This document shows, piece by piece, positions 1 to 64,000 of a stretch of DNA of 64,000 nt. A program made the position numbers and the translations under genes. This stretch comes from an uncultured Alphaproteobacteria bacterium (GTDB lineage: Bacteria > Pseudomonadota > Alphaproteobacteria > CAAHEQ01 > UBA3637). The notes beneath the pieces are model-generated. The model did not search any database. It was not told the DNA's origin and saw nothing but the letters and a program-made list of their open reading frames with translations. Location of the stretch: assembly GCA_944391565.1 (NCBI GenBank), contig CALXUB010000019.1:6919-70918 (forward strand). Direction: 5' to 3'. How positions within the stretch are numbered: the first letter of the stretch is position 1; every line of letters begins with the position of its first letter.

Positions 1-622
1 TGATTTCCGTTTTACGGCTACCCGGCAGAACCGTTAAAATCACATCTTTTTCACTAAGCTTGTGGGCTTTTAAAAAACGTTTGGCATCTCCTTGATCCGC
101 TCCACCTTCAATAACCGGATGCCCGACATAAGTCATGGCCATGCCGTAAGGCGCAAAATATTTTTCCTCAAACGGCAACAGCAACAGCAGATGATCCACC
201 CACTTTTTAATTTGCCGAGCCCGTTTTTCCTTCCAAGCCCACACTTGCGGCGCCACGTAATGAATGTGCGGAATGCGAATCCCCTTTTTTTGAAGACGTA
301 AATGTACTTGTTTTGAAAAACTCCAACTGTCAACCGTTATCACAATATCCGGTTTTTCCCGTTCAACAGCTGCCACAGTTTCCCGAATACGACGCAAAAT
401 ACGAGGAATACTGGGCAGAACCTCCCAAAACCCCATTACAGACAAATCCGAAATCGGGAATAAAGACGCCATGCCTTCCGCTCGCATGGCTTCTCCGCCG
501 ACCCCTGAAAAAGAAACAGCTCCTTTGGTTTGTTTTTTCAAGGCTCGCATTAAACGGGCCGCCAATAAGTCTCCGGAAGGTTCACCGGCTGCCAGAAAAA
601 CCTTTATTTTTCTTTCAGACAT
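1..622 (-). CDS. lpxB: lipid-A-disaccharide synthase LpxB, N-terminal ~207 codons (gene runs off window start)
   Basis: Minus-strand frame open from ATG at 620-622 to the window edge. Translation begins MSERKIKVFLAAGEPSGD..., typical of the LpxB N-terminus. Lies directly downstream of lpxI in the conserved lpx cluster. Not in the ORF track because there is no in-window stop. Confidence 0.65.
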   Translation of the reverse strand, partial: MSERKIKVFLAAGEPSGDLLAARLMRALKKQTKGAVSFSGVGGEAMRAEGMASLFPISDLSVMGFWEVLPSIPRILRRIRETVAAVEREKPDIVITVDSWSFSKQVHLRLQKKGIRIPHIHYVAPQVWAWKEKRARQIKKWVDHLLLLLPFEEKYFAPYGMAMTYVGHPVIEGGADQGDAKRFLKAHKLSEKDVILTVLPGSRKTEI

Positions 623-1437
623 GATGCATCCACTCCCATCACAAACAATCCCAACCGATCCGCCAATTCCACGACAGCTTTCATATCCACGACGAACGTG
701 CTGTCTTTTTCGACAGCGATTCCTTTTAATCCAACAGCCGCTGCGTTTTCAATGGTTCGGGTACCGATTGTCGGCAAGTCCGCCCGTTGTTCCTGAGCCG
801 GTTTTTTTACTTTAACCAAAACACCGTGTGTTTGCGGCCGATGCAAATCCTTTGATCGCAAAATCAATGCATCCGTGCCTTCGATTGCTTCAACCGCCAA
901 CACCAAACCGTCCGCCACAATAACCGACTGACCGACATCGACTTTTCCCAATGCCTTCGCCACCGAAAAACCGCGAGCAATGTCTTTGCGCGCTTGCGTA
1001 TCCGGCTGCACACGGCCATAGACGCCTAATGGAGCCAAACAGTCCGTCAAAACCGTATCAGCACCCACGACATGGAATCCTTCTTTCTCAATTTCTTTAA
1101 TCACGGCACGCAGCAGACCGTCATCGCCCAAAGACTTTAAGCCGGCCTTGGCTAAAAATTTCATACCCTGCCAATCCGGCCGGATTTCTGAAAAACCGGG
1201 TCGCTTAACCGAACCGATGAGCATAATGTCCCGACACTTTTCACGCCGCGCAATAGCAAAGCCTTTTCCAACATCTCCCAAACGAATCCAACTGACCGGC
1301 CAAGACAAAGGATAATCAGTCGGAACAGCTTGCCCTTTCAAAGCAAAAACATGAAAGGGGCGGCCTTGTTGTTGACACGCCTCGATTACCATCAAAGGAA
1401 GTTTGCCGCCACCCGCGACAATGCCGAGTTTGTTCAT
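604..1437 (-). CDS. lpxI: UDP-2,3-diacylglucosamine hydrolase LpxI (DUF1009 family)
   Basis: Track ORF 604..1488. The MNKLGIVAGGGKLP start sits 1 nt after the lpxA stop, which favours the 1437 start. Positioned between lpxA and lpxB as in alphaproteobacteria. Confidence 0.7.
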   Translation of the reverse strand: MNKLGIVAGGGKLPLMVIEACQQQGRPFHVFALKGQAVPTDYPLSWPVSWIRLGDVGKGFAIARREKCRDIMLIGSVKRPGFSEIRPDWQGMKFLAKAGLKSLGDDGLLRAVIKEIEKEGFHVVGADTVLTDCLAPLGVYGRVQPDTQARKDIARGFSVAKALGKVDVGQSVIVADGLVLAVEAIEGTDALILRSKDLHRPQTHGVLVKVKKPAQEQRADLPTIGTRTIENAAAVGLKGIAVEKDSTFVVDMKAVVELADRLGLFVMGVDASCLKEK

Positions 1438-1438
1438 C

Positions 1439-2245
1439 CTACCCCTGCGCCGGTTGTAAAATACTGTACTTAGACGGGTTTTTGACAAAAGTCAAAACAT
1501 CCTGCACCAGCGGGTTATCTTTATATTCCGGATTGTTTTGCAAATCCTCGACCCGCTCCGTCCAGCTTTTTTCTTTATTAAAGAACAAATCCTGATAAGC
1601 TTTTTGCAGATTAAAAATCAGTTTGGCTTCCACACCTGCACGACGCAAACCGACCAAATTCAAACCGTCCAAACCGGAACGCACGCCCCCCATCACAATG
1701 CCATAGGGAATAACGTCCTGACCAATACCGCACATACCGCCGATCATGGCTCCCTTACCGATACGGACAAACTGAAGCACGGCAGACAAACCGCCGATGA
1801 TTGCCCGATCCTCGACATGAACATGGCCGGCCAATGTGGCATTATTGCTCATAATAATGTCGTTGCCCAACACGCAGTCATGCGCGATATGAGAAGCCAC
1901 CAAAAATAAATTATGATTACCGATAATGGTGATTTTCTGGTCCACATCGGAACCGACATGAGCCGTCACATGTTCACGGAAAGTATTATCATCACCGATA
2001 ATCAGTTTGGCATCAGGAGCATGACTTCTGGCATGTTGCGCCAACGTTCCGATGGCCGCGAACGGATAAACCGTATTGCGTTCGCCCATCTCCGTGCATC
2101 CCGTCACCACGGCATGGGAAATAAGACGTGTTCCTTTGCCGATTGTCACGTTCGGACCGACCGTGCAATAGGGACCGATTTCGACATCGTCGGCTATGCA
2201 GGCTTTGGCATCAACGATGGCTGTGGGATGGATGTTTGTCATCAC
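1439..2245 (-). CDS. lpxA: acyl-ACP--UDP-GlcNAc O-acyltransferase LpxA
   Basis: 268 aa with a hexapeptide-repeat left-handed beta-helix sequence and the HPTAIVD start motif. Lies within the fabZ-lpxA cluster. Confidence 0.85.
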   Translation of the reverse strand: MMTNIHPTAIVDAKACIADDVEIGPYCTVGPNVTIGKGTRLISHAVVTGCTEMGERNTVYPFAAIGTLAQHARSHAPDAKLIIGDDNTFREHVTAHVGSDVDQKITIIGNHNLFLVASHIAHDCVLGNDIIMSNNATLAGHVHVEDRAIIGGLSAVLQFVRIGKGAMIGGMCGIGQDVIPYGIVMGGVRSGLDGLNLVGLRRAGVEAKLIFNLQKAYQDLFFNKEKSWTERVEDLQNNPEYKDNPLVQDVLTFVKNPSKYSILQPAQG

Positions 2246-2253
2246 GTTCTCCT

Positions 2254-2724
2254 TTATTCTTTGTTCATAATCATGGCGCTGAAAACCGCTTCAGACACCA
2301 GCGTTCCGTCAACATAAGCTTCGCCGCTGAACTTAAAAACATTTCGAAGGGCGCGTTCTTTTTTGACATGAAACTCCAGACGATCCCCGGGAACAATCGG
2401 TTTTCTGAACTTCACATTATCAATTGTCATAAATAAAACACCTTTTCCCCCGCGTTCAGCTTCAGGCAGCTCGGATAAAACGATAATACCGGAAGTCTGA
2501 GCCATCGCTTCAACTTGCAACACACCGGGCATCACAGGATTGTCGGGGAAATGCCCCTGAAAAAACGGTTCATTTATCGTCACGTTTTTTATCCCTGTTC
2601 CGGATTGACCGGGAACAATGTCGACAACTTTATCCACCAGCAAAAACGGATAGCGGTGAGGAAGCATCTTCATAATTTCATAAATATTGATTTCTTTAAT
2701 CATTTCTTTCGTATCTTCAGACAT
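2254..2724 (-). CDS. fabZ: 3-hydroxyacyl-ACP dehydratase FabZ
   Basis: 156 aa with the [11 protein letters not shown] motif characteristic of FabZ. Lies between lpxD and lpxA. Confidence 0.85.
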
Positions 2725-2725
2725 C

Positions 2726-3751
2726 TCAGTTTCCTTTTTTTGTTTCTTTAATCAACTTTTGCTGCAACACATTCAAGCGCATCCAATCCACATGCGGCAT
2801 CGCCGGACTGCCGATAACGGTTGCGCCGGCAGGAACATCCTTCATCATACCGGACTGCGCGCCGATTTGAGCACCCGTCCCGATTTTTAAATGCCCGGCA
2901 AAACCGGCCTGACCGGCAGCAACGACAAAATCACCGAACTCACAGCTACCGGCAATCCCGACTTGAGAAACCATAACGCAGCATCGACCCAGTTTCACAT
3001 TGTGCGCCACCTGAACCAGGTTATCAATGCGCGTTCCGGATCCGATCTCGGTATCGCCCATAGCCCCACGGTCTACCGTTGTGTTGGCGCCGATTTCAAC
3101 ATCGTCTCCGATAAGAACACGGCCCAACTGAGGCACCTTAACGGGTCCTTTGACTGACATTGCAAAACCAAAGCCGTCCTGACCGATGCGGGCACCGGGA
3201 TAAATGTAAACCTTATTCCCGGCCAAACAATGACTCACGGAAGCATTTGCTCCAACAATACAGCCGTCTCCCAATTTCACACCGGCACCGACAACGGCAT
3301 TGGCATCTATGCGACAGCCTTTACCAAGCTCGGCATGCGGTCCGATGAATGCGCCCGCTTCAATGCGGCAACCTTCACCGATCACGGCCGTCTCATCAAT
3401 ATAAGCCCGCGGCGAAATAAACGCCTCCACACTTTCCGGATAAAACAGTTGTGCGGCCAACCCGTAAGAGCGATGCGGATCTTTTGATAAAAGAACAGCC
3501 ATGTTTTCGGGTACATATTCTACAAATTTCTCGGAAGTGATACAAGCACCTGCACCAGATTTCTTCAAACTGTCACGAACCGAAGGAATGAATGCCCATG
3601 TTAAATCCCGAGAACCGGCTTCATCCAAACCTTTAACATCCTCCAGCACCAAATCGGGATCCGCACCGCTACCCAGTTCACATTCGCAACGCTCCGCCAA
3701 CTCTTTTAACGTAAAAGGCCCCGCCTTTTTAAAAAATCTTGAATCTGCCAT
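2726..3751 (-). CDS. lpxD: UDP-3-O-acylglucosamine N-acyltransferase LpxD
   Basis: 341 aa with hexapeptide repeats. Conserved position downstream of bamA. Confidence 0.85.
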
Positions 3752-3813
3752 TTTTTCTCCTCTGTTTATGCGGGCCTGAAGAGCCCCTGATTTATTTTGA
3801 ACAAAAACACGTG

Positions 3814-6078
3814 TTAGAAGCCTGTTCCGAAGTTCAAACGAAAGACCTCTTTTTCATCAAATTTCTCTTTGACAACCGGGAAACCCAAATCAATGTTAAT
3901 GGGCCCCATGGGTGACTGCCACAAAAGACCGGTACCGATTGAAACGCGCGGTGTGTTCTTATAATCAACCTGGTTCCAATCGTATGTACCGTCCGGTTTG
4001 CCGATCATACCGGCATCCACGAACAGTTTGCCTCGGATTCCGAATTCAGAAGGCAAACCTAACGGAAACATCAACTGCGTCGATGCCGTCAAACGCCAAT
4101 CACCGCCCAGGCTGTCTCCCGACGCTTTATCCCGCGCACCGACACCGCCGATTTCAAAACCGCGCAATGTCGAACCACCCAAATAATAACGGTTGTTAAT
4201 CCGAACATCTTCTCCACCAATACCGACAATATATCCAGCCGTGCCGCCGACAGACAAGACCCACTTTTCCGTCAGTTCAAAATATTGCGTCGCGTTCCAG
4301 TTTACCCGCACAAACTTATTGTCACCACCCAATCCGGCAAAATCAAATCCTAACGATGTATAAAAACCTTCCGTCGGGTTATAAACGCTGTCCCGCGTGT
4401 CATAGCTCATCACTTCGCCAATCATGGACAAAGAACTTTTCCCTTCCTGTTCTTTCACATAAATAGAAGCATCTGCTTCAATATCCGTCACATCATCCGA
4501 CTGTAATGTATATTTCACCGTTTGACGGAAACGTTCCGTATAATCCCACCCGAAACGCACGGAAGCACCGGTTGTTTTCCATTTATATGAGCTGTCGTCC
4601 GTGTAATCACGCGTAAAATGGAAAATGTCAACGCCGGCGGACAAGGGCATATCCATGAAATACGGATCCGTATAGCTTAAATCAACCTGCGTTTCCCGAC
4701 CGGAGGTGGAAGCCACCACCCCCACAATATTACCGGTCCCCAAAAAGTTGCGTTCCTGAACGCCGACTTCGAACAACAATCCGTCATACGTTGACCAACC
4801 GACCCCGACATTAAACGCTCCTGTTGATTTTTCGGAAACCGTGACCGCAATATCGGTTTTATCCGGTGCATTGGCAACCGGCACTGTTTTCAAATCCACT
4901 TTATCGAAATAACCCAGGTTCTCAATGCGCTGGCGTGACCGACGGATTTTATCCGTATTAAACGGATCACCTTCATTTAACCGAAATTCACGACGAACAA
5001 CTTTATCTAATGTGCGGCTGTTGCCTTTAATATCAATCCGATTGATAAATACCCGAGCGCCTTCTTTAACCCGAAATATAATCGACACGACATGAGTTTT
5101 AGGATCCTTTTCGAATTCGGGCAGCACCTCCACAAACGCATATCCGAGCCGCCCCAATTCATCCGTTATGTTTTGGATCGTTTCTTCAATTAAATCAGCA
5201 TTGTAAAAAGCACCAGCCTTAAACGCGATTTGTTTTTGCAGCTTGGCGGCATCCACGTCCGGCAGCGTCACTTTAACGGAAGACGAGCCGAAACGATATC
5301 TCGCGCCTTCATTCAAATCAAAGGTGATGATAAAGTTGCCGGTCTTATCATCTTTTTTAACAATCATATCCTTAATGTCAAAGTCAACGTAGCCCTTGCG
5401 CAGATAAAAACGGCGCAACAGCTCTTTATCGTAATTCAGCCGATCCGGATCATAGGTATCCGTGCTGGACAAAAAACGGTACCAGCGTTTTTCTTTGCTC
5501 ATCAAAACCTCCCGCAAATCACCGGAGGAAAAATGCGTGTTGCCTTTAAAATAAATGTCTTGAATATAATTTTTCGGGCCTTCATCAATTTTAAAAATGA
5601 CTTCTACCCGATTTTGGCTTTTGTTTTCAACCTGAGAAGTAATCTTTGCCGAAAACAATCCCATTCGCCGATAAATGGTTTCCAATCGAGCAACATCAGC
5701 GCGAATTTTAGTCGGCGTATATACATCCCGAACTTTTGTCTGAACTTCGCCGGCCAATACATCTTCATCGATTTTATCGTTTCCCTCAAAACCGATATAA
5801 CTGATAATAGGCCGTTCTTTCACATGAATTGTCAGCTCATCGCCGTTTTCTTTCATCTCGACATCATCAAAAAAGCCGGTTTTATAAAGATCTTTCAAAG
5901 CCTTGTTCAGATCCACCGACGTAATGGTTTCGCCTTCTTCAAAAGGCAGATAAGATAAAACCGTTGCGGGTTCCAAACGCTGATTACCGGTCACGCGAAT
6001 AGACCGTACCGTCATATCGGCTCGCGCTGTCCAGGCAATCATCAAGAAACAAACAAGAACCCCCAGCTTTTTCATCAC
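3814..6078 (-). CDS. bamA: outer membrane protein assembly factor BamA
   Basis: 754 aa with a signal peptide (MMKKLGVLVCFLMIAWTARA), POTRA-like repeats and a C-terminal beta-barrel ending in F. Flanked by rseP and lpxD. Confidence 0.9.
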   Translation of the reverse strand: MMKKLGVLVCFLMIAWTARADMTVRSIRVTGNQRLEPATVLSYLPFEEGETITSVDLNKALKDLYKTGFFDDVEMKENGDELTIHVKERPIISYIGFEGNDKIDEDVLAGEVQTKVRDVYTPTKIRADVARLETIYRRMGLFSAKITSQVENKSQNRVEVIFKIDEGPKNYIQDIYFKGNTHFSSGDLREVLMSKEKRWYRFLSSTDTYDPDRLNYDKELLRRFYLRKGYVDFDIKDMIVKKDDKTGNFIITFDLNEGARYRFGSSSVKVTLPDVDAAKLQKQIAFKAGAFYNADLIEETIQNITDELGRLGYAFVEVLPEFEKDPKTHVVSIIFRVKEGARVFINRIDIKGNSRTLDKVVRREFRLNEGDPFNTDKIRRSRQRIENLGYFDKVDLKTVPVANAPDKTDIAVTVSEKSTGAFNVGVGWSTYDGLLFEVGVQERNFLGTGNIVGVVASTSGRETQVDLSYTDPYFMDMPLSAGVDIFHFTRDYTDDSSYKWKTTGASVRFGWDYTERFRQTVKYTLQSDDVTDIEADASIYVKEQEGKSSLSMIGEVMSYDTRDSVYNPTEGFYTSLGFDFAGLGGDNKFVRVNWNATQYFELTEKWVLSVGGTAGYIVGIGGEDVRINNRYYLGGSTLRGFEIGGVGARDKASGDSLGGDWRLTASTQLMFPLGLPSEFGIRGKLFVDAGMIGKPDGTYDWNQVDYKNTPRVSIGTGLLWQSPMGPINIDLGFPVVKEKFDEKEVFRLNFGTGF

Positions 6079-7181
6079 AGCCCCAACATCCTTTGTGCCA
6101 CGCGCGGCACATCTTTAAATAAAGTGAAGGCAAACAAGAAAAGCAACAAAACAACGCCCACTTTCAGCAACGCATTTTGAAGCGCTTCACTCATGGGCCG
6201 ACGCACAACCGCCTCATAAGCATACATGGCCAAATGTCCCCCATCCAGCAACGGAATAGGCAGTAAATTGACAAATCCGATCCCGACCGAAACCTGAATT
6301 AAAAACAAAAACATCGCCAACATACCGGCCTTTGCCGCATCACCGGAAGCCTCCGCGATGCCAACCGGACCGCGCATATCATCAGCCGAACGCTGCCCCG
6401 TAATGACCTGCCACAAATAAACCGTTGTATCAATCGTCATAACATAAACCGTTTCCACCGCCTTACCCACGGCCACAACAGGATTATAGCGTTCTTTTTT
6501 CATTTCCGCAAAAGGCCGTGTGCGAACGCCCAGCAAAGGGACGCCGTTTTCCTCACCTTCGACCGGTTTTGGCAAAATATGAAACGACACGCGCTCGGTA
6601 CCGCGTTCGGCCACCACCGTCAACACTTCCCCGAAATTGGAAATAACCACCTTCCGTTTTAAATCCGAAAAATCTTCAACTTTCTGACCATTGATTTCAA
6701 CAATGACATCACCCGGCAGTATACCGGCCTCTTCCGCCATTGATCCGGGAATAACCTCACCGACTTCCGTCGTCAGGTGCATTTGCCCGATCGTCATGTA
6801 AACCAAAGCCAACCCGACAATCGCAAATAAATAGTTCATAAACGGCCCGGCAAAAATAATCAACGCCCGCTTGTATAAAGGCTGAGCCATAAAGGTGTAC
6901 TTTTTTTCTTCCTCGCTGAGCCCAGAATCGGATTTTTTCATGCTGGCCGCATCTTCATCGCCCAGCATTTGCACATACCCTCCTAAAGGCAGAGCACACA
7001 AACGCCATTCAGTTCCTTTTTTATCCATACGGCTCCATAATTTTTTACCGAACCCGACAGAAAAAACCGTCACTTTAACGCCACACAAACGCGCCATGAC
7101 AAAATGACCGCCTTCATGCACGATCACGACAATCGACAAAACAAAAATAAATGCAAGCAAATAAATAATCATTGTCATCAA
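6075..7181 (-). CDS. rseP: RIP metalloprotease RseP (site-2 protease)
   Basis: 368 aa with the HEGGH zinc motif near the N-terminus (VHEGGHFVMA), a PDZ region, and multiple transmembrane segments. Confidence 0.85.
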   Translation of the reverse strand: MMTMIIYLLAFIFVLSIVVIVHEGGHFVMARLCGVKVTVFSVGFGKKLWSRMDKKGTEWRLCALPLGGYVQMLGDEDAASMKKSDSGLSEEEKKYTFMAQPLYKRALIIFAGPFMNYLFAIVGLALVYMTIGQMHLTTEVGEVIPGSMAEEAGILPGDVIVEINGQKVEDFSDLKRKVVISNFGEVLTVVAERGTERVSFHILPKPVEGEENGVPLLGVRTRPFAEMKKERYNPVVAVGKAVETVYVMTIDTTVYLWQVITGQRSADDMRGPVGIAEASGDAAKAGMLAMFLFLIQVSVGIGFVNLLPIPLLDGGHLAMYAYEAVVRRPMSEALQNALLKVGVVLLLFLFAFTLFKDVPRVAQRMLGL

Positions 7182-7187
7182 AGCACC

Positions 7188-7967
7188 TCAGTTGCTGAAA
7201 AGCAGGAACAAAGCAACGACCGGCGCGGCGAACAGCAAACCGTCGACACGATCAAAAATACCGCCGTGCCCCGGGATTAAATTGCTGGAATCTTTAATGT
7301 TCAAATAACGTTTAATCCGAGATTCAAATAAATCTCCCATTTGCGAGATAACCGCCAAAACGGCGCTCGAGCCGACGAAAAACGGCATGGAAAGATAAAC
7401 TTCAAAGTGTCTCATAGCCAATACGAAAAAATAAGAAACAACACAGGCAAACAACATGCCCCCCAACAGACCCGACCATGTTTTCTTGGGACTGATTTTA
7501 GGCAAAAGCTTTGGACCGCCCAAACTTTTACCAAACACATAACCGCCGATATCTGTTGCCCACACCACAAACATCAACCATAACACCATTTCAAAAGAAT
7601 ACTCCATATTGGTGTAGCCGATATAAATCAAGCTCATCATCGGAATGCCGATATAAAAAACACCAAAGGAAAGCAACAACTTTTTACCGGATTTAACGTA
7701 AACCAGCAAAGCGGCAACCGCGATAATCGCCAAAGCCAACGGCGGCACCGTCGCACCGACAAACGCAATCATTGTCGCCGTCGAAGCCATAATAACCGCA
7801 ACGGCCGAGATTTTCCCAGTTATCATATGTTCCCATTCCCACGCCATTGCACTGCCCATCACGGCAATCAACAAATTATAGGCGGGATCCCCGAAAAAAA
7901 TGGCTCCCAAAACAAGCGGCGCCAAGATTAATGCAGAAATAATCCGTAAAGCCAAATTACTTTTCAT
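7188..7967 (-). CDS. cdsA: phosphatidate cytidylyltransferase CdsA
   Basis: 259 aa polytopic membrane protein. The C-terminal region matches the CdsA signature (…SRIKRYLNIKDSSNLIPGHGGIFDRVD…). Lies between uppS and rseP. Confidence 0.8.
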   Translation of the reverse strand: MKSNLALRIISALILAPLVLGAIFFGDPAYNLLIAVMGSAMAWEWEHMITGKISAVAVIMASTATMIAFVGATVPPLALAIIAVAALLVYVKSGKKLLLSFGVFYIGIPMMSLIYIGYTNMEYSFEMVLWLMFVVWATDIGGYVFGKSLGGPKLLPKISPKKTWSGLLGGMLFACVVSYFFVLAMRHFEVYLSMPFFVGSSAVLAVISQMGDLFESRIKRYLNIKDSSNLIPGHGGIFDRVDGLLFAAPVVALFLLFSN

Positions 7968-8082
7968 GATTCTCTCTTTTAATTGTTAAAGTCCGCAAAA
8001 AGTATAAAGAACTCTCCTTCCTTTGTAAAGCGTTTCTTTCTAAATCAAAGCATCTAACCGCAAAATCATGTCAAATCGACGG

Positions 8083-8105
8083 GCTCTCGAACAACGAGAG
8101 CCCAG
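8083..8105. terminator. GC hairpin (gggctctcg-aacaa-cgagagccc) between the RHH gene and cdsA
   Basis: Perfect 9-bp stem seen in the sequence. The flanking T-run is weak. Confidence 0.35.
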
Positions 8106-8111
8106 TCTTCT

Positions 8112-8405
8112 TTATCCCTCGTGAATCGTGCTTAGAATTTGCGAGACTCGTGCGCTGGGCGCAGCCGTATCTGCCGGTGGCACCTGCTCATACTTCGCCA
8201 GCATCCGACGATAGTAAACCAATGCAAATAACCGAACCAACGCTGAAAGACTCGACTCTCCTTTTTGATCATCAATCAACGAACACAGCCTTCCTAAAGA
8301 CATTTTTTCTTTGCGACAGATGTCTGATAAAGCGGAACATGTTTCTTTATCTAAACGCATGCTTGTTCGACGACCATTCACAAATACATTTTTACATAAT
8401 TGCAT
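8112..8405 (-). CDS. ribbon-helix-helix domain protein (COG4321-like), copy 1
   Basis: 97 aa with NGRRTSMRLDKETCSALSDICRKEKMSL, the conserved RHH signature. A paralog lies at 45116..45412. AT-rich flanks. Inserted between uppS and cdsA. Confidence 0.5.
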   Translation of the reverse strand: MQLCKNVFVNGRRTSMRLDKETCSALSDICRKEKMSLGRLCSLIDDQKGESSLSALVRLFALVYYRRMLAKYEQVPPADTAAPSARVSQILSTIHEG

Positions 8406-8570
8406 TTCTTTTTTCCTTTATTAAATTAACACCAAAAACGAATCCGTTTACACCTGTATTATACGAGTGATAAAATAATATTACAATCTTTTGTTTGTGT
8501 TTTTTAGTATAAAAAATGATTTTTTTATTAACCAATACAACCAAAAGGAGTAATTTTTTTAAAAAACAGT

Positions 8571-9308
8571 TTAGGAAACGGTTGTTTCGGTTTTAAAAGG
8601 GGATTCTGTGACGGTACCGAAGCGTCGTTCGCGTTTTTGAAACGAATCGATTGCCGCATCCAAATCCGATTCGGAAAAGTCCGGCCACAAAACAGGCGTA
8701 AAGTACAATTCGGCATAAGCCATTTGCCATAATAAGAAATTACTGAGGCGTTGCTCCCCGCTGGTTCGCACAATCAAATCGGGATCAGGCAGCCCGGCCG
8801 TATCCAAATAAGAAGCCGCCGCCTCTTCGGTTAAATCGTCAGGGTTTCGCAGACCGCTTTGCACATCTTTTCCAAAGCGGCGCATGGCACGGACCAGTTC
8901 ATCCCGTCCGCTGTAGCTGAGTGCCAAAATTAAATGATAAGTTTCATCGCCGCGGGTCGCTTCCTCAATCCGTTTCATTTGTCGCTGAATTTCTGCAGTA
9001 AAACGCGTTCGATCGCCGATAAAATGAATACGAATGTCTTTTTTTTGCAGTTCAGCCACATCTTTATCCAAATAAGACTTAAACAAATCCATCAACACGG
9101 CAACTTCTGCGGCAGGTCGTTTCCAGTTTTCAGTCGAAAAAGCATACAGCGTCACATAATGAATCCCGCGTTTTTGACAAGCCTCCAACACACGCGTCAC
9201 CGTTTTGGCGCCGGCTTTATGTCCTTCTGTCCGAGACAAACCGCGAGCCGTCGCCCACCGCCCGTTGCCATCCATAATAATTCCGAGATGGTTCAGCTTT
9301 TTATGCAT
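8571..9308 (-). CDS. uppS: undecaprenyl diphosphate synthase UppS
   Basis: 245 aa with the GIIMDGNGRWA motif typical of cis-prenyltransferases. Confidence 0.85.
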   Translation of the reverse strand: MHKKLNHLGIIMDGNGRWATARGLSRTEGHKAGAKTVTRVLEACQKRGIHYVTLYAFSTENWKRPAAEVAVLMDLFKSYLDKDVAELQKKDIRIHFIGDRTRFTAEIQRQMKRIEEATRGDETYHLILALSYSGRDELVRAMRRFGKDVQSGLRNPDDLTEEAAASYLDTAGLPDPDLIVRTSGEQRLSNFLLWQMAYAELYFTPVLWPDFSESDLDAAIDSFQKRERRFGTVTESPFKTETTVS

Positions 9309-9309
9309 C

Positions 9310-9870
9310 TTATACCTGTTTAATTTCGCCTTCTTTGATTTTCAACAGTTCGTCCATTTCATCAATAGCCTGATCGGTCATTTTTTGGACATCTTCTTCA
9401 TAGCGTTTTTGATCGTCTTCGGAAATATCGCCGTCATTTTTCATTTTTTTGATTTTATCCAAAATATCACGACGGATGTTGCGCACGGCCACACGCGCTT
9501 CTTCGGTATATTTACCGGCAATTTTAGTCAATTCCACACGTCGTTCTTCGGACAACGGCGGCAAAGGAATACGAATCTGCACGCCGTCATTCATGGGATT
9601 AAGTCCCAAAGAAGATTCGCGAATCGCTTTTTCGACATGTTTCAACAGATTTTTATCCCACACGTTCACAGACAACATGCGCGCTTCGGGCACACTGATG
9701 TTGCCGACTTGGTTGATGGGCACCATAGAACCATAGGCATCAACCAAAATGCTGTCCAAAAGCCCCGTCGACGCACGCCCGGTCCGTAAACCGGAAAAAT
9801 CTTTTTTCAAAGACTCAATCGACTTTTGAACACGCGTTTGCATATCTTGTTTTAACTCATTATATGTCAT
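9310..9870 (-). CDS. frr: ribosome recycling factor
   Basis: 186 aa with RRF-like sequence. Lies between pyrH and uppS. Confidence 0.9.
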   Translation of the reverse strand: MTYNELKQDMQTRVQKSIESLKKDFSGLRTGRASTGLLDSILVDAYGSMVPINQVGNISVPEARMLSVNVWDKNLLKHVEKAIRESSLGLNPMNDGVQIRIPLPPLSEERRVELTKIAGKYTEEARVAVRNIRRDILDKIKKMKNDGDISEDDQKRYEEDVQKMTDQAIDEMDELLKIKEGEIKQV

Positions 9871-9885
9871 AAATCCCTCTCTTTT

Positions 9886-10335
9886 TTATTCGAAATAAAC
9901 ACTATACTCGACCGTTTCAAACGGCGAAGTGGCATAATCTATCAGATAACCTGTTAAAGCCAATACAATCGGCAACAACAGAAAATAAGCAAAATATCTG
10001 GCCCGAATGACAAAAGGCTGAAGACACAAGGCCACAATCCATAATACGCTAACAGGCAAAAGCAGAAAGCCTATAACAACAAAGAAAACAGTTTTAAAAA
10101 TCATAACAGTTTCCAAACTGCCCCCCATTGCCACTGCAATGAAAACCAGAACGATCCCCCACATCGCCCACATAAAAATCGTTTCAGGCAAGTTGCGTTT
10201 TGTCCGCGGCATCCACGCCGATGATTTTTCAGGAATAGCCAGCAACTGCTGTTTTTGTTCTTCAAACTCCGCCGTTGTAATAATCTTTTTTTTATGCAGA
10301 TTCGCCAATTTTTCCAATTCATCAAATCTGTTCAT
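9886..10335 (-). CDS. membrane protein with N-terminal SHOCT-like motif
   Basis: Track ORF 9886..10374. The start at 10335 makes an ATGA overlap with the pyrH stop. The motif KKKIITTAEFEEQKQQLL is followed by 3-4 transmembrane helices. Confidence 0.5.
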   Translation of the reverse strand: MNRFDELEKLANLHKKKIITTAEFEEQKQQLLAIPEKSSAWMPRTKRNLPETIFMWAMWGIVLVFIAVAMGGSLETVMIFKTVFFVVIGFLLLPVSVLWIVALCLQPFVIRARYFAYFLLLPIVLALTGYLIDYATSPFETVEYSVYFE

Positions 10336-11051
10336 GACATGTCCTCCATCACGGTAAATGTTCCTCGACCGCAAACAATTTCTTTCAAAGCACCGGAACC
10401 TTGTTTAAACACAACGACGGGCAAATGATTACTTTCGGCCAAACTCATCGCCGTTAAATCCATAACACCCAATTTTTGGGCCAGTGCCTCTTCATAAGAA
10501 ACCTTTTCATAGCGCTTTGCATCGGCATATTTCCGTGGATCCTTATCATAAATACCGTCAACCTGTGTTGATTTAAAGAAAGCATCGCACTTCATTTCGC
10601 TGGCCCTTAAAGCCGCGCAGGTATCGGTTGTAAAAAACGGACTGCCCGTTCCTGCCGCAAAAATCACCACGGCACCCTTCGACAAGGCTGCCAAAGCCCG
10701 CGGACGGTTAAAAACTTCTCCGACGCCTTCAATTGCCAGCGCCGTAAAAATCCGAGTCGGCACCCCGATTTCTTCCAATGTTTCGGCCAAAGCCAATGCA
10801 TTCATCACCGTCGCCAGCATGCCGATATAATCACCTGTCACCCGATCGAATCCCTTGAGCGCGCCTTGCGCACCGCGAAAGAAATTACCGCCGCCAACCA
10901 CCAAACATAGCTCGACCCCCAAGGCTCGAACGACTTTGATTTCATTGGCAAGACGGCGGAGCTTTTCCCGATCCAATGCTTCTGTATCGGTCATCAGCCC
11001 CTCGCCGGATATTTTCAACAAAATACGTCGATACTGGGGGTCGTCTGTCAT
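10332..11051 (-). CDS. pyrH: UMP kinase PyrH
   Basis: 239 aa with YRRILLKISGE, typical of UMP kinase. Confidence 0.9.
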   Translation of the reverse strand: MTDDPQYRRILLKISGEGLMTDTEALDREKLRRLANEIKVVRALGVELCLVVGGGNFFRGAQGALKGFDRVTGDYIGMLATVMNALALAETLEEIGVPTRIFTALAIEGVGEVFNRPRALAALSKGAVVIFAAGTGSPFFTTDTCAALRASEMKCDAFFKSTQVDGIYDKDPRKYADAKRYEKVSYEEALAQKLGVMDLTAMSLAESNHLPVVVFKQGSGALKEIVCGRGTFTVMEDMS

Positions 11052-11076
11052 GGTTTCAGTCCTTCTGTTCAGAAGA

Positions 11077-11964
11077 CTATTTATTCAGCTGGGCATTCAC
11101 CTCTGCAGCAAAGTCTTCGTTCTTTTTTTCAATGCCTTCACCTAAAGCATAGCGGACATATCCTGTTAATTCAACAGGTGTTCCTAAATTTTTTGACGCA
11201 TCAGCCAAAATATCCTTAACTTTCTTGTCCGGATCCATGATATAGGCTTGTTCCATCAGCACCACTTCTTCATAGTACTTACGAATGCGGCCTTCGACCA
11301 TCTTTTCAATAATGGCTTCAGGCTTACCGGAGGCTTTAGCTTGTTCAGAATAAATTGCTTTTTCATGAGCAACTGCATCGGGATCCACGGAGGCGACATC
11401 TAAAAACTTCGGTGCACTGGCCGCAATGTGCATGGCAACTTGTTTTGCCACTTCGGCCAGTTTGTCTGCCGGTGCAGCCGACTCCAAAGCGACCAAAACA
11501 CCGATTTTACCCAAACCGGGAGCTTGTTGACTGTGCATGTAGGAAGCCACAACGCCGTTATTCACAGACAAAGCCTGCGTCCGACGCAAAGACATATTCT
11601 CGCCGATTTTGGCAATCAAGTTTGTCAATGCGGCTTTTTCGGCTTCCAAATCGCCATCGGTTAAAACCGTATCCACAACATGGTTTAAGAAATCCTGAAA
11701 CTCCGTATTTTTAGCAACAAAGTCGGTTTCTGAATTCAATTCCACAATCGCGCCTTTTTTACCATCAGCTTTGACGCCGACCAACCCCTGAGCCGCCACG
11801 CGTCCGGCTTTTTTGGCCGCGACGGACAACCCTTTTTTACGCAGCCAGTCAATGGCCGCTTCCAAATCACCGTTGGTTTCATTCAGCGCTTTTTTGCATT
11901 CCATCATGCCGGCGCCGGTTTTTTCACGAAGCTCTTTTACGAGTGCTGCTGTAATTTCTGCCAT
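11077..11964 (-). CDS. tsf: elongation factor Ts
   Basis: 295 aa with the N-terminal [30 protein letters not shown]-like EF-Ts signature. Confidence 0.9.
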
Positions 11965-12048
11965 TTTTTCATCCTTTTGTTATACGTTTAATTAAATAAA
12001 GGGCAGCGACTGTGTGCCGCCGCCCTCGCATTTATGGAAAGACCTGCC

Positions 12049-12834
12049 TTATTGAGCAGCTTTTTCCTCTGTTTCTTCGACGGCAACCACGGCTTCGACA
12101 GGCGCTTCTTCAGACGCACCCAAGTCAACACCGGCAGCGGCTAATTCTTCCTGCATGCCGTCCAAAATCGCACCGGAAACCAAATCACAATACAGTTGAA
12201 TGGCGCGAATCGCATCATCATTCCCCGGAACGACATAATCAATATTGTCCGGATTGGAATTGCTGTCGCAAATTGCCACGACGGGAATGCCCAATCGATT
12301 TGCTTCTTTAATCGCCAGTTGTTCTTTCAATGTATCAATGACGAACATGATATCCGGCCGACCGTTCATGTCCTGAATACCACCCAAAGAAGCGAACAAT
12401 TTTTCACGTTCGCGTGTCAGGTTCAGCCGTTCTTTTTTCGTCAACCCTTCCAGTTCGCCTTTTTCTTCCTTAGCTTCGATTTCTTTCAAACGTTTAATGG
12501 AACCCGATACGGTTTTCCAGTTAGTCAGCATACCGCCCAACCAACGATGGTTCACATAATAAGCCCCCGAACGGGAAGCAGCTTCTTTCACGATATCGGC
12601 TGCCTGATTTTTCGTTCCGACGAACAAAACTTTGCCGCCTTTGGCTGCCACATCGCGAATTGCTTCCAACGCGCGGTTCAATGCCGGAACGGTTTGAGAC
12701 AAATCCAAAATATGTACGCCGTCTCTGGCGCCGAAAATATAGGGTCCCATTTTTGGGTTCCAACGACGCGTGTGGTGACCATAGTGCACGCCGGCTTCCA
12801 TCAGCTGACGCATTGTAAATGTGGGAATAGACAT
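12049..12834 (-). CDS. rpsB: 30S ribosomal protein S2
   Basis: Track ORF 12049..12900. The likely start is [20 protein letters not shown] at 12834, with an AAGGAT ribosome-binding site (RBS) upstream. Classic S2 N-terminus. Confidence 0.9.
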
Positions 12835-13190
12835 TTTAAAAATCCTTTCTTTTCCAGTTATTCCTCCGCAGAAGAGTAATTTGAAAACCCTTTCAAACAC
12901 CGGAGCGCTTCAGACGGAACACCCGCCCTTGCGGACTTCTGCGTGCGTTATGCGAAAGTTTTTATACACGATTCCTTTTTAAATTGCAAGCATTTTATGC
13001 AACAAGTATCAAAAAGACTTCATTAACCTGACAACCCTTCCGAATAGAATGACAAATGACATCAAATAACTGAGTGCCTCACAGATTTTTTACACCAGAT
13101 GATTTTGTCAAGTTGTTTTTACATTTTTTTTGACTTTTTTCCTTTTTTCTGTTAAAATAATAGGAGAGTTTAACGGAAGGAGAAACGCTC

Positions 13191-14084
13191 ATGGTTAAGA
13201 TTTTGGAAGAAACAAAAGGCTTAAAAAAAGTTCAAAATGACGACGGTACCGTTGAGCAGTTTTCTTATGAAGTGAAAAACGGCGTGCGTGAATTGACACA
13301 ACACAACTCCTACGGACGCGACGGAGGAATCACGACAGAAAGGGTTTTCAAAAACGGACGGCAGGTTTCTCAGGCCAATTACGGTCGAACAACCGATGGA
13401 ACACCTGTTTTACGTTCAACAACGCTTTACGACGCCAAAGGCAACTCGCGGACGGTAATGAATCCGAATTACGCCGCGGCAACAACGGAAAAATCAACGC
13501 CCCTTGTCGAGGCTGAAGTCTCCCCCAAGGCACATCCTGTCCGCACCGTCCATACTGATAAATTCGGCCGCAAAGAAAGCACGGATCATTTTGATGCGGA
13601 CGGCAAGTTGCTTTACACGGACTTTTTTAAATATAATCTGGATGAATCGCATCCTTATGAAATGTTGCGCATCATGCCGGAAAAAGATGGTAAAAAAGTC
13701 GTCGAGACCTATGCCGCTGACGATAAAGCATTTTATCGTGTCAAAGCCCAAACGTTTGTGAACGGTGAAAAAATCCATTCTACTCACTACGATCCCAAGA
13801 CACAGGCACGAACTAAAGAGCATCTGTTTGCCCGACTGCCTAATCCGGATCATCCGACTGAACAAGGGTTTCAACTGATGACGGAACGGCTTTTTGACAA
13901 AACCGGCTCCAAGGTAATCGGCACACGCAAATTGGTTAACATCAGCGGTCATTTCACCGAAAGAACGCCGCAAATCGATAAAGCGTTAAAGCTGCCCTCC
14001 GGACTGCGAGAAACGCTGATGCAGAGTCAACGGATGCAGTTTATTAAAGGCTTGATTTCAAAAGTATTTGGAAAAACGGCTTAG
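13191..14084 (+). CDS. hypothetical protein (297 aa, no signal peptide)
   Basis: Long ORF with a GGAAGGAG RBS 7 nt upstream. Antisense-oriented relative to its neighbours. I recognised no family. Confidence 0.5.
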   Translation: MVKILEETKGLKKVQNDDGTVEQFSYEVKNGVRELTQHNSYGRDGGITTERVFKNGRQVSQANYGRTTDGTPVLRSTTLYDAKGNSRTVMNPNYAAATTEKSTPLVEAEVSPKAHPVRTVHTDKFGRKESTDHFDADGKLLYTDFFKYNLDESHPYEMLRIMPEKDGKKVVETYAADDKAFYRVKAQTFVNGEKIHSTHYDPKTQARTKEHLFARLPNPDHPTEQGFQLMTERLFDKTGSKVIGTRKLVNISGHFTERTPQIDKALKLPSGLRETLMQSQRMQFIKGLISKVFGKTA

Positions 14085-17000
14085 ACTTGTTTGATTTCGG
14101 TAATTCCCGGCAATGCCCGCAAAGCGGCAACCGTTGAAGGCGAAAGTTGATATCCTTCCTCCAGCAACACTTCGACATCCCATTCGTTCACTCGCGGAAT
14201 TAAAAACACTCGGCCGCGACCTTTTGTATCTTTGGCCAAAACTTCTTTAATTCCTTTCAAACACAACGGCGTGTCAAAATAAATCATAATTTGATCACTG
14301 ACTTTGGCAATCGCATCGCTGAGCGGTTCAACGCCCTGCACAATCATACGGATTTCTTCTTCCTTTTTTTCCGCCATAACAGAAAAAATCAACGGTTGCT
14401 CTGATTTTAACAAATCCCTGTTTTGAGCCAACGTTTCCGAAAAACACATCATTTCAAACGTGCCGGAAGGATCCGACGCCGTGATAAAGGCAAACTTATT
14501 GCCGGATTTTTGACTGATTCGCTCCCGCATTTCATTAACGATTCCGGCCAACCGCACGCGCGCGGAACCTGCCCGATTAACGGTTGCCGTCACATCCGGC
14601 GAAGATTGAATACGCAGTCGTTCAAAACTGCTTTCGAACGCATCCAACGGATGGGCCGACAAATAAAATCCGATGGCCTGAGCTTCGGTTTCCAGCTTTT
14701 CCATCGGCGGAAAGTCCGGCACCTCCTCCAACTTAATTTCTTCAAAAGCGTCATCACCGCCGAACAAAGAAATCTGTGCACTGCGTTTTTGTTGCGCAAT
14801 GCTGACGGAATGTTGACTGAGCCGTTCCAAATTATGGAAAATTTTACCGCGGTTTTTCTCCAGACAATCCAACGCACCTGATTTAATCAGATTTTCAAAA
14901 CAGCGTTTGTTCATAACCTGTCCGTCGCTTCGGGCAACAAAGTCCTGTAAAGAGCGATACGGGCCATTCCGATGTCGTTCTTCCACCAGCGCTTCCATAG
15001 CACCTTCCCCCACGTTTTTAATAGCTGACAGAGCATACCGAATCGCACCGTTTTCAACCGAAAAGTTGACTTCGGAGTGATTCACGTCCGGCGGCAGAAT
15101 AGAAATGCCCATTTTGGTAATTTCCCTTTTGAAAAAACCTAATTTGTCCGTATCAATTTTATCCAAAGTCATGGTAGCCGCCATGAACTCCACCGGATAA
15201 TGCGCCTTCAGATAAGCTGTTTGATAGGACACAAACGCATAAGCAGCCGCATGCGATTTATTAAAACCATAGCTTGCGAACTTTTCCATCAAATCGAATA
15301 TTTCTGTTGCTTTTTGTTCGGGGACGCCTTTCTCCTTTGCACCGTCGATAAAGACTTTTTTCTGCTGTTGCATAACCTCGAACTTCTTTTTCCCCATCGC
15401 ACGACGCAGCAAATCAGCGGACCCCAGACTGAAACCGGCCAAAACCTGTGCAATCTGCATCACCTGTTCCTGATAAATCATAATGCCGTAGGTTTCTTTT
15501 AAAATATCTTCCAACAGCGGATGCAGATAATCGGGCTGCTCCAATCCGTGTTTACGGGCGATGTAGGACGGAATGTTGCCCATCGGGCCCGGACGATACA
15601 AAGCCACAATAGCAACGATGTCTTCGATTTTATCCGGTGCCAAGTCTTTTAAAATCTTGCGCATGCCGGCACTTTCAAGTTGGAATACACCGGAAGTATC
15701 CGCCTCGCACAACAGCTTAAACGTCTCTTTATCATCCAACGGAATGGCCGATAAATCAAAAGAAATGCCCCTGGCTTTTAACAACTCCATCGTTTTGGCT
15801 AAAACCGTCAGCGTCTTCAATCCCAAAAAGTCGAATTTTATCAAACTCGCATCTTCGACAAATTTCATGTTATATTGTGTGACAGGCATATCTGATGAAG
15901 GATCTTTGTAAACCGGCAAAATCTCATCCAAAGGATAACGTCCGATAACCACACCAGCCGCATGTGTCGATGTATTGCGATACAGCCCTTCCAACTGCAA
16001 CGCTATTTCCAACAGAAGTTTCACCTGCGGTTCCCGTTCAGCCTCCACCTGAAAAGCCGGTTCAATTTCCAACGTTTGCTTCAAAGAATACGGATGCCCT
16101 TTTTCATCCAAACCGGAGGGAACCAGTTTGCACAGGCGATCAACGACCGGATAAGGCACTTGCAGCACACGACCGACATCTCGCATCACCGCTTTGGTTT
16201 GCAACTGACCAAACGTAATAATTTGCGCAACATGGTCAAAACCGTATTTTTCCTGCACATAGCGAATACTTTCTCCGCGACGTTCCTGACAAAAGTCAAC
16301 GTCAAAGTCAGGCATATTAACACGCTCGGGATTTAAAAAACGTTCAAACAGTAAATTAAACTTCAACGGATCAATATCGGTAATCGTCAACGCCCAAGCC
16401 ACAACGGAGCCGGCCCCGGAACCACGCCCCGGTCCGACCGGAATATCATGTGCTTTGGACCATTGAATAAAATCGGACACGATTAAAAAATAACCCGGAA
16501 ATTTCATTTGACAAATAACATCCAATTCGTATTGAAGACGGGCATTGTATTTGTCAAATTCGTCCGGCCGATTTTTCATGCGCATGGCCAAACCTTCTTC
16601 AGACTTTTTGCGCAACAGTTCGTCTTCCGTCATGCCGCCGCAGTCATACATCGGAAAGACCGGTTTTTGTTTGGTCACCATAAATCCGCAGCGTTGTGCA
16701 ATCTGAACCGTGTTTTGAACAGCCTCCGGCAAATCGGAAAACAGCAGCTTCATTTCCTCGGCCGATTTAAAGTAATGCTCGGGTGTCACTTTGCGACGAT
16801 CGGTCTGATCCACATATGTTTTTGTCCCGATGCACAGCAAAGCGTCATGCGCCTCATACATGTCGGGCGTCGCGAAAAAAACCTCGTTAGTCGCCACCAA
16901 AGGAATGTTTTGAGCATATGCCATCTCAACCATAGCATCTTCCGTCTGCTGCTCGGCCGGTAAACCATGCCGTTGAATTTCAATATATAAATGATTGTGA

Positions 17001-17512
17001 TAAATCTCGTCCAACCGCCGAAGAACATCCTCTGCCTTGTTTCGTTTGTTTTCCAAGATCAGCCGACCCAACGGACCTTCGACGCCGCCGGTCAAGCAAA
17101 TCAAACCCGGGGCATGCTGCGCCAATTCCTCCAGCGTAATGTGAGGCACATCTTTTCTGGGTGCGAGATAATATGTGTTAAACAACTTCAGCAGATTTTT
17201 ATATCCTTGCTCATTTTGCACCAGCAAAACGATTTTATCCATCGGTGGATTTAATTCTTCCTTGGCTGTCAAAAGATGAGAAGCTTCCTGCTCTAATTTT
17301 AAAAAAAACTGTGTTCCCAAAATCGGCTGCACACCCGCACCGGCGCAGGCAAAAGAAAAATCCATCCCGCCAAACAAATTATTGGTATCTGTAATGGCAA
17401 CGGCCGGCATATTGTTTTTCACAGCCGCATCCACGACCTTGGGCACTTTCATGGCGCCTTCCAGCAGAGAATAAGCGGTATGCACGCGCAAATGGATAAA
17501 TTCCGGGTTCAT
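14081..17512 (-). CDS. dnaE: DNA polymerase III alpha subunit DnaE
   Basis: Track ORF 14081..17566. The likely start is MNPEFIHLRVHTAYSLLEGA (PHP domain). Roughly 1140 aa with polymerase core motifs. Confidence 0.9.
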   Translation of the reverse strand: MNPEFIHLRVHTAYSLLEGAMKVPKVVDAAVKNNMPAVAITDTNNLFGGMDFSFACAGAGVQPILGTQFFLKLEQEASHLLTAKEELNPPMDKIVLLVQNEQGYKNLLKLFNTYYLAPRKDVPHITLEELAQHAPGLICLTGGVEGPLGRLILENKRNKAEDVLRRLDEIYHNHLYIEIQRHGLPAEQQTEDAMVEMAYAQNIPLVATNEVFFATPDMYEAHDALLCIGTKTYVDQTDRRKVTPEHYFKSAEEMKLLFSDLPEAVQNTVQIAQRCGFMVTKQKPVFPMYDCGGMTEDELLRKKSEEGLAMRMKNRPDEFDKYNARLQYELDVICQMKFPGYFLIVSDFIQWSKAHDIPVGPGRGSGAGSVVAWALTITDIDPLKFNLLFERFLNPERVNMPDFDVDFCQERRGESIRYVQEKYGFDHVAQIITFGQLQTKAVMRDVGRVLQVPYPVVDRLCKLVPSGLDEKGHPYSLKQTLEIEPAFQVEAEREPQVKLLLEIALQLEGLYRNTSTHAAGVVIGRYPLDEILPVYKDPSSDMPVTQYNMKFVEDASLIKFDFLGLKTLTVLAKTMELLKARGISFDLSAIPLDDKETFKLLCEADTSGVFQLESAGMRKILKDLAPDKIEDIVAIVALYRPGPMGNIPSYIARKHGLEQPDYLHPLLEDILKETYGIMIYQEQVMQIAQVLAGFSLGSADLLRRAMGKKKFEVMQQQKKVFIDGAKEKGVPEQKATEIFDLMEKFASYGFNKSHAAAYAFVSYQTAYLKAHYPVEFMAATMTLDKIDTDKLGFFKREITKMGISILPPDVNHSEVNFSVENGAIRYALSAIKNVGEGAMEALVEERHRNGPYRSLQDFVARSDGQVMNKRCFENLIKSGALDCLEKNRGKIFHNLERLSQHSVSIAQQKRSAQISLFGGDDAFEEIKLEEVPDFPPMEKLETEAQAIGFYLSAHPLDAFESSFERLRIQSSPDVTATVNRAGSARVRLAGIVNEMRERISQKSGNKFAFITASDPSGTFEMMCFSETLAQNRDLLKSEQPLIFSVMAEKKEEEIRMIVQGVEPLSDAIAKVSDQIMIYFDTPLCLKGIKEVLAKDTKGRGRVFLIPRVNEWDVEVLLEEGYQLSPSTVAALRALPGITEIKQV

Positions 17513-17573
17513 TTTTTCCTTCTGTTTTCGGAACGGCATTATAGCGGATTTCTCCGCCGATAGCAAGGCCGAT

Positions 17574-18299
17574 TTATTTTTTCATTTGACAATAGCCCGT
17601 TCCGTCCCGACGCACGCACAAGCGACAAGCATTGGGTTCTTCCGGCACCTCTCCCGCAAAGCACATATTGCACTCTTCGGAAATATTCTGTGTCATCAAA
17701 GTCGTCGGACAAACACCCCGGCAGACGCCGTTTTCCCAGCGGGTCATATAAGAGCAGGCTTGACATTCGTCTTTCGTAAAGCTTTGAAAGTTATCTGAAG
17801 CTCCTTCACACGGGACACAATCCATATATTTGCTGCGCACGGGCATATCTTCGGGACAATCTTTTAAAACACAGACAGCTTTTTTCTCACCGGCTTGATT
17901 TTCATATTCGGCCATTTTACGATTCGGACACCGAGCGCATTCTTCGGGCGTACTGAAAGCAGCTGCCTCCGTTTCGCAGGCCGTGCACACTCCGAAATCA
18001 GACAAAGGCGTTTCCGACGGACAGTCTTTTAAACCGCAAAACCCTTTACCGTTGATATTCCCACGCAAAACGCGATTGGGACATTTGGCACATTCTTCGG
18101 CTGTCGTCACATAAACCATCGGCGTATCACACGCGACACAGGTATTTAACGGACAATTTCCGGACGTCACAAAATACAGCTTTCCTTCGTATCCGCACAA
18201 GCGAGAGACTTTCATCGGCCGATCTGCCGAACACACCGGTTCTTTTGCACCGGCGCCCACAGCTAAAAACAAAAATAAAAGAACCCAAATTTTCTTCAT
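17574..18299 (-). CDS. secreted cysteine-rich repeat protein (CxxC...ECAKCPNR repeats), paralog A
   Basis: 241 aa with the signal peptide MKKIWVLLFLFLAVGAGA. Carries about 30 Cys in repeated CxxC-x(11-13)-C(A/T)(K/R)CPNR units. The start overlaps the lolD stop (ATGA). Confidence 0.6.
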   Translation of the reverse strand: MKKIWVLLFLFLAVGAGAKEPVCSADRPMKVSRLCGYEGKLYFVTSGNCPLNTCVACDTPMVYVTTAEECAKCPNRVLRGNINGKGFCGLKDCPSETPLSDFGVCTACETEAAAFSTPEECARCPNRKMAEYENQAGEKKAVCVLKDCPEDMPVRSKYMDCVPCEGASDNFQSFTKDECQACSYMTRWENGVCRGVCPTTLMTQNISEECNMCFAGEVPEEPNACRLCVRRDGTGYCQMKK

Positions 18300-18979
18300 G
18301 CTTCCTCCACTAACACGCCGTTTTGCAAACTGACACGACGATCCATTTGAGCGGCCAGGTCCGGATTATGTGTCGCAATCAAGGCAGATAATCCCGTTTC
18401 CCGCACCATGTTTAACAACGCCATAAACACTTTTTCGGACGTTTTGGGATCCAAATTGCCGGTCGGTTCATCCGCCAACAGCAACTGCGGTTCATTTACC
18501 AGTGCACGCGCAATGGCAACCCGTTGTTGTTCCCCGCCGGACAATTCTCCGGGCCGATGCTTTGCCCGCGATTTCAATCCCATTTTATCCAACAACTGCA
18601 GCGCTTTTTCTTTTGCTCGAGCAGGACGAGTTCCACCAATCAGCTGAGGCATCATGACGTTTTCAAGAGCGGAAAAATCCGGCAAAAGCAAATGACTTTG
18701 ATACACAAAGCCCAAATATTGACGACGCATCAGGGTGCGTTCTTTTTCTTTCATAGACGCACATGAACGTCCGGCCAGGAACAAAGAACCGCTGCTCGGT
18801 TGATCCAGCAGTCCCGTCACATACAACAGAGTAGATTTACCCGAACCGGACGGCCCTACCAGGGCGACAATCTCGCCTTTATGAATTTCCAAATCCACGC
18901 CTTTAAGGACATGAAGCCGCTTATCCCCGTCACCGAACCAGCGTTTAATCTGTTGTAGTTTTAATACCGTTTCCGTCAT
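18296..18979 (-). CDS. lolD: lipoprotein-releasing system ATP-binding protein LolD
   Basis: Track ORF 18296..19003. The start at 18979 makes an ATGA overlap with the upstream Cys-rich gene. Walker A (GPSGSGKST), the ABC signature (LSGGEQQRVAIARAL), and the partner lolC/E upstream. Confidence 0.8.
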   Translation of the reverse strand: MTETVLKLQQIKRWFGDGDKRLHVLKGVDLEIHKGEIVALVGPSGSGKSTLLYVTGLLDQPSSGSLFLAGRSCASMKEKERTLMRRQYLGFVYQSHLLLPDFSALENVMMPQLIGGTRPARAKEKALQLLDKMGLKSRAKHRPGELSGGEQQRVAIARALVNEPQLLLADEPTGNLDPKTSEKVFMALLNMVRETGLSALIATHNPDLAAQMDRRVSLQNGVLVEEA

Positions 18980-19488
18980 TCTTGCTTTTCCTTTAAAAGA
19001 CAAACCCCATTTTCAAAATACCGGTTGGGACATGTCGCACATGCAACAGCCGTCACCTCCACATGTGTTAAATCCTCGCCGATACAGGGATAACAATAGC
19101 CATATATGCTTTGCAGCGGTTTTGTTTCGGGACAGACTTTCAAAGCGCACATAGCGTGTTTCATTTCTCGGTTCGGACATTTCGCGCATTCCTCGGCAGA
19201 AGCTTCAATCGGAAAATCTCGTCCGCAGCCATAGCAAAAACCGCTTCTATCCTGCATCGGTTGATCTACGGGACAAGATTTAACGGCACATCGACCGAAT
19301 GCATTGATTTCACGATTCGGACACTTGGCACATTCCATGAATGTTGTGTCGAACGCATAAGGATTATCGCACGCATAGCACCATCCGCTTTTATCTTGCA
19401 GCGGTTTTTCCGGTGGGCAAGCTTTTCGATCCAAATCCGCCCAAGCCGGTAATGCGATAAGGCACAGTAAAATCACGATTTTTTTCAT
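18976..19488 (-). CDS. secreted cysteine-rich repeat protein, paralog B
   Basis: 170 aa with the signal peptide MKKIVILLCLIALPAWA. The same ECAKCPNR / CxxC repeat architecture as 17574..18299. Confidence 0.6.
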   Translation of the reverse strand: MKKIVILLCLIALPAWADLDRKACPPEKPLQDKSGWCYACDNPYAFDTTFMECAKCPNREINAFGRCAVKSCPVDQPMQDRSGFCYGCGRDFPIEASAEECAKCPNREMKHAMCALKVCPETKPLQSIYGYCYPCIGEDLTHVEVTAVACATCPNRYFENGVCLLKEKQE

Positions 19489-19497
19489 CAGAGATTC

Positions 19498-20736
19498 CTA
19501 TTCATACCTAAGCGCTTCCACGGGATCGGTTTTGGAGGCTTTATAAGACGGATACAGCGTGGCCAAAAAAGACAATCCCAAAGCCATTCCTGTCACGGCC
19601 AAAACCTCCATCGGATCTGTTTTACTTGGTAATTGAGATAAGAAATAAATCTCTGCCGAAAACAAATCTTGTCCTGCCAGTCGTCCCAAAAACTGCCGAA
19701 TGGATTCAATATTCAAACAAATTAACAATCCAACACCCAACCCAGCCAGAGTTCCGACAACCCCAACGAATAAACCATCAATTAGAAAAATACCCATAAT
19801 AGAACGTCGACTGGCACCCATTGTTCTTAAAATAGCAATATCTTTACTCTTGTCTTTTACCAGCATAATCAAACCAGAAATAATATTAAATGCTGCCACA
19901 ATAATAATCAGCGTTAAAATTAAAAACATCACATTGCGTTCCACCTCTATCGCGTTAAAAAAAGCAGAGTTTGCGTGTTTCCAATCCACCAAGGTCAGTG
20001 ACGGAGGCAGTTTTTCCTGAACATCCTGCATGATATAAGGCAGCTGATCTATTTGATTGACGAACAACTCGATTTGAGAGATTTTACCGTCGTTCATCAA
20101 ATATTTTTGCGCTTCGGTCATGGGCATAAAAATAAAGTTCGCATCATACTCATACATACCGGTGTCAAAGGTTCCGACAATTTTATAAGACTTCATACGC
20201 GGCATGGTTCCAAAAGCGGTCACATTTCCATTCGGAGAAATCAGATTCAGCTTGTCCCCGGGCAGAACGCCCATTTTCATGGCCAAGCGATAACCGACAA
20301 TAATAGAGGCCTCTTTGAAGTCGTCTAAACGACCTTCGAACCGATCAGTCAGCAATGCCCTGTTTTTAAAATCCTCAGGCCGAATACCGCGCAACAAAGC
20401 CCCTTGTGCATGCGCTTCGCTGGCAACCATGACTTGACCTTCCAAAACCGGCATAACGGCCGTCATACCTTGAACTTTCTGAAGACGATCCAACATCTCG
20501 GAATCCATCGCCAAAGTCGGCCCCCAGGCAGGATAAACGGCCATATGTCCGTTGATACCCAAGATACGCCCCATCAGCTCGTCCCGAAAGCCGTTCATAA
20601 CGCTCATGACAACAATCAGCGTGGCAACCCCCAGCATAATGCCCAAAAAAGAAAAACCGGCAATAACGGAAACAAATCCCGTACGCTTACGGCTTCTCAG
20701 ATACCTTAACCCGATTTTGCGTTCAAATAAAGCCAT
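19498..20736 (-). CDS. lolC: lipoprotein-releasing system permease LolC/LolE family
   Basis: 412 aa with the FtsX-like permease topology and MacB-like periplasmic domain. Lies 9 nt upstream of the Cys-rich paralog B and lolD. Confidence 0.75.
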   Translation of the reverse strand: MALFERKIGLRYLRSRKRTGFVSVIAGFSFLGIMLGVATLIVVMSVMNGFRDELMGRILGINGHMAVYPAWGPTLAMDSEMLDRLQKVQGMTAVMPVLEGQVMVASEAHAQGALLRGIRPEDFKNRALLTDRFEGRLDDFKEASIIVGYRLAMKMGVLPGDKLNLISPNGNVTAFGTMPRMKSYKIVGTFDTGMYEYDANFIFMPMTEAQKYLMNDGKISQIELFVNQIDQLPYIMQDVQEKLPPSLTLVDWKHANSAFFNAIEVERNVMFLILTLIIIVAAFNIISGLIMLVKDKSKDIAILRTMGASRRSIMGIFLIDGLFVGVVGTLAGLGVGLLICLNIESIRQFLGRLAGQDLFSAEIYFLSQLPSKTDPMEVLAVTGMALGLSFLATLYPSYKASKTDPVEALRYE

Positions 20737-20887
20737 ATGTGATACTTTCGTTCTGTTTTTCCTGTTTTCAATCTATGCGTTTTTTCTGTAAATGACAAGA
20801 ATAAAATAAAGAAAAAGCATCATAGTTTGATGTTTGTTTAATCAAATTTTATTACTGACAAAAAGAAATGAACAATAATCTCTTGCT

Positions 20888-21673
20888 TTACCATTTACCG
20901 GAGGCACCGCCGCCGCCGAAGTTTCCACCTCCGCCATGGAAACCTCCACCACCAAAGCTTCCACCGCCGTGAGAACCATGATTATTCCAGAAATCATCAT
21001 CTTTAAACCGATTACGTCGAGATTTTTTTTCTGAAGAATCTGTTTTAGACGGGTTAATTTTATTAGCATAGTAAATTAAAATACCCATCACGATAAAAAA
21101 GCCAAAAAACAAAAAAGGCTCAAAAGGACTTTCTTCTATTTTTAAGTTATTTATAAGACCAGAAGCCGAAGAAACCACTTTTCCGTTTTTTAAAGAAATT
21201 GACTTTTTACTGTTTAATACAGATAAAATTCCGTCAACTCCTTTTAAAATACCGGCATTCATATCTCCTTTTTTAAACTCAGGAATAATCATATTCTGAA
21301 TAATCATTGATGAAAAAGCATCTGTTAAAATGGACTCTCGACCATATCCCACCTCAATACGAACCAATCGTTCATTCGGTGCGACTAACAATAGGACACC
21401 ATCGTCTTTATCTTTATCTCCGATTCCCCAATAACGTCCTAATTGATATCCATATTCCTCTATCGACAACCCCTCCAAAGAAGGAACTGTCACAACAACA
21501 ATTTGTTCAGATGCCGGCAAAATCTGATGTATCTGATTAACCGTCTCAGGCGTTAAAATATGTGCAGCATCAACAACTTGTCCTGTTAATTTCGGAAAAC
21601 TCACGGCATATGAGGCTGTCCCGAAAAAGAGCGTCGCCACAAAAGCAAGACAGAAACAAAACTTTTTTATCAT
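20888..21673 (-). CDS. TPM-domain (YgcG/TLP18.3-like) protein with Gly-rich C-terminal tail
   Basis: 261 aa with a signal peptide. TPM phosphatase-like domain (…VVVTVPSLEGLSIEEY…). C-terminal GGGSFGGGGFHGGGGNFGGGG tail. Coupled to LemA upstream. Confidence 0.65.
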   Translation of the reverse strand: MIKKFCFCLAFVATLFFGTASYAVSFPKLTGQVVDAAHILTPETVNQIHQILPASEQIVVVTVPSLEGLSIEEYGYQLGRYWGIGDKDKDDGVLLLVAPNERLVRIEVGYGRESILTDAFSSMIIQNMIIPEFKKGDMNAGILKGVDGILSVLNSKKSISLKNGKVVSSASGLINNLKIEESPFEPFLFFGFFIVMGILIYYANKINPSKTDSSEKKSRRNRFKDDDFWNNHGSHGGGSFGGGGFHGGGGNFGGGGASGKW

Positions 21674-22269
21674 TTAGCAAAGTCAACAACAGGAACTTGT
21701 TGAGCCTCTTCTGAAATCATAAAGTTCTCTTTAGGTCCCAAATGACTAAACATTCTCAAAATCCAATTATTGGGAATTGTCCGATAGAAAACATTAAAAG
21801 ATTGAACAGATTCAATAAAATCTTTACGAGCAACCGCAATCCTATTTTCAGTTCCTTCTAACTGAGATTGAAGCGATAAAAAATTCTCGTTCGCTTTTAA
21901 ATCCGGATAACGCTCTGACACAGCCATCAAACGAGCCAAAGCGCTGCCCAATTCCGTCTGAGCACTGTTAAAAGCCTGCATTGCAGACGGATTATTCAAT
22001 AAATCAGAATCGACCGTTACCTGTGTTGCTCGTGCTCGCGCCGCAATAACAGCTTCCAATGTTTCACTTTCATGTTCTGCATATCCTTTGACCGTTGCAA
22101 CCAAGTTTGGAATTAAATCCGAACGACGTTGATAATTGTTTAATACCTGTGACCATGAAGCATTAACACTTTCATCCATTTGAACACCGGTATTTAAAAC
22201 AGAAATAACTTTTGAAACGGCCCAACCGATCAGCACGACGAAGACGAGCAAAATAATCCATTTTTTCAT
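21670..22269 (-). CDS. LemA family protein
   Basis: Track ORF 21670..22317. Start MKKWIILLV at 22269, with an AGGAGA RBS. LemA architecture with an N-terminal transmembrane segment. The LemA-TPM pair is conserved. Confidence 0.75.
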   Translation of the reverse strand: MKKWIILLVFVVLIGWAVSKVISVLNTGVQMDESVNASWSQVLNNYQRRSDLIPNLVATVKGYAEHESETLEAVIAARARATQVTVDSDLLNNPSAMQAFNSAQTELGSALARLMAVSERYPDLKANENFLSLQSQLEGTENRIAVARKDFIESVQSFNVFYRTIPNNWILRMFSHLGPKENFMISEEAQQVPVVDFAK

Positions 22270-22329
22270 TTGTTTCTCCTTCTGATTTAAATATTTTTTA
22301 CAATAAACAATAAACAAAAAAAACGCAAG

Positions 22330-24603
22330 TTAAACTTCGCTCACGAAACGGGCTAAAATTTTTTTACGCCCCAAACGATCAAAGCTGACCTCTAATTTTT
22401 CACCCTCTTCAGCTAAAACGGTTCCATAGCCGAATTTTTCGTGAAAAACACGCTTGCCTATTCTTTTTTTAGAACTTGTTTGTCCCCACACAAAGCTGGG
22501 AGGAATTTCAGAACTTTCCTCTTCTTGCCATGAAGAATTCGAACGTCCCCATTCATAGGTTTCTTCTCGCCAAGATTGATATGTGGGTTTGGTGGACCAT
22601 GTGCTTCGTTTCAAACCCCTTTCCGAGGCCATCTGAATATGCTCCGGCGGAAGCTCATCAATAAATCGTGAAGGAAGAGAATTTTGCCATTGACCATACA
22701 CCCGACGATTAGAAGCAAAAGAAATAAAAGCTTTTTTACGCGCCCGCGTCATCCCGACATAAGCCAGTCGACGTTCTTCTTCCAAAGCTTCTTTGCCGCC
22801 TTCATCCAAAGACCGGGCATGAGGAAACAAACCTTCCTCCCATCCGGGCAAAAAGACAACGTTAAACTCCAGTCCCTTTGACGCATGCAGTGTCATCACG
22901 GTCAGCAAATCCTGTTCCACTTCTTTATCCGTATCCATCACTAAACTGGCATGCTCGATAAATGCGTCCAAAGTTTGATAATCGCCGTTCATCACATTCA
23001 GCAATTCCTTCAAGTTTTCCAGTCGACCTTCGGCCTCCAAAGATTTATCCGTCCGCCACATTTGATAATAGCCGGATTCTTCCAAAACCATGGAGGTCAC
23101 TTTGGACAACGGCAATGTTTGCAGTGCTTCTTTCCATCGCAAAACATTGTCCTTAAACAACACCAAAGTTGATTTAGCCTGCCCCTTTAAAGGCGCCGTA
23201 TCTATGGCTTGGAACAAAGAAATATGCAAAGCATTCGCTTCGTTTTGCAGCGCTTCAAGAGCAGCGGCACCCACCCCGCGGCGCGGCTTGTTCACAATTC
23301 GTTGAAACGCCAAATCATCGCTTTGGTTTGCCAAAAGACGCAGATAAGCGACAGCATCCTTAATTTCCTCACGTTCATAGAACTTAAAGTCACCGATAAC
23401 CTGATACGGTACACCGGCCCGAATCAATGCTTCTTCAAACTCACGGGTTTGAAAGCCGGCTCGCACCAAAACCGCAATTTCGTTCAAAGGTTCTTTCCCG
23501 CGCATTTCGTCTTCGATACAAGCGACAATCTGTTCAGCCTCATCTTTACCGTTCCAATATCCCTTGACCTGAACTTTTTGGCCCGATCCGTCTCGCCCCG
23601 GCGCAACACGCAAGGTTTTCCCCAATCGTTCCTGATTGTTAGCAATCAATGCTGATGCAGCCCCTAAAATATGCGCCGTCGAACGATAATTGCTTTCCAA
23701 ACGAATAACCTTTGCGTCCGGGAAATCCTTTGTAAAACGAAGGATATTTTCCACTTCGGCCCCACGCCAGGAATAAATTGACTGATCATCATCGCCGACG
23801 CAGCAAATATTATTAGACCCCATTGCCAACAAACGCAGCCACAAATACTGAGCCACGTTCGTATCCTGATATTCATCCACCAAAATATACTTAAACTGTT
23901 TTTGATAAAAACCGGCAATGTCAGGGCGAAGCTTAAAAATCTCCAACGGCAACAACAGCAGATCCCCAAAATCCACAGCGTTTAATTCTTTTAACCGATC
24001 CTGATACATTTTGTAAAACCCAAGAGCGCGTCCATACAAAAATCCCGTATCTTCTTTGGGTGTCACCATTTGCGGAGATAATCCTCGATCTTTCCAGCGC
24101 TGAATGACGCCCAACAGACCGGCAGGCGTCCATTGTTTGATATCCACGTCGTTTGCCAACATCAGCTGTTTCAGCAAACGTTCCTGATCATCAGCACCCA
24201 AGATGATAAAATCTTTTTCCAGACCGGCAACCGAAAAATGCTGACGCAGTATCCGAAGACCCAACCGGTGGAAAGTACCCAGCCATACCGAAGCCGCATC
24301 CGAACCGATCATACTTTCCAATCGTGCCTGCATTTCCCGCGCGGCTTTGTTTGTAAAGGTGACTGCCAAACATTGCCATGGTTTTGCCAGCCCTTCATCA
24401 ATAATATGAGCCAACCGTGTCGTCAGCACCCGTGTTTTCCCCGTTCCGGCGCCCGATAAGACCAGCACGGGTCCTTCGGTTGTCAAAACAGCTTCTTTTT
24501 GTTCAGGATTTAATGAAGTGATATATGGCGCCTCAGCCGACGGTTTCGGCTCTGTTGGTGCATCAACCAAAAATGCGTCAGCCAAATCAAACGGGTTTGT
24601 CAT
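22330..24603 (-). CDS. uvrD: UvrD/Rep/PcrA-family ATP-dependent DNA helicase
   Basis: 757 aa with Walker A (GAGTGKTRVLTTR) and SF1 helicase motifs. Confidence 0.8.
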   Translation of the reverse strand: MTNPFDLADAFLVDAPTEPKPSAEAPYITSLNPEQKEAVLTTEGPVLVLSGAGTGKTRVLTTRLAHIIDEGLAKPWQCLAVTFTNKAAREMQARLESMIGSDAASVWLGTFHRLGLRILRQHFSVAGLEKDFIILGADDQERLLKQLMLANDVDIKQWTPAGLLGVIQRWKDRGLSPQMVTPKEDTGFLYGRALGFYKMYQDRLKELNAVDFGDLLLLPLEIFKLRPDIAGFYQKQFKYILVDEYQDTNVAQYLWLRLLAMGSNNICCVGDDDQSIYSWRGAEVENILRFTKDFPDAKVIRLESNYRSTAHILGAASALIANNQERLGKTLRVAPGRDGSGQKVQVKGYWNGKDEAEQIVACIEDEMRGKEPLNEIAVLVRAGFQTREFEEALIRAGVPYQVIGDFKFYEREEIKDAVAYLRLLANQSDDLAFQRIVNKPRRGVGAAALEALQNEANALHISLFQAIDTAPLKGQAKSTLVLFKDNVLRWKEALQTLPLSKVTSMVLEESGYYQMWRTDKSLEAEGRLENLKELLNVMNGDYQTLDAFIEHASLVMDTDKEVEQDLLTVMTLHASKGLEFNVVFLPGWEEGLFPHARSLDEGGKEALEEERRLAYVGMTRARKKAFISFASNRRVYGQWQNSLPSRFIDELPPEHIQMASERGLKRSTWSTKPTYQSWREETYEWGRSNSSWQEEESSEIPPSFVWGQTSSKKRIGKRVFHEKFGYGTVLAEEGEKLEVSFDRLGRKKILARFVSEV

Positions 24604-24670
24604 CTTGTTTCCTTTTTGTTCTTTGGAAGCAGTCTACTCGCTTCATTTAAAATGTCAAGGAATAAGTTTG

Positions 24671-25360
24671 TCAGAGTTTCAGCAAACGCCGAACCGTTTC
24701 ATGGGCCAGCAACAATCCGAAGGTGCCCGTCACCGTCACCAAGCTGCCCATCTCACGACCCGGTGCCACGGCATCAGCAGCCGGTTCTTCGGAATAGACG
24801 CAGGGAAAATCCAATGGGATGCCTTTAGCCCTTAATTTTTTACGCAGCCGTGCCGCCAACGGACAACCGCTTGTTTGATCCATCCGACCGACGTTAATTT
24901 TGCTCAAATCCATCCGCCGCGCCGCCCCCATCGATGAGATAAACGAAAGACCTTGAGCTTTACAATACGCAATCAAAGCCGTCTTCCCTTCAACGTCATC
25001 AATGGCATCTATCACGAAATCCGTTTCACTTAACAGACGGGCCGCATTCTCTGCGGTTAGTTTTTCATCAAAAGCATCTACTAAAATATCGGCGGAAATA
25101 TCTTTGATCCGTGCCGATGCCACATCCGTTTTTTTGCGTCCCAAAGTAGAAGTTAATGCAAACAGCTGGCGATTGATATTACTCAGTGCAATTTGATCAA
25201 AATCAATGATTTTTAAATGACCGATACCGGCCCGAGCCAAAGCTTCAATCGCAAAGCTCCCTACTGCGCCGCAACCGACCACCGTCACGCGCGACCGACG
25301 AAGCCGCGCCACATTTTCATCCCCGAGCAACTGACGAGTTCGCATCAATCTATCTTCCAT
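24671..25360 (-). CDS. tcdA: ThiF/MoeB-family E1-like protein, TcdA/CsdL-like (tRNA t6A dehydratase)
   Basis: About 230 aa. Nucleotide-binding GCGAVGS followed by ...IIDFDQIALSNINRQ, resembling TcdA. The start is uncertain: the track gives 25384, which overlaps tatD. Confidence 0.6.
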   Translation of the reverse strand: MEDRLMRTRQLLGDENVARLRRSRVTVVGCGAVGSFAIEALARAGIGHLKIIDFDQIALSNINRQLFALTSTLGRKKTDVASARIKDISADILVDAFDEKLTAENAARLLSETDFVIDAIDDVEGKTALIAYCKAQGLSFISSMGAARRMDLSKINVGRMDQTSGCPLAARLRKKLRAKGIPLDFPCVYSEEPAADAVAPGREMGSLVTVTGTFGLLLAHETVRRLLKL

Positions 25361-26102
25361 GGCTAATCCTTTGCGCGTTTTCATATAAAGCGTGAGCTAA
25401 AACAGCCTCGTCCTGCTCCCGCACAACCGCCATTTTTTTGACAAGCTCCGGAATGGCGGACGGTTCCGGCGCCAAATCCGGACAATCGCTTTCAACCAAC
25501 AACCGATCCAACGGCGTTGCTTTTAAACAAGCCTGTACCTTTTGTCTGTTCGACGGCACAAAAATGGCGGAATAACTTAAATATGCACCCATGTCTATCA
25601 ACTGAGGCACCCAAGTCGCATTGCCGTGATGTGAATGCGAAACAAAAAAATCAGGCCGTTTGTTTCTTTTCAAAATATGCAAAATCCGGTCCCATGCTCG
25701 CACACAATGCATATGAAAGGGCCGATTATACCGAGCAGCCAAATCCATCTGAACACGCATAACCCGTTCCTGATGATCCAACGATGAAACAGTGGGATCC
25801 GCGTCTGCCTTGATTTTATCCAATCCGATTTCCCCCACCAAAAGAGACGGATGGGCTTTTAAAAGCGTTTCCATACGAGTTTCCCAGCCTTTTTCCAACG
25901 TTGCCAAAAACCAAGGATGCACGCCGATCCCCGCACGGACGTTCGGATGAGTCTTTGCTATATCCAAGACTTTTTGCCAATCCCCTTCGTGTGTCGCCAA
26001 ACACATAAAATCCGTCACACCGGCCGCTTGAGCACGTTTTAAAATCGCTGACAGATCAGTCATATTTTGCAAATGTGTATGCGCATCGAAATAAAGAAGC
26101 AT
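25350..26102 (-). CDS. TatD-family metal-dependent hydrolase
   Basis: 250 aa with the N-terminal DAHTHL histidine motif typical of TatD DNases. Confidence 0.75.
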   Translation of the reverse strand: MLLYFDAHTHLQNMTDLSAILKRAQAAGVTDFMCLATHEGDWQKVLDIAKTHPNVRAGIGVHPWFLATLEKGWETRMETLLKAHPSLLVGEIGLDKIKADADPTVSSLDHQERVMRVQMDLAARYNRPFHMHCVRAWDRILHILKRNKRPDFFVSHSHHGNATWVPQLIDMGAYLSYSAIFVPSNRQKVQACLKATPLDRLLVESDCPDLAPEPSAIPELVKKMAVVREQDEAVLAHALYENAQRISHGR

Positions 26103-26189
26103 TTTCCTTTCCTTTTTCCATTTATTTTATACTTTTCGATTGCTTTTTTCAAGCCATAAAAATAAACTAAACAAAAAGGATGAAAAGCC

Positions 26190-27656
26190 ATGCGACAACG
26201 GTTGATTTTTTTTACATGCTGTATGATGACCTTGATTTTCGGGGCATTGATGCTTATTCCCGGTTTTGTTGATTTGCAAACAGACAACGAAATTTCGGCG
26301 CAATGCTTTTTTATTTGCGGCACGTTTACGATTTTAATCGGAGCGCTGGGTGCATTGCTTTCTTATCAACCGTTTGAAGAAAAACCGCGCGTCAAAGAAA
26401 TGTTTGCTTTAACTTCGCTGATTTGGATGACGATGTCTTTTATCGGTGCTTTACCGCTTTATTTTTCAGGCTTTTCCATTTCATTCACGGATGCGTTTTT
26501 TGAAAGCGTTTCGGGTTTTACCTCCACCGGTGCAACAATTTTGACGAATTTGGAAAGCTATCCTAAAGGACTTTTGTTGTGGCGCGCCATGACGCAGTGG
26601 GTGGGCGGACTGGGGATTATTATTTTAGCGATTGCTATTTTACCTATGCTTCAAATCGGCGGCATGCAGCTGTTCGCAACGGAGAATTCCGACACTTCCG
26701 GCAAAAATGCGCCCTTCATCGCCACACAAATGAAAAATATTATCTTACTTTACCTGGCCCTGTCCTTCGTCTGTGCTTTCTGTTTATACATAGCCGGCAT
26801 GAGCCCCTTCGACGCCGCAGCCCATATGATGGCCGCCGTTTCAACGGGAGGTTTTTCCACATATGACACCTCCATCGGACATTTTTCGGGAAATCAAGCC
26901 ATTTTATGGATTTTAACTTTTTTTATGACCATCAGCTCTCTGCCGCTTGTTTTCACGCTGGCTCTTTTGAGCGGTCATTGGGAAAAAGTGAAAAACGATA
27001 CACAGGTTAAATTTTTTTTGGGTTTGCTGATCGTTCTGATTATTCCGATTGCCATCGGAATGCAATGGCTGTTGCCGGCTTTTCAAAACCTTGGACAAAC
27101 CCTCGGTATCTTTGCTTTTCAAACTGTTTCCATTATTTCCACAACCGGCTTTGTATACGAAGATTATACTGCCTGGGGACCGTTCTTTGTGACTTTCTTT
27201 TTATTTTTAACGGCAATCGGCGGATGCACGGGGTCAACGGCCGGCGGAATTAAAATCTTTCGTTTTGCCATTCTATTCAAAATGCTGCGCCGACATTTAC
27301 AGCTGATGTTAACACCGCATGCCGTTATTATTCCGCGCTATAATGACAAACCCGTCACGGAAAATATCATAATCGGCGTGACGGCTTTTTTAACGCTTTT
27401 TTTAACTGTTGCCGTTTTTTCCACATTGATTTTATCATTGACGGGATTGGATTTCATCACGTCTTTTTCGGCTTCCTTGACTTGTTTGTCCAACGTCGGT
27501 CCGGGGATCGGTTCTTTGATCGGTCCGGATCAAACTTTTGCTGTTTTGCCGGATACGGCGAAATGGGTCTTGTCAGCCGTCATGATTTTAGGTCGTTTGG
27601 AAATGATGACCATTATTGTTTTGTTTTTACCCGCTTTATGGAAAAGGAGGAGCTAA
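26190..27656 (+). CDS. trkH: Trk-type potassium uptake protein TrkH
   Basis: 488 aa polytopic protein with repeated selectivity-filter-like GFSTTGA/GGCTGSTAGG motifs, characteristic of the TrkH/KtrB family. Confidence 0.8.
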   Translation: MRQRLIFFTCCMMTLIFGALMLIPGFVDLQTDNEISAQCFFICGTFTILIGALGALLSYQPFEEKPRVKEMFALTSLIWMTMSFIGALPLYFSGFSISFTDAFFESVSGFTSTGATILTNLESYPKGLLLWRAMTQWVGGLGIIILAIAILPMLQIGGMQLFATENSDTSGKNAPFIATQMKNIILLYLALSFVCAFCLYIAGMSPFDAAAHMMAAVSTGGFSTYDTSIGHFSGNQAILWILTFFMTISSLPLVFTLALLSGHWEKVKNDTQVKFFLGLLIVLIIPIAIGMQWLLPAFQNLGQTLGIFAFQTVSIISTTGFVYEDYTAWGPFFVTFFLFLTAIGGCTGSTAGGIKIFRFAILFKMLRRHLQLMLTPHAVIIPRYNDKPVTENIIIGVTAFLTLFLTVAVFSTLILSLTGLDFITSFSASLTCLSNVGPGIGSLIGPDQTFAVLPDTAKWVLSAVMILGRLEMMTIIVLFLPALWKRRS

Positions 27657-27895
27657 TGGGATTTTTGGAAGATGCACAAAAGTTTATGCAGACACATCAG
27701 CCGCAAGCGCCGAAAACAAGAACGCTTCGAACGTCCGCCGATTGCGAAGTGTTGATAAAGGAATTAAAAAGTCTGTATGAAAACGCGACAAATGCAGAAA
27801 TTGAACGTGCTGTCGAAGCAGCCCGAACGCGTTTCGGAGATGAGCCCGAAGAAAAAGAACTGATGACTTTTTTGCGCGTTAAACTGGAAGATTAA
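27656..27895 (+). CDS. small hypothetical protein (79 aa)
   Basis: ATG overlaps the trkH stop (TAATGG) behind an AAGGAGGAG RBS. The track ORF 27482..27895 is an in-frame 5' extension into trkH, which I rejected. Confidence 0.45.
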   Translation: MGFLEDAQKFMQTHQPQAPKTRTLRTSADCEVLIKELKSLYENATNAEIERAVEAARTRFGDEPEEKELMTFLRVKLED

Positions 27896-27970
27896 CAAAA
27901 GCCGTTTACGAAATGTTAAACATCCTCTTTTATCATCAAAATGATATATCATATTGAAAAGGAGCCTTTC

Positions 27971-30900
27971 ATGAAAAAGTTGCTTATATTTATCCTTATT
28001 CTTTTTGGTTTGGCGGCGGGCGGTTTGTTTGCCGTTTACATGACTTTGGACGAAGAAAGTTATAAGGTTCAGATCATTGAAGCAACAAAAGAACTGACCG
28101 GCCGCGATATGACCGTCAACGGCACGGTTTCCATTAACTTGTTTCCAACCCCGACCATCACAATGTCGGACGTGGTCGTCAAAAACAAACCCGGCTTGGA
28201 TGCGCCGAACTTATTGACGATTAAACAAGTCGATGCTTCCGTCAAATGGGGCTCTTTGTTTGAAAACCCGCTGATTATTGAAAAAGTGACGCTGCACGAA
28301 CCGGAAATTTTTGTCGGTCGCGACAAAAACGGTATTCCGAACTGGGATTTCCCTTTTTTAATGGAGCGCGCCAAAGAAGGACAATCGGACGACCTGATCG
28401 GCCAGTCTATTTTGGATTTACCGCCGCAATTCAAAAATCTGGTGATTGAAAAAGGAACCTTGCATTATGCCAGCGCCGTTTCCGGTTTTACCTTAACGCT
28501 CCCGCAAGTAAACGGCCGACTGGAAAGCCAATCTATCAGCGGCCCCTTTAACTTCAAAGGAACATTCAACTGGAACAATTCTCCTGTTCAGGCAGTTTTA
28601 ACATCCGGAAAGATCTCCGGCAATCTGACAACGGATATTAAACTGACGTTGACGGATTCCAGCAAAGCTGTTTTAGGATTAACCGGAAAAATTGAAAACT
28701 TGGTTCGCAGTGCCGATATGACAGGCGGTTTTTCCTTTAATATTCCGCAGTTATCGCATTTTTTAACCAACGCCGTCGGTTATAAAGATTTACCGCCCAG
28801 TTTGGAAAAACCCATTGTCGGAACATCTACTTTTGTTTTTTCAAAAGATAAAGCCGAATTTAAAGATATTGCTTTGCGCTATGGAACAGAAGAGTTAGAA
28901 AACTCCTCTACGGGTACGGTCACCTTTACTTATCCGAATTTGCAAAACAAACTGACACGCGTTTATGTATCTTTACTTTTAAGCAAACTGGATGTAGACG
29001 CTTTCCGACCGCTCATTCCGTCTTCGGAAGAAATACAAACACGTATTTTAGGATGGAGCCGTAGCTTCAAGCATGAGTTGGATCTCACTTTAAAAGCCAA
29101 AGACTTGTCTTTCGGTGGTGACGTGTTGAAAGAAAGCAGCTTGCAGTTATTATTCCAGAATGGCGGATTGGAAGTCAAAGAGTTCAAAACAACGCTGCCC
29201 GGCGGCACGAACATTGTTGCGTCCGGATTGGTGGCGGTACAAGATAACAAACCGGTCGCCAAAATCACTTTCGGTGTTTCGGCTCCGGATCCCAAAAAAG
29301 CCGTCGAATGGTTCAAACTGCCGACCGATTCTTTTGTCACGTTGACTGGATTGGATAATGTAAAGCTTCAAGGTTCGATGGTTCTTCGGCCGACGGATAT
29401 CGCCTTTAACAACATCGAAGCTTCCTTGAACGACGGCAGCATTAAAGGAGCGGTAGCATTTTCCCTGACGGAACAAAAACCGACCGGCGTAGCAGAATTA
29501 ACACTCAAAAATATTAACCTTGACACTTACATTCCTTATACGGCACCGACAGAAAACAGAACTTTCGTAGCTCTGCTGACAGAGATGCGAGATGCTTTGC
29601 TGAACAGTGATATTTTGTCCAAGTTCGATTTTAAATTAAAATTAACCGGCAGCGATGTCACCTTCCGCAATATTCCGATCCGCAGTCTGATGTATGACGG
29701 TTTTGTCCGTTCCGGGGAATGGGTGACCTCCAAAATGACACTGTCGCAGGCAGCGACCGCCGATGTGGATTTAAGCGCTCGGATTCAACAGCTGCCGAAC
29801 CGTTCCATTTACGTGCAAAACCTGACTTATGATATTTCCATACCGAAAGCATCCGTTTTCCTGGATCGTGCCAAAATTACACCGCCGATACAAGGCGCAT
29901 TGAACCGCGTTTCGTTAAAAGGAACCGTATCCGGAACGTTGGACAGTTTAAAAGTCAATCTGGAAAATACTTTTTCTCAAGCACAGGTCAATGTCAACGG
30001 TACAATTGAAAACCTGACAAAAGAGCCTACTTATGCTTTGGCATTGGATTTAGCACATCCGAACTTCCAACAGTTCGTTAAACTCTTTAATCCGAATTTT
30101 AACCACCTGCGATCTTTAACGGGCGCCTTTACGTTCAAGTCTAATTTAAAAGGAACGGCCGAGGCTTTTTCGTTAATGCAAACTGAAACCATGATTGGTA
30201 ATCAGCGCTTGAAAGGAGACATGACCGTATCTTACCCGGACAACCGACCGACACTGAAAGGCAACGTGTCCACAAGCCTGTTGTATTTGGAAAAATTTAT
30301 CCCGCAAAAAAGTTTATTTCGTGGGGTTAATCCGCAAAATCGGAAAGCACAATTTTCAAATGATTTGTTGGATTTAAAAGATTTGGACAACCTGGATTTA
30401 GACATCAGCCTCACAACCGACAAACTGTTATTCGGCAATGTGGACATGGATTTAGTTTCCGCGCATTACACGTTAAAAGAAAACGTGCTGGCGATTGACA
30501 GCTTCAAAGGAACCCTCAACGGCGGCGCATTTAACATGACGGCACATTTGAACGCCAGCACGGCCGTTCCGATGCTGCGTGCGTCATTACAGGCGGAAGA
30601 CATGGCGTTGAGACCGGATGTTTTACGCTTGGGCTTATTCCGTTTAAAATCCGGATCGGCCAGTTTTTCTGCGGACTTGACAACACGCGGCAATTCCATT
30701 GAAGATATGGTGAAAGCCTTGTCCGCCACGGGCCGCTACTCCATTAAAAACGGTATCTTGTCCAGCTTAAATCTTAACACCTTTGAAAGAAGTGTCCAAG
30801 TGGTCGTCGCAAAAGGGACCGATACGGATGGCTTGGCCAATCGATTGAAAAAAGAAATAACAACCGGAGAAACGGCCTTTGAATCTCTGACCGGCAGCTA

Positions 30901-31816
30901 TGCCGTCACAAACGGTGTGGCCAGAACATCAGACACATTACTCCGTGCCGGTGATGCCAACGCTATTATTCAACTGAGTTTTGACATGCCGAACTGGACG
31001 ATTTTATCCTCTATGGGTTTGACAATGCAACCGTTTGCCGGCTTCCCACCTGTATCGATTGTGGTAAAAGGGTTAGCGAACGCCCCCGAAACGGAAATTG
31101 ATTTGGAACCCTTCATCAAATACATTTCGACAGCAGCAGCCGATGCGCAAAACGAGGCATTGCAGCAGGCTCGCGAAGCCGAACGGCAACAGGCGGAATT
31201 GGATGAAAAACAACGTCAGGAACGCGTAAAAGCGATTGCTGCCGAAACAGTAGCCGTTGTTGAAAAAGCTGAACGGATTATACAGTTGGCTCCTTCGCCC
31301 GAAGCCGAACATGAAATGATCCGTGCCAAAGACGCTTTGGCCGTTTTGCAGGAGCTGAGTTTAAAAGAAAATATCTCCGTTGCTGATTTACAAAAAATTG
31401 AAGAGCAAGGAGCATTGGCTGTTTCCCGCGCAACGGAAGCGCAAAAAGAAGCTGCTGAAAAAGCCACTACTGCCATGCGTCAACAAATGGCTGGTTTAGA
31501 AACGACGGCGCAAAGCCGCATGCATGCCATCAATCGCATTCACCAACGACTGCAGGGCGTGGATATGATCGAACAAGCCTATAAAAAAGGATTTTCGACA
31601 ATGACACTGATTCAACAGTTGAAAGCTTATGTAGATGAAGGCGGTGATTTGGCGCAAATGCAACAGGCAATGGCTCAAGCGGTTGATGCGGCCGAGATTA
31701 TGGAACTGACTTATGAAAGTGTTGCAAAATTCGACATGGAAGGCACAGCACCGGTCTCAAGCGGCACGACTTCAGGTTCCATCGTCCGCGGAACCATTAC
31801 CCGCCGCGGTATGTAA
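27971..31816 (+). CDS. AsmA-family outer-membrane biogenesis protein with Gln/Ala-rich coiled-coil C-terminus
   Basis: Track ORF 27941..31816. Probable start MKKLLIFILILFGLAAGGLFAVYM at 27971 (N-terminal transmembrane anchor). Roughly 1280 aa and AsmA-like. Confidence 0.7.
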   Translation: MKKLLIFILILFGLAAGGLFAVYMTLDEESYKVQIIEATKELTGRDMTVNGTVSINLFPTPTITMSDVVVKNKPGLDAPNLLTIKQVDASVKWGSLFENPLIIEKVTLHEPEIFVGRDKNGIPNWDFPFLMERAKEGQSDDLIGQSILDLPPQFKNLVIEKGTLHYASAVSGFTLTLPQVNGRLESQSISGPFNFKGTFNWNNSPVQAVLTSGKISGNLTTDIKLTLTDSSKAVLGLTGKIENLVRSADMTGGFSFNIPQLSHFLTNAVGYKDLPPSLEKPIVGTSTFVFSKDKAEFKDIALRYGTEELENSSTGTVTFTYPNLQNKLTRVYVSLLLSKLDVDAFRPLIPSSEEIQTRILGWSRSFKHELDLTLKAKDLSFGGDVLKESSLQLLFQNGGLEVKEFKTTLPGGTNIVASGLVAVQDNKPVAKITFGVSAPDPKKAVEWFKLPTDSFVTLTGLDNVKLQGSMVLRPTDIAFNNIEASLNDGSIKGAVAFSLTEQKPTGVAELTLKNINLDTYIPYTAPTENRTFVALLTEMRDALLNSDILSKFDFKLKLTGSDVTFRNIPIRSLMYDGFVRSGEWVTSKMTLSQAATADVDLSARIQQLPNRSIYVQNLTYDISIPKASVFLDRAKITPPIQGALNRVSLKGTVSGTLDSLKVNLENTFSQAQVNVNGTIENLTKEPTYALALDLAHPNFQQFVKLFNPNFNHLRSLTGAFTFKSNLKGTAEAFSLMQTETMIGNQRLKGDMTVSYPDNRPTLKGNVSTSLLYLEKFIPQKSLFRGVNPQNRKAQFSNDLLDLKDLDNLDLDISLTTDKLLFGNVDMDLVSAHYTLKENVLAIDSFKGTLNGGAFNMTAHLNASTAVPMLRASLQAEDMALRPDVLRLGLFRLKSGSASFSADLTTRGNSIEDMVKALSATGRYSIKNGILSSLNLNTFERSVQVVVAKGTDTDGLANRLKKEITTGETAFESLTGSYAVTNGVARTSDTLLRAGDANAIIQLSFDMPNWTILSSMGLTMQPFAGFPPVSIVVKGLANAPETEIDLEPFIKYISTAAADAQNEALQQAREAERQQAELDEKQRQERVKAIAAETVAVVEKAERIIQLAPSPEAEHEMIRAKDALAVLQELSLKENISVADLQKIEEQGALAVSRATEAQKEAAEKATTAMRQQMAGLETTAQSRMHAINRIHQRLQGVDMIEQAYKKGFSTMTLIQQLKAYVDEGGDLAQMQQAMAQAVDAAEIMELTYESVAKFDMEGTAPVSSGTTSGSIVRGTITRRGM

Positions 31817-31872
31817 AGTCCCAGTCACAAAAACCGGTACCGCGCGCTGCTGGTTTTTTATGATGGTATAAG

Positions 31873-31900
31873 AAAAAGCCCCTCAAATGAGGGGCTTTTA
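31873..31900. terminator. bidirectional rho-independent terminator between convergent asmA-like and PPIase genes
   Basis: The stem gcccctc-aaat-gaggggc is flanked by an A-run and a T-run (aaaagcccctcaaatgaggggctttt). Confidence 0.7.
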
Positions 31901-31916
31901 TCAAAAAAGACAAGCG

Positions 31917-32981
31917 TTATTGTGCATTCGCATCGGCAGCTTTTTCATCCGCATCAGCCTGAGCCTTTGCCGTATCGGCGGCCACAGCCGGAATTTCGTC
32001 TTCAATGACTTCAGCTTCCTCAACCGTTTCAGCCGGAACGACCGGAGCATCGGCCGGACCCGTCAACGCTGGTTGTTTTTGACCAAAGGCATTCGGGAAA
32101 ATTTGCACATTAGCTTTTTGACGTTCTTGAGCAATAATTTGCGGCACAGCCAATTCGACAAAACGCGCTTTAATGGCTTCTTCCACTTCCGCGAAAGACG
32201 GTGCCGGCGCCATTCGTTTATCTTCCACCAAAATCACATGCCATCCGAAAGCCGTTTTAACGGGTTTCTGGGAGAACGCTCCTTTTTTCAAATCGAAAGC
32301 CGCGTTAGCGAATTCCGGGATCATTTCTCCTTTCGTAAAGTATCCCAAATCACCGCCGTTCAGCCGATTCGGATCTTTATCCAAAGAATGTTTGTCGGCT
32401 AATTCCTTGAAATCAACACCGGCTTTTAATTGAACAATGATGTCTTTGGCTTCTTTTTCCGAGTTAACCAAAATATGCCGTGCGTGAACTTGTTCCTGCG
32501 GCTGATAGTTTTTCAGCTCTTCCTGATACAAAGCCTGCAGTTGATCCGGTGTCATGCGTTCCTGCAGTTTTTCAGACAAATAAGCTTGGAACAAAATCTG
32601 GTCTTCAGCATCTTTCAACAGCTTTTTGACTTCCGGTTTGTTTTGCAATCCTTCATTTTTGGCTTCATCCAAAATAATTTTGTTGTTGATGTAAGCCTCC
32701 AACAGTTGATTGTAAACGACCTCCATGGGGATGTCTTTAAGCTGCGGAATAGAGGCTTTGACTTTTTCAAGCTCAGACAATTTAACGTTATCGCCCCCCA
32801 CTTTGGCAACGATGACCCCTTGGTCAACGACAGGCAAAGTAAACGGCTGACCGCCATCCTGGCAGCAATACATGGAGACACCGGCGATCAAAGCTGCCGC
32901 CGCAACCAGCGTTCCGACGATGTAAACCGGCCGTTTATAGACGGGTCGGACGGCCGTTTCTTTTTTTGTTTCTTTTTTCAT
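31917..32981 (-). CDS. parvulin-type peptidyl-prolyl isomerase (SurA/PpiD-like) with Ala/Asp-rich C-terminal tail
   Basis: 354 aa with an N-terminal membrane anchor, a rotamase motif (FGWHVILVEDKR), and an acidic Ala-rich tail. Confidence 0.7.
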   Translation of the reverse strand: MKKETKKETAVRPVYKRPVYIVGTLVAAAALIAGVSMYCCQDGGQPFTLPVVDQGVIVAKVGGDNVKLSELEKVKASIPQLKDIPMEVVYNQLLEAYINNKIILDEAKNEGLQNKPEVKKLLKDAEDQILFQAYLSEKLQERMTPDQLQALYQEELKNYQPQEQVHARHILVNSEKEAKDIIVQLKAGVDFKELADKHSLDKDPNRLNGGDLGYFTKGEMIPEFANAAFDLKKGAFSQKPVKTAFGWHVILVEDKRMAPAPSFAEVEEAIKARFVELAVPQIIAQERQKANVQIFPNAFGQKQPALTGPADAPVVPAETVEEAEVIEDEIPAVAADTAKAQADADEKAADANAQ

Positions 32982-33011
32982 TTCTTTTTCCCTTTCCTAT
33001 TTTAATACGAC

Positions 33012-33437
33012 TCAGATGTGCCTATTATCTATTACTTTCAAACGAGAGACAAGCACTTTTATAATTCCTTTTGCAATGCTGGGGTGAAGTGTCATGATTT
33101 CATACAGATTTTCCGAAGAAATCCGAAGCGCAATGGTTTCTTCTTCGGCTACGACACTGACATCAACCGAAGCCGGATCCAAGGCCGTCAACTCACCGAA
33201 GACCTGATGCGTCTCTGCCTCGCTCAGAACCGTTTCCCCGTCTTTGACCGCAACCCGACCATACAGCAAAATATAAAGGTAGTGATTACGGCTGCCTTTT
33301 GCAACAATTTCATGTCCGGCGGGATATGCGACCTCTTCGGAAGCATAAATCAAATCACTCAATGCCGACTCGGACGCTTCGGCAAAAGCGGCAATATTTT
33401 TTAAAACCAGCACTTTTTCCAATGTTAAACGCATCAT
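33012..33437 (-). CDS. stand-alone cyclic-nucleotide-binding domain protein
   Basis: 141 aa with cNMP-binding signatures (FGELTAL…). Confidence 0.55.
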   Translation of the reverse strand: MMRLTLEKVLVLKNIAAFAEASESALSDLIYASEEVAYPAGHEIVAKGSRNHYLYILLYGRVAVKDGETVLSEAETHQVFGELTALDPASVDVSVVAEEETIALRISSENLYEIMTLHPSIAKGIIKVLVSRLKVIDNRHI

Positions 33438-33443
33438 CTTCTC

Positions 33444-36239
33444 CTATTCTTCCAAAACAGCTTGAACCGTCAAGCGCACGGCCGAAACCGGATCGTCTTT
33501 CAACGGCATCAGCAGACGAAGCAGCTCTTGCTCCTCGGGCACCAGCCGACCCAAGGCCCATACGGCGCCCTCTCGAATCAAGGGATGCGTATCCGTCAGC
33601 ATCTCCGTCACAGTCGAAGTTAAAGACACTGCCCCTATTTTTCGAATGGCCAACAAAGCGCATGCCTTTGTCCAAGGCAATCGGTATGACTTGTTTTTCA
33701 AAAGGATGGCCAACGCCTCATTCATGGATAATTCATCTTTTTGAGACGTCGGATAAAACGCCTTTTCATCCGCAGCTGTTTCTTGTGCCGTTTTTAAAAT
33801 CACTTTCAACCGACGTTGTTTGCGAGGCAGCTGATCTTCAATCAATTCCAAAGCCATGCGGCGCTGTTCCGCCGAAGAAGTCCGACTCAGCAGACAGTCA
33901 ACGGCTTTGCGAAACAAGGCGGCCGGATACAGCAACGCCAACTCCATTAAAAGACTGTGGCGCACTTTTTGAAGTTCCCGATCCAAGGCTTTTTGCAAAA
34001 GCTCGAAAGCTTCCTGCGCTTCATGCACCGGCGCGATTTTTAAAGCTTTTTTCAAAGATTTCAAAATCAATCCTTGCCCTTCGTCCGCTTGGATCAACGG
34101 CAGCAGCATCTTACGGCGGCGGCGAGTGCCGGTTTGAAAAGAGCTCTCTTTCAAATGGCGCAAAATGTCAAAACGCAAAGCAAAAGGCGTGCGTTTTAAG
34201 GCTTTGAACAAAATTTTTTGTGCCTCGGTATCTTCATTGATCCACAGGAAAGAAACCAGCGTTTTTTTACACATCCAGGTCCGTTCGGGGCTGAGCAGAG
34301 CCTCGCTGATGGCGGGATAAGCTTTCGGTCCGAACTCTTTAATGGCCTGCAGCGCCTTGTCACGCAGCTCCAACGAATTCAGCGAACGAAACAAAATCGG
34401 CAAAAAAGACGGATGTTTCATGCGGCCGGCAGCTAAAACCGCTTTTTCCCGCACATGCAGATCTTCATCGTTCATCAATTTCAACACAAGTCTGAAAAAC
34501 CCTTTAATCCCGGTTTCTTCCAAAATCTCGGCGGCTTCCAGTCGATGTTTCGCACTTTTGGATGCTGCCAGCCGGTTCACGCCTTCCGAGGCAATTAAAA
34601 TTCCCTCGCCCCCGCTTTTCAACAACCCGATCAAAGCTCCTTGACGCAAATCAGGATGATCCAGATATAATACGGCTTTTTCCTCGGCATATTTTTCACC
34701 GATGGTGCATAAAACGCGAAGAACAGCACTGCGCACGGCCGGTGATTCATCATGTGTCAGCAAATCAGCCAACACTTTTTTGAACATACGATAGCGACCC
34801 TTTTCCACTCGTGTCAAAGCAAAACAACGCACGCGTTCATCCGGATGTTTCAACGCGCGACGCAGATAAGATTTATAACAATCCGCTTGCGCCTCTTCCA
34901 AAACACGCAGAAAATAAATTGCCTCGTCAGGGTCATAGCTTAACGCTTTTTGTGTCACATAAGACAACACCTTGCGATTGGTGATAATCAACCGACCGCC
35001 GCGCCAGCGAAAACTTTTAAAAGCGGACAATAAAACCTTGGCATATTCAGCCTGCGTACCGATGATAACACCGCTCAGCAATATTGCCGTGCCAAGGGCC
35101 GCCGGCCACACAAAATCCGAAAAAGGGAAGAAATAAAAACCCAATGCGGCAGCCATAAAACCAAGCGGGCGAAATAAAACAAAACGCATGGCTTTCAATC
35201 GATATGACTTACCGTGCGACAACGGACGAGGCAGCATTCTGAAATAATATGCGACACAACAATAGGCCAGAACGACAAATAAAATATCCGCTAAAAAAAC
35301 AATAGCTGTTTGACCGGACGACAATCCGACCGCCGCCAACAACGGCAGCAACGCAATGATCAATAATCCGTGTATCAAATGAAAACGATGTCGCAGCCGA
35401 TACAAAATCAAAGTGCCCGCAAATGCCGTCGAACCGGCAAAAGCCGTTATCTGTCCCATCAGGGTCATGGCGGCCGTTTTGTTTTCACCGACCGTTTCCA
35501 GCACCGCCAACAGGTAAATATAGTCAACTTGACACAAAGCAAACGCAATTAAAAAAGCGGCACTGTAAATCAAATAAACCAGTTTCATCTGAGACGGTTC
35601 CTGAACTCCGCCGTTGCGCGTCGGCCGAACTTCCGGTGTCTCTTTCTGAAAAGACAGGATCCAACCGGACAACAAAAACATGCCGAAAACCGTCATGATT
35701 AAAATCAGCCAAAATAAATCAAAGCCACCGATGAAAGCAATCGAACCGGCCGAAAAACCTCCGAAAATTCGACCGATTAAGTCCAATAAAACAATCCCTA
35801 AAAAACGTTTAGAATCCAGTGTTAAAGTCATAAAACGAGATGCCAAAGCCCAAAAACCGCCCAACAACAGCACCTGCAGCGCAAATTTCAGACCGAAAAA
35901 CACATCAATCGGCCAAGCCATCCCCTGATAAAAACCAGCCAACAACCCGGCCAGCCCCAAAAATAATCCGCCTAAAAACCACGGATAACCTTCACCGAAT
36001 CGATGCTCGGTTTTCAACAACAGCAAACCGGCCGGCATCAATAAAAAGCCGCCCCAAACAAACTCAAAGGCCAGATCAATGCGGCCATATGTGCCTAAAT
36101 AAAGCCCAGAAGCCAGCACATCCGCCCATGTCCCCGCCATGCCCTGTAAAAAAGCCAAAACGCCCAAAAGCGTCAGCAACAACAGTTCCTCGGATGAAAA
36201 AGTCAATATTTTCTCAAGCGTTCGACGAATCCGTCCCAT
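33444..36239 (-). CDS. fusion protein: N-terminal polytopic transporter-like domain (TLC/MFS-like) + C-terminal HEAT/PBS-lyase repeat domain
   Basis: Track ORF 33444..36281, with an uncertain start that overlaps ftsY. About 440 aa carry ~11 transmembrane helices, followed by ~480 aa of HEAT-like repeats (…ERVRCFALTRV…, …SPAVRSAVLRVL…). Confidence 0.55.
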   Translation of the reverse strand: MGRIRRTLEKILTFSSEELLLLTLLGVLAFLQGMAGTWADVLASGLYLGTYGRIDLAFEFVWGGFLLMPAGLLLLKTEHRFGEGYPWFLGGLFLGLAGLLAGFYQGMAWPIDVFFGLKFALQVLLLGGFWALASRFMTLTLDSKRFLGIVLLDLIGRIFGGFSAGSIAFIGGFDLFWLILIMTVFGMFLLSGWILSFQKETPEVRPTRNGGVQEPSQMKLVYLIYSAAFLIAFALCQVDYIYLLAVLETVGENKTAAMTLMGQITAFAGSTAFAGTLILYRLRHRFHLIHGLLIIALLPLLAAVGLSSGQTAIVFLADILFVVLAYCCVAYYFRMLPRPLSHGKSYRLKAMRFVLFRPLGFMAAALGFYFFPFSDFVWPAALGTAILLSGVIIGTQAEYAKVLLSAFKSFRWRGGRLIITNRKVLSYVTQKALSYDPDEAIYFLRVLEEAQADCYKSYLRRALKHPDERVRCFALTRVEKGRYRMFKKVLADLLTHDESPAVRSAVLRVLCTIGEKYAEEKAVLYLDHPDLRQGALIGLLKSGGEGILIASEGVNRLAASKSAKHRLEAAEILEETGIKGFFRLVLKLMNDEDLHVREKAVLAAGRMKHPSFLPILFRSLNSLELRDKALQAIKEFGPKAYPAISEALLSPERTWMCKKTLVSFLWINEDTEAQKILFKALKRTPFALRFDILRHLKESSFQTGTRRRRKMLLPLIQADEGQGLILKSLKKALKIAPVHEAQEAFELLQKALDRELQKVRHSLLMELALLYPAALFRKAVDCLLSRTSSAEQRRMALELIEDQLPRKQRRLKVILKTAQETAADEKAFYPTSQKDELSMNEALAILLKNKSYRLPWTKACALLAIRKIGAVSLTSTVTEMLTDTHPLIREGAVWALGRLVPEEQELLRLLMPLKDDPVSAVRLTVQAVLEE

Positions 36240-37128
36240 GACTTCCTCCCAACAAACCGTCCGCAAAAGCGGCCGCATCAAACGGCTGCAAATCCTCGGC
36301 CGTTTCCCCGACTCCGATATAATAAACCGGTAAATGATATGTCTGTGTCAAAGCAGCCAAAATACCGCCTTTCGCCGTTCCGTCCAACTTTGTAATCAAC
36401 AAGCCCGTCACATCCGCCATTTCCTTGAACGCCGCAACCTGAGACAAAGCATTTTGTCCCACCGTGGCATCCAACGTTAACAAAACCGCATGCGGCGCGG
36501 CGGGATTGATTTTGCGTATCACGCGGATGATTTTCTGTACTTCCTGCATCAGTTGTGCTTTATTTTGAAGCCGGCCCGCCGTATCCAAAAACAAAACATC
36601 ATCTTTGTTTTTAATGGCCGCCTGATAAGCATCATAAGCGCTGCCCGCCGGATCGGCCCCCATCTCTTTGGCATAGAAATGAGCTCCCGTTCGGTCAGCC
36701 CACACTTTCAGTTGTTCAATCGCCGCCATGCGAAATGTATCTACAGCGCCGAAGCCGACTTGAAGCCCCTGCGCTTTCATTTTCTGAGCCATTTTAGCAA
36801 TCGTTGTTGTTTTGCCGGCCCCATTGACACCCACCATTAAAATCACAAAAGGCTGAGCCGAACGCACATCCAAAACACCTTCAGCCGGCTGAAGCAAAGC
36901 CGTCAACCGTTCTTTTAAAAAAGCTTTGGCTTCTTCAGGGGATTGAGGCTTCGCGGCTGCCAGTTCCCGTATCAAAACCTGCGCTGTTGAAACCCCCATG
37001 TCGGACATAATCAAGGCATCTTCGATTTCCTCCAACGCAGCGGCATCCAATTTCGTAAATCGAAAAGCCGTTTCCAACCGATCCGATGTTTTTTTTAATC
37101 CTTCTTTAAGTCTCTGCCACCAACTCAT
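36214..37128 (-). CDS. ftsY: signal recognition particle receptor FtsY (short form)
   Basis: 304 aa. NG domain with GVNGAGKTTTIAK and the DTAGR motif. Confidence 0.85.
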   Translation of the reverse strand: MSWWQRLKEGLKKTSDRLETAFRFTKLDAAALEEIEDALIMSDMGVSTAQVLIRELAAAKPQSPEEAKAFLKERLTALLQPAEGVLDVRSAQPFVILMVGVNGAGKTTTIAKMAQKMKAQGLQVGFGAVDTFRMAAIEQLKVWADRTGAHFYAKEMGADPAGSAYDAYQAAIKNKDDVLFLDTAGRLQNKAQLMQEVQKIIRVIRKINPAAPHAVLLTLDATVGQNALSQVAAFKEMADVTGLLITKLDGTAKGGILAALTQTYHLPVYYIGVGETAEDLQPFDAAAFADGLLGGSHGTDSSNA

Positions 37129-38305
37129 CGCCTTCTGTTCCTTTATTGCGCACGCGCACGATTGTTCCCGGCGCGGCGGTAGTTGTCAATTTTGTTTTAA
37201 TGTAATGGGTATTAAAACCCTGTCCGTCTTCTTCGATTAAAACCGTATCCGTTTGTCCGACCTGTTCTTTCAGATAGGTCGCAAGTCGAGCTTTGCCAAG
37301 AGCCCTGAGCTGTTCGGCGCGTTTTTTTCTGTCCGCGACAGGAACCATCGGCATTTTGGCGGACGGTGTGCCGGGACGCACCGAAAACGGAAATACGTGT
37401 AAAAGCGTCAATTCCGCTTCACGCACCAAAGCCATTGTTTGTTCAAATTGCTCGGGTGTTTCCGTCGGGAAGCCCGCGATTAAGTCAGCCCCGAAAACCA
37501 TATCCGGTCGAACGGTGCGCAGCTTTTGAACCAAAGCCAACACATCTTCCCGCGTATGTCGCCGTCCCATGCGTTTAAGAATCAGGTTGTCTCCCGCCTG
37601 CACCGACAAATGCATATGCCCCAACAGCGCGGGATAGCGGCCGAACAAATCAATTAAATGATCATCCACCCCTTTGGGATCCAAAGACCCCAGCCTCAGC
37701 CGTCTAATATCGGGTAGTTCCGTTAAAATACATTCAATAAGTGCCGAAAAACCATCAGGATAACTGGTGACGTCAATCCCCGTGACGACAAACTCTTGAT
37801 ATCCTTTTGTCATCAGCGTGCGCATCTGACACAACACTTGTTCCACAGGCACGCCCTTGTTATGCCCCCGAACGGCATGCACAACACAAAATGTACACGC
37901 ATGGTCGCAGCCTTGCTGCACTTGAATAAATGCACGCGTCCGCCCGTCAAAATCCGTGACCACGGGAATGGAAAAAGGTGTGTGCTCGATATCCCCGACC
38001 ATCATCGGATCAGCCGCCAGCAATGAAGCTTTATCCAATTTTTCACGATTGCCCAAAACCCGGTCTACCTCCGGCATGGCGGCGTACACCTCAGGATGCA
38101 GCTGAGCCGCACAACCGGTGACAATAATCCGATGAGACGGATTTTCTTTTTTCAAACGACGGATGGTTTGTCGGCATTGACGTTCAGCTTCGGCCGTCAC
38201 GGCACAGGTATTCACAATGATCAACCCGGGCATTTCTCCCAGTGTTTGCTGAATCAAAGCCGATTCGTATGTATTGATCCGACATCCAAAAGTGACAATT
38301 TTCAT
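37106..38305 (-). CDS. MiaB-like radical-SAM tRNA methylthiotransferase (MtaB/RimO-like)
   Basis: 399 aa. N-terminal MTTase domain (MKIVTFGCRINTYES), a radical SAM motif CDHACTFC, and a TRAM-like C-terminus. Confidence 0.7.
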   Translation of the reverse strand: MKIVTFGCRINTYESALIQQTLGEMPGLIIVNTCAVTAEAERQCRQTIRRLKKENPSHRIIVTGCAAQLHPEVYAAMPEVDRVLGNREKLDKASLLAADPMMVGDIEHTPFSIPVVTDFDGRTRAFIQVQQGCDHACTFCVVHAVRGHNKGVPVEQVLCQMRTLMTKGYQEFVVTGIDVTSYPDGFSALIECILTELPDIRRLRLGSLDPKGVDDHLIDLFGRYPALLGHMHLSVQAGDNLILKRMGRRHTREDVLALVQKLRTVRPDMVFGADLIAGFPTETPEQFEQTMALVREAELTLLHVFPFSVRPGTPSAKMPMVPVADRKKRAEQLRALGKARLATYLKEQVGQTDTVLIEEDGQGFNTHYIKTKLTTTAAPGTIVRVRNKGTEGDELVAET

Positions 38306-38393
38306 ATCTTTTATTTACATTTTTTTTTATCTCTTGTCTAGCTTTTAATCAAAAAGCCGATATAATAAAGAAAAATAAAAAAAAGAGGAAGAA

Positions 38394-39506
38394 ATGGATA
38401 GGACACTACATCCCTTACAGGCAATCGGTTTGCGCAGCGATACGGCGGCGACAGGCGTTGAAGCCGCTTTGATTAAAACGGACGGCATTGATCTTTTTGA
38501 AACGGGACCGTTTGTTTCACGACCTTACAGTGCTGAATTGAAAGCCGAAATTCAAAGCGTCCTGGGCGAAAAAGGCCAGCTGGATGTCCTGCATTTGCAA
38601 GAAGTTGATGCGCATGTCACTCAGCATCATATTGAAGCGGTGGAAGCATTGCTGGCGCTGGCGGATAAAAATCCCATGAACATTGACGTCATCGGTTTTC
38701 CGGGACATACCGTCTTGCACAGGCCGTCTCAAAAACTCAGCCGGCAAATCGGCAATGCCGAAACCATGCTGCATCGATTCGGCATTCCGGTCGTCACGCG
38801 TTTTTCCGGCGGTGATCTAGCAGCCGGTGGACAAGGTTCGCCTCTTTTTCCGTCTTTTTATGAAGCGATGACACACGATATGGAAAAACCTTTGGCTGTT
38901 TTAACCATCGGCGGTTTATCTTCCTTAACGGCTGTGGGCGTCAACGGCGAACTGATCGCTTTTGATGTCGGCCCCGGCAATATTTTAATCGATACCTGGA
39001 TGCAGGAACGGATGGGAGCGGAAATGGATTTTGACGGCTTATGGGCGGCCAAAGGAACCGTAGACGAACGATTGTTAAAAAAATTAATGGCGCATCCCTT
39101 TTTGGCAAAGAAACCGCCTAAATCGATGGATCGGGACGAGTTTAATAACTTAATGGCCGACGTGGAAGGTTCAACCATTGCCGACGGCGCTGCGACGTTA
39201 ACCGCGTTTACGGCCGAAGCTTTGCGAGCGGCTGCGGAACAGCTGCCTTTTTCTCCCGAACTTTTTATTGTGACGGGCGGCGGCGCACAAAACCCCTCCA
39301 TTATGAAAAATCTGAAGCAGCGATTGACCGGCCGCCTTTTGACGGCGCAGGAAGCCGGATGGAATGCCGAAGCTTTGGAAGCGCAGGGATTTGCTTTTTT
39401 AGCTGCTCGTTCTTATTTTGAACTGCCGATTTCGTTTCCTTCAACAACGGGTGTGCCCGAGTCTGCCCCCGGCGGAACACTGCTTTTGCCGGATACTGCC
39501 CGTTGA
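38394..39506 (+). CDS. anmK: anhydro-N-acetylmuramic acid kinase
   Basis: 370 aa, the typical AnmK length. The C-terminal VTGGGAQNPSIM motif matches the AnmK signature. Confidence 0.7.
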   Translation: MDRTLHPLQAIGLRSDTAATGVEAALIKTDGIDLFETGPFVSRPYSAELKAEIQSVLGEKGQLDVLHLQEVDAHVTQHHIEAVEALLALADKNPMNIDVIGFPGHTVLHRPSQKLSRQIGNAETMLHRFGIPVVTRFSGGDLAAGGQGSPLFPSFYEAMTHDMEKPLAVLTIGGLSSLTAVGVNGELIAFDVGPGNILIDTWMQERMGAEMDFDGLWAAKGTVDERLLKKLMAHPFLAKKPPKSMDRDEFNNLMADVEGSTIADGAATLTAFTAEALRAAAEQLPFSPELFIVTGGGAQNPSIMKNLKQRLTGRLLTAQEAGWNAEALEAQGFAFLAARSYFELPISFPSTTGVPESAPGGTLLLPDTAR

Positions 39507-39689
39507 AATCATCAAAACAAAAATTTTTTTATCTTAAAAAAAACTGACTTTTCCTGACATTTCAAAGGCTAAAACATGAAATAGATTTCCTATGAAATAT
39601 TTTTATTACAAAAAACTTGTATTATTAGTTCAATTTTGGTAATAATGAAATAACAAAAGCTCAATTTGGAGTCTTTTGACATGAACATT

Positions 39690-39865
39690 GCTTCATGGGG
39701 GAATTGCTATTTCCTGATAGACCAGTCAAAGAGTAAAGACTGTCAAAAATAACTCCTCGCCCGTTTGGGAAGGAGTTGAAGTGAATATTCAATAGCTTCA
39801 GCCTAAGTCTATCAGGATAGCAGCTCCTTCCCGCCTTGACGGATCAAGGCGGGTTTGAACGGGAG
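39690..39865. other. highly structured non-coding element of nested inverted repeats, upstream of the XRE-like gene
   Basis: Outer inverted repeat: ggaattgctatttcctgatagac (39701-39723) pairs with gtctatcaggatagcagctcc (39807-39827). Inner hairpins: cagtc…gactg, aactcct…aggagtt, and ccgccttga-cgga-tcaaggcgg (39831-39852). Confidence 0.3.
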
Positions 39866-39870
39866 GACGC

Positions 39871-40188
39871 ATGTCTATAGATGAAAACTGGTATACTTAT
39901 CCGTTTTTTCAAACAACCTATCAGGAAGCGATGCGAACCATTCGCCAAGAAATCTCCGTGCAACTTCGCCGACTGAAAGAAAACGGAAAATGGACCGATG
40001 CCGATATTTCGGTCGAAACCGGACTTACTTTGGATCATTTATATATTCTGGAAAACGGATATTATTCCGATATCCCGTTAGATTTACTGATACCTCTGGC
40101 ACAGTTTTACGATAAAACAGTGCATGTTGTTCTAACAGATCCATCAGTGGACACTTTGCAAAAAATTACTTTGCTTGAAGAACTTTAA
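39871..40188 (+). CDS. XRE-family helix-turn-helix protein (105 aa)
   Basis: HTH-like segment ISVQLRRLKENGKWTDADISVETGLTLDHLYILENG. Confidence 0.5.
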   Translation: MSIDENWYTYPFFQTTYQEAMRTIRQEISVQLRRLKENGKWTDADISVETGLTLDHLYILENGYYSDIPLDLLIPLAQFYDKTVHVVLTDPSVDTLQKITLLEEL

Positions 40189-40546
40189 GCCACATTTCCA
40201 AAACAACGGCACTGTTCTGCCAAATCATCAAGACGGACAAAACCGCGTTCGCCGTCCACACAATGACAGCCACACGTGCCGCAAAAGCCCAAAATGTTCG
40301 ACCACGGGATTCAGAACGAGCAGAAGCCCGATAAACACCGACCGCCTGCCAAACCGACACAAAAATATGGAACAGCTGATAATTCAATAAAACACGAAGA
40401 AAAAGATTGCCCTCACCGGCCTGAAGCAGCCCGATAAAAAGAAAGGAAAACGGTAAAGACAATATAAAATTCACCAATACCGTATTCACCCAAAAACTGA
40501 CCGCCAATGAATACTGCCCCTGCCAATGCTTCAAAAGCCAGTTCAT
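40166..40546 (-). CDS. small integral membrane protein (126 aa, 4 predicted transmembrane segments)
   Basis: Hydrophobic segments are evident. Last gene of the traG-orf204-orf154-orf126 co-directional string. Its start overlaps the stop of 40543..41007. Confidence 0.45.
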   Translation of the reverse strand: MNWLLKHWQGQYSLAVSFWVNTVLVNFILSLPFSFLFIGLLQAGEGNLFLRVLLNYQLFHIFVSVWQAVGVYRASARSESRGRTFWAFAARVAVIVWTANAVLSVLMIWQNSAVVLEMWLKVLQAK

Positions 40547-41007
40547 CGCAGCTCCTTGACACTATCGGACTTCACCAAATCTTCGGTGAATAAATACAAA
40601 ACATCAAAAAAACGCGGCAGCGCCAAATCCGCCATTAAATCCATCCGATCCATCAATTGATAATTTTTTTCCCGTGCGTTATAGACAATATAATCTTCGT
40701 CTTTTTCACCCACCAGCAACAATCCTTGAGACCGCTGCCGCTCGGCAAAATCGGTATTGACCTCCAACAAAGAAGGAAATGCATAATTCTGCTCAGTTCG
40801 CTCATGAGACGCAACACCGTAAAAACGAAGCCCGTTCCAAATCAAACCGTCCGTCAAAGCCAAAAAAGTCATGTAATCCGATGGCAGCGGCGGCAGTTTG
40901 TTGCGCGCAAGCGTCATCCGAAGCAAACGGATCTCTTCTTCTTTGGCCGGTGGAAAAACCTGTGCCCGCGCCCGATACATCTTATCCAACAGCTTTTCCA
41001 ACAGCAT
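40543..41007 (-). CDS. SUKH (SMI1/KNR4)-like putative immunity protein (154 aa)
   Basis: The motif LPPLPSDYMTFLALTDGLIWNGLRFYGV matches the SUKH-1 LP.dY..FL…nG…g pattern. The size is typical for the family, and the gene lies directly downstream of a candidate toxin gene. Confidence 0.45.
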   Translation of the reverse strand: MLLEKLLDKMYRARAQVFPPAKEEEIRLLRMTLARNKLPPLPSDYMTFLALTDGLIWNGLRFYGVASHERTEQNYAFPSLLEVNTDFAERQRSQGLLLVGEKDEDYIVYNAREKNYQLMDRMDLMADLALPRFFDVLYLFTEDLVKSDSVKELR

Positions 41008-41009
41008 TT

Positions 41010-41624
41010 TTATCTCCCCGGCATGCTTTTTTGAGCCAAGCTTTTAAATGCGCTTTCGCTATACCCCGCAAACACGCTTCGATCATGTTTGCCTTTACCG
41101 CCCGACCCTGTATACATTGTCAAAGGAATGTAAACCTTGCCCGTCGGAACCGGAATATACAGCTTGCGCGGACGAACATTCGGCGCCATGCCTTCCATCT
41201 GCATATCCATAAAACGATGAATATCTTCATGATAAGGGATATTCTGAATTAAGCACAGATTCGAAAAGTCGACTTCCCCCGTGTAGTCAAACGGGATTTT
41301 AACATGAACATTAAAGTTTTCGGGAATGATGCCTTTTTTAAAATAAAAAATACTGTCTTCATCCAATCCCGCATTGCGCAGATCATTCACATAGTTATAA
41401 GAAACATAGCGTAAAAAATCGCGTTTCACCCGGGCATATTGTTTTTTTCGGTTGATTTTTTCCAACAGTGTCAACGGATAGACCGTTGCTTCGACCAAAT
41501 CCATGCCCGGAAAGTTCATTTTTTGAAACTTGGCTTCCCAATAGGCCAAATCAAACAGCATGTCATCCGTCACTTGGGTGACAATCTTTTTGTGTTGGGC
41601 AGGAAAAAGAACTTCGGCGGGCAT
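41010..41624 (-). CDS. hypothetical protein (204 aa), candidate effector/toxin paired with downstream SUKH-like gene
   Basis: No signal peptide. Lies 6 nt downstream of the T4 coupling protein gene and 2 nt upstream of the SUKH-like gene. I recognised no catalytic family. Confidence 0.4.
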   Translation of the reverse strand: MPAEVLFPAQHKKIVTQVTDDMLFDLAYWEAKFQKMNFPGMDLVEATVYPLTLLEKINRKKQYARVKRDFLRYVSYNYVNDLRNAGLDEDSIFYFKKGIIPENFNVHVKIPFDYTGEVDFSNLCLIQNIPYHEDIHRFMDMQMEGMAPNVRPRKLYIPVPTGKVYIPLTMYTGSGGKGKHDRSVFAGYSESAFKSLAQKSMPGR

Positions 41625-41630
41625 AAAAGA

Positions 41631-43793
41631 TTATTCCTCCAGCTCGTAAATTTCTTCCTGAAGCGAGTTTGCCAAACTGTCCAAATCCGTATTTTCACGT
41701 TGTGCCACAATCCAATAAGGCACAAACGGCGCTCGCGGCAATGAACATTTTTTGCGCATTCCTTTATCTAAATACCAACGCGGCGCATCCGCCAAAATCG
41801 GACGATTCAAAAAGCCCTGCATAATCACATACTGCTTCAGCATATCCAAGCTCATCATTTCGGAAGCACCCACCACTTGTGTGGCCTGAAGCTGTTTGGA
41901 TACGTTAGCGGACAACTTCGGATTAAACCCAAAAGATTCCTGTTGCGACACACTGGCCGTTTGAATGGTTTTGGTACCGATCATTTTCGAAAAACGTTCG
42001 GCCGTTTGTTCATTGTTCTGCGCCAAAATCACTTTCGCCGCCGTTGTTGTAATAATCGTTTCCAAATCATCCTTACCATATTGACCGGAAATCTGTCCCA
42101 AATCCTGCCCGATCAACAAGTAAGACACTTTTTGTCCGCGTCCCACGGCCGGACCGTCTTTCACTGCGGCCAGCTTCGGCATCTGCGGGAATTCGTCCAA
42201 CACGAATAAAACAGGATAAGGTCCCGATTTAACCCCATCCGTTCCGACAAAGTTTGGCGGATTGGCAATCAAAAAAGAGCTCATCAATTCAACGAACATA
42301 CCGGTAATCACCGACAAAGCCCGCGCATCTACCTGATTTACGGACAAATACACGGAAATTGGTTTCATCTCACCCGTTATAGGATCCTTCATACCGCGCA
42401 AATCACGGAACGTAAAATCCGAAAAGCGCGTACGAGCCCGAACGGCCGAGTTTTTAAAGACACCGATCCCCGTTAAAGCCGTTGATAAAATAGAGCCGCG
42501 TTCCTTATCCGGCGTGCTGGCCAGCTGGTTCATTTCCAACATCGCGCGTTGAGAATAGTGAAACCGGGAACACTCGTTCACGGCGAAATCCAACACATCC
42601 CGCATAGGATCTGCCAACGCTGCCATTTGATCACCCGCATCGGCACGGCGTTTAATATCTGCCGCGATTTTCATTTGTGTGTCATTTAACCAATCCAAAA
42701 TCATGGCAATACACGGCTCGGCCCCATGCCAATACTCGGGCAATCCCTCCCAAGTGCCGATCGGAGCATAGCTGTCATACGTCAGGGTTCCCTGCTGCAA
42801 AGCATCCAACGCCGTCCGTGCGCTCATATCGGGCATATCGGCATAATAAGTAGCCAAAACCTTAGCATCCTCGGCATCAAAGCTGCCATCCATCAAACGA
42901 GCCACAAAGTAGTCGTTGGCGCGGGCACGTTCACACTTACTGGCAATAAAATGCAAAAAACCGGACATGGCGTTTCGACCGGTCTTGGACCAGTGCGGAT
43001 CCGCGCCGCCCTTTGGTTCTTCGACAATCACGGCCACCATGCTGTCGATATACATGTCGCGCGCCGGACCGGCAGGCGGCAGACAGCTGGGTGACAACGG
43101 GTTCCAAGACGGATAAAACTCCCCTTTTTCAGGGTTATCTTCCGCACCCCAGTTAATAATAAACACAGGCCCCTGCGTCGCACGATAACCGGAGGTGTTA
43201 AAGCACAATTCCGGCTTGGGGTCATTGACGATAATACTCATACCGGGTGATTCCAAAATTGTCGGTATCACAACCCCCACCGTTTTACCGGTTCCGGGAG
43301 GTGCCACCACCAAAGCTGACAATGTTTCCGGCATCTTTAAAAGCTTGCCCTTAAACCGACCGAGAACAATAACAAAGCCATTAAATAACTTCATCTTTTT
43401 AATATCGGCATAGGTGGCAAGTCGCCCGCCGCCGAAGGTTTTTAACATAAAGTCATTCGGATTTAAAATAGCAGCAATCGCAAAAATCCCCGCCCCGATG
43501 ATCCACGGCAGAATTAAAATGAACACACGGGCAAATTGTCCGACCCGCAGACTTTTGGCAAGACCCAGGTTATACTGAGAAAATAAAAACTTCGGATTTT
43601 TAACCGACTCGACGAAAAAGTTAATGGAAGTCGCCAAAGACTGTCGACTGAGGCCGTTTTCAATAATATGATTGATCGGAATAATCAAGAAAAATAAAAC
43701 AACCGCCGTCACCAGACCGATAAAAGCCCATACGACTAAAAACGATACCGCCTTATCGCGATCAGCATATTCCGCAGCACGTTGAAAAACCAT
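41631..43793 (-). CDS. type IV secretion system coupling protein (VirD4/TraG family)
   Basis: 720 aa with N-terminal transmembrane helices, Walker A (VVAPPGTGKTVGVVIPT), and T4CP-like length and architecture. No other T4SS genes are in the window. Confidence 0.75.
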   Translation of the reverse strand: MVFQRAAEYADRDKAVSFLVVWAFIGLVTAVVLFFLIIPINHIIENGLSRQSLATSINFFVESVKNPKFLFSQYNLGLAKSLRVGQFARVFILILPWIIGAGIFAIAAILNPNDFMLKTFGGGRLATYADIKKMKLFNGFVIVLGRFKGKLLKMPETLSALVVAPPGTGKTVGVVIPTILESPGMSIIVNDPKPELCFNTSGYRATQGPVFIINWGAEDNPEKGEFYPSWNPLSPSCLPPAGPARDMYIDSMVAVIVEEPKGGADPHWSKTGRNAMSGFLHFIASKCERARANDYFVARLMDGSFDAEDAKVLATYYADMPDMSARTALDALQQGTLTYDSYAPIGTWEGLPEYWHGAEPCIAMILDWLNDTQMKIAADIKRRADAGDQMAALADPMRDVLDFAVNECSRFHYSQRAMLEMNQLASTPDKERGSILSTALTGIGVFKNSAVRARTRFSDFTFRDLRGMKDPITGEMKPISVYLSVNQVDARALSVITGMFVELMSSFLIANPPNFVGTDGVKSGPYPVLFVLDEFPQMPKLAAVKDGPAVGRGQKVSYLLIGQDLGQISGQYGKDDLETIITTTAAKVILAQNNEQTAERFSKMIGTKTIQTASVSQQESFGFNPKLSANVSKQLQATQVVGASEMMSLDMLKQYVIMQGFLNRPILADAPRWYLDKGMRKKCSLPRAPFVPYWIVAQRENTDLDSLANSLQEEIYELEE

Positions 43794-43797
43794 CCCC

Positions 43798-44907
43798 CTA
43801 CTCCTCTTTTTCTAAAGCTGTTTCCACCGAAGCGAAGACATCATCGGCCATCGGTTCGATACTGGTCGGAAAAGCGTCCGTGAAAGAAGGCAATTCTTCG
43901 GGCATTCCCAGATCCGTACGCGCAACCGTCACATCCATTTCTTTCCAAATATCTTTCATGTCTTCGGCATTGATAATATTGCCTTTTGTTTTAACAAGCA
44001 GCACATGCGGCGTCAAGGTAATCCCGGCGCTGCCCAAAGTCGCTCCCAGCCGTTCGGCCGCCCGCCGCAATACCGTCAAAGGTGAAATGCGGTGCGCGCT
44101 TTCCGAAAACCACAACGGATCTTCATCATTAAAGCGTTCTTCATCTGCCAACCAATCGCCCGGTTCATTATCCAACAAGACCAAATAAGCATCTTTTTGC
44201 CCGAAAGCGACATAATCCATACGATCCTCGCCCAAACGCACATTCTTTTGAATACGTGCACCGGCATTTTCCATAATGGCGTTTAAATCCTCACGCAGCG
44301 GTTCGACAGGTGTCTCGCTCATTGTCAAAGCATCGCTTTGCGGCAGAGTCCCGGCAGCGGCAAACGGCGAAGAAGACGCCAAATCATCCGGCAATTCCCG
44401 ATGTGAAAAATGCGGTGTTTCATCAGACGGACGACGAGGCGCAGCATCCATCAAAAACCCGGGTTCCTGTTCGGCCGCAGGAGGCATGGGCGCCTGAGCT
44501 GCGCTCATCACGGCCGTCAAAGGCTTTGGTCGAATTTCTTTGTAAGAACGTTTTTTACGTACGCGAATTTTCTTGTTTTGCTGCTGCACCTTTTTGGTTT
44601 TGTTTTGGTAAATCCAATCCCAGAACAGCTTTTCCATCAGGCTTGTATAATTGACGGAAGCCAAAAAGAAAAATCCCATCAGCCAAACGGGAATGGCGAA
44701 AAACAAACTTAACACGAAAATCCAGTAATAGCTGCCTTGAATCACCCAGCCGCCATACCACCATTGTTGGAAAATATATTGCCAATGATAACCCAAGAAA
44801 ATATCAAAATCCCAGTTTGTCAGCAGGAACCAATGAAACCACAAAAAGAACAAAAACGTCCAAAGGGTAAAAATAAATGTGTCGCGCAGCAGATTTTTAA
44901 AGTTCAT
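43798..44907 (-). CDS. membrane-anchored hypothetical protein (369 aa)
   Basis: Aromatic-rich N-terminal transmembrane region (…FIFTLWTFLFFLWFHWFLL…) followed by a hydrophilic acidic C-terminus. Sits immediately upstream of the T4CP gene, with a 4 nt gap. Confidence 0.5.
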   Translation of the reverse strand: MNFKNLLRDTFIFTLWTFLFFLWFHWFLLTNWDFDIFLGYHWQYIFQQWWYGGWVIQGSYYWIFVLSLFFAIPVWLMGFFFLASVNYTSLMEKLFWDWIYQNKTKKVQQQNKKIRVRKKRSYKEIRPKPLTAVMSAAQAPMPPAAEQEPGFLMDAAPRRPSDETPHFSHRELPDDLASSSPFAAAGTLPQSDALTMSETPVEPLREDLNAIMENAGARIQKNVRLGEDRMDYVAFGQKDAYLVLLDNEPGDWLADEERFNDEDPLWFSESAHRISPLTVLRRAAERLGATLGSAGITLTPHVLLVKTKGNIINAEDMKDIWKEMDVTVARTDLGMPEELPSFTDAFPTSIEPMADDVFASVETALEKEE

Positions 44908-45068
44908 TCCAAAAACCTTTCTTTTTTATTTTTTGTCATTATACATAAATTGAGAACATTTTGCCAGCACAAAATGAAAAATTATTCATTTTTTCAAAAA
45001 TGATGACAAAAAAACGTTAAAAAAGAGACTTATGTTTATTTGAAAAGGCGAAAAAATGCGTTTTTCAA

Positions 45069-45100
45069 GAAAAAATCCCGGGCGCGCGAACGGCCCGGGA
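45069..45100 (-). terminator. rho-independent terminator downstream of RHH paralog 2
   Basis: The stem cccgggc-gcgcgaacg-gcccggg is followed by a U-run on the minus strand (plus-strand aaaaaatcccgggc…). Confidence 0.55.
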
Positions 45101-45115
45101 AGTCCGGCGGATTAA

Positions 45116-45412
45116 TTATTGAGCCCGAACGGCATTTAAAACTTGTTCCACCCGAAAACTCGGCGCCGCCTCAACCACAGGCTTTATGTTGACTTCATAC
45201 TTCGCCAAAGACCGACGATAATATGTCAACACAAACAAACGCGTCGCCGACGATAAACCTGATGAGCCTTTGGAACTGTCAATCAACGAACACAATTTAT
45301 AAAGTGAAATATTCTCGCGTTTGCAGATATCCGATAACGCCGCCCACGTTTCTTTATCCAAACGCATACTGGTTCTACGGCCGTTCACAACAACATTTTT
45401 ACATAAAAGCAT
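45116..45412 (-). CDS. ribbon-helix-helix domain protein (COG4321-like), copy 2
   Basis: Track ORF 45116..45448. Start MLLCKNVVVNGRRTSMRLDKETWAALSDICKRENISL aligns with copy 1 at 8112..8405. Confidence 0.5.
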   Translation of the reverse strand: MLLCKNVVVNGRRTSMRLDKETWAALSDICKRENISLYKLCSLIDSSKGSSGLSSATRLFVLTYYRRSLAKYEVNIKPVVEAAPSFRVEQVLNAVRAQ

Positions 45413-45550
45413 TGTTTTTTCCCCTTCTTTGTTATATTTTATAAACATACGATTTCGTGACGAATCGACAACGCACTTATTATAAGAATATTATATTAAA
45501 TATGCAACTTTTATTTGTAATATTCTCGTTAAAATTTGGAAAAATGATAA

Positions 45551-46099
45551 ATGGACTTCGGTAAAAAAGGAGCAACTCCTTCAAAACAAAGAATTTGTGA
45601 CCATCCGAACTGCGATAAGGAAGGGCTGTATCGTGCACCCAAAGACCGCACGCTTCGCGAGCATTACTGGTTTTGCCTGGAGCATGTCCAACAATACAAC
45701 AAGAACTGGAATTATTACGAAGGGTTGGGACCCGAACAGATTGAAGAAGAAATCCGGCGCGATATCGTAGGACATCGGCCGACTTGGAAAGTCAACGATC
45801 TATATGCCAACAGATTGAAAGACCCGTTTGATATTTTAGGATTGGGGCGTCGCCGTCCGCGTCCGACGTCTTTTAGCGAACAGCAAAAAGAACGGCCTTC
45901 GTTGGTGACCATCGAACATTTGGAAGCAATTAAAACTTTGAAATTAACGCCGCCCATTACATTGGACAGTGTCAAAAAAAATTATAAAACACTCGCCAAG
46001 AAATATCATCCGGACAAAAACAATGGCGATAAAAAAGCGGAAGAAACCTTTAAGTCCATTACCTGTGCCTATCGGCTGCTGTTAAAAGCTTTGAAATAA
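45551..46099 (+). CDS. J-domain protein with N-terminal Cys/His zinc-finger-like region
   Basis: 182 aa with a C-terminal J domain (YKTLAKKYHPDKNNGD with the HPD motif). N-terminal CDHPNC…HYWFCLEH. Confidence 0.65.
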   Translation: MDFGKKGATPSKQRICDHPNCDKEGLYRAPKDRTLREHYWFCLEHVQQYNKNWNYYEGLGPEQIEEEIRRDIVGHRPTWKVNDLYANRLKDPFDILGLGRRRPRPTSFSEQQKERPSLVTIEHLEAIKTLKLTPPITLDSVKKNYKTLAKKYHPDKNNGDKKAEETFKSITCAYRLLLKALK

Positions 46100-46135
46100 A
46101 GGGCCGCCGAGGCAGCCCTTTTCATAAAATATGTC

Positions 46136-47143
46136 CTAATCGCGCCCTGAACGGTTAATTCCGATTTTGGAACGAATGATTTGAATACCCTCTTGCGCGA
46201 TGGGCCGAACTTTTTTCTGTCCTTCGGCCAAAATATCAAAAACCGTGTCGGGATGCGCTTTCAAATCCTCATAAATGGCACGAGGACCCGAGAAGTATTC
46301 AATAAACTTTTCATACAGTTTTTGTTTAGCCTCGCCATACGAAATTCCCGAACGAAAAGCCTCGGCAAAAGCTGCTGTTTCTTCGGCAGACGCCAATTCT
46401 TTATAAATCAAATAAATTAAATTGCCATCCGTTTCTTTAGGCTCGTTGGCGCCTTTGCAGTCGGTTTTAATGCTGTTAATAATTTTTTTGATTTTGTTGT
46501 CGGGTTCGAACAAAGGGATGGTGTTGCCATAGCTTTTACTCATTTTACGACCGTCTAATCCCGGTAAAACAGCCACCTCATCTTTAACCAATGCTTCGGG
46601 GATTTTAAAAGTTTTCCCGAAAACATGGTTAAACTTAATAGCCAAATCGCGCGTATACTCCAAATGCTGCACCTGATCCTGACCCACCGGCACATAATCG
46701 GCGTTAAACATTAAAATATCTGCCGCCATCAACACCGGATAGTTAAACAGCCCCATATTAACCCCGTCATCTTCATCACGCCCTTCAGCTTTGTTTTTAT
46801 CTACCACCGCTTTGTAGGCATGCGCCCGATTCATAAAGCCTTTGGGACAAACGCATTGCAAAATCAAAGCCAGCTCAAAAATCTCGGGAATATCGGATTG
46901 GCGGTAAAAATACGTCTGAGCCGGATCCAACCCCAGTGCCAGATATGTCAGCGCCACTTCCAAAACCAACTCGCGCATCAGTTTTTGATCCTGCACAAAA
47001 TTTAAAGCGTGATAATCGGCGATAAATAAAAAAGAGTGATAATCGCTGTGAGAGGCCAATTCAAGCCCCGGCTTTAACATTCCCAGATAATTGCCTAAAT
47101 GTGGTCTTCCCGTCGGTTTAATGCCTGATAAAAGTGTTTTCAT
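46136..47143 (-). CDS. trpS: tryptophanyl-tRNA synthetase
   Basis: Track ORF 46136..47164. Start MKTLLSGIKPTGRPHLGNYLG (HIGH-like region) and a KMSKS motif (KMSKSYGN). Confidence 0.85.
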   Translation of the reverse strand: MKTLLSGIKPTGRPHLGNYLGMLKPGLELASHSDYHSFLFIADYHALNFVQDQKLMRELVLEVALTYLALGLDPAQTYFYRQSDIPEIFELALILQCVCPKGFMNRAHAYKAVVDKNKAEGRDEDDGVNMGLFNYPVLMAADILMFNADYVPVGQDQVQHLEYTRDLAIKFNHVFGKTFKIPEALVKDEVAVLPGLDGRKMSKSYGNTIPLFEPDNKIKKIINSIKTDCKGANEPKETDGNLIYLIYKELASAEETAAFAEAFRSGISYGEAKQKLYEKFIEYFSGPRAIYEDLKAHPDTVFDILAEGQKKVRPIAQEGIQIIRSKIGINRSGRD

Positions 47144-47473
47144 TTTTTTCTCCTGTTTTTTCATTAAATTTTTATCGTCCGGAGAAAGATATAAAAAAAG
47201 CCGCCCTTTTCCGGACGACCTGTTTGTTCATACCAAAAAGCTCGTCCTATATCGACAAGCGCCACCAGTTTTTTTGAGCTTTTTGAAATAAAAACATTTT
47301 CTTTCCTTTCGAGGCAAAGTTTACCAAAAAGCATCAACACTTGTCAACTCTTTTTTTGATGCATGCGGGCAGCATTCCCAAAAAAAAAGGTGTTTTGTCG
47401 TTGATTTTACTATTGACAAAAAAATTGACAAGATGTATGATGAATTTTTCTTATCATAATAAAGGAGCAAAAA

Positions 47474-48214
47474 ATGAGCCGAGATTACGAATTGATACAA
47501 GCTGTTAAAGAAAACGACACGGCAGGAGCATTAACCTTAATGAGCCATTCATTCGATCCGATGATACGGGACAACGAAAAAGATGAAACGCTGATGATTA
47601 TGGCTGCCCGCCACTTGAATTTGACACTGATGTACAAACTTTACGATGCCGCCAAAGCAAAAGGCGTTGAAGAACTGCTTATCAAATCTCGGACCTTAAC
47701 CGGTATGACGCCGCTGATGATCGCGGCCCGCGGTAAAACGTCTTCCTTCGAACAAGCCGAAGAAGAAATGAAAGGCACTGTTCATGCTGATAAAACAATT
47801 GAAGACGGTATCTTCAGCGACGCTTACATTCAAAATGTCGTTCATGTTATGAATATTCATATGGAAAATCTTCGCGCCAGCGCAGCCTGCGCACACTTTT
47901 TACTGCAAGCCGGTGCCGATATTTCTGCACAAGACATCAATGGCGACACCCCTCTGCATCATGCTGCCCGCGCCGGAAATGTTTATCGGGATCAAAACGG
48001 TATCCTCCAAGGCGCATTGCCGGTCTTACTGTCCCATCCGACTGTTGATTTTTTCAAAACCAACAAAGAAGGCGAAACACCCTTCTACACAGCTCTGCAT
48101 GAACGGAATTGCTTGGCACTGCACGTCATCGGCAAAGCCATGAAACAGGCTCGGCAAAACATCGTGCAACAAGCATATACCCTTTTAAAAAATGCTGAAC
48201 GAACACGCGAATAA
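47474..48214 (+). CDS. ankyrin-repeat protein (246 aa)
   Basis: At least three ANK-like repeats (…GMTPLMIAARGK…, …GDTPLHHAARAGN…, …GETPFYTALHERN…). Confidence 0.7.
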   Translation: MSRDYELIQAVKENDTAGALTLMSHSFDPMIRDNEKDETLMIMAARHLNLTLMYKLYDAAKAKGVEELLIKSRTLTGMTPLMIAARGKTSSFEQAEEEMKGTVHADKTIEDGIFSDAYIQNVVHVMNIHMENLRASAACAHFLLQAGADISAQDINGDTPLHHAARAGNVYRDQNGILQGALPVLLSHPTVDFFKTNKEGETPFYTALHERNCLALHVIGKAMKQARQNIVQQAYTLLKNAERTRE

Positions 48215-48265
48215 ACATCGATTAAAAGATTAACATTCTGAAAAACAAAAGACATCTTTAAAAGC

Positions 48266-48291
48266 CGACCCTCTTGGAAACAAGGGGGTCG
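48266..48291 (+). terminator. hairpin downstream of ankyrin gene (cgaccctcttg-gaaa-caagggggtcg)
   Basis: An 11-bp stem with one mismatch, but no clear T-run. Confidence 0.3.
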
Positions 48292-48403
48292 CTGACAAAA
48301 AACAAGCGCGAAGATAAAAAGGGCCTTTTTGCCGCCCCTAAACCCAATTCAAAAAGGCCCTTTTTCGCTATGAATTTGACTATTATTAAATAGAGCAGCA
48401 AAC

Positions 48404-48615
48404 AGGCCGCCCGTGGAAATCTTCGCGCGGCGCGGACAGCTTATCAATCAAAAGCGCGCTTCCTGGTTCTCAGGGGGGCCCAGGGGCGGGCTGATTGTCT
48501 AAAAAAACTTTTTTACTGATTTATTTTAAAACAAGCGCACTTGTTTAAATAAAGGAACGCTTAAATATGAAGGAAGGCCGCCCGCGCGCCGCGAAGAATT
48601 CGCGGGCGGCCTTTC
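48404..48615. repeat. pair of related ~35-nt GC-rich elements in inverted orientation (48404-48435 and 48576-48611); the second forms a perfect 11-bp hairpin + T-run
   Basis: aggccgcccgtggaaatcttcgcgcggcgcgg versus ggccgcccgcgcgccgcgaagaattcgcgggcggcc-tttc. These are GC islands in an AT-rich intergenic region. Confidence 0.4.
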
Positions 48616-48730
48616 ATTCAAAAACAACACACACACTTCAATACAAATTCCTTTTTCAATAAAATAATCATAGACAAAAAAACTACAAATCTGCTATCAT
48701 ACTCTCAGAACACATGAAAGGAGCTTAACC

Positions 48731-49491
48731 ATGTTCACTTTAACCAAAATTACCCCCCCCACCCCCCTGTTCTCCTCGTTAACCTAACTATCTGCTTCTG
48801 TTTTTCTCTTCCTGCTCACGCTAAAATCATTCAAAGAAAAATGCACATGGTCTGTCAAGAACATGAGTCTGCTTATTGGGACGGATCTAAAGGTGTCTGC
48901 TGTGACGGAAGCGTCTATCAACCAGACATTGAAGACACTTCTTATGCCTGTTGCCCAACTGGAAAAGAAGTCTCTACCGTTATGGGAAAAGAAAACCTCA
49001 ACTAGTGTTGCTCAGAAGGACAAAAGGCTTATTGGAACGGATCTTCTGCCCAGTGCTGTGCGACCGCAACGCATCAAATCGTCACTAACTACATCAACGG
49101 CGTCGAAGATGCAGGATATGCCTGCTGCGAAGTTAAAGAAGATTATTCAAAAACATACTATGATGGAGATATTACCGAGACTGATTATTACTCCGGATAT
49201 TCCATTGCGGGGGCTGTTAACGGCAAATGCTGCGGCGGATATGCCAGTATTACTTATGCTGATTATGGTCAATCAACAAACAGTCATGCTGTCCGCCAAA
49301 ACGGCGGTGTTTACTATTGTGCTTCAAACTACAATAGAGTAGACTTATATACAGGAGATGAAACGCGGACATATGTCAGCAATAGCCAAGTTTGTTATGG
49401 TATCGGCCATGGGTACGAATATTGCTACTGCACAACGACAGGAGACCCAGACAAAGGAAACATATGCTGTTTTTATCCTGACTGTCCTTAG
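48731..49491 (+). pseudogene. phase-variable / disrupted secreted cysteine-rich protein gene (ATG 48731 out of frame by +1 with downstream frame; in-frame TAG at 49003-49005)
   Basis: The ATG-led frame MFTLTKITPPTPLFSSLT* stops at 48785-48787. The frame open from 48730 encodes …VLLVNLTICFCFSLPAHA (signal-peptide-like), then Cys-rich CQEHESAYWDGSKGVCCDG…, a TAG, then CCSEGQKAYWNGSSAQCC… through to the stop at 49489-49491. A +1 C insertion would fuse the ATG to this frame. Confidence 0.5.
48753..48767 (+). repeat. homopolymeric C tracts (C8-A-C6) inside the 5' end of a coding frame – candidate slipped-strand phase-variation site
   Basis: Counted directly: tacccccccc acccccc. Lies between an ATG (48731) and an out-of-frame signal-peptide/Cys-rich reading frame. 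Confidence 0.6.
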
Positions 49492-49501
49492 TCTTTCAGC
49501 T

Positions 49502-51175
49502 TTAACGCGTTAACGGTTTGTATTTAATGCGATGCGGGCCGGCGGCTTCGACGCCCAAGCGCCGTTTTTTGTCGGCTTCATATTCCTCGTAATTACCTTC
49601 GAACCAAACGACCCGGCTATCGCCTTCAAAAGCCAAAATATGTGTCGCCAACCGATCCAAAAACCATCTGTCGTGAGACGTAATCACGGCACAGCCGGCA
49701 AAATCCAGCAAGGCTTCTTCAAGCGCACGCAAAGTATCTACGTCTAAATCATTGGTCGGTTCGTCCAACAAAATCACATTTGCTCCTTGTTTGAGCATTT
49801 TTGCCAAATGCACGCGATTGCGCTCACCGCCGGACAGCTGCCCGACCTTTTTTTGTTGATCGCCGCCTTTAAAGTTAAACTGCGCCACATATGACCGAGA
49901 CGGCACCTCGCGTTTGCCCAGCGTTAAGAGGTCTTTGCCGTCTGAAATCTCCTGCCACACGGTTTTGTTCGGATCCAGCTCATCACGTGTCTGATCGACA
50001 TAGCCCAGATGAACGGTTTCTCCGACGCGAAATGTGCCGGCATCAGGTTTTTCCTGTCCGGTAATGATTTTCATCAAAGTTGTTTTGCCGGCGCCGTTCG
50101 GACCGATGACACCGACAATACCGCCGGGCGGCAAGCTGAAAGTCAGATTTTCAAACAACAATTTATCGCCGAAACCTTTTTTCAAATCCTTTGCTTCCAA
50201 CACCAGATCCCCCAACCGCTCAGCCGTCGGAATGATAATCCGTGCTGTCGCGGGTGCTTTATCCGAAGCTTTTTTCACCAACTCCTCAAAAGCCGCAATT
50301 CGTGCTTTGGATTTTGCCTGACGTGCCTTGGGAGACTGCCGTATCCATTCCAGTTCCTCTTTCATCGTACGCTGACGCGCAGTTTCCTCGCGCTCTTCCT
50401 GAGCCAATCGTTTTTCCTTTTGTTCCAACCAGGAAGAATAATTCCCCTCGTAAGGAATGCCCTCTCCGCGATCCAGTTCCAAAATCCAGCCTGTCACGTT
50501 ATCCAAAAAATACCGGTCATGTGTCACCATCACGATTGTTCCCGGATAGTCTTTTAAGTGTGTCTGAAGCCATTCCACCGATTCGGCATCCAAATGATTG
50601 GTCGGTTCGTCCAAAAGCAGCAAGTCGGGTTTACTGAGCAGCAAACGACACAACGCGACGCGACGACGTTCACCTCCCGACAGCTTGGTCACATCCGCCT
50701 CCCCGGGCGGACAACGCAAAGCATCCATGGCAATATCAATCATGCGTTCCAGCTCCCACCCGTTGCAGGCGTCGATTTTTTCCTGAAGCTCAGCCTGTTC
50801 AGCCAACAGAGCATCCATATCGGCATCCGGATCGGCAAACTTCATGTTGACGTCTTCAAACTTTTTCAACAAGTCACGGATTTCACCCACACCGTCCATG
50901 ATGTTTTCCATAACATTTTTGGCGGGATCCAGCTGTGGTTCCTGTTCCAAATATCCGATACGAACCCCCTCGGCCGCCCATGCTTCCCCTCTGAAGTCCG
51001 TATCCAAGCCGGCCATGATTTTCAACAAAGTCGATTTACCGGCGCCGTTCGGTCCCAAAACACCGATTTTCGCTCCCGGATAAAAAGACAACCAAATATG
51101 CTTTAACACTTCTTTGCCGCCCGGCCAGGTTTTGCATAAATCTTTCATTACATAAATATATTGATACGCCGCCAT
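49502..51175 (-). CDS. ettA: ABC-F family ATPase EttA-like (energy-dependent translational throttle)
   Basis: Track ORF 49502..51235. Probable start [13 protein letters not shown], giving ~557 aa. Two ABC cassettes with Walker A motifs (GPNGAGKST and GPNGAGKTT). The C-terminus is typical of EttA. Confidence 0.8.
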
Positions 51176-51343
51176 GTTGTTTTCCTTTCTTGTTTCAATG
51201 GATGTGTTTGTAGCATGATCTTTTCTTTTTTTCAACCTTTTTAAAAACCGTAAAAAAGAGGTTGATTTTTATCCTTTTTTCATATATAATTCGATGTATT
51301 CATTTATCCGATTTTATGTTATTTTAAACAAGGGGACACAAGC

Positions 51344-51904
51344 ATGCAGGCTTATCACCAGGGAACAGTTGATTTCTTTTGTGCTGTGTATGCCATTATC
51401 AATGCGTCGCGGCTGTTGTTAAACGATGTCAATATCCGGTTCAGTTATGAACGCGGTTGTCATTTTTATCAGCATTTGATGACATATCTTCACGACAACG
51501 AGTATTTTATCCGGGTTTTAAAAAGCGGCACGGATTATAAATTGATGGATGAGTTGCTACAGGAAGCTTGTCGCTATTTGGAAAAGCAATTCAAAGGCTA
51601 TCGCATCACCTTTTCATATCCTTTTCGCAAGAAACGCGTGAAAATCCAAAATTTGCTGCAGCATGTCGAAGACTTTTTTAATCATCCCAAACAAACGTGC
51701 ATTATGCGCTACCACAACTTTGTGGAGGGCGATCATTGGAACGTGCCGAGGATTATTACAAAAAACACACATATTCTGAAATTTTGGGATCGCATTGAAA
51801 CAACGTTTGCCGTTGATGAATTAACCCTCAAACCTTACAAACGCGACGACCTGACGCATATAGCCAAAGACGGCGTAATTTATTTAACTTTGACAGAAAA
51901 ATAA
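51344..51904 (+). CDS. hypothetical protein (186 aa), possible Cys-His hydrolase fold
   Basis: An N-terminal Cys in a hydrophobic context (FFCAVYAIINA) and a later His (GDHWNV). I recognised no family. Confidence 0.45.
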   Translation: MQAYHQGTVDFFCAVYAIINASRLLLNDVNIRFSYERGCHFYQHLMTYLHDNEYFIRVLKSGTDYKLMDELLQEACRYLEKQFKGYRITFSYPFRKKRVKIQNLLQHVEDFFNHPKQTCIMRYHNFVEGDHWNVPRIITKNTHILKFWDRIETTFAVDELTLKPYKRDDLTHIAKDGVIYLTLTEK

Positions 51905-51967
51905 ACAAAATATCTTGCTCTTTGGGGTGAATCGTGCTATTCTTGAAAAAGATAGAGGAGAGGTTTC

Positions 51968-53326
51968 ATGAATATACAACAATTTTTGGATAAACTGGAG
52001 CTGCTGCGAGCCAAAGGCCGACAAAAGCCGACCCTGACCGAAGACCAAAAGTCCGAGCTGAAAAAACATCCCAAAGCCGCACGAACGGCATTGAAAAAAA
52101 AGTATTTGGAAGAAGCTCAAAAAGAAGTTGAAAATTGGATTTTCGGTATGCTTCAGGAAATGGAAGCCGATATTAAAGCCTCCGGTCTGCCGCCCGAGGC
52201 CGTCCAAGCTTTGTTGAACGCTTTGTCAAATGTCAAAGATGCCCGTTTCGTAGTGTCGCCGCAGGTCCTTGATAAAGTGGAAGACTTGAAACGCGAAGCC
52301 GAAAAACTGCAACAGGAACAAAAAAATCAATCAACGGCACAAAATGACCTTTCCCCGTTGCCGACGGCGGCTGCCGCTATAACCCTCACGTGGGGAGTCA
52401 TTGCTTTTGAAACCAAAAACAAAAAATACTACAAAGAAAAATTGATCCATCAACTGGCCGAAAGCACCCCCGACGCCGATTTGGTAAACCTGCCGGCGGA
52501 AGAATCGGGGTTTGTCCACAACCTGCCGCCTCGTCCGGCACGAGGCGTCGGTCGCAAACAACGCCGGGCTGCCTGGAAATTATGGCGTTCGGGCGCCCAC
52601 CGGGAAAGCGAACAACCGCCACCGCCGCCGGCTGCCTCCGGAAACGCTTACAGCCAACTGCATTATGATACGTTGCAAAGCCAGGCGCAGGATCTTAATG
52701 CTTATTTGCTCAAAGATGTTCAAGCCAAACGAAAAACCGACGGAAAACCGCACGTTGCCGACAATGTGATTTTGGCAAACCTGGCCGCGGCTTATCCGGC
52801 GCAACAGCGCTTGGCACAGAAAGCCGTTTATCAGGTTCATCCTGACTTAAAGGAAAAACACCAGGCCCAAACATTGGAAGCGGACAGCATGGATTTACTG
52901 AAAGGCGTAATCCGTCAGGAACGCGCCGTTCGCCAGGCAAAAGCCAAAATTCTGGAAAAGAAACTGAAACACATACTGCAAGCACACAAAGAAGCGCTCC
53001 GACAAACGCCGGATATCAAAGTGCCGCATTTAATCACTATTCAAACGGAATTGAATACACATCGACAAGTGCTGGCTCATTTGGGATTGGTGATGGACAA
53101 CTTTGACAAAGTGTTGGCCCAAAACAACCTGACAGCGACCGCGTTGATGAAAGACAGAGCCCGGATAATGTCTCAAGTGATGGCTTTGAATGTGACCGAC
53201 CTTCGAACCCGCAGCCCGTTAAAGCAGCGTTTGGGCACATTGGAACAAGAAACCACTCGTTTGCCGATGAAACGCATGCCGGGGCTGGCACACGTCAAAC
53301 GGCGCAACGGTCGACAAATTGCCTAA
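51968..53326 (+). CDS. hypothetical coiled-coil / low-complexity protein (452 aa)
   Basis: Rich in K, E, Q and A, with a PPPPPAASG stretch. No signal peptide. Confidence 0.5.
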   Translation: MNIQQFLDKLELLRAKGRQKPTLTEDQKSELKKHPKAARTALKKKYLEEAQKEVENWIFGMLQEMEADIKASGLPPEAVQALLNALSNVKDARFVVSPQVLDKVEDLKREAEKLQQEQKNQSTAQNDLSPLPTAAAAITLTWGVIAFETKNKKYYKEKLIHQLAESTPDADLVNLPAEESGFVHNLPPRPARGVGRKQRRAAWKLWRSGAHRESEQPPPPPAASGNAYSQLHYDTLQSQAQDLNAYLLKDVQAKRKTDGKPHVADNVILANLAAAYPAQQRLAQKAVYQVHPDLKEKHQAQTLEADSMDLLKGVIRQERAVRQAKAKILEKKLKHILQAHKEALRQTPDIKVPHLITIQTELNTHRQVLAHLGLVMDNFDKVLAQNNLTATALMKDRARIMSQVMALNVTDLRTRSPLKQRLGTLEQETTRLPMKRMPGLAHVKRRNGRQIA

Positions 53327-53341
53327 GAACATTTCGGACAC

Positions 53342-53929
53342 TTAAAACTGATTTTGAATATATCGATGCAACGTCACCCAACGACAGTTCATCAAACGGG
53401 CAATTTCGGCTTTGGAAACGTTTTGAGCCAGGAGTTTTTTTATTCTTTCGTGATTTTCCAAAAGATGTTGGTAGGAAAAACCAAACGGGCGCCCCAGATG
53501 TTTTCCTTCTTCTTTTAACCGCTGCAACGAGTTTTTGGTTCGTTGAGAAATAAGCTGCCGTTCGATTTCTCCGGCCAGACAAAACGCAAAAGCCAAGACT
53601 TTGGATTGGATGTCTCCGCCCAAGCGATAATGCTCTTTTAAAGTCCAAATCCGGCAGTCTTTTTCCAAACACTGCTGTAAAATACTCATGACCTCCAACA
53701 AATTGCGTCCCAAACGAGAAAGCTCGGTTGCAATCAGAACATCTCCTTTTTTCAGCTGTTTAAGCAGTTTGCCCAGTTTTCGGTTGTTTAATGTTTTTCG
53801 GGAAGAAATAATTTCTTCGATCCATTTATCGATTTTCATATTTTCTTTTTTGGCAAAAGCTAAAATTTCATGTTTTTAATTTTCAACATGCTGATGGTCG
53901 GTGCTGACCCGAATATATGCGTAATACAT
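53342..53929 (-). pseudogene. serine recombinase (DNA invertase/resolvase family) gene disrupted by in-frame TAA
   Basis: ATG at 53927-53929 encodes MYYAYIRVSTDHQHVEN and then a TAA stop (53876-53878). Translation resumes in-frame with ...KIDKWIEE… (track ORF 53342..53839). It aligns codon-for-codon with the intact paralog at 62451..63050, where a Q occupies the stop position. Confidence 0.7.
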
Positions 53930-54012
53930 TGTTTTTCCCTTATAAATAAGTTGCTCACATTGATAAGAACTAACAATAAGGATTAAAGATTGTCTTAAAA
54001 AACACTGTCTTT

Positions 54013-54141
54013 ATAAACCAGCGTTTATTGATATATGCATTTATATGTAAGATATGAAATATTATTTAAATTTTTATTAATAAAATAGTATTTTTACAAC
54101 TTTTTTGTTTTTTTTTATTTTATTCATAAACGCTGGTTTAT
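54013..54141. promoter_or_regulatory. candidate invertible promoter switch: perfect 16-bp inverted repeats (54013-54028 ataaaccagcgtttat; 54126-54141 ataaacgctggtttat) flanking a 97-bp AT-rich segment
   Basis: Inverted repeats read directly from the sequence. Each repeat is itself a near-palindrome (ataaac-NNNN-gtttat). The segment carries TTGTAA-N17-TAAAAA on the minus strand. It lies between the recombinase pseudogene and the ATG of the giant surface protein at 54172. Confidence 0.5.
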
Positions 54142-54171
54142 GCACAGGGCCCATAACAGTGATGAGACAAA

Positions 54172-57100
54172 ATGATTAAAAAAATACTTTTCAGTTTAGT
54201 GACCTTTGGATTGATTTTCAGCAATTCAAATGTTTCCGCACAAGTAAGACCGATGAACATTGCGCAAGCGAATCCCCGAACAATGATATATCATTATGCA
54301 CAAACCGGGAATCTTCAAAATCTGCTTTTATTAAAAAGACAAGGCTATGCCATCGACCTTGTTGATGAAAAAGGCAACAGTGCGTTATGTGAAGCCACCT
54401 GGCGACAGAACCAAACAGCCGTCGATACACTCATTCAAGCCGGCGCGGATACAAACAGCACCTGCATGCAAGAAATCCCGCAATCATATAAAGACGCCGT
54501 CAACATTACTTATATGGACGAACCCATCAACACACTTCGCAAACCCTCTAAGGCCGGCACAATTTGCTCGATCAGCAACAACGGTACACGAACTTGCACG
54601 CCTGTTTTGCAAGACGGCACTGTTGTTGCCGGAACCGACAAAGCCTCTGATCGTGCAGCAGCTGCCTATGTCATCGATCACAGCATCGGAACAACAGCTG
54701 CCGGAACCAATGAAGGCCTCAGCACCGGCGTTAAAATCGGTATCGGCATCGGTGCAATCGCCCTGATCGGCGGCGGTATCGCATTAGCCGTCGGTGGTGG
54801 TGGCGGCGGCGGCGGAAAAGGGAACGGTTCAACACCTACCGACCCCACTCATCCTGATAATCCGGACAACCCGGACAATCCCGGCCCCGATAATCCGGAT
54901 AACCCGGACAACCCCGATAACCCGGATAACCCCGATCCTGATAATCCGGATAACCCCGATCCTGATAATCCGGACAAGCCCGACCCTGACAATCCGGACA
55001 AGCCTGATCCTGACAATCCGGATAACCCCGACCCTGACAATCCGGACAAGCCTGATCCTGACAATCCGGATAACCCCGATCCTGATAATCCGGACAAGCC
55101 TGATCCTGATAATCCGGATGAACCAACCAAAATATGCAACGCCGGTGAATTCCTGACTGAAGCGGAAACATGCGAAAAGTGCGGACTGGGATATTACGCC
55201 AAACACGGATCGAACATCTGTACACCGTGCGCAGTCGGCAGCTATGCCAACCAATTAGGTTCCATTGTTTGCACGGCTTGTCCCATCGGTCGAAGCACTT
55301 CCGGGATTGCTTCCACTTCTTGCGACGTTTGCGCGACCGGCTACAAACAACAAGGAGAGTCGTGTCTGCCGTCATGCCGAGCCGGAGAATACTGGGACGG
55401 CAGCATGTGCGCGGCTTGTCCGCAAGGCACCTTCTCTATCGCCGGTGCAACAACTTGCTCGAAATGTCCCGATGGATATACAACGGCAGAAGAAGGCAGT
55501 TCTTACTGCGATGCCTGTCAAGAAGGGTATGTCTGGCTGGACGGATTTTGTGAGCAACAATATGAATTAGATCCCCAAGCTGTTTGTCAGCCCGGGTATC
55601 GACCGAACGATAACGGCGGATGTTCTCCCTGTCCGATTGATTCCTATGGCAGCGACGGCACCAATTGCTATCGTTGCCAAACCGGCTATACGACAAACAA
55701 AACAGGTTCCACCAGTTGCGATATTTGCGAGGAAGGATACTATTCCGACAATGGTGTTTGCCGGCCCCATTGTCAAGCCGGATATTATTGGGATGGCAGC
55801 AACTGTCAAATATGCGCGCCCGGTTCTTACTCCTCTAAAGGCAGTTTAAGTTGTACCGCGTGTTCCAGAAACACTTACCAACCATCAGCCGGTCAATCAA
55901 CATGTATTTCTTGTCCCGTCGGTTCATTGACCGAATCTGCCGGTGCGACAGCCATTGAACAATGCAACACTTGCTATGGCGGTTATATTTTAAAAGATGG
56001 TTCTTGTCAAACCTGTCCGGCCGGATCTTATGCGGACAGCTCATCCAACACCTGTGTTCAATGCCCGATCGGACAATACAGTCCATCTGAGGGACGAAGC
56101 GCTTGTTCTACATGTCCGGAAGGACAGACAACAACCGCCCTCGGATCGACAAGTTGCAGCTGTGACACAGCCAACGGTTATATTGCCGTCGGTGATGAAT
56201 GCCGCCTGAAACAATATTCCTGCGAAGCCGGCAATTATTGGGACGAGACAGAAGGCAGCTGTCAAACTTGTGAAGCTGGAACGTTTTCGGCTTCCGGTGC
56301 GAACTACTGTACCGCCTGCCCATATGGTTATTTCAATGCTTCAGCCGGTGCCGCCGTCTGCCAGGCATGTCCTCAAGGATGGACAACGTCATCCAACGGC
56401 ATGACAAAATGTGATATTTGTGCCGATGGGTGGACCATGGAAAACGGACAATGCGTCACAACCTGCCCGGCCGGACAAGTTTACAACGGTTCGGCGTGTG
56501 AAGCCTGTCCCATCGGCAGCTTTGCACTCAAAGGGGCTTCTTCATGTACCCTCTGTCCGCAAGGCTGGACAACATCCGCGGCCGGCGCCCTCACCTGTGA
56601 CCTCTGTGCGGACGGTTATCAACTGAATTCATCCACCGGCAATTGTGTTCATCAGGATGAAGGCGTTTGTGACGCCGGATGGGCTTGGAACGGGACTGAA
56701 TGTCAACCCTGCCCGGCCGGTGAATATTCCGAAGGAGAAAACTCCCTGTGCCACAAGTGTGCCATCGGGTATTATTCTACACAGGAAGGCAGCACCAGCT
56801 GCACCCGCTGTCCGGTTGGATCTACGACACAGGAAGAAGGTTCTACCAGTGCCTTGCAATGCAACATCTGCGGCATCGGATATTCTTGGTCCGCAAGTGA
56901 AGGAAAATGCGTCACGGAATGTAAGAACGGTATGTTTTGGAACGGATCGACCTGTGAACTTTGCCCGGCCGGAACCTATACCAGAGGCTTAGAAAATAAT
57001 GGCGCTATTCCAACTTCGTGCCAACCTTGTTCCGCCGGCACTTATTCTGCAATAGAAGGCGCCACATGGTGTTCATATTGCCCAAGTCACTCAACCTCTG

Positions 57101-60100
57101 TTGAGGGAGCAACCGACATATCCTTTTGCACTTGCGAAGACGGCTATTATAACACAGATAAAGTAACCGTTAATTGTGTGCCGCATTGTCAAGCCGGTCA
57201 AAGATGGACCGGAACCGAGTGTGTTGACTGTGCGGCAGGGACTTATTCATCCTCCAGCGGGGCAACTGAATGCTACCGATGCTTTTACGGTTCGATTTCC
57301 GAAGCCGGCGCAACCAGCTGTACATCTTGTCCCGAAGGTTTTTCGACTTCTGCCTTAGGATCAGACACTTGCGATATTTGCGCTGCGGGATATGAGGGAG
57401 ACGGCACAACTTGTACAATCTGTTCTGCCGGCACCTATTCGAATGCTTTGACGAATCGCACATGTATGCCTTGCGCGATCGGAACGTATATCAGTACTGA
57501 CGGCGGATCTTCCTGCACGGCTTGTCCGACCGGTTATACAACCGAAACAACAGGCTCCTCCGACGTCGAAGCTTGTCGTATCTGTTCGGAAGGCTACATC
57601 ATGAAAAACGGTAAATGCGTCGCCAACAACAAATCATGTGCCGCCGGTGAATATTGGGCAGGTGATTCCTGTGCTTCCTGCGCTGCGGGAACGTATTCCG
57701 TGGAAGGTTCCATTGCCTGCTTACAGTGCCCGAAAGGTACATATACTTTGGAAAGCGGAAGTCAAAGCTGCACATCCTGTCCCGAAGGATTTACGACCAT
57801 GGGTTTCGGATCCACAACGGCAGACGCTTGCTCAATCTGCGCGGAAGGATATAAGTCCGACGGCGCGGGCGGATGCGTCTTGGCACGGGAAACATGTCCC
57901 AGCGGAGAATACTACAACGGCTTTCAGTGTGTCTCGCTTCCTGAAAACGCCCAAACCGATGCAGATGACATCCGAGGATGGACCTGTGTCAGCGGTTATA
58001 CCCGCGTAGGGGATAACTGTATCTTGACGACAGATTTAAACATTACGACCAATCCGCAAGACACAACATTAACATCAACCATGACGGCAACCCTTTCGAA
58101 TGCCGGATCGGTGCTGGCTGTCAATGACGGCACGATTGAGATTTCCGAAACTGAAGGCAGCTCCAACAGTCTGGTCGGCATGAAAACAACGGGGTTTGGA
58201 TGGGGAAGTTATGAGGCCTATATCGTCAACAACGGCACCATTCAAATGACATCAGAGCAGGCTTCATTGACCGGTATTGACGCCGCTAGCCATTTTGCCG
58301 ATAACAACGGCACCATCCGGTTATCGTCCAACTCGGGCAGTTTAAATGGTATAGTAGCCAAAAAAGGATATAATTACGGCCAAATTGAGTTGACCGGCAG
58401 CAAATCTATTAACGGGATGAGCAGCAACTCTTATAACTCTGAGTTAAAAAATTACGGCTCTATTTTGTTAAACGGAACAAACAGCAATTATCTTTGTGGT
58501 ATCTCTTATAACGATACGAGCGATGTAATGGAGAACTACGGAACCATCCAAATCAATTCTTTTGAAGGAAGTAGTATGAGCGGTATGTCCGGAGACTTAT
58601 CCGTCAACTATGGCACCATTCGTATTCAAGATTACCAAAACATTTCCACGTCTTCAAGCTACCTGACAACAGGAATGAACGGCGGGAAAAACTATGGAAA
58701 TCTGTTCATAGATGTGCAAAACAGTGAAAAAGAGTATATTGTCAGCGGCATTCATTCCGGACAAAACTACGGAATGATTGACATCTATGCTCGAAATCTG
58801 GAGAAAAACACCCAATTATCCGGAGCGAATGCTTCAACTAATTTCGGAACCATTTCGATTGTCGCGGATCATGTTAAAAGCATCACCGGCATACTAAACG
58901 GCAACAATTATGGAACGATTCGGATGAACACTTCCGACACATCGACGGTCACCGGATTGAATATACAAAACAACGGAATGATAGAAATAATTGCATCCGG
59001 CGCGACAAATGTCTACGGTGTCTATAGTCCCTCTTTTTATGATACTCATAATAACGGCATGATCAAGGTGACATCCATTGGAAAAGAGACAAACACCACT
59101 GCCGGTTTGTACAACACAAAAAACTACGGTGACGTTTATGTCAGCGGATCCGGACAATATTTGTATGGTTCCAAGGGAATATCTGCTTCCAATTACGGAA
59201 ACATCACACTGACCGGCTCTGCCGATTATGTTTACGGAATGGATGGCTATTATAACAGCGGCACGATCCGTATCGATGCCTCCAAAACATCTTATGTTGT
59301 CGGCATGAAGCCAAGCACTATTTCCACGAATGAAGGAAAAATCAGCATCATCAACAGAGGAAATAACGCTGTTTACGGCATCTTGAATTATATTTCGACA
59401 ACAAATGCCGCCGGAGCGGAAATCAATATCGAAAACACCGGAAATGGAACGGCTCACGGCATTTCGGGCGGCTATTCCGTCTATAACGACGGAACAATCC
59501 GAATTACCAATACCGGCAACGGAACAGTCTATGGTATCGACAATGCGACTTCAGTGACGAACAGAGGTCTGATTGAAATTACCAATACCGGCACGGGGCA
59601 AGCCTATGGCATTTATCTGAATGGAGCCGACAAATTCGTTTCCAATGAAGGAACTATCTCCATCAACGGCACTTCCTACACAGGCAACGCACCGTCCGGC
59701 AATTTCATTGTTCTGGAAAACAACGCCAGCTTGGCAACCAGCGGAACATTATCAAGCTCGGGTGCACTGGATTTGAACGCTTTTTCACCGGACGGAACAG
59801 GGCGCATTGCATTGATGCCCAACGGCCGTGTAGAGGGCGAATCTATCTCGGGAGATTTACACATCGACGCATCCAACGTGACGAACGGATTTAAAACCGC
59901 TTACACACTGTCGGATGCCGTCAAGGCCAAAGAAACAAGCAATTTAAACTTAATTTCCGACTCGGCTTTATTTAATGCCGATTTGGCCGACAACGGCGAA
60001 GATGTCATTATGCAAATGAAATCTTTTGACCAAGTGACTGCCAACAAAAGCCTGGCTGATTTTTTGACGGCAAATTATGCGGCTGCCAACAACGAAACAC

Positions 60101-61029
60101 TCTTTAACGAGTTAAAATCAATTGAAACGCAGAAAGCTTTAAGCTCCGCCGTTAAATCCATAACGGGCGCCGAAATCATGACACGGTTCGCCAACGAAGA
60201 TTTAACCGCTATTCGTGATGTCAACCAAACCATGAACAGCCTGATGTTTGCCAATAACGACAAACCGATGTTCGAAGCAACCGGCGCTTTAGACACCTTC
60301 AGCTTTAAAAACAACGATCAATCCTCGGCGCAATATGCGTTAGCCAACAAACGGATCACGCCGCGCCTTAAAATCGGCTATGCCATGAGCAACACGAACA
60401 TGAGCACGGACGATGATCACGACACCACACGGCGAAACAATATCTTCCAAGTTTTCACGCCCGTCAACTATGACCGCTTTGGCTGGCAGTTCATCTCAAC
60501 GCCGCAAATCGGATATGCTCGCGCGCATTATACGCGTCAAGGATGGAACTCCATGTCCTATGACGGTATTTTGGAAAAAAGAATCTTTGCTTTGATGAAC
60601 GAAGCGCGCTACCCCATCGATTTAGGAAAATGGGACGTGTCGCCGACAGTCGAATTGAATGCAATCATCTATAACCAAAGAGGACATGAAGATAAAAAAG
60701 CATTTGCCCTCAGAATACCGTCAGATAACAGTGTCTCCCTGGAAGCCGGTTTGGGTTTCTATCTGCAGCGAAAGTTAGGTGATTTGAATGTTTCCATGGG
60801 GCTGATGCTTTATCGAGAATTTGCCGACCCCTACACCATGAAGGCCGGCATGCAAGAGATGAACGGAACATTTGACTTGTATGATGAAAAATATTCTCCT
60901 TACCGTGGAACAGCCTCTTTCCTTTTCGGCTACGACCTCGGCAGCTTTAATCTGTATGGTTCCCTGAAACACTTTATTGAAAATGACACGCATACCCATT
61001 TGAAAGCAGGTGTGAAATATGCCTTCTGA
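54172..61029 (+). CDS. giant autotransporter-like surface protein with tandem ephrin-receptor-like (GCC2/GCC3-type) cysteine-rich repeats
   Basis: 2285 aa. The layout runs: signal peptide (MIKKILFSLVTFGLIFSNSNVSAQV); an ankyrin-like repeat (GNSALCEATWRQNQTAVDTLIQAGADTN); a Gly-rich hydrophobic stretch; a (PDNPD)n linker; ~900 aa of repeats C-x2-C-x2-G-x-Y-(S/T)-x4-6-C-x2-C; a passenger-like region with NYG repeats; and a ~290-aa C-terminal beta-barrel-like domain ending …LKAGVKYAF. Confidence 0.75.
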   Translation: MIKKILFSLVTFGLIFSNSNVSAQVRPMNIAQANPRTMIYHYAQTGNLQNLLLLKRQGYAIDLVDEKGNSALCEATWRQNQTAVDTLIQAGADTNSTCMQEIPQSYKDAVNITYMDEPINTLRKPSKAGTICSISNNGTRTCTPVLQDGTVVAGTDKASDRAAAAYVIDHSIGTTAAGTNEGLSTGVKIGIGIGAIALIGGGIALAVGGGGGGGGKGNGSTPTDPTHPDNPDNPDNPGPDNPDNPDNPDNPDNPDPDNPDNPDPDNPDKPDPDNPDKPDPDNPDNPDPDNPDKPDPDNPDNPDPDNPDKPDPDNPDEPTKICNAGEFLTEAETCEKCGLGYYAKHGSNICTPCAVGSYANQLGSIVCTACPIGRSTSGIASTSCDVCATGYKQQGESCLPSCRAGEYWDGSMCAACPQGTFSIAGATTCSKCPDGYTTAEEGSSYCDACQEGYVWLDGFCEQQYELDPQAVCQPGYRPNDNGGCSPCPIDSYGSDGTNCYRCQTGYTTNKTGSTSCDICEEGYYSDNGVCRPHCQAGYYWDGSNCQICAPGSYSSKGSLSCTACSRNTYQPSAGQSTCISCPVGSLTESAGATAIEQCNTCYGGYILKDGSCQTCPAGSYADSSSNTCVQCPIGQYSPSEGRSACSTCPEGQTTTALGSTSCSCDTANGYIAVGDECRLKQYSCEAGNYWDETEGSCQTCEAGTFSASGANYCTACPYGYFNASAGAAVCQACPQGWTTSSNGMTKCDICADGWTMENGQCVTTCPAGQVYNGSACEACPIGSFALKGASSCTLCPQGWTTSAAGALTCDLCADGYQLNSSTGNCVHQDEGVCDAGWAWNGTECQPCPAGEYSEGENSLCHKCAIGYYSTQEGSTSCTRCPVGSTTQEEGSTSALQCNICGIGYSWSASEGKCVTECKNGMFWNGSTCELCPAGTYTRGLENNGAIPTSCQPCSAGTYSAIEGATWCSYCPSHSTSVEGATDISFCTCEDGYYNTDKVTVNCVPHCQAGQRWTGTECVDCAAGTYSSSSGATECYRCFYGSISEAGATSCTSCPEGFSTSALGSDTCDICAAGYEGDGTTCTICSAGTYSNALTNRTCMPCAIGTYISTDGGSSCTACPTGYTTETTGSSDVEACRICSEGYIMKNGKCVANNKSCAAGEYWAGDSCASCAAGTYSVEGSIACLQCPKGTYTLESGSQSCTSCPEGFTTMGFGSTTADACSICAEGYKSDGAGGCVLARETCPSGEYYNGFQCVSLPENAQTDADDIRGWTCVSGYTRVGDNCILTTDLNITTNPQDTTLTSTMTATLSNAGSVLAVNDGTIEISETEGSSNSLVGMKTTGFGWGSYEAYIVNNGTIQMTSEQASLTGIDAASHFADNNGTIRLSSNSGSLNGIVAKKGYNYGQIELTGSKSINGMSSNSYNSELKNYGSILLNGTNSNYLCGISYNDTSDVMENYGTIQINSFEGSSMSGMSGDLSVNYGTIRIQDYQNISTSSSYLTTGMNGGKNYGNLFIDVQNSEKEYIVSGIHSGQNYGMIDIYARNLEKNTQLSGANASTNFGTISIVADHVKSITGILNGNNYGTIRMNTSDTSTVTGLNIQNNGMIEIIASGATNVYGVYSPSFYDTHNNGMIKVTSIGKETNTTAGLYNTKNYGDVYVSGSGQYLYGSKGISASNYGNITLTGSADYVYGMDGYYNSGTIRIDASKTSYVVGMKPSTISTNEGKISIINRGNNAVYGILNYISTTNAAGAEINIENTGNGTAHGISGGYSVYNDGTIRITNTGNGTVYGIDNATSVTNRGLIEITNTGTGQAYGIYLNGADKFVSNEGTISINGTSYTGNAPSGNFIVLENNASLATSGTLSSSGALDLNAFSPDGTGRIALMPNGRVEGESISGDLHIDASNVTNGFKTAYTLSDAVKAKETSNLNLISDSALFNADLADNGEDVIMQMKSFDQVTANKSLADFLTANYAAANNETLFNELKSIETQKALSSAVKSITGAEIMTRFANEDLTAIRDVNQTMNSLMFANNDKPMFEATGALDTFSFKNNDQSSAQYALANKRITPRLKIGYAMSNTNMSTDDDHDTTRRNNIFQVFTPVNYDRFGWQFISTPQIGYARAHYTRQGWNSMSYDGILEKRIFALMNEARYPIDLGKWDVSPTVELNAIIYNQRGHEDKKAFALRIPSDNSVSLEAGLGFYLQRKLGDLNVSMGLMLYREFADPYTMKAGMQEMNGTFDLYDEKYSPYRGTASFLFGYDLGSFNLYGSLKHFIENDTHTHLKAGVKYAF
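54837..55125 (+). repeat. tandem ~15-nt DNA repeat (cc(t/c)ga(t/c)aatccggacaa(g/c)) encoding (PDNPD/PDKPD)n linker inside the autotransporter gene
   Basis: About 19 consecutive near-identical units are visible. All three frames remain open across the tract, which produces the overlapping repeat ORFs listed in the track. Confidence 0.8.
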
Positions 61030-61030
61030 G

Positions 61031-61060
61031 AAAAGCAGGCCTGATCCGGGCCTGCTTTTA
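61031..61060 (+). terminator. rho-independent terminator after the autotransporter gene
   Basis: aaaagcaggcc-tgatccg-ggcctgctttt: an 8-bp GC stem followed by a T-run, immediately after the TGA. Confidence 0.7.
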
Positions 61061-61104
61061 CAAGCATTTCAAAAACAGGCGGATAAAACTCTTTCAATAT
61101 ACTG

Positions 61105-61257
61105 TTATTTTCTTCGAAGACGAATGAAAAAACCCGACCGATAATAAATCAGGTCAATCATTGCAGCAACCAGCGCAATCACGACAACCGTTTTTCCAAA
61201 CCAACCGAGGGATGTGAACAAATACCATAGCTCTTCCAGCGTTGCAAGAAAATTCAT
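61105..61257 (-). CDS. small hydrophobic ORF (50 aa; MNFLATLEELWYLFTSLGWFGKTVVVIALVAAMIDLIYYRSGFFIRLRRK)
   Basis: Below the track's length threshold. Found by reading the minus strand. One predicted transmembrane helix and a basic C-terminus. Confidence 0.25.
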   Translation of the reverse strand: MNFLATLEELWYLFTSLGWFGKTVVVIALVAAMIDLIYYRSGFFIRLRRK

Positions 61258-61380
61258 GTCATACCTCTTATGTTTGAACTCGTTTTTTAAAAATTACCAC
61301 ATCAGATGTATTTTGACAAGGTTTTCTCATTCTATTGTTAAAAAGCGTTAAAAGGAGAAGCGGGAGCATTTCGGATTATT

Positions 61381-61586
61381 AAACCCGTCCGTTGGACAGA
61401 TTCTCCTCAATGCGAAAAAAGCCGGAATGTAAAACGGCTGACGCTCGTTTTATCCCTTCGGGACCGTCCCAAGGACGTCGTTCCCGCGGGCAAAATATCG
61501 CCCGCGCTTACCGAACCTCCGGTTCGCTTCAACGCCTGTCGGCGATTATAAAATAAAAACCCGTCCGTTGGACAGGTTTTTATTTT
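61381..61586. repeat. 19-bp direct repeat aaacccgtccgttggacag (61381-61399 and 61568-61586) bracketing a GC-rich structured ~170-bp segment; second copy embedded in a 12-bp IR (aaaataaaaacc…ggtttttatttt)
   Basis: Exact repeat seen directly in the sequence. The intervening segment contains the hairpins cgcgggc-aaaatat-cgcccgcg and agccg…cggct. Confidence 0.4.
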
Positions 61587-61905
61587 ATGGTGCGGAAAGC
61601 CGGATTCAATCCATTTTATAAATAAGCCTTGATTTTTCTTGCTTTTTCAATTTGTTGCATTCCAAAATTACACAGTTTGCATCACAATCAAATCACATGT
61701 TTATTATATATCAAAAAAGTATGGATGTAAGCCTTTTTTTGTCATCCCGATAAAAAAACAGGCAAGGTTTGGAGCCGATGGCAGTATGAATATCCACCTT
61801 TTTGCAATCATTCGCTTAAAAATTGGCTTTAAATTGTTAAATTTTATCGGGAGAGGAACAAAATCTATCCATAATTAAAAAAGAAGTCTGTTTTGTTTGA
61901 TTTTT

Positions 61906-62388
61906 CTATTCATCCTCATCGTCATCAGTCATTGGATCCATTGATTTAATAAAATTGCCGGTTTCTTTGTCTTTAATTTCAACAACAGTCCATTGAATGT
62001 CATCTCGGTTGAATTTAACTTCAATATTTTCGGATGCTTCAAAAACAGCAGCACCAATAAAACAATCCGTTTGATATGTATTTTGCAAGTGTTCTTCAAG
62101 GTGAGGTGTTAATCTGCAAACGCAAACCATACCAGAATCAGCAAAAAATTCAGGTTGTGTGACATTTTCACCATAAAGTCTGTTTGTCCAGTCGCCAAAA
62201 CCTGTTTCGCAAACATAGGCAGGATAACCGGTTCGCATATATAGGCATTTTTCAACCAATTCATTAAATTTTGCCCAATCTCTGACGTGTTTACAGCATT
62301 TTGACCAAAGTTCATCATTTAATAAATAACAAGGGTCTGTCACAACGTATTTAACCATATTAAAACTCCTTTTCGCTTGATGTTTCAT
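61906..62388 (-). CDS. hypothetical protein (160 aa, acidic C-terminus DDDEDE)
   Basis: ORF in an AT-rich segment between the autotransporter and the intact recombinase. I recognised no family. Confidence 0.45.
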   Translation of the reverse strand: MKHQAKRSFNMVKYVVTDPCYLLNDELWSKCCKHVRDWAKFNELVEKCLYMRTGYPAYVCETGFGDWTNRLYGENVTQPEFFADSGMVCVCRLTPHLEEHLQNTYQTDCFIGAAVFEASENIEVKFNRDDIQWTVVEIKDKETGNFIKSMDPMTDDDEDE

Positions 62389-62450
62389 ATACTTATTATG
62401 TCGTAAGTGCCTTAAAAAGTACGCAAAAAAACACTGGGATTGGAAAGAAT

Positions 62451-63050
62451 TTAATGTGGAAAAATGTTTTCAGACCTGATGTACCTATGAAGCGTAATCC
62501 AAGAACAGTCCATCAGTCTGGCTATTTCAGCTTTTGATACATTTTTATTTAATAGTTCTTTGATTTTTTTATCTTTCTTTTTTAATTTTTGATATGAAAA
62601 GCCATAAGGACGTCCTAAGTGTTTGCCTTCATCTTTTAAGCGTTTTAATGAATTTTTTGTTCTTTCGGAAATAAGCTGTCGTTCAATTTCGCTGGCAATT
62701 GAAAAAACAACGGCCAGCAATTTACTTTGAATATCAGCACCTAAGTGATAATTTTCTTTCAAAGTCCAGACTTGACAGCCTTTTTCAAGACAATTTTGTA
62801 AAATACTCATAACTTCCAATAAGTTGCGTCCCAGTCTGGATAATTCGGTTGCAATCAGAATATCGCCTTTTTTAAGACGCTTTAATAATTTGCCTAACTT
62901 CCGTTCATTTAAATGCTTTCGAGAGGATATTTGTTCTTCAACCCATTTATTGATCTGGATATTGTTTTCATTTGCAAAAGTTAAAAGTTCATGCTGTTGG
63001 TTGGCTGTATTTTGTTTGTCTGTACTGACCCTGATATATGCGTAAATCAT
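62451..63050 (-). CDS. serine recombinase, DNA invertase/resolvase family (Hin/Gin/Pin-like), intact
   Basis: Track ORF 62451..63083. The likely start is MIYAYIRVSTDKQ (catalytic-serine motif YIRVSTxxQ). A C-terminal HTH (SKAEIARLMDCSWITLHRYI). About 200 aa, typical of small serine invertases. Confidence 0.8.
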   Translation of the reverse strand: MIYAYIRVSTDKQNTANQQHELLTFANENNIQINKWVEEQISSRKHLNERKLGKLLKRLKKGDILIATELSRLGRNLLEVMSILQNCLEKGCQVWTLKENYHLGADIQSKLLAVVFSIASEIERQLISERTKNSLKRLKDEGKHLGRPYGFSYQKLKKKDKKIKELLNKNVSKAEIARLMDCSWITLHRYIRSENIFPH

Positions 63051-63234
63051 CGTAAAATCCTTATAAAAGTTGTTAAACACCATTATAAGAACTACTAAAA
63101 ATTGTTAAAAAATCACTGCTAAAAATAGACGCTATACATATATCACCGTCTATTTGATACATTGAAACAACACAAAAAATGGTTTCCCTAATTTTACTCT
63201 TTCGGTCATTATATTTAATTAAATTAAGGAATGC

Positions 63235-63282
63235 AAGCTTTTCCATCTAAACCACCGAAAAAACCTACAAAATCGGTGGTTT
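63235..63282. promoter_or_regulatory. 11-bp inverted repeat (aaaccaccga…tcggtggttt) abutting the start codon of the methyltransferase-like gene
   Basis: taaaccaccg-aaaaaacctacaaaa-tcggtggttt-ATG. This is either a stem-loop or an operator overlapping the RBS region. Confidence 0.35.
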
Positions 63283-63966
63283 ATGAATAGAATATCAGAC
63301 CAAATTGTATCAAAAAAACGGGTTGCAGATCATGGAGAGGTTTTTACCAATCCACGTGAAGTAAATGCGATGTTAGACCTTGTAAAACAAGAGACAGAGC
63401 GTATTGAAAGCCGTTTTTTAGAGCCTGCTTGTGGCAAAGGTGCTTTTTTGGCAGAAGTTTTACGTCGAAAATTAGCTGTTGTAAAAAGCAGGTATGCTAA
63501 AAGTCCTTTAGAATACGAACGTTATGCCATTTTAGCCATCAGCAGTATTTATGGAATCGATATTTTGGAAGATAATGTTGCCGATTGTCAAAATGAAATG
63601 CTGTCAATTTTTAAATCGGAATATAAAGCCGCTTTAAAACAAGAGTGTTCAGATGAATGCTTAAATTCAGCTCAATTCATCCTTCAAAAAAACATTGTTT
63701 GGGGTGATGCATTGACTTTAAAACGTGTTGATCATCCGGATCAGCCTATCGTTTTTTCGGAATGGTCGGCTGTTAATGGTAAAATGATGAAACGACGTGA
63801 TTATTCATTTAGCCAAATGGTTAACTGTTCAACTGAAGGCTTGCCCTTGTTTAATGTGAATGACAAGGGGGAGGATGTTTGGGCTCCAAGGCCGGTAAAA
63901 GAATTTCCATTAACACATTATTTGAAATTAGCAGAGGCAGAAAGAGAAGTTAATGATGCGGCCTAA
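63283..63966 (+). CDS. N6-adenine DNA methyltransferase-like protein (gamma-class motifs X and I present; catalytic NPPY/F motif not found)
   Basis: 227 aa. GEVFTNPREVNAML resembles motif X and EPACGKGAFL resembles motif I (FxGxG). Where motif IV is expected, the sequence reads IVWGDALT. Confidence 0.4.
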   Translation: MNRISDQIVSKKRVADHGEVFTNPREVNAMLDLVKQETERIESRFLEPACGKGAFLAEVLRRKLAVVKSRYAKSPLEYERYAILAISSIYGIDILEDNVADCQNEMLSIFKSEYKAALKQECSDECLNSAQFILQKNIVWGDALTLKRVDHPDQPIVFSEWSAVNGKMMKRRDYSFSQMVNCSTEGLPLFNVNDKGEDVWAPRPVKEFPLTHYLKLAEAEREVNDAA

Positions 63967-64000
63967 TCTTTATAATCCTGATGTACTGACTTGTTTAGCC

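Follow-up and report, generated by a model that had tools for sequence, protein, structure and literature searches.

Does the AT-rich stretch that separates a recombinase gene from a giant autotransporter gene in an uncultured gut alphaproteobacterium act as an invertible promoter, and which of the two genes does it face in the genome at hand? Invertons have been catalogued in a wide range of gut bacteria, where they are enriched in the vicinity of surface genes (PMC11602134, PMC11892184). The initial annotation of the window (the whole stretch of DNA that was analysed, 64 kb in length) proposed a candidate of this kind at positions 54013-54171. Such a prediction from raw sequence is checkable against public assemblies without new experiments. 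The comparison of these assemblies, together with that of related loci from other species, indicates that the element is very probably a promoter inverton, i.e. an invertible promoter with an Mpi-type serine recombinase.

Repeats, recombination sites and invertible segment

The left recombination site (IRL), ATAAACCAGCGTTTAT at 54013-54028, recurs as its exact reverse complement, ATAAACGCTGGTTTAT, at 54126-54141 (right recombination site, IRR). The repeat pair is perfect over 16 bp, extends with imperfect flanks to an inverted match of 21 nt at 90%, and encloses an invertible segment of 97 bp (54029-54125; 96 bp in assemblies with a shorter T tract) with a GC content of 11%. The perfect 16-bp pair and the 97-bp AT-rich segment are thus present as stated in the initial annotation, and its statement that each repeat is itself nearly palindromic also holds. 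IRL reads ATAAAC-CAGC-GTTTAT, dyad-symmetric around an asymmetric centre, and the pattern ATAAAC-N4-GTTTAT, searched with at most one mismatch, is found at both sites and nowhere else in the 64 kb, compared with a chance expectation of 0.12. Perfect inverted repeats of at least 16 bp with a gap of no more than 200 bp number just two in the window, the other one being a hairpin at 48316-48365, and 60 composition-preserving block shuffles yielded none.

Judging from the chemistry of serine recombinases, AG at 54020-54021 of IRL is the putative crossover dinucleotide; in natural variants, the inversion boundary falls inside the left repeat. The outer half-site of IRR leads into an ATG (54140-54142), the position of which is kept across the family of related switches, and the target open reading frame (ORF) of several relatives begins at the ATG ending the right site. 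In the window, this ATG opens an upstream ORF of 11 codons on the plus strand (MHRAHNSDETK*, 54140-54175), whose sequence is identical in all assemblies inspected. Its TGA overlaps the ATG of the autotransporter gene (ATGA, 54172-54175), which suggests translational coupling between the two reading frames.

Orientation of the segment in natural populations

With the repaired recombinase sequence as query, 30 assemblies of the locus, each from another sample, were gathered. They comprise contigs that encode the intact recombinase P0001, one of three proteins from its 90% cluster, or the truncated allele, and orientation was read from the consensus assemblies, not from reads. One of the 30 contigs was too short for an orientation call. 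Flanks and repeats are identical in all assemblies wherever they are present. The orientation of the window (A) was found, besides the window itself, in 22 of the 27 orientable assemblies of the same species. In the other five (L008, L009, L042, L046, and L047), the 96 nt enclosed by the repeats read as the exact reverse complement (orientation B). The predicted inversion is thus upheld by the presence of both orientations between unchanged flanks. The initial annotation had named the exclusive occurrence of one orientation as evidence against a switch, and A and B were both found, across assemblies rather than reads.

Among the variants distinguished by single-nucleotide polymorphism (SNP) markers, 'TACGAC' occurs in orientation B in L008 and L009 and in orientation A in L041 and L044. 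Likewise, the 'GCGTTT' SNP variant is in orientation B in L042, L046, and L047 and in orientation A in L014. Since both orientations occur inside two separate SNP lineages, inversion has taken place repeatedly, i.e. more than once. Moreover, two Logan contigs, L005 and L012 (samples SRR28753485 and SRR25477699), break off precisely with the final base of IRL, as would be explained by a mixture of both orientations in one sample, because the de Bruijn graph then branches at this point.

Within the segment, a poly-T tract (54108-54116) varies in length. Nine T residues (T9) are present in the window as well as in L006, L007, L010, L014, L045, and the partial segment of L083, while the remaining full-length segments, all five inverted copies included, harbor eight (T8). 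A link between T8 and invertibility was considered on account of these five copies and dismissed, the sample being too small and too lineage-bound. In L002 and L003, an IS1595-family element with a methyltransferase gene is inserted at the T tract.

The adjacent recombinase gene

The gene beside the switch (53342-53929, minus strand, 195 codons) encodes an Mpi-like small serine recombinase. An in-frame TAA at codon 18 (53876-53878), arisen by a CAA to TAA nonsense change, makes it a pseudogene in the window, in line with the serine recombinase (pseudo)gene of the initial annotation. The intervening gap, put there at 240 bp, amounts to 242 bp between 53929 and 54172. The protein matches the Resolvase domain PF00239 (E 3e-31), and an HTH_38 match lies under the Pfam cutoff. 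Its best solved relative is the Gin invertase (4m6f, E 9e-13), with which the motifs YIRVSTDHQ (containing the nucleophile, the catalytic Ser) and SRLGRN/RLGR as well as the C-terminal DNA-binding region align. By the PF00239 match and the Gin alignment, it has the build of a small serine recombinase, a catalytic Ser domain followed by a C-terminal helix-turn-helix region. Against the NCBIfam model NF009949 ('master DNA invertase Mpi family serine-type recombinase'), the window protein scores 269.1 bits with the stop repaired as Gln and misses the cutoff of 272. Close relatives pass it with 273.4, 276.3, and 282.9 bits, and a Bacteroidales homolog reaches 341, scores which place this clade at the edge of the Mpi family. 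Since the neighbour of the switch is an Mpi-type small serine recombinase, the system is better modelled on Mpi than on the Hin/fim-type switches named in the initial annotation.

The repaired translation is matched at 100% identity by an intact allele, P0001, present in other assemblies, and intact recombinase genes are found in the majority of assemblies from the species. The window gene differs from the intact one of L001 by 3 nt, one of them the CAA to TAA change, which is why the inactivation is probably recent. The nonsense allele is shared by L083; both L083 and the window are in orientation A. Judging from its position beside the switch and from the same pairing, with co-varying sites, in relatives, the adjacent recombinase would be the enzyme that performs the inversion.

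A leader of conserved length within the family (53930-54012, minus strand) connects the recombinase start to the left repeat. Its counterparts in relatives contain the promoter of the recombinase gene, together with a palindrome that overlaps the ribosome-binding site. In L065, a consensus scan gave two sites only, one being the segment promoter of the TTGCAA-N17/18-TATAAT type, directed toward the target. The other one (TTTCCA-N17-TATAAT) lies in the conserved leader and is directed toward the recombinase; presumably, it is the recombinase's own promoter. In the window, no equivalent of this leader promoter meets the criteria of the sigma-70 scan (53800-54300).

A paralogous Mpi-like recombinase gene, which is intact, is located 9 kb away (62451-63050, minus strand; 73% identical, 260 bits with NF009949), and its product is the only one encoded in the window that might flip the switch in trans. 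It heads a second switch-like module that carries a related site and is apparently fixed, with one orientation in nine of nine copies and degenerate repeats. No further copies of the switch site are present elsewhere in the 64-kb window. As the cognate recombinase has a nonsense codon, the switch of the window is predicted to be locked in orientation A, barring action in trans by the 73%-identical paralog. Further genes in the window code for BamA, LolCE, DnaE, and a VirD4-like coupling protein; an exact database look-up of a 452-aa neighbour protein gave no match.

Promoter and polarity of the switch

The initial annotation had pointed to -35/-10-like hexamers on the minus strand of the segment, and these are present as described. 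The probable switch promoter (54071-54099, minus strand) consists of TTGTAA (54099-54094) and TAAAAA (54076-54071), separated by a 17-nt spacer and preceded by an A-rich tract. The -10 hexamer TAAAAA is weak. The assignment is made by homology. TTGTAA-N17-TAAAAA aligns with the clear promoter of homologous switches, TTGCAA-N17/18-TATAAT, which is found in the species of P0004 and P0036, where the segments hold it in unambiguous form, and at the second locus of the window. Other relatives display TTGCAw-N17-TAtrAw at the corresponding place. The promoter would accordingly be located within the invertible segment. By the same homology, the window promoter faces the recombinase, from which it follows that the autotransporter is predicted to be OFF in orientation A and ON in orientation B. 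The autotransporter gene is therefore probably OFF in the window copy. The polarity proposed initially, with hexamers reading away from the autotransporter at present and aimed at it after inversion, is the better-supported reading.

The autotransporter target

The target gene (54172-61029, plus strand) encodes a protein of 2285 aa, and its designation as a giant autotransporter was borne out by the C-terminal match to the Autotransporter beta-domain PF03797. This match (E 1.3e-11, 45 bits, cutoff 26) was obtained with the C-terminal 406 aa scanned alone; the whole 2285-aa protein gave no PF03797 match at E 0.001. As read from the translation, the N-terminus is signal-peptide-like and the C-terminus ends in ...YAF. 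The protein comprises an Ank-like region, PDN repeats, eight cysteine-rich Ephrin_rec_like repeats, a repetitive passenger, and the C-terminal beta-barrel. It thus combines a beta-barrel translocator domain with an N-terminal signal peptide, the features of type Va autotransporters. A sequence search of the C-terminus against the PDB gave no match.

The beginning of the gene is variable as well. A run of seven A residues (A7) at 54178-54184, within codons 3-5 of the autotransporter gene, is shortened to A6, resulting in a frameshift, in L042, L046, and L047, three assemblies of a single lineage that all show orientation B. The locus thus offers several independent means of changing expression, namely promoter inversion, A7/A6 and T8/T9 length changes, insertion of an IS element, and nonsense mutation of the recombinase gene. 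This variation is consistent with variable selection on the display of the autotransporter.

A family of related switches

The family was sampled through 14 relatives from GTDB genomes and 11 loci from metagenomes, none of them from the source species, to which 10 assemblies each of the P0036 and P0004 species were added. Relatives of the recombinase are encoded on contigs of metagenome-assembled genomes titled Alphaproteobacteria, which derive from roe deer, rabbit, and further samples. A common layout is seen in the majority of the closer relatives, in that recombinase gene, leader, site, AT-rich segment, inverted site, and target follow each other, and in nearly all relatives the site core lies approximately 92 nt from the recombinase start. 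The family consensus of the site is CATAwAyCAsCGTyTAk. The site sequence co-varies with the recombinase clade; in the 65%-identical group, for example, it reads AAAGACCGGTTTT. The distance between site centres ranges from 112 to 143 bp across the family, with no apparent rule of helical phasing. The remark that the loop is unusually short was confirmed, the window locus being the shortest of the sampled family, with 113 bp in the T9 and 112 bp in the T8 form compared with 119-143 bp in the others.

Both orientations are represented in at least four further groups. In the P0036 species, the promoter faces the recombinase in seven assemblies and the target in three, and the same numbers (seven and three) apply to the P0004 species. 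L018 and L033 face the recombinase and L017 the target, while L027/L035 and L034/L039 are in opposite orientations according to a comparison of their segments. In three other species and at the second locus of the window, too, more copies face the recombinase than the target.

The genes behind these switches encode an adhesin-like giant protein, GT2 glycosyltransferases, a sulfatase-type membrane enzyme, an acetyltransferase, restriction-modification enzymes of the MmeI/Eco57I type, helicases, methyltransferases, and a small lipoprotein. Adhesins/autotransporters, glycosyltransferases, and restriction-modification/defence systems are typical phase-variable gene classes. The literature search turned up no account of this Mpi-like cassette family from Alphaproteobacteria. 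As a tentative and rather doubtful generalization, the locus may represent a portable, self-contained phase-variation cassette of uncultured gut Alphaproteobacteria and, by transfer, of Gastranaerophilales. Its invertase would flip promoter segments with 112-143 bp between the crossover points, below the persistence length of DNA, without a Hin-type enhancer, and the outer half of the right site would provide the start codon and the ribosome-binding region for any gene in front of which the cassette inserts. The promoter would alternate between target and recombinase, thereby exerting orientation-dependent feedback on switching.

Proposed mechanism

The cut-rotate-rejoin chemistry of serine recombinases is established, and the following steps are proposed on this basis. 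Dimers of the recombinase would bind the two 16-bp dyad-symmetric sites and then assemble into a synaptic tetramer. Both strands would be cut at the central dinucleotide (AG at one site, CT at the other one), followed by rotation and rejoining, so that the 97-bp AT-rich segment is flipped by Mpi-type serine recombination. The asymmetry of the central dinucleotide puts the sites in inverted orientation and would thus lead to inversion, not deletion. With about 113 bp from one site centre to the other, the loop stays below the persistence length of DNA; it may be speculated that the extreme AT richness and the A-tracts help bending.

The segment would carry one outward promoter of the sigma-70 type. 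In orientation B, transcription would cross the right repeat and the 11-codon leader ORF and switch the autotransporter ON. In orientation A, the promoter would read toward the recombinase, leaving the autotransporter OFF. The paralog 9 kb away might still flip the switch of the window in trans.

Alternative interpretations

Terminal inverted repeats around a short AT-rich body are also what a miniature transposable element would look like, each repeat is a palindrome of the type bound by dimeric regulators, and an RNA stem serving the divergent genes can be imagined as well. These readings are nevertheless highly improbable. Transposable element, operators, and terminator were rejected since none of them predicts an exact natural inversion between unchanged flanks. 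A miniature inverted-repeat transposable element is further opposed by its occurrence just once in the window (the 64 kb contain no more than these two sites), the absence of a visible target-site duplication at its ends, and the site beside the recombinase gene, which is fixed across species. An RNA element is unsupported, as the scans of the window with Rfam (at the gathering threshold) and for tRNAs returned no match. A weightier objection is that the element might be a dead relic in this genome, with a truncated recombinase, a frozen orientation, and strain differences that go back to old, fixed inversions. This is a serious possibility, rated somewhat below an even chance. It draws on the codon-18 nonsense mutation in the window and L083, both being in orientation A with T9, and on the second switch-like locus with its single orientation and degenerate repeats. 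Against it stand the intact recombinase gene in most assemblies of the species, the mere 3 nt by which the window allele, probably inactivated recently, departs from an intact one, and the presence of the intact paralog. The co-occurrence of A and B within the same SNP lineages and the contigs that break exactly at the repeat likewise speak against it. In any case, the relic reading is limited to the present genome and does not touch the nature of the element.

A different doubt concerns the direction rather than the existence of the switch. The plus strand of the segment carries an alternative promoter-like match, TTTACA-N17-TATTTT (54093-54121), with the poly-T tract in its spacer. This is the sole match of the sigma-70 scan in 53800-54300. 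It agrees with the consensus at 9 of 12 positions, A2 and T6 of the -10 hexamer included, and is closer to it than the minus-strand pair with its weak TAAAAA. If it drove the autotransporter gene in orientation A, the commoner one, the polarity would be reversed or the switch would operate at two levels: the T8/T9 variation of the spacer among assemblies would tune promoter strength, and inversion would lower expression or hand it over to a weaker promoter. One match is, however, fewer than the 3.6 expected by chance in this AT-rich region, and inspection by eye revealed no promoter-like counterpart on that strand in the homologous segments. These carry the unambiguous TTGCAA-N17/18-TATAAT on the strand equal to the minus strand of the window. 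The prevalence of orientation A is matched by the predominance of the recombinase-facing orientation in three other species and at the second locus. The reversed or two-level polarity is thus unlikely.

Comparison with known invertible switches

With this locus, promoter inversion of the Mpi type, known from Bacteroides, is extended to uncultured gut Alphaproteobacteria, where the cassette precedes adhesins, cell-envelope enzymes, and restriction or defence systems. Given its very short segment, the locus lends itself, as a compact natural substrate, to the study of serine invertase synapsis between sites approximately 113 bp apart and might yield a small part for engineered switches.

Mpi of Bacteroides fragilis is a serine recombinase that inverts 13 regions, among them seven polysaccharide promoters (PMC4747536, PMC10403206). 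As is predicted for the window, a short promoter segment lies between inverted repeats and surface structures of a gut bacterium are controlled, and the recombinase of the window (269 bits) belongs to the same NCBIfam family, NF009949, or borders on it. The two systems differ in that Mpi is one master enzyme acting on many distant sites, whereas each recombinase of the present family resides beside its own switch; this layout argues for local action, with two sites only in 64 kb. Furthermore, the host is alphaproteobacterial with -35/-10 boxes of the sigma-70 type, in contrast to the -7/-33 type of Bacteroides, and the target is an autotransporter gene. The Mpi segments of B. fragilis measure approximately 170-230 bp, about twice the length of the window loop.

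Hin/hix of Salmonella and Gin/gix of phage Mu likewise rely on small serine recombinases, in which an N-terminal catalytic domain is followed by a C-terminal helix-turn-helix, and their sites are also dyad-symmetric with an asymmetric centre. The Hin and Gin segments are approximately 1-3 kb in length, the recombinase gene lies within or next to them, and inversion depends on a Fis-bound enhancer. The window locus departs from this type, with a segment of 97 bp and the recombinase gene outside, compared with kilobase-sized segments, and the sequence similarity of its recombinase to Gin is distant. The fimS element of Escherichia coli (FimB/FimE) and the flagellar and cwpV switches of Clostridioides difficile (RecV) are, as is predicted here, short invertible promoter segments in front of genes for surface structures. 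Their segments span 154-314 bp. These systems use tyrosine recombinases, whereas the neighbour of the window switch is a serine recombinase with a Resolvase domain. All of them mediate ON/OFF phase variation of surface genes (for C. difficile, PMC5386303).

A particularly similar arrangement is known from Akkermansia muciniphila, where an inverton with 16-bp repeats, approximately 158 bp by its coordinates, lies beside two genes with autotransporter domains (PMC11892184). The invertons identified by PhaseFinder and DeepInverton, which are computationally predicted and supported by reads, represent a class like the one described here. The class itself is known; the present case differs in the alphaproteobacterial host, the cassette with one recombinase per switch, the very short segment, and the recombination site that doubles as a start codon.

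A second switch-like module

Besides the main switch, the window harbors another such module (62451-63966). It encodes an intact Mpi-like serine recombinase on the minus strand (62451-63050), a paralog of the main-switch recombinase with 73% identity that scores 260 bits on NF009949 (the NCBIfam Mpi family, cutoff 272 bits), and its leader is homologous to that of the main switch. A site-like sequence, ATATATCACCGTCTAT (core at 63144), and a degenerate right site, AAATCGGTGGTTTAT, which continues into an ATG at 63283, delimit a segment of 131 bp, measured from centre to centre. Within this segment lies a perfect TTGCAT-N17-TATAAT directed toward the recombinase. The gene starting at the ATG encodes a putative DNA methyltransferase, followed in other assemblies by Eco57I-type and T5orf172/helicase genes. 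Since the orientation is identical in all copies examined (9/9), the module looks fixed.

The site core, ACCACCG, is present a third time inside the segment, both in the window (63249-63283) and in the upstream regions of the second-module subfamily (L063-L072). It is located 14 nt from one repeat, in every case behind the promoter, and forms a local palindrome with the adjacent repeat. One possibility is that it serves as an accessory recombinase site.

The recombinase leader

A palindrome conserved between the window (53930-53975, main switch) and the homologous leaders of relatives, CTTATAA ... TTATAAG, directly precedes the recombinase start. In the leaders of the relatives, one arm coincides with the -10 box of the promoter belonging to the recombinase gene itself, and the second arm overlaps the ribosome-binding site, AAGGA. 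The palindrome may act as an operator or as an RNA hairpin governing recombinase synthesis.

Homopolymer variation and an insertion at the switches

The autotransporter gene behind the main switch carries an A7 tract in codons 3-5 (54178-54184), which is shortened to A6, causing a frameshift, in three assemblies of the same species (L042, L046, and L047). All three show the inverted orientation and belong to one SNP lineage. By strand slippage, the A7/A6 tract may add a second layer to the ON/OFF control. Within the invertible segment itself, a poly-T tract (54108-54116) comprises nine residues in the window, in the conspecific locus L083, and in five assemblies, and eight in the remainder, including each of the five inverted copies. 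The P0004 species (L073-L082) displays a G4/G5 tract just after the right repeat, in a GGAGGGG sequence where the target has its ribosome-binding site or the beginning of its coding region, as well as a 1-nt polymorphism of the promoter spacer (17 vs 18); the co-occurrence of the switch with homopolymer variation is thus not confined to the species of the window.

The poly-T tract is also the insertion point of an element of about 2 kb, consisting of an IS1595-family transposase gene and a methyltransferase gene, in two conspecific loci, L002 (about 3800-5900) and L003. With the element inserted, the main-switch repeats are 2066 bp apart.

Other hairpins and a possible mobile region

Strong hairpins are formed by a perfect inverted repeat whose 16-bp arms flank an 18-nt loop (48316-48365) and by a GC-rich palindrome (about 48578-48612), and two copies of the motif CCCGTCCGTTGGACAG are present, one at about 61386 and one, in a terminator-like stem, at about 61551. 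Rfam yielded no match for the hairpins at 48316-48365, 48574-48613, and 61386-61590. A VirD4/TraG-type coupling protein is encoded at 41631-43793, and the GC content is lower (0.35) in the last 2 kb. From about 40 kb onward, the window may be part of a mobile region, either an integrated conjugative one or one of another kind.

Targets and possible spread among relatives

In two of the compared loci (L019 and L020), the switch is followed by a gene for a protein of 211-214 aa that, by eye, is resolvase-like with a C-terminal helix-turn-helix and lacks the catalytic Ser motif, IIGYLDNxQ being found there. This target may be a regulator that derives from a recombinase and is itself subject to phase variation. 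Relatives of the recombinase extend to a Gastranaerophilales MAG (L025; 70% identity), where the site is of the same type (AAACCACCGTTTAT) and the target is a GT2 gene, and to a Bacteroidales MAG (L029), whose 55%-identical homolog reaches a true Mpi score, which suggests that the cassette spread horizontally among gut phyla.
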